From Planctomycetota bacterium (GTDB lineage Bacteria; Planctomycetota; UBA1135), in contig JASFYO010000075.1 of the NCBI GenBank assembly GCA_045047305.1, positions 1 through 31,680 of the forward strand: DNA of 31,680 nt, in the 5' to 3' direction. Shown piece after piece: positions 1-31,680 of this stretch. Below the pieces are notes generated by a model. The model searched no databases. It saw only the letters and a program-made list of their open reading frames with translations, and was not told where the DNA came from. Every line of letters starts with the position of its first letter. The stretch's first letter is position 1. The position numbers and the translations under genes are program-made.

Positions 1-585
1 CGGGTTTGCGCATGCCTGATGTTGGCGGCCGTGCAATACGATGATCGCGTTGCTTTTCTAGGCTATGACCAAGAAGTGCGATGCTATGAACCTCCACGGA
101 AAGGGCTGAGCCATGTGTTGCGCATCGTGCGGGATTTTCTTGCCTTAGAGGCTAGCGCGGGAAAAAGTGACCCCGGTCCAGCCTTGAAGTATGCCGCGAA
201 AAACCTTCCCTCGCACAGCGCGGTGTTTTTGGTGTCGGATTTTCTAGGCGATGGATGGCAGCCAGCGTTGCAGGAATGCGCCAAGCGGCACGAAGTGATT
301 GCGGTACGTTTGCTGGCGCCAGAATTGCGCAAGTTGCCTTCAGGAATGTGGGGACTACGCGATGCGGAGGGGCGCGCGCGAAGGGTTGTGGATGGAAGCG
401 ATCCAAAGGTGCAAGCGCAATACGCGGAACGTGTGGAGCGTTGGGATAGGGAGACCCGGCAAATGTTGCAGCAGGCAGGCGTCGCACTTTTGGATGTACC
501 GATTCCAGCGGTTGCGGATCCGGATGCCGTCGCCCGCCCGATTTTGCGTTTCTTTCAACGTCGCCAAGGCCGGGGGCGGAGTTAA
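1..585 (+). CDS. DUF58 family protein (MoxR-associated, VWA-like), 5' truncated by window edge
   Basis: Frame 1 is open from base 1. It contains the DDRVAF...VFLVSDF...HEVIAVRL pattern typical of the DUF58 C-terminal half and lies directly upstream of VWA genes. Confidence 0.85.
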   Translation, partial: RVCACLMLAAVQYDDRVAFLGYDQEVRCYEPPRKGLSHVLRIVRDFLALEASAGKSDPGPALKYAAKNLPSHSAVFLVSDFLGDGWQPALQECAKRHEVIAVRLLAPELRKLPSGMWGLRDAEGRARRVVDGSDPKVQAQYAERVERWDRETRQMLQQAGVALLDVPIPAVADPDAVARPILRFFQRRQGRGRS

Positions 586-1097
586 TGCAGAAGGCGATTC
601 CGAAACTCCCAAGCGAGGTGCAGGATCTTCCGCTAGACCTGCTGGCATGGGGGGCTTTGTTGCTTGGAGTCTTCCTCGTGCTTCATCTTTATGCGCGTTG
701 GTTGATTGCACGCCCTAATGGCGTTGCAGAGATTCAAAAACCAGAAGCGGAGACGCAGTTGAACTTGCTACAAGAACTGCAGCAGTTGCGCCGCTCTCTT
801 CCTCATTTGTCTGATGCACAAAAGTTGGAAGCACTTGCTCTTTCTGCTTTACTGCGTCACGCATGCGGTCAGCGATGGAGTGCTACCGAGCAAGAGTTAT
901 TGGCTACTTGCAGCGAGGCCTCGCGTGAAGCGCTCGCTCCCTTGTTGGCTTTTACGATTCACATCCTGTTTGCTAACGGTCAAGCCACCCTGAAAGAGTG
1001 GGAAGATGTCTTAGATCAAACCGAGTTTTGGATGGAGAACTTCGCCGATGCCGACGCTAGCGCCGATGCTGGTACGGGAGCCAGTACGGTGCTATGA
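585..1097 (+). CDS. Single-TM protein at the DUF4381-like position of a Bat operon
   Basis: TAATG overlap with the DUF58 gene. One N-terminal hydrophobic helix (LLAWGALLLGVFLVLHLYA) and an LSALLR...SATEQELL pattern. Sits between DUF58 and batA. Confidence 0.65.
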   Translation: MQKAIPKLPSEVQDLPLDLLAWGALLLGVFLVLHLYARWLIARPNGVAEIQKPEAETQLNLLQELQQLRRSLPHLSDAQKLEALALSALLRHACGQRWSATEQELLATCSEASREALAPLLAFTIHILFANGQATLKEWEDVLDQTEFWMENFADADASADAGTGASTVL

Positions 1098-2053
1098 ACT
1101 GGAGTTTGCAAGACCCCGAGCTGCTTTGGTGTGGATGGCTCCTTCCAATAGCGTTCCTCGTGCGGATATGGCGTCGCCCATCGGCGAAGGCCTTTGCGCC
1201 CTTTGGTTTCGTTCCGTTACTTCCACGGAGCCATAAGCAACACACCCGAGCCTTACCCTTGCTGCTGCAAGCGGCAGGGTTTTTGTTGTTGGTGCTCGCT
1301 ATGGCTAGGCCGCAACAACGCGAGCGATTGCCAGTGGCAGAGCAAGGCATTGATTTGCTTCTCTGTATGGATCTGTCTTCCTCTATGGCAGCAACTGGCT
1401 TGGACCCTGAGCAAAAGGAAATCACGCGATTTGATCTCGCGCGACGAGCAGCAAGTAAGTTCATTTCTTCGCGTACCCAGGATCGGATTGGCCTCCTCGG
1501 ATTCGCGCGGGATGCCCGTTTGGTGTGCCCGTTGACTTTGGACCATCGCAGTTTGCAAAGCTTGTTGCAGGATTTGCAGCTCACCCCCGAGGGGCGTGAA
1601 GACGATGCAACTGGAATCGGCACTGCCCTGGCTCGCGCTGCCGTTCTCTTGAAGGATACTGGCCATGTTTCAAAGGTGGTCATTCTTCTCACCGATGGAG
1701 AGGAGACCGTCGCAACCGAGCAAGCGGGGGGCGCAATCAAGCCGCTGGAAGCTGCCGCGTTGTGCCGTGACTGGGGGGTGCGGGTGCACGCCATCGCAGC
1801 CGGTCCCGATGCGGTCGCCACGCGGAATTCACTACAGTCCGTTGCCGCATTGACCGGTGGCAGCGCTTTTATGGCGCGGGATGCGATTGCTTTGGAAGAA
1901 GTCTATGCTGCGATTGATCAGCTGGAGCGCACTCGGTTTGAGCGTATGCCATGGCGTCAGGTCGACCGTTTTCAGCGATTCCTCGGTGTGGGCGTATTCC
2001 TGTGGCTTCTTGGTGCATGGATGCGTCGGCGTTTCTGGGAGGTGCAGACATGA
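1094..2053 (+). CDS. batA: BatA-type membrane VWA domain protein
   Basis: N-terminal TM pair ending in LAMARPQ, intact MIDAS (DLSSS, T of DATGIG, D of LLTDG), DRIGLLGF and CPLTLD motifs, C-terminal TM. ATGA overlap with the upstream gene. Confidence 0.88.
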   Translation: MNWSLQDPELLWCGWLLPIAFLVRIWRRPSAKAFAPFGFVPLLPRSHKQHTRALPLLLQAAGFLLLVLAMARPQQRERLPVAEQGIDLLLCMDLSSSMAATGLDPEQKEITRFDLARRAASKFISSRTQDRIGLLGFARDARLVCPLTLDHRSLQSLLQDLQLTPEGREDDATGIGTALARAAVLLKDTGHVSKVVILLTDGEETVATEQAGGAIKPLEAAALCRDWGVRVHAIAAGPDAVATRNSLQSVAALTGGSAFMARDAIALEEVYAAIDQLERTRFERMPWRQVDRFQRFLGVGVFLWLLGAWMRRRFWEVQT

Positions 2054-2889
2054 AATTCACCTGGCCCACCGCCTTGCTTTTACTCGGTTCTCTCGGCGCA
2101 TTCCTGCAGCCGAAGTGGGGAGTGGAGGAGGACGCCGTCCGCGAACAGGGCATCGATCTCCTCATCTGCCTCGATGTTTCTCGCTCCATGCTAGCTCGCG
2201 ACGTAAGCCCGGATCGTCTGGGGCGGGCCAAGGCGGAAATCGAGGCTTTGCTGCAGCGGCTTGATGCTGACCGAGTCGGGCTCATCCTCATGGCAGGAGA
2301 AGCCCAACGCGCCGCGCCACTCACCAATGATTTTCAAAGCTTTCGCGCGATTTTGGACTTAGCTTCACCCGAGAGTGTGTTTCAAGGCGGCACCAACCTC
2401 GCGTCGGCCTTGCAAAAGGCGCGTGCATTATTCGATGCTGCTCCGAGTACGCAAAAGAATGTACTTCTTATCAGTGATGGAGAAGATCGCTCTGGCTCGG
2501 CGCTGGAGCAGGCAAAGCTATGCAGTAAGGATGGGATTGTGATTTATGCATTGGGGCTTGGCACCGAAGCTGGGAGTAAAATGACTCTTCGTGATGAACA
2601 AGGGGTCGAGTTTTTCTTAACCGATGAAGAGGGAGTGGAAGTCGTATCCAAATTGGACTCATCCAGCCTCGCCCGGATTGCCGAGATGACCGGTGGAACT
2701 TTGCTTTCTCTTTCAGCGCAAGCAGGGGTCTTAGTGCCTTGGTATGAACAAACGCTTTTGCCGCGTGCGCAACAAGCCTTTGCTGCTGATGACCGTCTAC
2801 GCCGTGCGAATCGATTCCAGTTGCCGCTGTTCTTCGGACTCCTCGGAGCATTTTTTGGGCTCGCTGGCTTTGGTCGGAGGCAACGATGA
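2050..2889 (+). CDS. batB: BatB-type VWA domain protein
   Basis: Start reassigned to ATG 2050 (ATGA overlap with batA stop). Motifs CLDVSRSMLARDVSPDRL, GGTNL, ISDGED, LGLGTEAG and VVSKLD; C-terminal TM. Confidence 0.85.
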   Translation: MKFTWPTALLLLGSLGAFLQPKWGVEEDAVREQGIDLLICLDVSRSMLARDVSPDRLGRAKAEIEALLQRLDADRVGLILMAGEAQRAAPLTNDFQSFRAILDLASPESVFQGGTNLASALQKARALFDAAPSTQKNVLLISDGEDRSGSALEQAKLCSKDGIVIYALGLGTEAGSKMTLRDEQGVEFFLTDEEGVEVVSKLDSSSLARIAEMTGGTLLSLSAQAGVLVPWYEQTLLPRAQQAFAADDRLRRANRFQLPLFFGLLGAFFGLAGFGRRQR

Positions 2890-3578
2890 AAACACAATCC
2901 GTTTTCCAGTTACTCGCCGCTTGTGTCTTCATTATTTTTGGATTGTGGCGTATGGATTCCGCTCCGGAGGAACTCAACGCATCGGCCGTCGCCGCTTATG
3001 AACGCGGCGACTTTGTTGCGGCGACCGAACTCTTCCAACAAGCTGTGAGCGCTCTGCCAACGACTCTGTTGCAAAAGAACCTCGCACTTGCAGCTTTCCA
3101 AGCGGATCATTTGAAGCTTGCTTCCACCGCCGCTGCATCCATCGCCAGCGACGACCCTGCGTGGCATGATTTCCTTCTAGGCAACTTGGCTTGGCGGCGT
3201 AGCATGATGGCGGAAACGGAGGCGCATGGACCTGTTCCTCCAGCGGGTTGTTTAGAGCGTGCTATCGCGCAAGCGGAAGCTGCAGGTGATGCCTGGGAAT
3301 CCGCCTTGGAAATGAGAGACTCTTGGCTTCAGGCGAAATGGAATTTAGCTTTGGTGGAAACCCGCATCTCTGCTTTACAGGAAGAGCTTCAATCTACCTT
3401 GAACTCTGGCGATTCAGAAACAGAAAAGTTGCCGTCGCCATCGTCCACTGCGACGCAGCCGATGATGAATGAAACCAAGCGAATTCAAATGATGCAGCAA
3501 CTCCAACGTCTGGATCAGCAAAAAGCTGCGCAACATCCTGCACCTAAACCTAAGCCGAGTGGAGGGTGGGAGTGGTAA
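2886..3578 (+). CDS. BatC-like TPR protein
   Basis: N-terminal signal/TM, TPR-like helices (AYERGDFVAATELFQQA, AKWNLAL), low-complexity linker, and a terminal Trp as in BatC. Follows batB with an ATGA overlap. Confidence 0.7.
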   Translation: MKTQSVFQLLAACVFIIFGLWRMDSAPEELNASAVAAYERGDFVAATELFQQAVSALPTTLLQKNLALAAFQADHLKLASTAAASIASDDPAWHDFLLGNLAWRRSMMAETEAHGPVPPAGCLERAIAQAEAAGDAWESALEMRDSWLQAKWNLALVETRISALQEELQSTLNSGDSETEKLPSPSSTATQPMMNETKRIQMMQQLQRLDQQKAAQHPAPKPKPSGGWEW

Positions 3579-4840
3579 TGTTCGCGCTCGCTGCTTTGTT
3601 GCTGGGATTTACTCAGACGCCACAAGCCTCTCCTGTGCAAATTGAGTTAGAAGTGCGTAGAGCGATCACCGCATTGCCGCTAGAGACGGGCGCCGAGGTG
3701 TACGCAGGAGAAACTTTGCTGCTGACTTTGCGCTTCAACATGGAGAAGGATTTTTTAGAGCAACAGCTGTTACCGCAATGGGGTTATCCATTCGATGTCC
3801 AGGCCGATTTACGCACCCCCTGGCTTGAGAGTGCGGAGGCCTATAAGAAACTTGGAAGCGCACAAGGTGGAAGCACTTCTTTAGTCATCGACCGTGAATC
3901 CGGCTTCGCTTTACGGCTTCCCGATCACGGGGATGGATGTGTTCACTTTCAGCTAGAGCAAGCCATTGAGGTGCTAAGTGGTCCTTTGGAACTTGCCCCA
4001 GCGCAACTCAAGGTAGTTTGGGCAACTGGATTTGAAGAGGACATGGTTCGTGGTCCGGTTGCCATCGACCGGCAAAGTCAGATCTTTACGACGGCCCCTT
4101 TCGAGATAAATGTACTTCCCGTTCCCATGGCTGGGCGGCCGCGAGAGTTTTCAGGCGCTGTCGGCGATTTCCAAATGTCGCTCATGGAGTTGCCTGAACT
4201 TTCCCCACGTCAGCTGCAGTTATCTTTTCTTGGTAGGGGACATCTTTTACCTGACCACCTGCCCAATTTAGATCATCTTCTTGATTTTCCCATTCAGGGG
4301 CAACGTTTGGAAACGGTGGAATCGGGCTTCGTTTTGCACTTGGAAACAGAATCGAAATCAAGCTTTCCGCTGTTGCGGTGGAGCTATTTTCATCCTGGCA
4401 AAAAATCATTCGTCACGCAAAGCGTTGGAGCCGAACCTTTGCCGGCGGACGAAGTTTCTGAGTTGCGTTGGCCGTGGCTAGGTGGAGTTCTATTGCTTTT
4501 ATGCGGTCTATTCTGGCTTCGTGGAAGCAACCGAGGTAAACAAAGGCAAGTTTCCATGATGGCACTAGAGCCTTTCACCAAATCGGAGCTTCCCGCCGAT
4601 TTGGTCGATGATCTCACGCAGTTGCTTTCTTGCAAGCGAGAGCAAATCTATATGGATAGTTTTGAGCAGGAAATCCAAGCGCAAGATTTACCGGCTGACC
4701 TGACTCAAGATTTGCTTTCTGCTGTGCAAGCCATCGTCCTGGCGCGCTATGCGGAGCAAGGCACTGCGCCAGACGACAACAAGTTAGATGCCCTGCGCGA
4801 ACGATTGCAGGCAACGTGCAAGATCGCGAACAAGGTCTAA
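3578..4840 (+). CDS. BatD-like exported/membrane-anchored protein
   Basis: Signal peptide, INVLPVP...FSGAVGDF motif characteristic of BatD, WSYFHP motif, late TM, C-terminal ARYA. ATG 3578 overlaps the upstream TAA. Confidence 0.75.
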   Translation: MFALAALLLGFTQTPQASPVQIELEVRRAITALPLETGAEVYAGETLLLTLRFNMEKDFLEQQLLPQWGYPFDVQADLRTPWLESAEAYKKLGSAQGGSTSLVIDRESGFALRLPDHGDGCVHFQLEQAIEVLSGPLELAPAQLKVVWATGFEEDMVRGPVAIDRQSQIFTTAPFEINVLPVPMAGRPREFSGAVGDFQMSLMELPELSPRQLQLSFLGRGHLLPDHLPNLDHLLDFPIQGQRLETVESGFVLHLETESKSSFPLLRWSYFHPGKKSFVTQSVGAEPLPADEVSELRWPWLGGVLLLLCGLFWLRGSNRGKQRQVSMMALEPFTKSELPADLVDDLTQLLSCKREQIYMDSFEQEIQAQDLPADLTQDLLSAVQAIVLARYAEQGTAPDDNKLDALRERLQATCKIANKV

Positions 4841-6226
4841 GCTTGGCGTTTGCCGTTGCTTTCCAGCGCTTTGGCAAGCGCGCAAGACTTGATCCACCAC
4901 TTTACGCTGCGACGGAGTCATGTCTGTCACGCGAAATCCCGCAGTGTCCTCAAGATTGAGAGGCCCCTGGCGTGCATGGGAGCGATGCTGGACCACGCGT
5001 AAGTGCACGAATGCGCGATCGAGCAACACCCAGGCGAAGGCGTCGTTGGCAATGGGGCCAAAGGCGCGAACGTGGCCATGTTGCCCGGGGAATAATCGTG
5101 CAAAGCGCGTATGTTCCGGGGTCCAGTGATTCGCAATGCGATGACTCCCGAACCACGCACTTGCCGCGCCAAGCCCAGAGCCAAGCGCCACTCCGGCGCC
5201 AAAGCTCAATCCGCCCGTGAAGAGATCAAGCACGCCTCCGGCAACCCCGCCTGCGGCAGCGGCCCGAGCGGTAAGTTGCGTCTGAGTAAGTCCAAAGAAA
5301 CGCCACCCTTCCTGATCAAATAAATCATCTGGAGTGAGGTTAAAGTTTGGCTCCAGGTGATCCAGTGGCGCAAAACCATAAATCGATTCCACTGTGCGTC
5401 GCGTATCGTTTTCAAGTTTACGCAAGGATTTTTCATAACGAGCAGACAGTTTTTCACTGTCATCCTTGGCATCTAGCCCAGTGTTGCGCGGGGTAAAGTT
5501 TTGCGTCTCGACATGACTCCAAGCGTCCACCAAGAATGCCGCCATTGCGTGGGAGGCTTCGCTAGTGCGTTGCTTGCTGCGGTCCGCGAAGGAGTTCACG
5601 GCGGCTTGCAAGGGCTCCTTCCAGGCTTCGTGCAGTTCGCCAAAGGTGGCTAGTAGACGTAACCGCGCTTCAGCATCGGCTTCGTGCGCATTAAAGTCGC
5701 GCACCACGCTGAAGAATTGCTGCAATACCGGACGCCAACTTTCAGCATGATCTTCGGTGCCAATTCGGTTCATTAAGGCCATGCCAGGACGTCCGACCCA
5801 GCGTAGGATTTCCATTTCGGCCTCATGGGTTGCTCGATAGGGGCGCGAAGCATCCACCACAAAAAGCAGACCGATTGGCCCATCCTGTAAGAGTGGGCGC
5901 AATAGCTCTACCTCATCATGAAAGCGGCCGGCGCCATCGAATTCTTTGATGAATGCACGAATCGCATTCTGGTGGTCACCGGCATTTTGCGATCGCATCC
6001 GCAATTGCTCCAGAGTGGCCTCGGCTTCCTGGAATCCCGGCGTGTCGATAAGGCGGAAGATGCTTTCTCCATCGATCTTAAAGTCATAGGCCGCTGCTTT
6101 TGTCGTCGTGCCCGGTACCAAATCGATGGGAACCGACGGATCCTCTAATAAAGTCGCAACCACCGAGGACTTGCCTTTGTTGACATGGCCAACCACAACA
6201 AAGGTCGGGAGATAGTCCGAGCTCAT
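4784..6226 (-). CDS. DUF3482-type GTPase (N-terminal P-loop GTPase, C-terminal glycine-rich hydrophobic region)
   Basis: G1 GHVNKGKS, G2 PGTT, G3 DTPGF; AAAAGGVAGGVLDLFTGGLSFGAG segment; late RSHA motif; adjacent to the DUF2868-like gene. Confidence 0.82.
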   Translation of the reverse strand: MSSDYLPTFVVVGHVNKGKSSVVATLLEDPSVPIDLVPGTTTKAAAYDFKIDGESIFRLIDTPGFQEAEATLEQLRMRSQNAGDHQNAIRAFIKEFDGAGRFHDEVELLRPLLQDGPIGLLFVVDASRPYRATHEAEMEILRWVGRPGMALMNRIGTEDHAESWRPVLQQFFSVVRDFNAHEADAEARLRLLATFGELHEAWKEPLQAAVNSFADRSKQRTSEASHAMAAFLVDAWSHVETQNFTPRNTGLDAKDDSEKLSARYEKSLRKLENDTRRTVESIYGFAPLDHLEPNFNLTPDDLFDQEGWRFFGLTQTQLTARAAAAGGVAGGVLDLFTGGLSFGAGVALGSGLGAASAWFGSHRIANHWTPEHTRFARLFPGQHGHVRAFGPIANDAFAWVLLDRAFVHLRVVQHRSHARQGPLNLEDTAGFRVTDMTPSQRKVVDQVLRACQSAGKQRQTPSLDLVRDLARCLQSFAQGI

Positions 6227-7692
6227 GAGGCGTGCATCCTGCTGACAGAGAGTTGGCGGTCGCAGAGGTTTTGCACGGTGCGGGTCCAGACTTCTAGATC
6301 ACGTTCTTGCGCAGGAGGCCAAGTGCGGTTTTGATACTCCAAGGGCAAAACATGCATGGGGCAATCCTTGCCCAAAGCCGCGCGCAATTTAGAGAGGAAG
6401 GAAGTGAAGCGTTTGTCGGGCGATTCCCCAGCTTCCACTAGGATCCAACACTCCAAGACTTTGGAGCCATGCAATGCGGCTAATGCATCCGCATCTTGGC
6501 TCAAGCCCGAGCCGCCGGCACGTAAAACGCCGGGCGCTGGAAGGTTCAAAATGGAGAGCGGGGAAGAGGCCTGGGATAAGGTTTCCTCTTCCACTTCGTG
6601 TGCCCAATCTCCCCATAAAATTGCGCGACGTGCATTGGATGCCGAATTCCAGGAAGTATGGATGGGTGCGATATCTTCCACTGCCTCGTGCGGGGACGCG
6701 GCTTGCAGTGGCAGCATGATTTCAAACAAGCGCTGGTAGCCGCGGTGATTCCAAGTTAATCCCGTAATCGCTTTGCGCTTTTTGGCGTTCAGCCACGCAA
6801 GCAAAATTACCCTTGGGAGTAGGCCCCACACGATAAGCGACATGAGCAGGAAGGGCCACCAATCGCGGCCGTCGGCTTGGGAATCGCGGAAAGTGCTGTC
6901 TAGGCTTTCCCATCGTGTGCCTGCGATTAGGTCGGGGCTGGGGACCCACTCGGTTGGAGCGGCCCATGCCCAGGGCGCCGAGAGGACATGCACCACGGCC
7001 TCTAAAGCAGTCGGTTTGAATCCATCTGGAGTTGTCGACCAACCGAATTGTAATTCGCTGAACAGGAGCAATGCCAAAAAAGAAACAATGACGCCAAGGT
7101 TAAAAGCTACGGCGAAACGTTGAGTGAAGGAAAGCCAAATCCACCGCTCCACTCGCGAAGTTTCCGCGAGCGCACCAAGCAAATCCTTTTCCGCGTGAGT
7201 CTTAAGCCAATTCCAGCGGAATAGCGCTTGAGACAATCGACCGAGGAATCCCAGCCAGGCTTTGCCGCGCATTTTTGCCCAGGTTGCAAACCCAAAGGCT
7301 GTAAGCAAGAGCCCTATTTGCAAGAAAACCAAAACGCCCAAGAACAGCCAAAGGTTGATGGGGTGTCCGGCGCTTGAAATCAAGGCTGCTTTGCCGGCGG
7401 TCAAACCAAAGACCGCGCCGACTATGCCGGCGAGCCAGGCGAGCCCAACATAAGCGCGCACCATCGAAGCACCGGAGAGTTTCTCACCAGACTCGGTCAA
7501 AGCGCGGGTCCAAGCCTGAATAGAACTGCGTCGTGCGCTAACATCGCCAGACCATTGGCCGCGTATGACTTTGGCTGAGGCGCCGTCTTGCGCCAAAAGA
7601 TTTGCGCCTACTTTTTGCGCAGCATCCTTCCACGCAGACTCCTCCCTTTGCAGGGCATATTCTGCATCAAGGAAGTCGCGTAGTGCAGTCAA
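6223..7692 (-). CDS. DUF2868-type multi-pass membrane protein
   Basis: About 4 TM helices; motifs PINLWLFLG, LQFGWSTT and WWPFLLMSLIVWGLLPR. ATGA overlap with the GTPase. The TTG start is uncertain. Confidence 0.78.
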   Translation of the reverse strand: MTALRDFLDAEYALQREESAWKDAAQKVGANLLAQDGASAKVIRGQWSGDVSARRSSIQAWTRALTESGEKLSGASMVRAYVGLAWLAGIVGAVFGLTAGKAALISSAGHPINLWLFLGVLVFLQIGLLLTAFGFATWAKMRGKAWLGFLGRLSQALFRWNWLKTHAEKDLLGALAETSRVERWIWLSFTQRFAVAFNLGVIVSFLALLLFSELQFGWSTTPDGFKPTALEAVVHVLSAPWAWAAPTEWVPSPDLIAGTRWESLDSTFRDSQADGRDWWPFLLMSLIVWGLLPRVILLAWLNAKKRKAITGLTWNHRGYQRLFEIMLPLQAASPHEAVEDIAPIHTSWNSASNARRAILWGDWAHEVEEETLSQASSPLSILNLPAPGVLRAGGSGLSQDADALAALHGSKVLECWILVEAGESPDKRFTSFLSKLRAALGKDCPMHVLPLEYQNRTWPPAQERDLEVWTRTVQNLCDRQLSVSRMHAS

Positions 7693-7703
7693 GAGAAGAG
7701 CGG

Positions 7704-8873
7704 TTAGGAAGTCTTGGCGAGTTCGCCATGACCCGTCGCCGCAGCGCCACAGCTTTCCATCTCGCCCTCAAGAGGGAGCGGTCCGCGGGCGTCGACGATG
7801 GCATAGGCCTGATTGCGTTGCCGCGGAACGAATCCAGCGGCACGAATATTGTTCTCGATATTTTCGAGATCCACTAGTTCAAAACAACCTGCAGCACTAA
7901 CTACATTTTCTTCCATCATGGCCGAGCCGAAGTCGTTGCAGCCCATGCGCAAAGCAAGTTGCGCGGCATCGGCGCCTTGGGTGACAAAGCTCGCTTGTAT
8001 GCTCGGGAAGTTGTCGAGGAAGATACGCGCAATGGTGGTCAGGCGGAAGTATTCGGCATGAGTCGCTTTGCGCCAACCTTCTGCAAGCAAGCGGTCGCCC
8101 AAAGGATTGCCACCAGGCTGAAAGGTCCAGCCGATGAAAGCAGTGAAGCCTCCGGTGCGGTCCTGTAGTTTGCGCAAGTGATCTAGATGCTCAATTCGAT
8201 CTTCGCTGGTTTCCACATGGCCGAACATCATGGTTGCAGTGGTCTTCATGCCAATGCTGTGCGCCTCTTCCATGATGCGTAACCAAGCCTCGGTCGATGT
8301 TTTACGCGGTGCAATCTTGGCGCGCACCGATTCGGTGAGAACCTCAGCGCCTCCGCCAGGCATCGAATCCATGCCTGCTGCTTGCAAGGCCTTGAGTACC
8401 TCAAGGCTGCTCATCTTGGACACTCGGCCTAAGTGTTCTATCTCGGAAGGCGCCATCGCGTGCAAATGCAGTTGCGGAAAGCGCTGCTTCAAATCACGGA
8501 ACAGATCGGAAAACCACTCTACACCTAGCTTTGGATGATGCCCACTCTGCATCAATATCTGCACACCGCCGACATCTAAGGTCTCTTGGACCCGACGGTA
8601 AATCTCCTCGCGTTCCATGACATAAGCCTTGACCTCGTCCTTCGGCTTAGCGTAGAAAGCGCAGAAATCGCAATCTGTAATGCACACATTGGTCGGATTG
8701 AGATTGCGGTCGATGATGTAGGTCACGATCGGCTCAGGGTGAAGGCGTTCGCGCACGGCGTCGGCCAAAAAGGCGAGCGTGTCGAGGGGCGCGTGGTCGT
8801 GCAGAAAGAGTGCTTCTTCTGCAGTGATGCGGCCTCCATCGAGAATGCGCTGGGACAGGGCGGGGATGTCCAT
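7704..8873 (-). CDS. mqnC: Cyclic dehypoxanthine futalosine synthase (radical SAM, futalosine menaquinone pathway)
   Basis: TYIIDRNLNPTNVCITDCDFCAF (CxxxCxxC), SMPGGGAE, TTATMMFGHVE, FTAFIGWTFQP, NDFGSAMMEENVVSAAG. Start reassigned to ATG 8873. Confidence 0.9.
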   Translation of the reverse strand: MDIPALSQRILDGGRITAEEALFLHDHAPLDTLAFLADAVRERLHPEPIVTYIIDRNLNPTNVCITDCDFCAFYAKPKDEVKAYVMEREEIYRRVQETLDVGGVQILMQSGHHPKLGVEWFSDLFRDLKQRFPQLHLHAMAPSEIEHLGRVSKMSSLEVLKALQAAGMDSMPGGGAEVLTESVRAKIAPRKTSTEAWLRIMEEAHSIGMKTTATMMFGHVETSEDRIEHLDHLRKLQDRTGGFTAFIGWTFQPGGNPLGDRLLAEGWRKATHAEYFRLTTIARIFLDNFPSIQASFVTQGADAAQLALRMGCNDFGSAMMEENVVSAAGCFELVDLENIENNIRAAGFVPRQRNQAYAIVDARGPLPLEGEMESCGAAATGHGELAKTS

Positions 8874-8881
8874 GGAAGGTG

Positions 8882-8887
8882 ATTCTA
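8882..8887 (-). promoter_or_regulatory. Putative -10 box (TAGAAT) 8 nt upstream of the mqnC ATG
   Basis: Minus strand reads TAGAAT-caccttcc-ATG with no SD sequence. Confidence 0.5.
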
Positions 8888-8916
8888 CCCGCATCTGGGC
8901 AGAAGGAAGAAGCTTC

Positions 8917-9396
8917 CTAGGTGCCGAACCACATCCAGTCCATGCCCAGCACTGCATTCACCAGCACAAAGATGCCGACGCTCAGCACCAAGGGATCGCG
9001 CCAACCTTTATGCATGCGGAAACGCCAGGCGGTGACGCTACTGAGCAAAAAAACTTGGGCGGCGGTAAGCGCGAAGAAAACGTCGGCGTTATCGAACATG
9101 GTGTCCCTGCGATGCCCAGTCCAGTTTTTTACGTTATCTTCAAAAATATGGATGACTGATTGGCCACCTAGGTGCACCAACCAGGATCCTGGAAGCAAAA
9201 TCATGGCTTTCATGCCGCTGGCGAGAGCAACGGCCGCTTGCCATGCGACAACGGGTAATGCGCATAGGCCAATCCAACCGATGCCGCGCATCCATTGATA
9301 AAGCAAGTTCGGCTTCTGATTGCGGAAGTAGCGCACTACACACCAAATCAAAACCGCCTGCGGTGTAAAGATAAGCGGCAGAAGGAAGAAGCGCAT
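8917..9396 (-). CDS. Hypothetical membrane protein (about 4-5 hydrophobic segments)
   Basis: 1-nt TAATG overlap with the algH/yqgE stop, hydrophobic helices, and it fills the gap in a minus-strand gene run. Confidence 0.7.
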   Translation of the reverse strand: MRFFLLPLIFTPQAVLIWCVVRYFRNQKPNLLYQWMRGIGWIGLCALPVVAWQAAVALASGMKAMILLPGSWLVHLGGQSVIHIFEDNVKNWTGHRRDTMFDNADVFFALTAAQVFLLSSVTAWRFRMHKGWRDPLVLSVGIFVLVNAVLGMDWMWFGT

Positions 9397-9941
9397 TAAT
9401 TCACTTCGGGGTTCTCAGGGATCTCGCGCATCCAACTGAGCTCAGGGTGAATCTTTGCCATCAAGCGTTCCCACAGCAAGCGCCAATCCGTGGTCCACAC
9501 TTCCTCAACCTCTCCTGGGACCACGTACCAGCCCTCGGCGTCGAGTTCTTCATCCAGTTGGCCAGGGCTCCAGCCACTGTAGCCGAGGAAGAAACGCAGA
9601 TTCCCTTTACTCTGAAAGACGTCGCGCACCAACTCCAAGCCGCCGCCGAAGTTCACGCCATCCATGATCGGCAAGACATCTTCTGCATCGTTGTCGCATC
9701 CAGAAAGTACGTGAACGCAATCGGTGCCAACCGGGCCACCCCATAAAAGAGGCACCTCCGCATCGTGCAGATAATCGGCATCGGGCAGCACTTGCTCGAT
9801 GGGTACTTGCAGCGGGCGATTCAAAGTTAAGCCGACGGTGCCTTCGTCGTCGTGGGTGCAAATCATCACCACCGTGCCATCGAAGTTTGGATCGAGCATC
9901 GCGGGGCGGGAGATTAAGAAGCAGCCAGGGGTGACGTTCAT
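9396..9941 (-). CDS. yqgE: YqgE/AlgH (DUF179) family protein
   Basis: DPNFDGTVVMICTH, GLTLNRP, GGPV and RFFLGYSGWSPGQLDEEL motifs, with a C-terminal NPEVN. Confidence 0.92.
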   Translation of the reverse strand: MNVTPGCFLISRPAMLDPNFDGTVVMICTHDDEGTVGLTLNRPLQVPIEQVLPDADYLHDAEVPLLWGGPVGTDCVHVLSGCDNDAEDVLPIMDGVNFGGGLELVRDVFQSKGNLRFFLGYSGWSPGQLDEELDAEGWYVVPGEVEEVWTTDWRLLWERLMAKIHPELSWMREIPENPEVN

Positions 9942-11824
9942 TGCGGAAGTTCCGCGCCTATCGTACGCATTTGTTCCAGAGTTTGCTTCATCATAAAAGC
10001 TTGTGGGTGCTCAGGGTTGCGGTCGAGGAAGGTCTCGAGTGTTTGCGTTGCGCGGTCGACGTCCTGAATTTGGAAGTACAAGGTGAACAGCAGCTGCGCG
10101 ACGTCGAAGCGGGCCGGCGCAAGTTCAAAGCCCTGTTCCGCCAAGGGTAAGGCTTGATCGAAAAGCCCTAATTGCGACAGCGCAAGTGCCTTTCCAATCA
10201 CCGCATTGGGCAATTCAGGGCTTTGTTTTAGTGCCGTATCAAAATGTCCGACGGCCTCCTCAAACGCAATGTCGGCCAAAGTTGGATGGCCCTCCTGCAA
10301 GTGGCGCATGGCCATCTGCGCGCGACAGTTTGCCAGGCCAAGGAATCCCAAGGGGGAAATGCGGTAATGCTCTACGGTTTGCATGTATACCGCTTCGGCA
10401 GCTTTGAAGTCACCCGATAGGTAGAGAGCATCGCCCAAACCGAGGTTCCCTTTCTCGCGTTCGACCGAGGTCACAAAAACCTTGTCCGGGTCAATCTCTA
10501 AACTTCGACGGTACGCCTTTAACGCATATTCCGTAAAGCGGTCGCGCTCAAGAGGGTCGAGCGAGCCCTGCGCACGCTCCAACATCAGGCGTCCATATTC
10601 AATATGGCTAGTCATGGCGCCGGGCGATGCTTCTTGCGCCCACGAGAAAAAAGTCTCTTCATCTTGCCAATGCCTGCTACCACTCCAAGCAGAAAGTGCG
10701 TTGGGAATGGCAATTAGCGCGACGGCAATGGGGAGTAGGTTCTCGTGTTTTGCTTTCTTACTGGACCAATGAAGGAATCCAATCACGACCAGCGCAAATC
10801 CTGCGCTTGGCAAGTAGAGAAAGCGTTCTTCAAACGGGTACTGCCCTAGAGCATTGGAATTCAACACTGGTGCTAGCCCGGCGAAGAGCAAGCCAAGACC
10901 GAACATGACCGTGGGGATGCGTTTGCAGCGTAAGAGCCAAAAGCCTCCAGCTACTAGGGTGAGAGTTCCGCCCACAATCGCCATGATGGAACGGGCGTCG
11001 GCGCCGGCTGCATCGACGCGGAGTGGCCTGAATGGTGCATGCGGCCATGGCCAAACTAGGTATTGCAGGTAATCACCGATGAGTGATAGGGAAAGTAGGA
11101 ACTGCTCATGGGCATTAAATCCATGATGCGTATTGACTCGGTCGAATCCCGCAAGGCTGCTGCCAAAGGCATTGGCCCTCAACAAATAAACCGTCAAGCC
11201 AGCCACGGCCAAGGGCAATAAAAACTTCCACTTGCGTTGCATGGCAACAATGCCGAGCGCCAAGGCCCAAGCGCCGAAGGCAGCTTCTTTACTCAACATT
11301 GCAAGCAGGAAGAAAACACCAAGTTCCAACATCTTGTTGCGCACGAGTGCGCGGAGACCTAACAAGCAGAAAAAAGTGGCAAGCAAATCGGGAATCGCGG
11401 AAATCCATGCCACCGGTTCCGCGTGAACACCGCTTAAGGCGAATATCACGCCAGCGCATCCAGCCAAAAGCGGACGCCATCCCAAACTCAAGGCCAGTGC
11501 CGCCACTGCCATCGAGCAAGCTGCATGTAAAAGCAGCGAAACTCCATGAAAGAACATGGGGTTGCCACCGCCTAATTGCCAGCTGCTGCCAAGTACTGCA
11601 GCGCCTACCGGACGATAAAAGCCGGAGCTAAATCGGTCCGCGTCGACCAATTCCCAATAGGGGGTGGTGAAGGCTTTGAGTACCACCGACCAATCCTGGA
11701 AATTAGGGTTGAGACTGAGCAAGGAGCGGTCGTCATAGACAAACTCGCCGGGCAGCACCGAAAGGAACAGTGCGCAAGCGAGGATTGCGGGGAAAAGCAG
11801 TGCGTAAAGGCGGGCGGTCGTCAT
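9938..11824 (-). CDS. TMTC-like GT-C fold membrane glycosyltransferase with C-terminal TPRs
   Basis: FVYDD acidic motif after TM1, FYRP, HAEPVAWIS, SKE, YLVWP, ERFLYLPS and WQDEETFF, followed by several TPR-like repeats. Confidence 0.8.
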   Translation of the reverse strand: MTTARLYALLFPAILACALFLSVLPGEFVYDDRSLLSLNPNFQDWSVVLKAFTTPYWELVDADRFSSGFYRPVGAAVLGSSWQLGGGNPMFFHGVSLLLHAACSMAVAALALSLGWRPLLAGCAGVIFALSGVHAEPVAWISAIPDLLATFFCLLGLRALVRNKMLELGVFFLLAMLSKEAAFGAWALALGIVAMQRKWKFLLPLAVAGLTVYLLRANAFGSSLAGFDRVNTHHGFNAHEQFLLSLSLIGDYLQYLVWPWPHAPFRPLRVDAAGADARSIMAIVGGTLTLVAGGFWLLRCKRIPTVMFGLGLLFAGLAPVLNSNALGQYPFEERFLYLPSAGFALVVIGFLHWSSKKAKHENLLPIAVALIAIPNALSAWSGSRHWQDEETFFSWAQEASPGAMTSHIEYGRLMLERAQGSLDPLERDRFTEYALKAYRRSLEIDPDKVFVTSVEREKGNLGLGDALYLSGDFKAAEAVYMQTVEHYRISPLGFLGLANCRAQMAMRHLQEGHPTLADIAFEEAVGHFDTALKQSPELPNAVIGKALALSQLGLFDQALPLAEQGFELAPARFDVAQLLFTLYFQIQDVDRATQTLETFLDRNPEHPQAFMMKQTLEQMRTIGAELPQ

Positions 11825-11919
11825 CCGAGAGGCAAGGGCCAGGCAAAGGATAGTGGAATATATGCAAAAATCATGCCTAGCTAGGGAAATCTACAGGTGA
11901 AAGCCGTGCGTCTCGGCAT

Positions 11920-11925
11920 TAGGCT
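11920..11925 (+). promoter_or_regulatory. Putative -10 box (TAGGCT) 6 nt upstream of the ddl GTG
   Basis: TAGGCT-gtagtt-GTG with no SD sequence. Confidence 0.45.
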
Positions 11926-11931
11926 GTAGTT

Positions 11932-13017
11932 GTGAACGAATCCGCAAAACCCCTGGTCGTGACTCTCTTGTTTGGAGGGATCTCCGCGGAACACGAGATT
12001 AGCCTGCGTTCCGCACGAGCGGTGCGCGAGCAGTTGGACGCGGCAAAGTACGATGTCCGCCTGCTTGGCATCACCAAGGATGGTGGCTGGCTGGGTGCGG
12101 AGGCTTCCGCGCGGTTGCTTGCAGGGGAAGAGGTTGGCCCCTGTCACCACGCACCTTTTTTGCCGGAAGGCACCCAAGTGGTGTTTCCGGTTCTGCATGG
12201 CCCGATGGGAGAAGACGGCACCATCCAAGGCTGGCTCGAGTTGATGAACATGCCTTGCGTTGGAAGCGGTTGCCTGGGTTCGGCTTTGGCAATGGACAAG
12301 TCGGTTACCAAGCACGTATTGCGTAGCGCGCACATCCCGGTGTTGTCCTGGTCCGATGTCGAGCGTGCGGATTGGATAGCCAATCGTGGTGCAGTGTTGG
12401 ACGCAGTGGAAGCGGAGCGGCCTTACCCCTCCTTTGTAAAGCCTACATGCCTTGGTTCGAGTGTTGGTATTTCGCGGGTGGAAGATCGCACGCAACTGCA
12501 CGATGCCCTCGAACTCGCGCTTCAGTTTGGTCGCACAGCCTTAGTCGAACCTGCCGTCGCCAATATGCGTGAGTTTGAAATCGCGGTTTTGGATGGCAGC
12601 CAGCCGCTAGTCAGCCTCCCCGGTGAAATCGTAATGGACGGCTGGTACGACTACGATTCGAAGTATCAAAGCAATGAAGCTAAGCTTGTCATCTCCGATG
12701 AACTGCTTCCGCCACGTCTCGCCGATGGCCTTCGGGATATCGCGCTGCACGCCTTTCGCGTAATGCGTCTATCCGGTTTGGCACGCGTCGATTTCCTGAT
12801 GGATAAGAGTAGTGGACGTTATGTGCTCAATGAGGTCAATACCATGCCTGGATTCACTTCAATTTCCATGTACCCCAAACTCATGGAAGCTACCGGAGTC
12901 GATTTCCCAGAACTCTGCGATCGCCTGATTGCATTAGCCTTCGCCGGACGTCCGGATGGCGAAAGCCATGGTGCGGAGCCGCCAATGCGTGAGCGCGAAA
13001 TGGCGTCGGGTCAATAA
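11932..13017 (+). CDS. ddl: D-alanine--D-alanine ligase
   Basis: FGGISAEHEIS, LHGPMGEDGTIQG, AMDK, FVKP, GSSVG, YDYDSKY, ARVDF and EVNTMPGFT. The omega-loop Tyr is retained, as in D-Ala-D-Ala-forming enzymes. Confidence 0.96.
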   Translation: MNESAKPLVVTLLFGGISAEHEISLRSARAVREQLDAAKYDVRLLGITKDGGWLGAEASARLLAGEEVGPCHHAPFLPEGTQVVFPVLHGPMGEDGTIQGWLELMNMPCVGSGCLGSALAMDKSVTKHVLRSAHIPVLSWSDVERADWIANRGAVLDAVEAERPYPSFVKPTCLGSSVGISRVEDRTQLHDALELALQFGRTALVEPAVANMREFEIAVLDGSQPLVSLPGEIVMDGWYDYDSKYQSNEAKLVISDELLPPRLADGLRDIALHAFRVMRLSGLARVDFLMDKSSGRYVLNEVNTMPGFTSISMYPKLMEATGVDFPELCDRLIALAFAGRPDGESHGAEPPMREREMASGQ

Positions 13018-13907
13018 GCCTGCTTCAAGCAGAACACCGAACCGCCGGCCTTATGGAATTCTGAGAGGTCGAGTGGGATGACTTTGAATCCGCGTGCTTC
13101 GATTTGCGCTTGCAGGGCGGCATCTCCCGCAGGTAGGAATACGTGCTTTCCATCGGGGCAAAAGGCATTGCCGAGAAGCCCAGCTCCTTGCTTGTCGGTT
13201 AAGTGAATGAGGTCCTCGAATGCGGCTTCAAGAAGGGCGAGGCCGTCGGCGTCGAAGGCGGAGGAGACCACCAATGCAGTGCTTTCATTCAGCGGAGCTA
13301 ATGCCGTGTCGGTGTGATATTGATTGCCGGGCTGCAGTGCATAAAGCAGGATGTCGAGGTCCGGATAAAAATCTTGGATGGTTTCCCATGCAGTGACGTC
13401 GGTGCGAGAGCCATAACCGGCGTGTAGGAGGAAGCGCCCGGGGTGCCACAGTCCATCGCCATGGCCTTCAAAATTCTGCACATCTTCTGGCATAGTCCGC
13501 AGCAAGAATCCTGCGGCGTGAAAGAAGCTCGCATGGAGGTCTACTTCCGGACGTCGTGATGGGTAGCGCATGTGCGCGAGCCAAACATCGCGGCGGTCCT
13601 TGGTCACTGGAATCACAAAGGATGGATTGGCGGTGAAACAAGAATCGGGGAGCGTGGGGTCTGCTTCTATGCTGAGGAAGATGAGCCCGGTTTGCTGCAT
13701 CGCGTCGCGCATGGCATCCCATTGCTGCATCGCGCGCTTGGCCTCGGTGCGATGGGGGGTGCCATCGGCATCAGCCATCAGCGGATTTTGCACATCCTCG
13801 ATGCGGAAGGCAGAAGGATCTCCGAGCAAAACATGCTTGGGCGCCTCCACCACCGGGTAATCTGCCGGGCGACGATTCCAATCCTCAAGTTTGCGAATTA
13901 GAGTCAT
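13011..13907 (-). CDS. Amidinotransferase / dimethylarginine dimethylaminohydrolase (pentein) family protein
   Basis: LPDSCFTAN, RRPE, FEGHGD, YHTDT and the C-terminal FHKAGGSVFCL with the catalytic Cys. Confidence 0.88.
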   Translation of the reverse strand: MTLIRKLEDWNRRPADYPVVEAPKHVLLGDPSAFRIEDVQNPLMADADGTPHRTEAKRAMQQWDAMRDAMQQTGLIFLSIEADPTLPDSCFTANPSFVIPVTKDRRDVWLAHMRYPSRRPEVDLHASFFHAAGFLLRTMPEDVQNFEGHGDGLWHPGRFLLHAGYGSRTDVTAWETIQDFYPDLDILLYALQPGNQYHTDTALAPLNESTALVVSSAFDADGLALLEAAFEDLIHLTDKQGAGLLGNAFCPDGKHVFLPAGDAALQAQIEARGFKVIPLDLSEFHKAGGSVFCLKQAY

Positions 13908-13919
13908 GGCGAGCGGGAT

Positions 13920-14687
13920 TTAGAGGACGTCCCTGCGTTGCGCCGCGATGGAGGTGAATACCATCACTACCGCGGAAGTCGCAACCAGAATGAGAAGGCT
14001 CATCGGGACCGATGCAATCGTTTCCAGTGGGGAGAAGAGATTCGACTCCGAACCTGTAATCCCGCACCACCGATAAGCCAAACTGATTAAGTAGTAATGC
14101 AATGAGAACTGTTGGCCGGATCCTGGGACGGAACCCATGACCGAGCCCAATCCCACAAGCACGAAAAAGGCCCACAAAATAGGGCGCTTGGTGCTGACTC
14201 CAATGAAGATGCAGATGGAGCCGTAAGCCAAACTTGCGACAGCGAGAATCGCGAAAATGCCTGTGCCGAGCGGAATCCAATCGTGGATGCCCGAAGTCTC
14301 GGCGAATGCCAAACCCATCATGACGGGTGCGAGAACACCGATGAAGAAAACGGGAATCGTGGCCGCATAGGCGCCCAAAAACATGCCGAGCAAGATTTTC
14401 CAGCGCGGTGCGGGGCGGGTGTAGAGGTATCCAATCGCACCCTTGTCGTACAACTCGCTTAGCACTGGCAGCATCACGAACATGCATACCAAAGGCAGTA
14501 CGAAGTACAGGGTCGCGGGGACCATGTAGTTGCGATAGAGGTCCAAGGCTTCAATCGGATCACCTTCGAATAGCACCACCGACATCATCAGGCATGGCAA
14601 GAGTGCAACCACCCCGGGGCCCAATAACTTCAACCCGGACGCGCGGCGCATAAAGGAGAAGCGTGCCACCGAAAGTACAGCCCTCAT
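13920..14687 (-). CDS. ABC-2 type transporter permease
   Basis: About 6 TM helices with the SELYDKGAIGYLYTRPAPRWKILLG loop. ATGA overlap with the ATPase. Confidence 0.85.
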   Translation of the reverse strand: MRAVLSVARFSFMRRASGLKLLGPGVVALLPCLMMSVVLFEGDPIEALDLYRNYMVPATLYFVLPLVCMFVMLPVLSELYDKGAIGYLYTRPAPRWKILLGMFLGAYAATIPVFFIGVLAPVMMGLAFAETSGIHDWIPLGTGIFAILAVASLAYGSICIFIGVSTKRPILWAFFVLVGLGSVMGSVPGSGQQFSLHYYLISLAYRWCGITGSESNLFSPLETIASVPMSLLILVATSAVVMVFTSIAAQRRDVL

Positions 14688-15616
14688 CGTGCAGCCTCCC
14701 CAACCAACATGTCGTAGATCATTTCGAGTTCTTGATCGTCGGTTTCCAAAGACTGAATGAGACCTTGTGCGCCTGCGACCTGCAACCGTTGCAGGAGTTC
14801 AGGCAGGTTGCGGGTATCGAGATGTAAGCATCCGTCATCGACGAATTCCAAACCAGTGACCAATCCGTCGGCAAGTAACTCTGAGCCAAGTTGACTCAAG
14901 TTTTTCCCGCGCACCGTGGCACGCCGCGGCTTTTGGTCGATCAGTTCGCGGATTTCACTGAGGCGTCCTTCTGCGAGCAAGCGTCCATGGTGCAATAGCA
15001 ACATATGATCGGTGACTCCTTCCACTTCATGCAAAACGTGCGAAGCCAGGATGACGGTATGGCCGTTGTCTGCCATGGCGCGTACTAGGTCCAATGTCTG
15101 GCGCCGGCTAACCGGATCCATGCCGTTGAGCGGTTCATCTAAAAGCAGCAGCTCCGGCTCAAACAGGAGTGCTTGCGCCACCTTAATCCGTTGCCGCATG
15201 CCTTTCGACATCGCGTTGAGGCGGACGCTGGCTTTGTTTAGCATGCCTAAGCGGTCGAGGGCTTTCTCGGCGCGGTCCTTGGCCTGCTTTGCGTTATCTC
15301 CACCAACCGAGGCCAAGAGTTGTAGAAAGTCGATGGCGCGTTCTGATTCAAAATGCACATCTTCGCCTGGAGCATATCCGACACGACGGAAGATCTCGTA
15401 TTTGCCCGGAGTGATGCGTTCTCCCAGGATTTCAACCCAACCGCGCGAGGCATGAATCTGCCCAGTCAACAAGCGCATTAAAGTGCTTTTGCCGGAACCG
15501 TTTGGCCCCAACAATCCAATGATGCCACTTTCAATCGTGACGCTAAGTCCTGCCAAACCTTGGACCTCGCCATACCAGCGAGATAAGTTTTCACAGCGTA
15601 GTGCTGGTGCGCTCAT
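14684..15616 (-). CDS. ABC transporter ATP-binding protein
   Basis: Walker A GPNGSGKS, signature MSKGMRQR, Walker B LLLLDEP, H-loop ASH. Confidence 0.95.
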   Translation of the reverse strand: MSAPALRCENLSRWYGEVQGLAGLSVTIESGIIGLLGPNGSGKSTLMRLLTGQIHASRGWVEILGERITPGKYEIFRRVGYAPGEDVHFESERAIDFLQLLASVGGDNAKQAKDRAEKALDRLGMLNKASVRLNAMSKGMRQRIKVAQALLFEPELLLLDEPLNGMDPVSRRQTLDLVRAMADNGHTVILASHVLHEVEGVTDHMLLLHHGRLLAEGRLSEIRELIDQKPRRATVRGKNLSQLGSELLADGLVTGLEFVDDGCLHLDTRNLPELLQRLQVAGAQGLIQSLETDDQELEMIYDMLVGEAAR

Positions 15617-16506
15617 GCTAATAGACTCCTGCGCTTCAAGCCTCGCATGATGATGGCAAAGGAAACCACCGCTAGGCCGATGAGGACGGTGAATGCCAAC
15701 GCCGGTGGTGGATGGCTTGCGGTGAGGTTATCGACTTCCCCGAGCGCCGCTGCTGTGGTGACATAAGTGTTCTGGAAGTATGAAATCGCAAGCATGGAGG
15801 AGTTGTTGGTAATCCCCCAAAGCATGACTCCCATGCCTTGCACGACGACAAAGATCACCACGAAAACGAGGTTGGTCCAAACCGCACTGCGCGTAAGGAT
15901 GGTGATGGCTTGCACCATCAAGGCAACCACCGTGCAGCTTAAAAGCAAAGCGCCGAACATGGCCAATGGGATTTTGGCGATGACATCGATGTGGCCTTCT
16001 GCGGAGAAGCTGAGGTCGCCCAGCCAAATCAGCATGATGGGGCCAAAGGTTGCGAGCATGAGGAAGCCAACGAAGGCTACGGTGCGCCCGAACAGATAAC
16101 TCAACGGCGTGATCGGCCGCGAGAAGTAGGCCTCCATCGCATTGGTGCGCAGGTCACTGGCGATGAGGTCGTGGCCAAACATCAAGGAGAGGATGAGCAG
16201 GAAAGGATTGACGAAAATCCCCAGCAGGCGCAGGTAAAAGACGGCATCGATGGGGAAGCCATCGTCACTGTCGGTCACCCTCGCTCCAACACCATCCACG
16301 ATTTCGCGCCAATCAGGAACCATTTGGTTCAGGATGTAGAGCAGCACCACAATGGTGAAGCCCATCAGCAGCGAGAGGAAGGACATGCGGCGCACCCATT
16401 TCGAGCCCCATCCACGAGCCACGGTGGCGGTTGCGATTGGGATCCAAGTGGGGCGGGAGGTGCGCTCTCCGGTGAAACGCTCGTATTCAGCTGCGCGAAA
16501 CGCCAT
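15613..16506 (-). CDS. ABC-2 type transporter permease
   Basis: About 6 TM helices with the IASDLRTNAMEAYFSRPITPLSYLFGR loop. Confidence 0.85.
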   Translation of the reverse strand: MAFRAAEYERFTGERTSRPTWIPIATATVARGWGSKWVRRMSFLSLLMGFTIVVLLYILNQMVPDWREIVDGVGARVTDSDDGFPIDAVFYLRLLGIFVNPFLLILSLMFGHDLIASDLRTNAMEAYFSRPITPLSYLFGRTVAFVGFLMLATFGPIMLIWLGDLSFSAEGHIDVIAKIPLAMFGALLLSCTVVALMVQAITILTRSAVWTNLVFVVIFVVVQGMGVMLWGITNNSSMLAISYFQNTYVTTAAALGEVDNLTASHPPPALAFTVLIGLAVVSFAIIMRGLKRRSLLA

Positions 16507-17435
16507 TACTCGGCCTCCAAGGCTTCCAGGAAGGCATCTTCGAGCGAACGAGCCGCATCTTTGATACCGAGAAGGGGAATACCCGCTCCGCGTGCGAGTT
16601 CAAAAACGGCTTCCGGCTCCACAATGCGATCCGGATGCGACAAAACCAGCTCACCATGAATGCGGCCGACCTCTGCGACTAAGCCTTGATCGGAAGCCAC
16701 TTGTTGGAATTTACCGACGCTATCCAATTCCACACGCACGCGTTTGGCGCCCCTCGCTGCAGCGGTTAAGTCGGCAAGCGAGCCGGTGTGCTTCATGATG
16801 CCTTTATCCAAAACCCAAACCTCGTTGCACAAGCGCTCGACGTCGGGGAGAAGGTGACTCGCGAGAATCAGATGGATGCCATGATCCTTGCTGACCCGTT
16901 CAATTAAGCCCAGCATGCGGACCCGGTTTTGCGGATCGAGGCCGTTGGTCGGTTCATCCAGAAACAAGACATCGGGATCGTGCACTAAGGCAGCGGCCAA
17001 TTTGAATCGTTGGCGCATGCCCACCGAAAAGGTGGAGACATCGCGGTAGCGTTCTTCGCCTAATCCGACAAAGTGCAGGACATCGTGGGCACGCAGCATG
17101 GCGTCTTCAGTGGCAAACCCGCACAGCTCGGCAAGTTGCGCCAGGCCACGCACACCGCTGACGCCACCAATGTAGGCATCGCGTTCTGGCATATAACCAA
17201 TCCGTCGGCGCAACTGGGCTCCGGCAGCCAGGGTGTCTTCACCCAAGACTTTGACACTTCCTCCAGCGGGGCGCACTAAGCCCAAGATGGAGCGCATCAT
17301 GGAGGATTTCCCTGCGCCGTTCGGACCTAAAAGCCCGAGTGCACCGCCTTCAAAAATGGCGTCGACCCCGTGAAGGGCTGTGAAACTTCCGTAGCGGACC
17401 ACCAGGCCCTGCAATTCGAGAACCTTTTCGCTCAT
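16506..17435 (-). CDS. ABC transporter ATP-binding protein
   Basis: Walker A GPNGAGKS, signature FSVGMRQR, Walker B LFLDEPTNGLDP, H-loop ASH, C-terminal SLEDAFL. Confidence 0.95.
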   Translation of the reverse strand: MSEKVLELQGLVVRYGSFTALHGVDAIFEGGALGLLGPNGAGKSSMMRSILGLVRPAGGSVKVLGEDTLAAGAQLRRRIGYMPERDAYIGGVSGVRGLAQLAELCGFATEDAMLRAHDVLHFVGLGEERYRDVSTFSVGMRQRFKLAAALVHDPDVLFLDEPTNGLDPQNRVRMLGLIERVSKDHGIHLILASHLLPDVERLCNEVWVLDKGIMKHTGSLADLTAAARGAKRVRVELDSVGKFQQVASDQGLVAEVGRIHGELVLSHPDRIVEPEAVFELARGAGIPLLGIKDAARSLEDAFLEALEAE

Positions 17436-18436
17436 CCTTGGCGGATCGGGAGAAGAATCCGGCGTGAGGTGCCGGTGGCCAGGGAGTGCAGACGTTGGAA
17501 CATGGTGTAGACGCGTAGTGAGCGAATGACGCGATCGCGTACTCGCTGTACGTCTACCACCCCTTCGGTGAAGACTTTTTCTATGCGCGCGAGGTAAATC
17601 CAGCGACTCCCAGTGATGGGGCCGCGCAAAACTGGGCCATTGGGTACGGTGACGCCAAAATCCACGAAGACTTGGCGTAAAAAGTCTTCATCAAAACGGT
17701 GGTCGGTGCGTTTGATATAGCCGACTCGCCCATCCTGTTTACTGGTGACAGGGTCTTCGCAGTACTTTTTCACGGCTTCCGCCCAAGTGATTTCTTCAGC
17801 GGTGAGTTTGGTCGCAACCTCGTCCAATAGGGCGTAGCGCGCAAGCCGCTCTTCTTCGCCGACTGCGCGGTTGGTTTCCATGTCGAAAAGTGGAATCCGA
17901 ATCCAAGCGACCTTAAGGCGGCCAAAGAACTCGGGCACCGAACGGTTGAAATGGGTGCGGATTTCACGCATGGAAAATTCTTTGGGCTGCTTTGCGATCA
18001 ATCGCGCACGCACCTCGATTTCTAAACTCGCCCGCGCCAGGATGGATTGCGGAAAGCTGCCATCGCCGCCGCGATCGAGATTCCACGCAGAGGCTTCCGC
18101 AAGTAAAGCTTCTTGGCCGATGGCAGGAATCTTCGCCGCATCGAGTAGCAATGCATTGCTGAACCAGCGCACTTGGTTATAGAAGCGCACCGAATCAATG
18201 TAAAAATGCAGGTATTCAGCATTCGACTCTAGGGCCTCTTTGAGTGAGGCGTCGAGCGGATACATGCGCTCCAAAACTTGACCCACCGAATAGGTGGTAT
18301 CGCCTTGCTGCAGTGCCGGCTGGGCGAGCAGGTCTTGGACATCTGCGCTGGTATCAGCGGAGGAAGGGCTGCTCTCAGCGCCTGGATTCTGGGCTGGGCA
18401 GAGTGAGAAAGTGAACAGTAGAAGAATCGACAGCAT
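17432..18436 (-). CDS. Exported SurA/PrsA-like protein with a degenerate parvulin (PpiC) domain
   Basis: Signal peptide from ATG 18436 (MLSILLLFTFSLCPA). EIRTHFN...WAEAVKKYCEDPVTSKQDGRVGYI...GPI matches the parvulin pattern. ATGA overlap with the ABC ATPase. Confidence 0.7.
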   Translation of the reverse strand: MLSILLLFTFSLCPAQNPGAESSPSSADTSADVQDLLAQPALQQGDTTYSVGQVLERMYPLDASLKEALESNAEYLHFYIDSVRFYNQVRWFSNALLLDAAKIPAIGQEALLAEASAWNLDRGGDGSFPQSILARASLEIEVRARLIAKQPKEFSMREIRTHFNRSVPEFFGRLKVAWIRIPLFDMETNRAVGEEERLARYALLDEVATKLTAEEITWAEAVKKYCEDPVTSKQDGRVGYIKRTDHRFDEDFLRQVFVDFGVTVPNGPVLRGPITGSRWIYLARIEKVFTEGVVDVQRVRDRVIRSLRVYTMFQRLHSLATGTSRRILLPIRQG

Positions 18437-18462
18437 GGCAACGGGGAAAGCTGGGTCCCGCC

Positions 18463-18472
18463 ATCGTAACCT
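18463..18472. promoter_or_regulatory. Overlapping divergent -10-like boxes (TAACCT on +, TACGAT on -)
   Basis: TAACCT at 18467-18472 is 8 nt before the kinase ATG. TACGAT (minus strand, 18463-18468) faces the parvulin gene. The intergenic gap is 44 bp. Confidence 0.4.
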
Positions 18473-18480
18473 CAAGCTTG

Positions 18481-19659
18481 ATGCCAACGAAGAGCCGCCC
18501 CCTCGACCTTTGCCTTGAGCGATTTCGCGCGATAAGCCGTGCGCAGCCGCGCGCGTTTTTTGCGCCCGGGCGAGCCAATCTTTTGGGCGCGCACATGGAT
18601 TACAACGGCGGCTCGGTGATGCCGGTGGCTTTGTCTAAGGGCACTTTTGCAGCGGCTGCGTTACGCAACGATGGCCTGCTTCACCTCGAATCGGCCCAGT
18701 TCCCCGGCGAAATCGTGGAGCTGCCGCTCTCCGAGCTAAAGCCCGGCCGCACCAAAGGGTGGTCCGGTTACGTCGAGGGCGGCCTCTGGACAGCCATGGA
18801 ACGATGGGGGATGTTGCCAGGCCTAGATCTGGTTCTGCATGCCGATTTGCCTATGGCCAAAGGGCTGAGTAGTTCCGCCAGTGTGGAGTGCGTTGCGGTG
18901 TTGACGGTGGCGAAATTGCTTGGAATGGCTCCCGATGCCGATGAAATGATTCATCTCGCGCATGCTGCAGAAACCCGATACGTCGGGGTGCGCTGTGGCA
19001 TCTTGGATCAAACCGCCATCTTTTTGGGCGAACCAGATTCGATTTTGGTGTTCGATTGCTTGGAGCTCACCCGCGAACACGTGCCGCTCGACAGCAAGCA
19101 AGCGATGGTTGCGATTATGGATACCGGCGTCGCGCGTGAACTTGCATCCTCAGCGTTTAATCAAAGGGTCGCGGAATGCACCAGCGCCTTGTCGATCTTC
19201 CAGGAACAACTGCCCGGAGTCACTTGCTTGCGCGATGTCTCGGCGGAAGATTATGCAGAGCATGGCGATCGTTTACCTCCAGCGCTGGCACGGCGTGCAC
19301 AGCATGTGATTGCGGAAGTGCAACGCACGGAGGAGGGGTCCGATGCTTTACGCCGTGGTGATATCGCTACCTTTGGCAGTTGTATGACCCGTGCGCATGC
19401 CTCCTTGCGTGACTTATTTGAAGTGTCCACGCCCGAGCTGGATGTCATGGTCGCAGCAGCAGTCGCCGTCGACGGATGTTATGGCGCACGCCTCACCGGG
19501 GCGGGCTTTGGTGGATGCGCCGTAGCGTTAGTGCATCCAGCGGCGCGCGAAGTCTTTGAGGCTAGCGTGACCAAGCGTTATGCAGAGGCCACCGGACGCA
19601 CTACAGAAGTGCAGTGGTTCTCTCCTGCGGGCGGTCCACAGGAATTACTTCTTAGCTGA
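18481..19659 (+). CDS. galK: Galactokinase-family GHMP sugar kinase (substrate uncertain)
   Basis: APGRANLLGAHMDYNGG, PMAKGLSSSA, CGILDQ, SLRDLFEVSTPELD and GARLTGAGFGGC. Two sugar-contacting positions deviate from GalK (see findings). Confidence 0.85.
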   Translation: MPTKSRPLDLCLERFRAISRAQPRAFFAPGRANLLGAHMDYNGGSVMPVALSKGTFAAAALRNDGLLHLESAQFPGEIVELPLSELKPGRTKGWSGYVEGGLWTAMERWGMLPGLDLVLHADLPMAKGLSSSASVECVAVLTVAKLLGMAPDADEMIHLAHAAETRYVGVRCGILDQTAIFLGEPDSILVFDCLELTREHVPLDSKQAMVAIMDTGVARELASSAFNQRVAECTSALSIFQEQLPGVTCLRDVSAEDYAEHGDRLPPALARRAQHVIAEVQRTEEGSDALRRGDIATFGSCMTRAHASLRDLFEVSTPELDVMVAAAVAVDGCYGARLTGAGFGGCAVALVHPAAREVFEASVTKRYAEATGRTTEVQWFSPAGGPQELLLS

Positions 19660-20769
19660 GACTGGTAGCAAAAAAGAGCGTCGCTGGTTTTCAGTGTCTT
19701 GTGGAATCATTGACCACAGGCCGCCATCAGCCTGGACGCCTAATTCAGCGAGCGCGGAAAGCATATGCTGCTCGGCATCTTGCGCTGAAATGTTTTGCTT
19801 GGTGCTCCACATGAGCCAAGTGCGAGTCTCAATCTGTTGCGCCCCTGGTTGTTGGCCTACGCCGGGAGATAGCACGAAGCGCCGTTCGCCTAGATGCTCC
19901 CACCAAAGCCCAGGGATTCGCGAGGCGGAATCCGGTATTTCTCCAACTCCGTAGGACTGCCAAGCGATTTCAACCAAGTCAAAATCTTCGGTTGTGGGCG
20001 CAGGGATTCCCGTGGCAGGTAGGAGGTCGTGGTCGTCGCGGTTTTCTTTCGGCGGTGAAAATACGGAACTCAGGAGTAAAGAACGGTCGTGGATGGAAAC
20101 ATAATCCTCGACTCTCCGCCCACTTTCACTGGTCCAATCCCAGTGCATCGGCATGAGGAATTGAGTGCGTTGTGATGCTTGCCACTGCTCTAAGGCAACA
20201 TGAAACCCAAGCAAGGAGACGCGCGCTGGAAGGTTCTCTGCATTCACTTCGAGCGTGAGCTTCCCGCTAGGAGTGTCCACCGAAAGCTCCCCGTTGTCTT
20301 CTTTCTGCCATCCCCAAGGAAAGCGAAGCGTGTGCCAGCGCATCAAGGTTTCGATTGCCAAGTCGGTTGGATCGTAGGCGATAAACTCTTTGTGCGGCAA
20401 TTTGAGCCAGCTTTGCTCTCGGTTGGTGAGCAAAAAGACATTGGGTAAAGCGCCTTCTGCGCCCATCGAAAAACGCATGCGGTCAGCACCACCAATCCAC
20501 AGTTCACCTTGCTGTGGGATTTCCCGATCGTCGATGAAAAAAGCTAAATCGCCGACCAGGCGGTACTGTTTAGCCGGTGTACGCGGTTCTTGCACCGGCA
20601 TGCCGCGGGCTTTTGCGTAAGCTGCTAAGGGAGACGGCGTAATCACTTCCGTGAGCAAATCCTCTGCCGTAGAAAGTGGTTCTGTTGTCGCTTTGGATCC
20701 GGGTGCGTCGTCGCTACAACTCAGAATGAACCCAGCGATGCCGGCCGTAAGCCAGAAATGAGTTTTCAT
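19645..20769 (-). CDS. Hypothetical lipoprotein
   Basis: MKTHFWLTAGIAGFILSC lipobox from ATG 20769, which overlaps the aminotransferase stop (ATGA). Confidence 0.72.
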   Translation of the reverse strand: MKTHFWLTAGIAGFILSCSDDAPGSKATTEPLSTAEDLLTEVITPSPLAAYAKARGMPVQEPRTPAKQYRLVGDLAFFIDDREIPQQGELWIGGADRMRFSMGAEGALPNVFLLTNREQSWLKLPHKEFIAYDPTDLAIETLMRWHTLRFPWGWQKEDNGELSVDTPSGKLTLEVNAENLPARVSLLGFHVALEQWQASQRTQFLMPMHWDWTSESGRRVEDYVSIHDRSLLLSSVFSPPKENRDDHDLLPATGIPAPTTEDFDLVEIAWQSYGVGEIPDSASRIPGLWWEHLGERRFVLSPGVGQQPGAQQIETRTWLMWSTKQNISAQDAEQHMLSALAELGVQADGGLWSMIPQDTENQRRSFLLPVSAKK

Positions 20770-21938
20770 GCATTTGCCCATCTTAGTAATCTAGAATTCG
20801 CAGCTTCTAGCGTTTCGATTTTTTTCGCATAGCAGAAGCGTACGCGGTGATTGCCATCGGCGGGATCGCGGTAGAAGGAGGACCCTGGGACCGTGGCTAC
20901 GCCGGCGTCGGTGACTAAGCGCATAGCGAAATCGACATCGCTTTCACCGCGGCGCTGGTGATCCCGAATGTCCACCATGGCGTAGTATGCGCCTTCTGGG
21001 ATGTCGCAGGGGAAACCGGCAGCGCGTAGACCTTCGACCATCACCCCCCGACGCGCGCGGTATTCTTCGCGCATTTTTAGGTAGTAATCATCTTCCCATA
21101 GCAACGCTTCAGCGACGGCCTCTTGCAATGGGGCAGGAGCTCCAACAGTGAGGAAGTCGTGCACTTTGCGAATGCCACCAGTCATGTTTGGAGGCGAGAT
21201 AATCCAGCCCACGCGCCAGCCGGTCACGCTGAAGGTTTTGGATGCCCCAGAAATGACAATCGTGCGTTCCGCCATGCCCGGTTCCAAGAGGGGGCAGTGG
21301 TGGTCTCCGGTGTACAAAATCTCTTCATAGATTTCGTCGGTGAAAAGAATCAGATCGCGTTCGATCACGAACTCACACAAAGCCTTCAATTCCGTGCGGC
21401 TGAAAACCCGGCCGGTGGGGTTGTGTGGAGTGTTCAAAACCACGGCCTTTGTTTTCGGGCCGGATGCTTTACGCATCGCGTCGATGTCCAGAGTGAAGCC
21501 GTCACCCATGGGCACAAACAAGGGGACGGCGCCGGCGAGGATTGCGTCCGGGCCGTAGTTCTCATAGAAGGGTTCGGGGACGAGAAATTCATCACCGGGA
21601 TTCAGCACTCCCATCATCGCGGCAATCATGGCCTCGGTGGCTCCGCAGCAAACCGTAACCTGCGCATCGGGATCGATTGTGACTCCGCGGCGCTTTTGCA
21701 TGTACTTTCCAATCGAAGCCCGCAAGCGATTGCTGCCCCAAGTGACAGCGTACTGATTGAGGTCGTCGCGAATCCATTTCACCGCAGCCTCTTTGAGTGC
21801 ATCCGGTGCAGGAAAGTCAGGGAAGCCTTGAGCAAGATTAATTGCATCGTGCTCCCGCGCAATCCGCGTCATTTCACGGATGACGGACTCGGAGAAGCGG
21901 CTGGCTTTTTTAGATTCGCGGAGGTCGGTGGTGCTCAT
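20766..21938 (-). CDS. PLP-dependent aminotransferase class I/II (YbdL/kynurenine aminotransferase-like)
   Basis: AINLAQGFPDF, NQY, GATEA, NTPHNPTG, DEIY, SKTFSVTGWRVG (PLP lysine) and VRFCYAK. Confidence 0.93.
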   Translation of the reverse strand: MSTTDLRESKKASRFSESVIREMTRIAREHDAINLAQGFPDFPAPDALKEAAVKWIRDDLNQYAVTWGSNRLRASIGKYMQKRRGVTIDPDAQVTVCCGATEAMIAAMMGVLNPGDEFLVPEPFYENYGPDAILAGAVPLFVPMGDGFTLDIDAMRKASGPKTKAVVLNTPHNPTGRVFSRTELKALCEFVIERDLILFTDEIYEEILYTGDHHCPLLEPGMAERTIVISGASKTFSVTGWRVGWIISPPNMTGGIRKVHDFLTVGAPAPLQEAVAEALLWEDDYYLKMREEYRARRGVMVEGLRAAGFPCDIPEGAYYAMVDIRDHQRRGESDVDFAMRLVTDAGVATVPGSSFYRDPADGNHRVRFCYAKKIETLEAANSRLLRWANA

Positions 21939-21957
21939 GACGCAATTATTGCGTCAT
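21937..21957. promoter_or_regulatory. Perfect 10-1-10 palindrome at the HEAT gene / aminotransferase junction
   Basis: ATGACGCAAT-T-ATTGCGTCAT. The sequence is certain; its function is inferred. Confidence 0.55.
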
Positions 21958-22953
21958 CAAGGTCCGCCAGCTATCAGGATCTGGACCAAGATCGCGGCCA
22001 TGGATGCGCACCAAGGCTGCACGTGCCGCTCCAGCGGTGAGCTCGCTCGGGTCGCGCAGAGCATTTGCCAGAGGGCGCGTAGATGCGGTGGATCCGATTT
22101 GGCCTAAGCCATAAGCAGCGGCCGTGCGGACGTCGGGAGCCATGTCGCCTGCCAACAAATCGGTGAGTTGCGGTAACGCGAGGTTGGAGCGGATAAGACC
22201 AAGAGCTAAGGCTGCCTGCGCGCGCACGCTTGGATCTGGAGAGTGAATCAAACTCAGTAAGGCTGACCCCATGGTGCCATTGGTGTCGGCACCAGTCTTG
22301 ATCGCAATTTGGAAGATGGCGAAGGCGGCATTGCTCAGCACTTCGTTGCTTGCATTTGGTGCGATGACGGCTGCATGAATCGGTGCCATCGAAGTGTAGG
22401 GGTCAGCCAAAACGCCTAAGCCCAGTAGCGCTTTTGCGATGACCTCTGGGTCGCCGCTGCTTACGCCGTTCAGCAACAGAGGTGTGACCCGGTTATCTCC
22501 GGAGAAGCCCAATGCAGCGCATGCGATACCGCGGTTACGGGTCGCTCCGCTTACGGCTTGGCTTTCTAGCAAGGAGCGGTTTTTCGCCACCAAAACGCCA
22601 AGAGATTGAGTGGTGTATTGCACCAACTCCTGATTCTTTGGGCTACGAACTTGCGCCATGGCGTCGGCCCAAGCACGTAAGTGGCGGTCACATTCCACAA
22701 TCAAGCGCCCAATGTTTGCCGACTCTTTCGAGCGCTCGGAGAACTCAGGGCGCTCATCGAGGTCGCGTTTGCCGCGGTCATCGATTGCGGTATTGCCGGT
22801 GCTGGAAACCACAGGGCCCTGCCCACTCTGGACGTCGGCCTGCAACTGTTCCAACCCTGGAAGGGCAGGACCATCTTGTGTGGGAGCCGAACCGCAAGCA
22901 GTAAAGAGTGCGAGCGGAAGGGGAAGGAGATAACTTGCTAGGCGGGGACGCAT
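21946..22953 (-). CDS. HEAT-repeat lipoprotein
   Basis: Lipobox MRPRLASYLLPLPLALFTAC from ATG 22953. Repeats DPEVIAKALLGLG, DPSVRAQAALALG and APDVRTAAAYGLG. Confidence 0.8.
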   Translation of the reverse strand: MRPRLASYLLPLPLALFTACGSAPTQDGPALPGLEQLQADVQSGQGPVVSSTGNTAIDDRGKRDLDERPEFSERSKESANIGRLIVECDRHLRAWADAMAQVRSPKNQELVQYTTQSLGVLVAKNRSLLESQAVSGATRNRGIACAALGFSGDNRVTPLLLNGVSSGDPEVIAKALLGLGVLADPYTSMAPIHAAVIAPNASNEVLSNAAFAIFQIAIKTGADTNGTMGSALLSLIHSPDPSVRAQAALALGLIRSNLALPQLTDLLAGDMAPDVRTAAAYGLGQIGSTASTRPLANALRDPSELTAGAARAALVRIHGRDLGPDPDSWRTLMTQ

Positions 22954-23005
22954 GGCTGAGACGTACAATATAGACCCCGGACCCCCGGGACATCTTCCCG
23001 TACTC

Positions 23006-24034
23006 ATGGAACTTCTTTCATCAATGGCCCAAGGCGGGCATGATCGTGTCATCGCGGTCTCCCACGAGGCCTCTGGACTTCGCGCTTTTATTGCTCTACA
23101 CCATCTAGGGCGCGGCCCAGCTTATGGAGGCATTCGGGTTTGGAATTACCGCACCGAGGCCGACGCCCTGGGTGATACTCTGCGCCTGTCCCGCTCGATG
23201 ACCTTTAAATGTGTGCTTGCTGGGGTCCGAGGTGGCGGCGGCAAGACCGTGGTGATCGCAAACCACCTTGTCGACCGGCCGGCGGCTATGGAAGCGCTTG
23301 GCCGAGAAATCGAAGCGCTTGGTGGTGTTTACCAAACCGGACCTGATGCTGGCTTCACCCACGACGACCGCGAAGCCCTTGCTCGTGGCACATCCCACCT
23401 GGCGCATTTTCATGGTGACGGACCAATGCGTTCGGCTGGCGAAGCAACCGCCGAAGGCGCCGAGTGGGGGATTCGTGCCGCACTGGATCATCTCGAGATA
23501 AGCGATTACTCCGGGCTCACTATTGCGGTGCAAGGTTTAGGCTCCGTGGGCAGCGCTCTCGCGAGACGGTTTCTCGCCCTTGGGTGCAAAGTGATTGGTG
23601 CCGACATCTCGGAAGAGGCATGCCATGCAGCTCAGGCGGATGGCGTAGAAATCCTCTCACCGAGTCAATTTTTCGAGACTCCCTGCGACGTCCTCGCTCC
23701 ATGCGCATTAGGCGGAACCGTGCACGACCTTTCGATTTCACGCATGCGCACTTCGGTGGTTGCAGGCGTTGCGAATAATGTGCTTGGGCATCCGCAGCAA
23801 GCGGAGTTGTTGCGCGAGCGCGGCATTTTGTATCTACCAGATTTCGTGTTGAATGCTGGCGCCTTAATCGAGGGCGCGGGCTATGCGCAAACCGAGCGCT
23901 CTGACTGGACTCCGGAGTTGCGCGGCATTGGAACCACCATCGCAGAAATCCTGAATCGCTCGGAAGCGGAAGATGCTTCCACCATGGCGGTTGCTGTGGA
24001 AATGGCTAAGCAACGCGTGGAGCGCGATGGATAA
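23006..24034 (+). CDS. Glu/Leu/Phe/Val dehydrogenase family protein (leucine dehydrogenase-like)
   Basis: GPAYGGIR, SMTFK, GGGGK (catalytic Lys), QGLGSVG Rossmann motif, DVLAPCALGG, GVANN and PDFVLNAG. Start reassigned to ATG 23006 to avoid overlap with the HEAT gene. Confidence 0.9.
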   Translation: MELLSSMAQGGHDRVIAVSHEASGLRAFIALHHLGRGPAYGGIRVWNYRTEADALGDTLRLSRSMTFKCVLAGVRGGGGKTVVIANHLVDRPAAMEALGREIEALGGVYQTGPDAGFTHDDREALARGTSHLAHFHGDGPMRSAGEATAEGAEWGIRAALDHLEISDYSGLTIAVQGLGSVGSALARRFLALGCKVIGADISEEACHAAQADGVEILSPSQFFETPCDVLAPCALGGTVHDLSISRMRTSVVAGVANNVLGHPQQAELLRERGILYLPDFVLNAGALIEGAGYAQTERSDWTPELRGIGTTIAEILNRSEAEDASTMAVAVEMAKQRVERDG

Positions 24035-24812
24035 AGAAGATTTGCAGTCTTGGATTGATCAGATGACTGAGCAGCATGGCTTTCGCCTAGATGCCATCTT
24101 CCCTGCGGATGCTCCCCGCACTGCTGAAATGAGTGCAGATGGAGTTCGTTTGCGTTTGGAAATCGATGCTCCTGCAATCGAAACGGCGCATGGCGATTGG
24201 GTTGCCGGGCGTGCTGGCATGGAATACCGCGATCTACTTCCATCGCGGCTTGGCGGCGCCGTGATTGCGTCGCACATCCGCATTCGCGATGGAGGACTGG
24301 TGCCGGACTACGTGCATTACCACGAGGTTGGGTTTCAGATAATCTACTGCAAGTCCGGTTGGGTAAAGGTGGTGTATGAAGATCAAGGCGAACCTTTTGT
24401 CTTGCAGGCCGGAGATTGTGTCCTGCAACCGCCAAAGATTCGTCATCGTGTTCTGGAGTGTTCCGATGGCCTTGAGGTCTTCGAAGTCGGTTGCCCAGCT
24501 GAGCATCGAACCTTAGTGGAGCATGAGTTGGAGTTACCCAATGCCGCGACCAACCCTGGCCGACTTTTTGCTAATCAGCGCTTCGTGCGCCACCAAGTTG
24601 CGCAGGCCATTTGGGAGCCTTGGAGCGTAGAAGGATTCGAGTCCCGCGACTTAGGCATTGCCGATGCGACCCAAGGCCTTGCGGATGCACGGGTGGTACG
24701 TCCGATGAACTCTTCTCGGGTCACGCTGTTGCCGCATCAGGCAATCAAGCATGCTCTAAGCTTTGACTTAGAGAATGGCGCATGGCTAGTGGTTCAGATC
24801 CCCATGCCGTAA
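24027..24812 (+). CDS. Cupin domain protein
   Basis: HYHEVGFQIIYCKSGW and GDCVLQPPKIRHRV metal-binding cupin motifs. ATG 24027 overlaps the end of the dehydrogenase. Confidence 0.85.
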   Translation: MDKEDLQSWIDQMTEQHGFRLDAIFPADAPRTAEMSADGVRLRLEIDAPAIETAHGDWVAGRAGMEYRDLLPSRLGGAVIASHIRIRDGGLVPDYVHYHEVGFQIIYCKSGWVKVVYEDQGEPFVLQAGDCVLQPPKIRHRVLECSDGLEVFEVGCPAEHRTLVEHELELPNAATNPGRLFANQRFVRHQVAQAIWEPWSVEGFESRDLGIADATQGLADARVVRPMNSSRVTLLPHQAIKHALSFDLENGAWLVVQIPMP

Positions 24813-24829
24813 GCGGGCATCTTCTTGCC

Positions 24830-26503
24830 TTATGGCAAGATCTCTAATGGCACCGCGACGGAACTAAAGCTTGGCCGTTGTCCTGCTTCATTTGCCACCG
24901 CAGCCAGGTAAAGCGTAGTTCCAATCAAGGAGCTTAACGCGCCAGCGGGAAGGGTTACGCTGCCACTGGCTCTGCCCGGAAAGGTTAGTACGCCGCTAAA
25001 TCCTTGGGTGAAACCGGTCGGGTAGTTCCCGTTTGCGGTTTGCAGGACCAAGTTGTCCAAGCTTAAGGGGATGTCGATTCCGAACCGGAATTGCCCAGGC
25101 CCGGAAGCAGAAATTAGTATGCGATATTCAAACAAACCGGCTTCGGCAGAGAAGTCTAGGTCATAAGTAATGATCCCACCAGAAGCAGCGGAGATTGTGT
25201 TGACGGAGGGGCTTAGGAACGGGTTGAACCCGTAAACAAACGTGGTGCCAGAATCTTGCAATGGTTGAGTAGCTTCTGGGTCACCGATTATGATGTCGGA
25301 GTAGCCGTCACCGGAAAGATCACCCACGAGGTCGAGCGAGAATTTTCTAAGCGTGCTGCCTTCTTCAGTAAACGCGATTTCTGAAATCAAGGCGCCGGTC
25401 GCTCCGGAGTAAATGTAAACCGACCCAGCTAGGTTGAGACCGTTGTGGTCCACTCCCTGCGCAGCTCCCATAAAATCGGCAACGCCATCGTGGTCAAAGT
25501 CCCCGGCAGAGGAGACCGACCCGCCAAGTTTGTCATTGGAATTTAGACCATCCACGCGATACAGGATGCTTCCATCGATTCCGGAATAAACGAATAGGCT
25601 ACCGTTGTCGACAAGGCCTTGGGTGTCGGAGAGGCTAGCCCCAACCGCGACATCGTCGAATCCATCGTTGTTGATATCGCCGAGTCCTGCAACCGAAATG
25701 CCGTGGTAATCATTTCCGCCACCTTGGAGGGTGTAAAGTAGACTTCCATTGGCGCCTGAAAAAATCATGGCGGTATCAATCAGAGTTCCGCTAATGGCAC
25801 CGACGATGATGTCATCGAATCCATCGTTATTGACATCGCCAGCGCCGGTAGCTTCTCGGCCGAGACCTTGATAAAGCAAAGTGCCATCGAACTGATAGAG
25901 CAGAGCGCCGGTCGCTCCCGAGTAGACCTTTGCAGAGCCGGCATTGGCCATGCCGCCCGCTTCGATATGTGGGAGCCCGACTACGAAATCAGGCACACCG
26001 TCTTGGTCGACGTCGCCCGCGGCCGAAACGTGAGAGCCAAATAAATCTAAGGTGGCGGAACCGTTTTTGCGGAAGAGTTCGTTGCCATTAGCACCAGAAT
26101 AAACGTATACAGTCCCCACGCTATTCATTCCATTGACTCTAGTGCCTGGTGCTCCAACTAAGAAGTCGTCGACGCCGTCGTTGTTCACATCTCCGAGTTG
26201 CGAAACCGAGGACCCAAAGTTGTGAAAAATCCCTGTCCCTTCTAGGGTGTAGAGTAGAGCGCCGTTGCGGCCGGAGCGCACATAAACCCGACCCGAGGCG
26301 ATGATGCCATTTGCATCGGCGAATGGGGCTCCAGTGAGGAAGTCTTGAACGCCGTCTCCATCGAGATCGCCAGCTCGAGAAACGGCGGCACCTAAGCTAT
26401 CAAAGGAATGCTCACCCTGAAAGCGTAAGTCCTCCTGGAAGGCCCCCCCGGCTTGTGCGCAAAGTGGGGCGGAGAGAAGAAGGATGGCGAATGGGAGTAA
26501 CAT
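24830..26503 (-). CDS. Secreted FG-GAP (integrin alpha-like) beta-propeller protein with extra C-terminal domain
   Basis: Signal peptide MLLPFAILLLSAPLCA from ATG 26503, then seven repeats of FG...GDxxxDGxxD...GAP...VYVYSG type. Confidence 0.9.
   Translation of the reverse strand: MLLPFAILLLSAPLCAQAGGAFQEDLRFQGEHSFDSLGAAVSRAGDLDGDGVQDFLTGAPFADANGIIASGRVYVRSGRNGALLYTLEGTGIFHNFGSSVSQLGDVNNDGVDDFLVGAPGTRVNGMNSVGTVYVYSGANGNELFRKNGSATLDLFGSHVSAAGDVDQDGVPDFVVGLPHIEAGGMANAGSAKVYSGATGALLYQFDGTLLYQGLGREATGAGDVNNDGFDDIIVGAISGTLIDTAMIFSGANGSLLYTLQGGGNDYHGISVAGLGDINNDGFDDVAVGASLSDTQGLVDNGSLFVYSGIDGSILYRVDGLNSNDKLGGSVSSAGDFDHDGVADFMGAAQGVDHNGLNLAGSVYIYSGATGALISEIAFTEEGSTLRKFSLDLVGDLSGDGYSDIIIGDPEATQPLQDSGTTFVYGFNPFLSPSVNTISAASGGIITYDLDFSAEAGLFEYRILISASGPGQFRFGIDIPLSLDNLVLQTANGNYPTGFTQGFSGVLTFPGRASGSVTLPAGALSSLIGTTLYLAAVANEAGQRPSFSSVAVPLEILP
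25230..26410 (-). repeat. Seven protein-level FG-GAP repeats
   Basis: GDLDGDGVQD, GDVNNDGVDD, GDVDQDGVPD, GDVNNDGFDD, GDINNDGFDD, GDFDHDGVAD, GDLSGDGYSD. Boundaries are approximate. Confidence 0.9.
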
Positions 26504-26815
26504 AGACAGGAATGATGGGGCGCGGGGGCGCACCCACCATATTAGCCCAAATATTTTATCTGCCAAGCTGCTTTGAAAGGCCTCGCCCTTTGCGATACCG
26601 CTTCTAAGGAGTATCGCGCACCTAATCCAGCAAAGTCCTATCTGCCTTTATGCACGAATGGAAGTGAGTGGTGAGCTTGGAGTTTCCATTTTGTTTCTGA
26701 GGCACCGCAGTGGCCCAACATGAACAATATTTCATTTTGCGGACAGGCACTGGAAAGGATGAAAAACGTATAAAAGAGAATCAGTGGTCAACGGTTGGCC
26801 GCGCGAAGCATTCTC

Positions 26816-27826
26816 ATGAGCCAAACTCAAATAACATCATTCGCTACGCCTGAAGGGGCTGCGACTAGCCCGGTGGCGCAGGACTTCCATCGGCTACAGG
26901 AACACCTGAACCAGCGCATCATTGGTCAGCCGCTTTTAACCGAGGGGCTGTTGCTGGCGATTCTCGCTGATGGGCATCTCTTAGTGGAAGGCGCCCCAGG
27001 CTTGGCTAAAACGAAAGCGATTAAGGAGCTTTCCCTCGCTGTTGAGGGATCGGAACATCGTATTCAATTTACGCCGGACCTATTGCCAGCCGACTTAACC
27101 GGGACAGAAATTTATCATCCGGAAGATGGTAGTTTCCGTTTTCAGCAAGGCCCAGTCTTTCATAACTTCGTGCTTGCCGATGAAATCAATCGTGCCCCAG
27201 CAAAAGTGCAATCGGCCCTATTGGAGGCCATGGCGGAACGACAAGTCACGGTCGGAAGCGAGACCCATCAGCTGCCGAAGATTTTTTTGGTGATGGCAAC
27301 CCAAAACCCGATTGAGCAGGAAGGGACTTATCCTTTGCCCGAAGCTCAGCTCGATCGATTTCTTTTGCATCTGCGCATTGGGCCTCCTGACGCGGCTTCG
27401 GAATTGAAGATTCTGCAACTGGTTCGTGCCGAGGCACAAGAGATGCCGGTGGAGCCATTCCGGCCCATCACGCAGGCTTCGGTCCTTGCTGCTCGCCAGG
27501 AAGCGCTTGGCGTCCATCTATCGCCAGCACTGGAGAATTATTTGGTGCAACTTGTCGTGGCCAGTCGGGAACCTGCGGCTTATGACGCCGATTTGGCGCG
27601 TTGGATTGAGTGGGGTGCCAGCCCTCGTGGAAGCATTGCGCTAGATCGCTGCTCTCGTGCCCGGGCATGGCTACGTGGACGTAGTTTCGTGACTCCGGAA
27701 GATATTCAAGCCGTCGCCCCGGACGTTTTGAATCACCGCGTCTTGCCTAGTTACGAGGCGGAGGCTACAGGTGTTACAGCGTCCAAAATCGTGGAGCGCA
27801 TCCTGCAACTTGTTCCATTGCCTTAA
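26816..27826 (+). CDS. moxR: MoxR family AAA+ ATPase
   Basis: Walker A GAPGLAKT, RIQFTPDLLPADLTG, ADEINRAPAKVQSALLEAM, ATQNPIEQEGTYPLPEAQLDRF and GASPRG. Confidence 0.96.
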   Translation: MSQTQITSFATPEGAATSPVAQDFHRLQEHLNQRIIGQPLLTEGLLLAILADGHLLVEGAPGLAKTKAIKELSLAVEGSEHRIQFTPDLLPADLTGTEIYHPEDGSFRFQQGPVFHNFVLADEINRAPAKVQSALLEAMAERQVTVGSETHQLPKIFLVMATQNPIEQEGTYPLPEAQLDRFLLHLRIGPPDAASELKILQLVRAEAQEMPVEPFRPITQASVLAARQEALGVHLSPALENYLVQLVVASREPAAYDADLARWIEWGASPRGSIALDRCSRARAWLRGRSFVTPEDIQAVAPDVLNHRVLPSYEAEATGVTASKIVERILQLVPLP

Positions 27827-27831
27827 TCGAC

Positions 27832-27836
27832 AGGAG
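27832..27836 (+). promoter_or_regulatory. Shine-Dalgarno site for the DUF58 gene
   Basis: AGGAG 8 nt upstream of GTG 27845. Confidence 0.6.
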
Positions 27837-27844
27837 ATCTTGTT

Positions 27845-28798
27845 GTGTCCAAACCGATAGAGATGGAATCGCGGAACTGGCCTGAAGGGGTTGCGATTAG
27901 CTTGGAGGAGCTCACGCGCCTTCGCAGTGAAGGGGAGCGCTTGCATATGAGGAATTCGGAAAGAGTCGGGACGGTTCTGGCCGGCTCGCACCGAACTCCG
28001 TTCCGTGGGCGTGGCATGGAGTTTGCCGAGGTGCGTGGGTACCAGGCGGGAGATGATCCACGGAGTATCGATTGGAAAGTGACTGCCCGAACGGGGCAAG
28101 TTCACACCAAGCTGTTTCATGAGGAGCGGGAACGCCCGGTACTGTTCTTGCTGGATTTAAGTGGAAGCATGCGCTTTGGTACTCGCAAGTGCTTTAAGTC
28201 CGTGCAGGCAGCGCGGCTCATGGCGCTTTTGGGTTTCGCTGCTTTGGCTAAAGGAGATCGCGTGGGTGGAGTGGTCATTGGCGATGACACCCTTTCCGTT
28301 TTCAGAGCACTTCGTTCGCGCAGGCGTTGGCTTGCCATGCTGGACAAAACGGCTGAACTTTCTGCGCCCACATCCAGTGGGGAATTGTTCCCGGAGCAAG
28401 CAGCGTGTCTGGGAAAGGCTATGAGGCGGATTTTGGCCCTGAGCGTTCCTGGTTGCCAAGTGGTTATCTTTTCCGATTTTTATGACTTGAATCAAGAATT
28501 CGAAACCTCCTTCCGCCTTCTTGCACGCCGTACGGATTTACGTGTTGTTCACTTGTTTGATCCGCTAGAGCACGATGCCCCGCCAAAGGGTAATTATCGA
28601 ATCTCTAATGGAAGAAATCTCGCGGAGATTGATGCTTCCATTGCCAAACTTCGGCAAAGTTGGGGGCAACAGTTGGCGAGTAGAGAGAAGCACTTGGAAG
28701 ACCTATGTCGGTCCCAACAAGCAGCCTATTTCCGTGCTTCCACTGCTGACGATACGTCTGACCTTCTCACCCTAGGACCCGCATCTCTCGTTCCATAA
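27845..28798 (+). CDS. DUF58 family protein
   Basis: GRGMEFAEVRGYQAGDDPRSIDWKVTAR, EERER, LDLSGSMRFG, FSDF and DPLE. GTG start preceded by AGGAG. Confidence 0.93.
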   Translation: MSKPIEMESRNWPEGVAISLEELTRLRSEGERLHMRNSERVGTVLAGSHRTPFRGRGMEFAEVRGYQAGDDPRSIDWKVTARTGQVHTKLFHEERERPVLFLLDLSGSMRFGTRKCFKSVQAARLMALLGFAALAKGDRVGGVVIGDDTLSVFRALRSRRRWLAMLDKTAELSAPTSSGELFPEQAACLGKAMRRILALSVPGCQVVIFSDFYDLNQEFETSFRLLARRTDLRVVHLFDPLEHDAPPKGNYRISNGRNLAEIDASIAKLRQSWGQQLASREKHLEDLCRSQQAAYFRASTADDTSDLLTLGPASLVP

Positions 28799-28801
28799 CC
28801 G

Positions 28802-29284
28802 ATGCAAACCCCAACCGACCCACTCGCTGCATTGCGCGATATTCATTTGCCTGCCCCGGTAGGGTGGTGGCCTTTGGCACCTGCTTGGTGGGTTCTGGGC
28901 GCCATTCTTTTTCTAGCCATTGCTCTTCTGACACGACGAATCCTCGCAAAGAGAAAGGCTCTCTATCATTTTGCCATAGAGGCATTCATGGCCGCTGAGA
29001 ATCAGTATACCGAGAATGGAAACCTGATACAGATGGCGGTCGCCTTGTCTGAAATCTTGCGTCGTGTTGCGCTTGCCCGATACCCTCGCGAAGAGGTCGC
29101 AAGCTTAAGTGGCGAAGATTGGGCGACGTTTTTGGTAAGCCATGGTGGCAAGGATTCTTTTCAGGAAGAATACTTGTCTTTGGAGCTTGCTACTTACATG
29201 CCAGAAAGTGAAGTGGAATGTCGTCTAAATTCCACACGTCTTTTGCACGCAACGAAGTCCTGGATTAAGAGGAACGCAGCATGA
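28802..29284 (+). CDS. DUF4381 family protein
   Basis: DPLAALRDIHLPAPVGWWPLAPAWW N-terminus, one TM, and VASLSGEDWATFL. Confidence 0.9.
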   Translation: MQTPTDPLAALRDIHLPAPVGWWPLAPAWWVLGAILFLAIALLTRRILAKRKALYHFAIEAFMAAENQYTENGNLIQMAVALSEILRRVALARYPREEVASLSGEDWATFLVSHGGKDSFQEEYLSLELATYMPESEVECRLNSTRLLHATKSWIKRNAA

Positions 29285-30288
29285 TCTTCGCCCACCCCTG
29301 GATGTTTGCTTGTGCGCCGCTACCTTTCCTCGTTTATTGGTTAGCGCCTGCACTCCCAAGGCCGCAAGATGGCGCTTTGCGTGTTCCCTTCTTTCAACAT
29401 GCATCTTCTCTTGCTTCCGCGGCCAAGTTAGGAAGTAACAAATGGCTTATTTGGCTATTGAAGGTTGTCACGTGGCTTTCTCTCGTTGCTGCAGCAGCCT
29501 CCCCACAACTTCTTGGCAATCCCATTGCGGTACCCACTGAGGGAAGAGATTTAATGCTCGCGATTGACTTGTCGGGCTCTATGGCGCGGGAAGATTTTTC
29601 AACGAAATCCCAGCGGGTAGACCGGCTTACGGTAGTTCGTAATGTCGCCAAAGACTTTATTGCGGAGCGCAGAGGTGATCGCGTTGGTTTGATTCTGTTC
29701 GGATCCAAAGCCTACCTGCAAACGCCATTAACCACGGATCTGAAGAGCGTTTCTAATATGCTCGATGAGGCTGAGATTGGCTTGGCTGGAGATGAAACAG
29801 CGATTGGCGACGCCGTCGGTATTGCGGTGAAAGAGCTTCGGGACCGCCCAAGTCAGGAGAAGGTCGTGGTCTTTTTGAGTGATGGCGCCAATAACGCTGG
29901 CGTGTTGGATCCGCTGCAGGCCGCAGAGCTTGCGCAAAAGAACGGGATCCGCATCCACACGATTGGAGTCGGTGCAGAGCAAATGAAGGTGAAGGACTTT
30001 TTTGGCACGCGGATTGTGAACCCGGCCCAAGACCTCGATGAAAAAACCTTAGCCGCGATTGCGGAGAAAACGGGTGGTGTTTTCTTCCGAGCAAAAGATC
30101 AGGATGGGCTCAAGAAGATCTATCAAAAGATTGAGGAGCTTGAACCCACCGCCGGAGAGGCTTCCTTTTTGCATCCCCGTCATAGCTTGTTTCAATGGCC
30201 ATTGGGGTTGGCATTAGCTTTGTCAATCATTCTGGTTCTCATGCATGCTCCCCTCAATCTTAAGCTCGTAAGCAGGAAGGTTACCTGA
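29281..30288 (+). CDS. batA: BatA-type membrane VWA domain protein
   Basis: FAHPW start, GRDLMLAIDLSGSM (MIDAS), GDRVGLILFG, QTPLT, TAIGDA, LSDGANNAG and DLDEKTL; C-terminal TM. Confidence 0.92.
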   Translation: MIFAHPWMFACAPLPFLVYWLAPALPRPQDGALRVPFFQHASSLASAAKLGSNKWLIWLLKVVTWLSLVAAAASPQLLGNPIAVPTEGRDLMLAIDLSGSMAREDFSTKSQRVDRLTVVRNVAKDFIAERRGDRVGLILFGSKAYLQTPLTTDLKSVSNMLDEAEIGLAGDETAIGDAVGIAVKELRDRPSQEKVVVFLSDGANNAGVLDPLQAAELAQKNGIRIHTIGVGAEQMKVKDFFGTRIVNPAQDLDEKTLAAIAEKTGGVFFRAKDQDGLKKIYQKIEELEPTAGEASFLHPRHSLFQWPLGLALALSIILVLMHAPLNLKLVSRKVT

Positions 30289-30289
30289 A

Positions 30290-31680
30290 ATGAATTTACA
30301 ACAGTTTCATTTTCTTCGCCCAGAATGGGGGTATGCACTTGTCCCCTTGGCATTGATTTTCTTGGCGGTTTGGAGGCATCAGCCTAATCAAAGCGCTTGG
30401 GAAAAGGTGTGCGACCCTGGTCTCATGAAAGCTTTATTGCTTGACCCATCAGGAAAATCGCGGCGCTGGCCTCTTTTTTCTTTAGCGGCGGGTTGGTTGG
30501 TCAGTGTCTTTGCTCTGGCTGGACCTACCTGGGAGCAAATTCCGTCGCCAGTTTTTCACGGGAGCCACGCCACGGTTTTCGTAGTTAACTTGTCTGATTC
30601 CATGAGTGCGGCCGATGTTGCGCCAAGCCGCATGGGACGGGCGCGTTTTGAGCTTCAAGACGCTTTGCATAAAATTTCTGGCGAAAAGATGGGCTTAGTG
30701 ATCTTCTCTGATGAACCTTATGTAGTGACGCCTCTAGCGGAGGACCCAAGGGTGATTGAGCAGTCAATTCCGGTTTTGTCTCCTGATTTAATGCCCGGGA
30801 AAGGGGACCGGGTGGATCGCGCGATTGATCAAGCCCATGATTTGTTGGTGCAAGCGGGAGCTGCTTCCGGAAGGATTTTACTGCTTACTGATTCTGTAGG
30901 GGAAGACTCGAAAGCAAGCCTTGTAGCAGCCCAAAGGGCAAAGGAAGATGGCTATGAAGTTTCGGTGCTCAGTTTCGGTACCGAAGAGGGTGCGCCTATT
31001 CCGCAACGGGGAAAGAGAGGGTTTCAGTTGGATTCTTCAGGGAAGCCTGTTCTGGCACATCTAAACGTCAAGGCTCTCCAAGGTTTGGCAGCTGCGGGCG
31101 GCGGAAAGTATTCGCCATCCACCGCGAACGATTCCGATTTGGAAAAAGTACTCCCCATTCTGAGCGAGGAGGCTTGGCAGTTGACGGCATCGGAAGAATA
31201 TGCCTCGGGGTTTGATACCTGGAATGACTTTGGCGCGTGGTGCGTTTTGCTTCCTCTTGGCTTAGCACTCTTGGCATTCCGCAAGAAGCAGGAAAATTTT
31301 GCGGCACTCATGGCGCTTGCAATCATGCCTAACCTTCAAGAGCCTGTTCAGCAACATGAGTTGTTTCAGCGCCCGGATCAGGTGGCAGCTTCTGCTTTTC
31401 AGCACAAAGATTTTGAACAGGCTGCACAAACTTTTCAACGTCAAGATTGGAAAGCATCGGCTCTCTATAAAGCAGGGAGATTTGAAGAGGCCGCTGAGGC
31501 CTTCTCGGAGATTGAGGGGGAGGATGCAATCTACAATCGGGGTAATGCACTCGCGAAGGCCGGCAAACTTGAGGAGGCTGTGAAAGCCTACGACGAGGCT
31601 TTGAAATTAAACCCGAAGCATGTCGATGCGCAGTTTAATCGTGACCTGGTGCAGGACTTGCTCGACAAGCAAGACAAGCA
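30290..31680 (+). CDS. VWA-TPR fusion protein (BatB+BatC-like), 3' truncated; absent from the ORF track
   Basis: Manual translation from ATG 30290 is open to the window end: MNLQQFHFLRPEW...ALAGPTW...NLSDSMSAADVAPSR...LLTD...FGTEEGAPIP...TM...YNRGNALAKAGKLEEAVKAYDEALKLNPKHVDAQFN. Confidence 0.9.
   Translation, partial: MNLQQFHFLRPEWGYALVPLALIFLAVWRHQPNQSAWEKVCDPGLMKALLLDPSGKSRRWPLFSLAAGWLVSVFALAGPTWEQIPSPVFHGSHATVFVVNLSDSMSAADVAPSRMGRARFELQDALHKISGEKMGLVIFSDEPYVVTPLAEDPRVIEQSIPVLSPDLMPGKGDRVDRAIDQAHDLLVQAGAASGRILLLTDSVGEDSKASLVAAQRAKEDGYEVSVLSFGTEEGAPIPQRGKRGFQLDSSGKPVLAHLNVKALQGLAAAGGGKYSPSTANDSDLEKVLPILSEEAWQLTASEEYASGFDTWNDFGAWCVLLPLGLALLAFRKKQENFAALMALAIMPNLQEPVQQHELFQRPDQVAASAFQHKDFEQAAQTFQRQDWKASALYKAGRFEEAAEAFSEIEGEDAIYNRGNALAKAGKLEEAVKAYDEALKLNPKHVDAQFNRDLVQDLLDKQDK

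Follow-up and report, generated by a model that had tools for sequence, protein, structure and literature searches.

A GalK-like kinase with a remodelled sugar pocket in an order of Planctomycetota: a possible uronate 1-kinase

Which sugar is phosphorylated by a galactokinase homologue in which residues that hold galactose have been replaced? The question is raised by a gene at 18481..19659 on the forward strand of a 31,680-nucleotide stretch of planctomycete DNA (the window, meaning here the whole stretch analysed). Its 392 aa product, P0001, is a GalK-like GHMP sugar 1-kinase bearing the Pfam domains PF10509, PF00288 and PF08544, and the first-pass annotation had seen in it a candidate active kinase for a sugar other than galactose, mislabelled as GalK. 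That claim stands in part, on the intact motifs, the clade that shares the changed pocket, the galactokinase names in databases and a genomic background that speaks against a Leloir role; a uronic acid is the leading candidate substrate, and by whole-protein score the protein falls outside the galacturonokinase-labelled family.

The catalytic side of the protein is that of a galactokinase. The GHMP fold and the GalK N-terminal signature domain PF10509 are evident from Pfam, from a predicted model (pLDDT 93) and from the match of this model to the structures of Lactococcus lactis GalK (1PIE; TM 0.92) and human GALK1 (about 0.89), and P0001 shares 33% identity (126/378) with Escherichia coli GalK. 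It reaches 291 bits against TIGR00131 in a curated HMM search, above the cut-off of 226.65, and falls below the cut-offs of all four PRK galactokinase HMMs (PRK05322, PRK05101, PRK03817 and PRK00555). Residues Arg31, His38, Asp40 and Asp176 align with E. coli Arg28, His35, Asp37 and Asp174, and the same matches are seen against 1PIE and human GALK1. Arg31 (18571..18573), presumably the catalytic Arg by its equivalence to E. coli Arg28, is present in 111/111 copies of the clade described below, and His38 and Asp40 are invariant among them. The equivalent of the catalytic Asp, Asp176, is preceded by Leu175, which faces E. coli Met173 (19003..19008). The ATP-binding loop GLSSS (18862..18876) is kept in 110/111 copies, with one gap, and the first, third and last Gly of the GAGFGG loop (19498..19515) are kept in 105/111, with six gaps. 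The GalK-type catalytic apparatus, described as intact from the outset, is so both in the alignment with E. coli GalK and across the clade of 111, and the enzyme looks active.

The sugar-binding side is different. In galactokinase structures, a Glu binds the 6-OH of the sugar and a Tyr binds its 4-OH. Alignment with the E. coli and L. lactis enzymes places Ala37 of P0001 (codon GCG, 18589..18591) opposite Glu34 of the G-E-H-x-D signature and Phe226 (codon TTT, 19156..19158) opposite Tyr223, at the positions first assigned to them. Comparison of the clade with 44 Glu-type kinases reveals two further swaps, of the conserved Thr at position 39 for Leu or Met (Met39 in P0001, 18595..18597) and of Arg for Val230 (19168..19170; Val in 109/111 copies, with two gaps). 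The comparison with GalK (EC 2.7.1.6) is one of likeness in fold, catalytic Arg, His, two Asp residues and ATP loops, against four clade-fixed differences in the pocket.

These replacements are neither private to this genome nor errors of sequencing, an explanation ruled out by the homologues, by the genomes of the order and by the variety of codons. Among the 120 best homologues, the Glu site is occupied by Ala in 106 and by Ser in 6, with the site not reached in 8, and Phe is found in 120/120, so that the case in which close relatives all retain Glu and Tyr does not apply; planctomycetes are named in 21 of the 25 titled homologue records. Of 121 genomes sampled from the host's order, 117 matched the kinase and 116 could be read at the motif, and 111 of these 116 carry an Ala, Gly or Ser copy. 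Within these 111 copies the Glu site holds Ala in 100, Gly in 8 and Ser in 3, the Tyr site holds Phe in 107, and position 39 is hydrophobic in nearly all (Leu 84, Met 21, Val 4, Gln 2); the 44 Glu-type kinases have Thr at position 39 in 86% and Tyr at the Phe226 site in 98%. Among the clade copies, each of the four Ala codons and each of the two Phe codons is used. Contigs from three runs cover the whole stretch with no insertion or deletion, the differences looked at being 40 of 173 rows. The Ala, Phe and Val changes are fixed across the order and the pocket has changed under selection; drift is an unlikely explanation, since both residues are lost in about 107 of 111 copies that are only 40% identical.

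Five incomplete genomes of the order show Glu-type copies only, and in two of these (L246 and L247), which are possible orthologues, Glu and Tyr go together with Val. Outside the order the Ala/Phe state is rare. A small residue occupies the Glu site in 7 of 51 kinase copies from a 201-genome sample of the phylum, and in 31 of the 150 best 50%-cluster representatives, including all of those ranked 1-9, with Ala, Phe and Val found together in only 10. The own genome, 87.7% complete, has P0001 as the single GalK-like gene found, and 19 genomes of the order have a Glu-type kinase besides the Ala-type copy, many of these from divergent subfamilies. Some Glu-type GalK-like kinases named from Gemmatimonadota (P0260-P0281) bear an N-terminal NTP-transferase fusion, and their close unfused relatives are second kinase copies in the host's order. 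In family f9, four genomes (L275-L278) encode yet another divergent GHMP kinase, whose motif reads E-H-G-D-Y and whose final glycine loop is altered. A double mutant of E. coli GalK, M173L-Y371H, is reported to have relaxed C4 selectivity and to accept gluco-configured sugars (PMC3898844); Leu at the equivalent of Met173 is found in only 35/111 clade copies.

A comparable pocket occurs in a prokaryotic family labelled galacturonokinase, reached from L173 and L174, planctomycete kinases that lie outside the order; among their 120 homologues, which are prokaryotic or unnamed, 14 carry the JGI label galacturonokinase or galactokinase/galacturonokinase. This family resembles P0001 in having Ala at the Glu site (120/120), a hydrophobic residue (Val or Ile) after the His, Val230 (118/120) and tolerance of Phe (Tyr/Phe 68/52), and P0001 matches it in the Ala and in the Val of the N-x-R-V-x-E-C motif. 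It differs in carrying P-[YL]-R-x-C-P and D-H-Q where P0001 has P-G-R-x-N-L and D-Y-N, and its combined signature, P-[YL]-R-x-C-P...G-A-H-x-D-H, is absent from P0001. By profile, P0001 scores 427 bits as canonical GalK against 273 as galacturonokinase-like; held-out members of the labelled family score 575-604 on the latter, and two held-out representatives outside the clade score 270 and 232, so that P0001 is no better placed than these. A FastTree of 107 rows, with three trait columns dropped, separates the P0001 clade, on a long branch, from the labelled family. An IQ-TREE of 36 of these rows leaves their join unresolved, and the tree that forces both groups together lies 6.5 log units above a quick free search (p-AU 0.65; long branch), a value by which a single clade would be neither rejected nor shown. 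Ala and Phe do co-occur in one clade, that of the host's order, and the whole-protein score puts P0001 outside the labelled family. Lacking Glu (Ala37) and Tyr (Phe226) of the GalK signature as well as the labelled-family signature and profile, P0001 is filed by sequence in neither group.

The label itself deserves caution. Across 60 metagenome loci of the labelled family, the most frequent neighbours are ATP sulfurylase (19), a GDP-mannose 3,5-epimerase-like protein (15, one tested for closest match), nucleotidyltransferase (9) and sulfotransferase (8), which points to NDP-sugar supply and not specifically to galacturonate; the JGI label carries less weight as evidence for a uronate substrate. 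The substrate of this large family (L298-L357; L173 and L174; P0124-P0243) may differ from galacturonate.

The genome surrounding the kinase is poor in Leloir genes and holds several genes of UDP-sugar metabolism. Counts for the order come from 121 related genomes and are not independent. The own genome contains GalE, GlmU, a Ugd-like gene, a UXS-like gene and a UDP-GlcA 4-epimerase-like gene, and tblastn searches of it with E. coli GalT, GalM, UxaA, UxaC, UxuA, UxuB and ExuT gave no match. The first report of neither galT nor galE in the window is confirmed among the 30 window proteins scanned, with the amendment that galE is present elsewhere in the genome; of the Leloir partners, GalT and GalM are the ones not found in this 87.7% complete assembly. 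Unlike the usual setting of GalK, there is no gal operon, and GalT-family matches are absent from the host family (0/33 genomes, or 0/32 without the own genome). They occur in 32/121 genomes of the order and are strong in only 6, and four of five strong galT loci examined adjoin another kinase type. The rare full galT genes (L279-L282; G069, G034, G053 and G020) adjoin a GHMP kinase of plant arabinokinase-like type, marked by the motif P-G-R-L-D-V-x-G-G, making a possible arabinose salvage pair.

Neither GalU above cut-off nor the uronate isomerase UxaC was found in the order (each 0/121), and a PF01704 pyrophosphorylase, of the eukaryote type, is present in 116/121 genomes, a UXS-like gene in 115/121 and a UDP-GlcA 4-epimerase-like gene in 105/121 (E 1e-70). 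The PF01704 protein was considered as a plant-type USP, a candidate set aside on finding it far closer to UDP-GlcNAc pyrophosphorylases (E 1e-59) than to USP (1e-9). Since a bona fide GlmU is encoded in the own genome, the UAP-like protein need not serve GlcNAc, and with GlmU present and GalU absent it is inferred to supply UDP-glucose, possibly with broad specificity, and is a likely replacement for GalU in the order. Arabidopsis UAGPase2 uses Glc-1-P (PMC6329318). The PF01704 genes (L096:79-1167, with a complete copy at L292:4955-6352) adjoin fab genes in the host genus, and six genomes, all of a single genus, have a UXS-like gene no more than about 3 kb away from PF01704. UXS and epimerase genes stay near each other in many genomes of the order; in the own genome, a UXS-like gene, glmS, the UDP-GlcA 4-epimerase-like gene and a third epimerase follow accBC (L286:6362-11090; G000:C21). 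The own 4-epimerase-like protein carries the Ser-Ser and Thr positions described for carboxylate binding by UDP-GlcA 4-epimerase (PMC7984243). Adjacent AmgK-like and MurU-like genes (L103:470-2205; G000:C10), both weak and far under cut-off, may form a second anomeric salvage pair.

The locus offers little guidance to the substrate. The kinase gene is flanked by one divergent and one convergent gene. The divergent gene (17432..18487, reverse strand) encodes a parvulin/SurA-like exported protein with Rotamase look-alikes at 0.95 and no Pfam or NCBIfam match, and is kept at 30/30 loci of the family and 29/38 other loci of the order, a conserved synteny with no sign of a functional link to the kinase. 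The convergent 378-aa lipoprotein-like ORF (window 19645-20781, reverse strand), likewise lacking a Pfam or NCBIfam match, is kept in 22 loci of the family. Across 65 loci, in which annotation extended to the genes known from the window plus a few more, the kinase has no recurrent sugar-gene neighbour, and operon context was set aside as a guide, the sole constant neighbour being the parvulin-like gene. Fusion partners were set aside too, as 0/39 longer homologues are of the Ala/Phe type, itself weak evidence. The picture is that of a vertically inherited housekeeping gene. Elsewhere in the window, 19-4840 and 26795-30288 hold two MoxR/DUF58/VWA (Bat-like) gene sets.

The reading that leads is that the substrate is not galactose but a uronic acid (D-glucuronate, D-galacturonate or both), phosphorylated at C1 for UDP-sugar salvage; it is offered tentatively, its likelihood lying somewhat short of even. 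To our knowledge, plant GalAK is the sole natural precedent for Ala at the Glu site. Yang et al. reportedly found in 2009 that the Arabidopsis enzyme needs Ala41 and gains glucuronate activity by Y250F, the same pair of residues as in P0001, and it is because of these two precedents that uronate is placed first. Loss of the Glu would remove both the contact with the 6-OH and a charge clash with a C6 carboxylate, and loss of the Tyr hydroxyl would make an axial 4-OH less of a requirement and let gluco-configured sugars fit. The kinase would then use ATP to phosphorylate, at C1, a sugar that lacks a 6-OH, and the sugar 1-phosphate would be uridylylated by the order's PF01704 pyrophosphorylase, which would in addition take the place of the missing GalU, with the UDP-sugar product entering a pool of UDP-GlcA, UDP-GalA or UDP-Xyl for envelope glycans.

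Consistent with a uronate substrate are the fixation of Ala in the order, the Ala/Val pair held in common with the labelled family, the non-rejection of a tree that joins the two groups, the missing Leloir partner and the core status of putative uronate NDP-sugar genes (UXS-like, UDP-GlcA 4-epimerase-like, the own Ugd-like gene and PF01704). The 19 genomes with both kinase types keep the Ala-type copy although a Glu-type kinase is also present. Against it, the sugar motifs of the clade have gained no newly fixed basic residue relative to the 44 Glu-type kinases, and have lost one Arg; the whole-protein score favours GalK; the use of uronate 1-phosphate by a UAP-like PF01704 enzyme is putative; the search of the own genome with E. 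coli ExuT found no hexuronate transporter; and E43A in human GALK1 reportedly leaves the galactose kinetics little altered.

Glucuronokinases (GlcAK) form a separate GHMP lineage. The Arabidopsis (PMC2823444) and zebrafish (PMC3938481) enzymes are GHMP kinases that form GlcA 1-phosphate for UDP-GlcA salvage, the same reaction as proposed here, and GlcAK genes are reported in a few bacteria; P0001 carries the GalK signature domain PF10509. The plant galacturonic acid kinase GalAK is At3g10700 (PMC8636097). A bacterial precedent is the ScGalK/ScGPUT pair of Solitalea canadensis (PMC11267548), in which a GalK yields a non-galactose sugar 1-phosphate that is directly uridylylated, as proposed here; ScGalK is described as a promiscuous galactokinase, unlike a dedicated kinase, and no mention of the residues in its pocket was located in the text consulted. 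By comparison with these systems, P0001 would work like a GHMP salvage 1-kinase.

D-Xylose has no C6 and an equatorial 4-OH. Such a neutral sugar, lacking a 6-OH, could instead be the substrate, with D-xylose as the first candidate and L-arabinose, D-fucose or quinovose as others, feeding UDP-xylose or a similar product in salvage; this reading is unlikely on balance. It fits the pocket as well as a uronate does, each of the four fixed changes taking away a polar group. The UXS-like gene is the most constant partner and lies near PF01704 in six genomes, and in genus g7 the kinase is kept by two genomes whose best UDP-GlcA epimerase-like match is only 30-32%. This uncoupling is a weak argument, as the other three of five epimerase-'missing' genomes, when retested, gave 38-41% matches; epimerase loss as a case against galacturonate was accordingly dropped, holding in only 2/5 genomes. 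A promiscuous bacterial GalK is reported to make xylose 1-phosphate (PMC11267548), but the search for precedents turned up no natural kinase that has these residues and is dedicated to such a sugar, and the only Ala precedent known to us is a uronate kinase.

The enzyme might still be a galactokinase, perhaps slow or broad, feeding a GalT-free (Isselbacher-type) route through the PF01704 pyrophosphorylase and GalE, a reading that seems rather doubtful. It would explain the invariance of His38 and Asp40, the passing of the TIGR00131 cut-off, the presence of GalE and the finding of no second GalK-like gene in the own genome. Small residues recur in scattered relatives, as in the 31 of 150 representatives, and Timson and Reece reportedly found in 2003 that E43A in human GALK1 changes galactose kinetics little. 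A GalT-free route has been described for plant USP (PMC6329318). It is harder to reconcile with a double loss maintained over such divergent sequences, and with the 19 genomes in which Glu-type copies coexist, though many of the latter are of divergent subfamilies. Some other envelope sugar (a sulfated, methylated or L-configured hexose, or a heptose) or a non-catalytic role is improbable: the Ala/Val family elsewhere adjoins GDP-mannose 3,5-epimerase-like, sulfotransferase and ATP sulfurylase genes and the kinase's own neighbourhood gives no substrate hint, but nothing in the locus indicates such sugars and the catalytic residues are invariant.

Returning to sugars without a 6-OH, a bolder proposal, possible though on the unlikely side, is that a GalK-derived kinase dedicated to gluco-configured sugars of this kind (glucuronate or xylose) operates across the order with a UAP-type pyrophosphorylase replacing both GalU and GalT, a plant-like UDP-sugar salvage as core metabolism, with the clade perhaps sister, as a GalK-like group, to the galacturonokinase family. 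A search of open-access papers brought up none that treats this clade or the GalAK and GALK1 mutants, and a wider cluster search (the Atlas) returned only generic galactokinase clusters; databases give the protein the name galactokinase. In 2013, the xylose 1-kinase of plants was described as still to be identified (PMC3659416), and current work on UDP-xylose relies on a promiscuous GalK (PMC11267548). A bacterial 1-kinase dedicated to a uronate or to xylose would help in the production of UDP-GlcA, UDP-GalA or UDP-Xyl. Should the enzyme act on a sugar other than galactose, the 'galactokinase' entries of over a hundred genomes, and the galactose use inferred from them, would be wrong, and the clade would exemplify a natural retuning of the GalK pocket.
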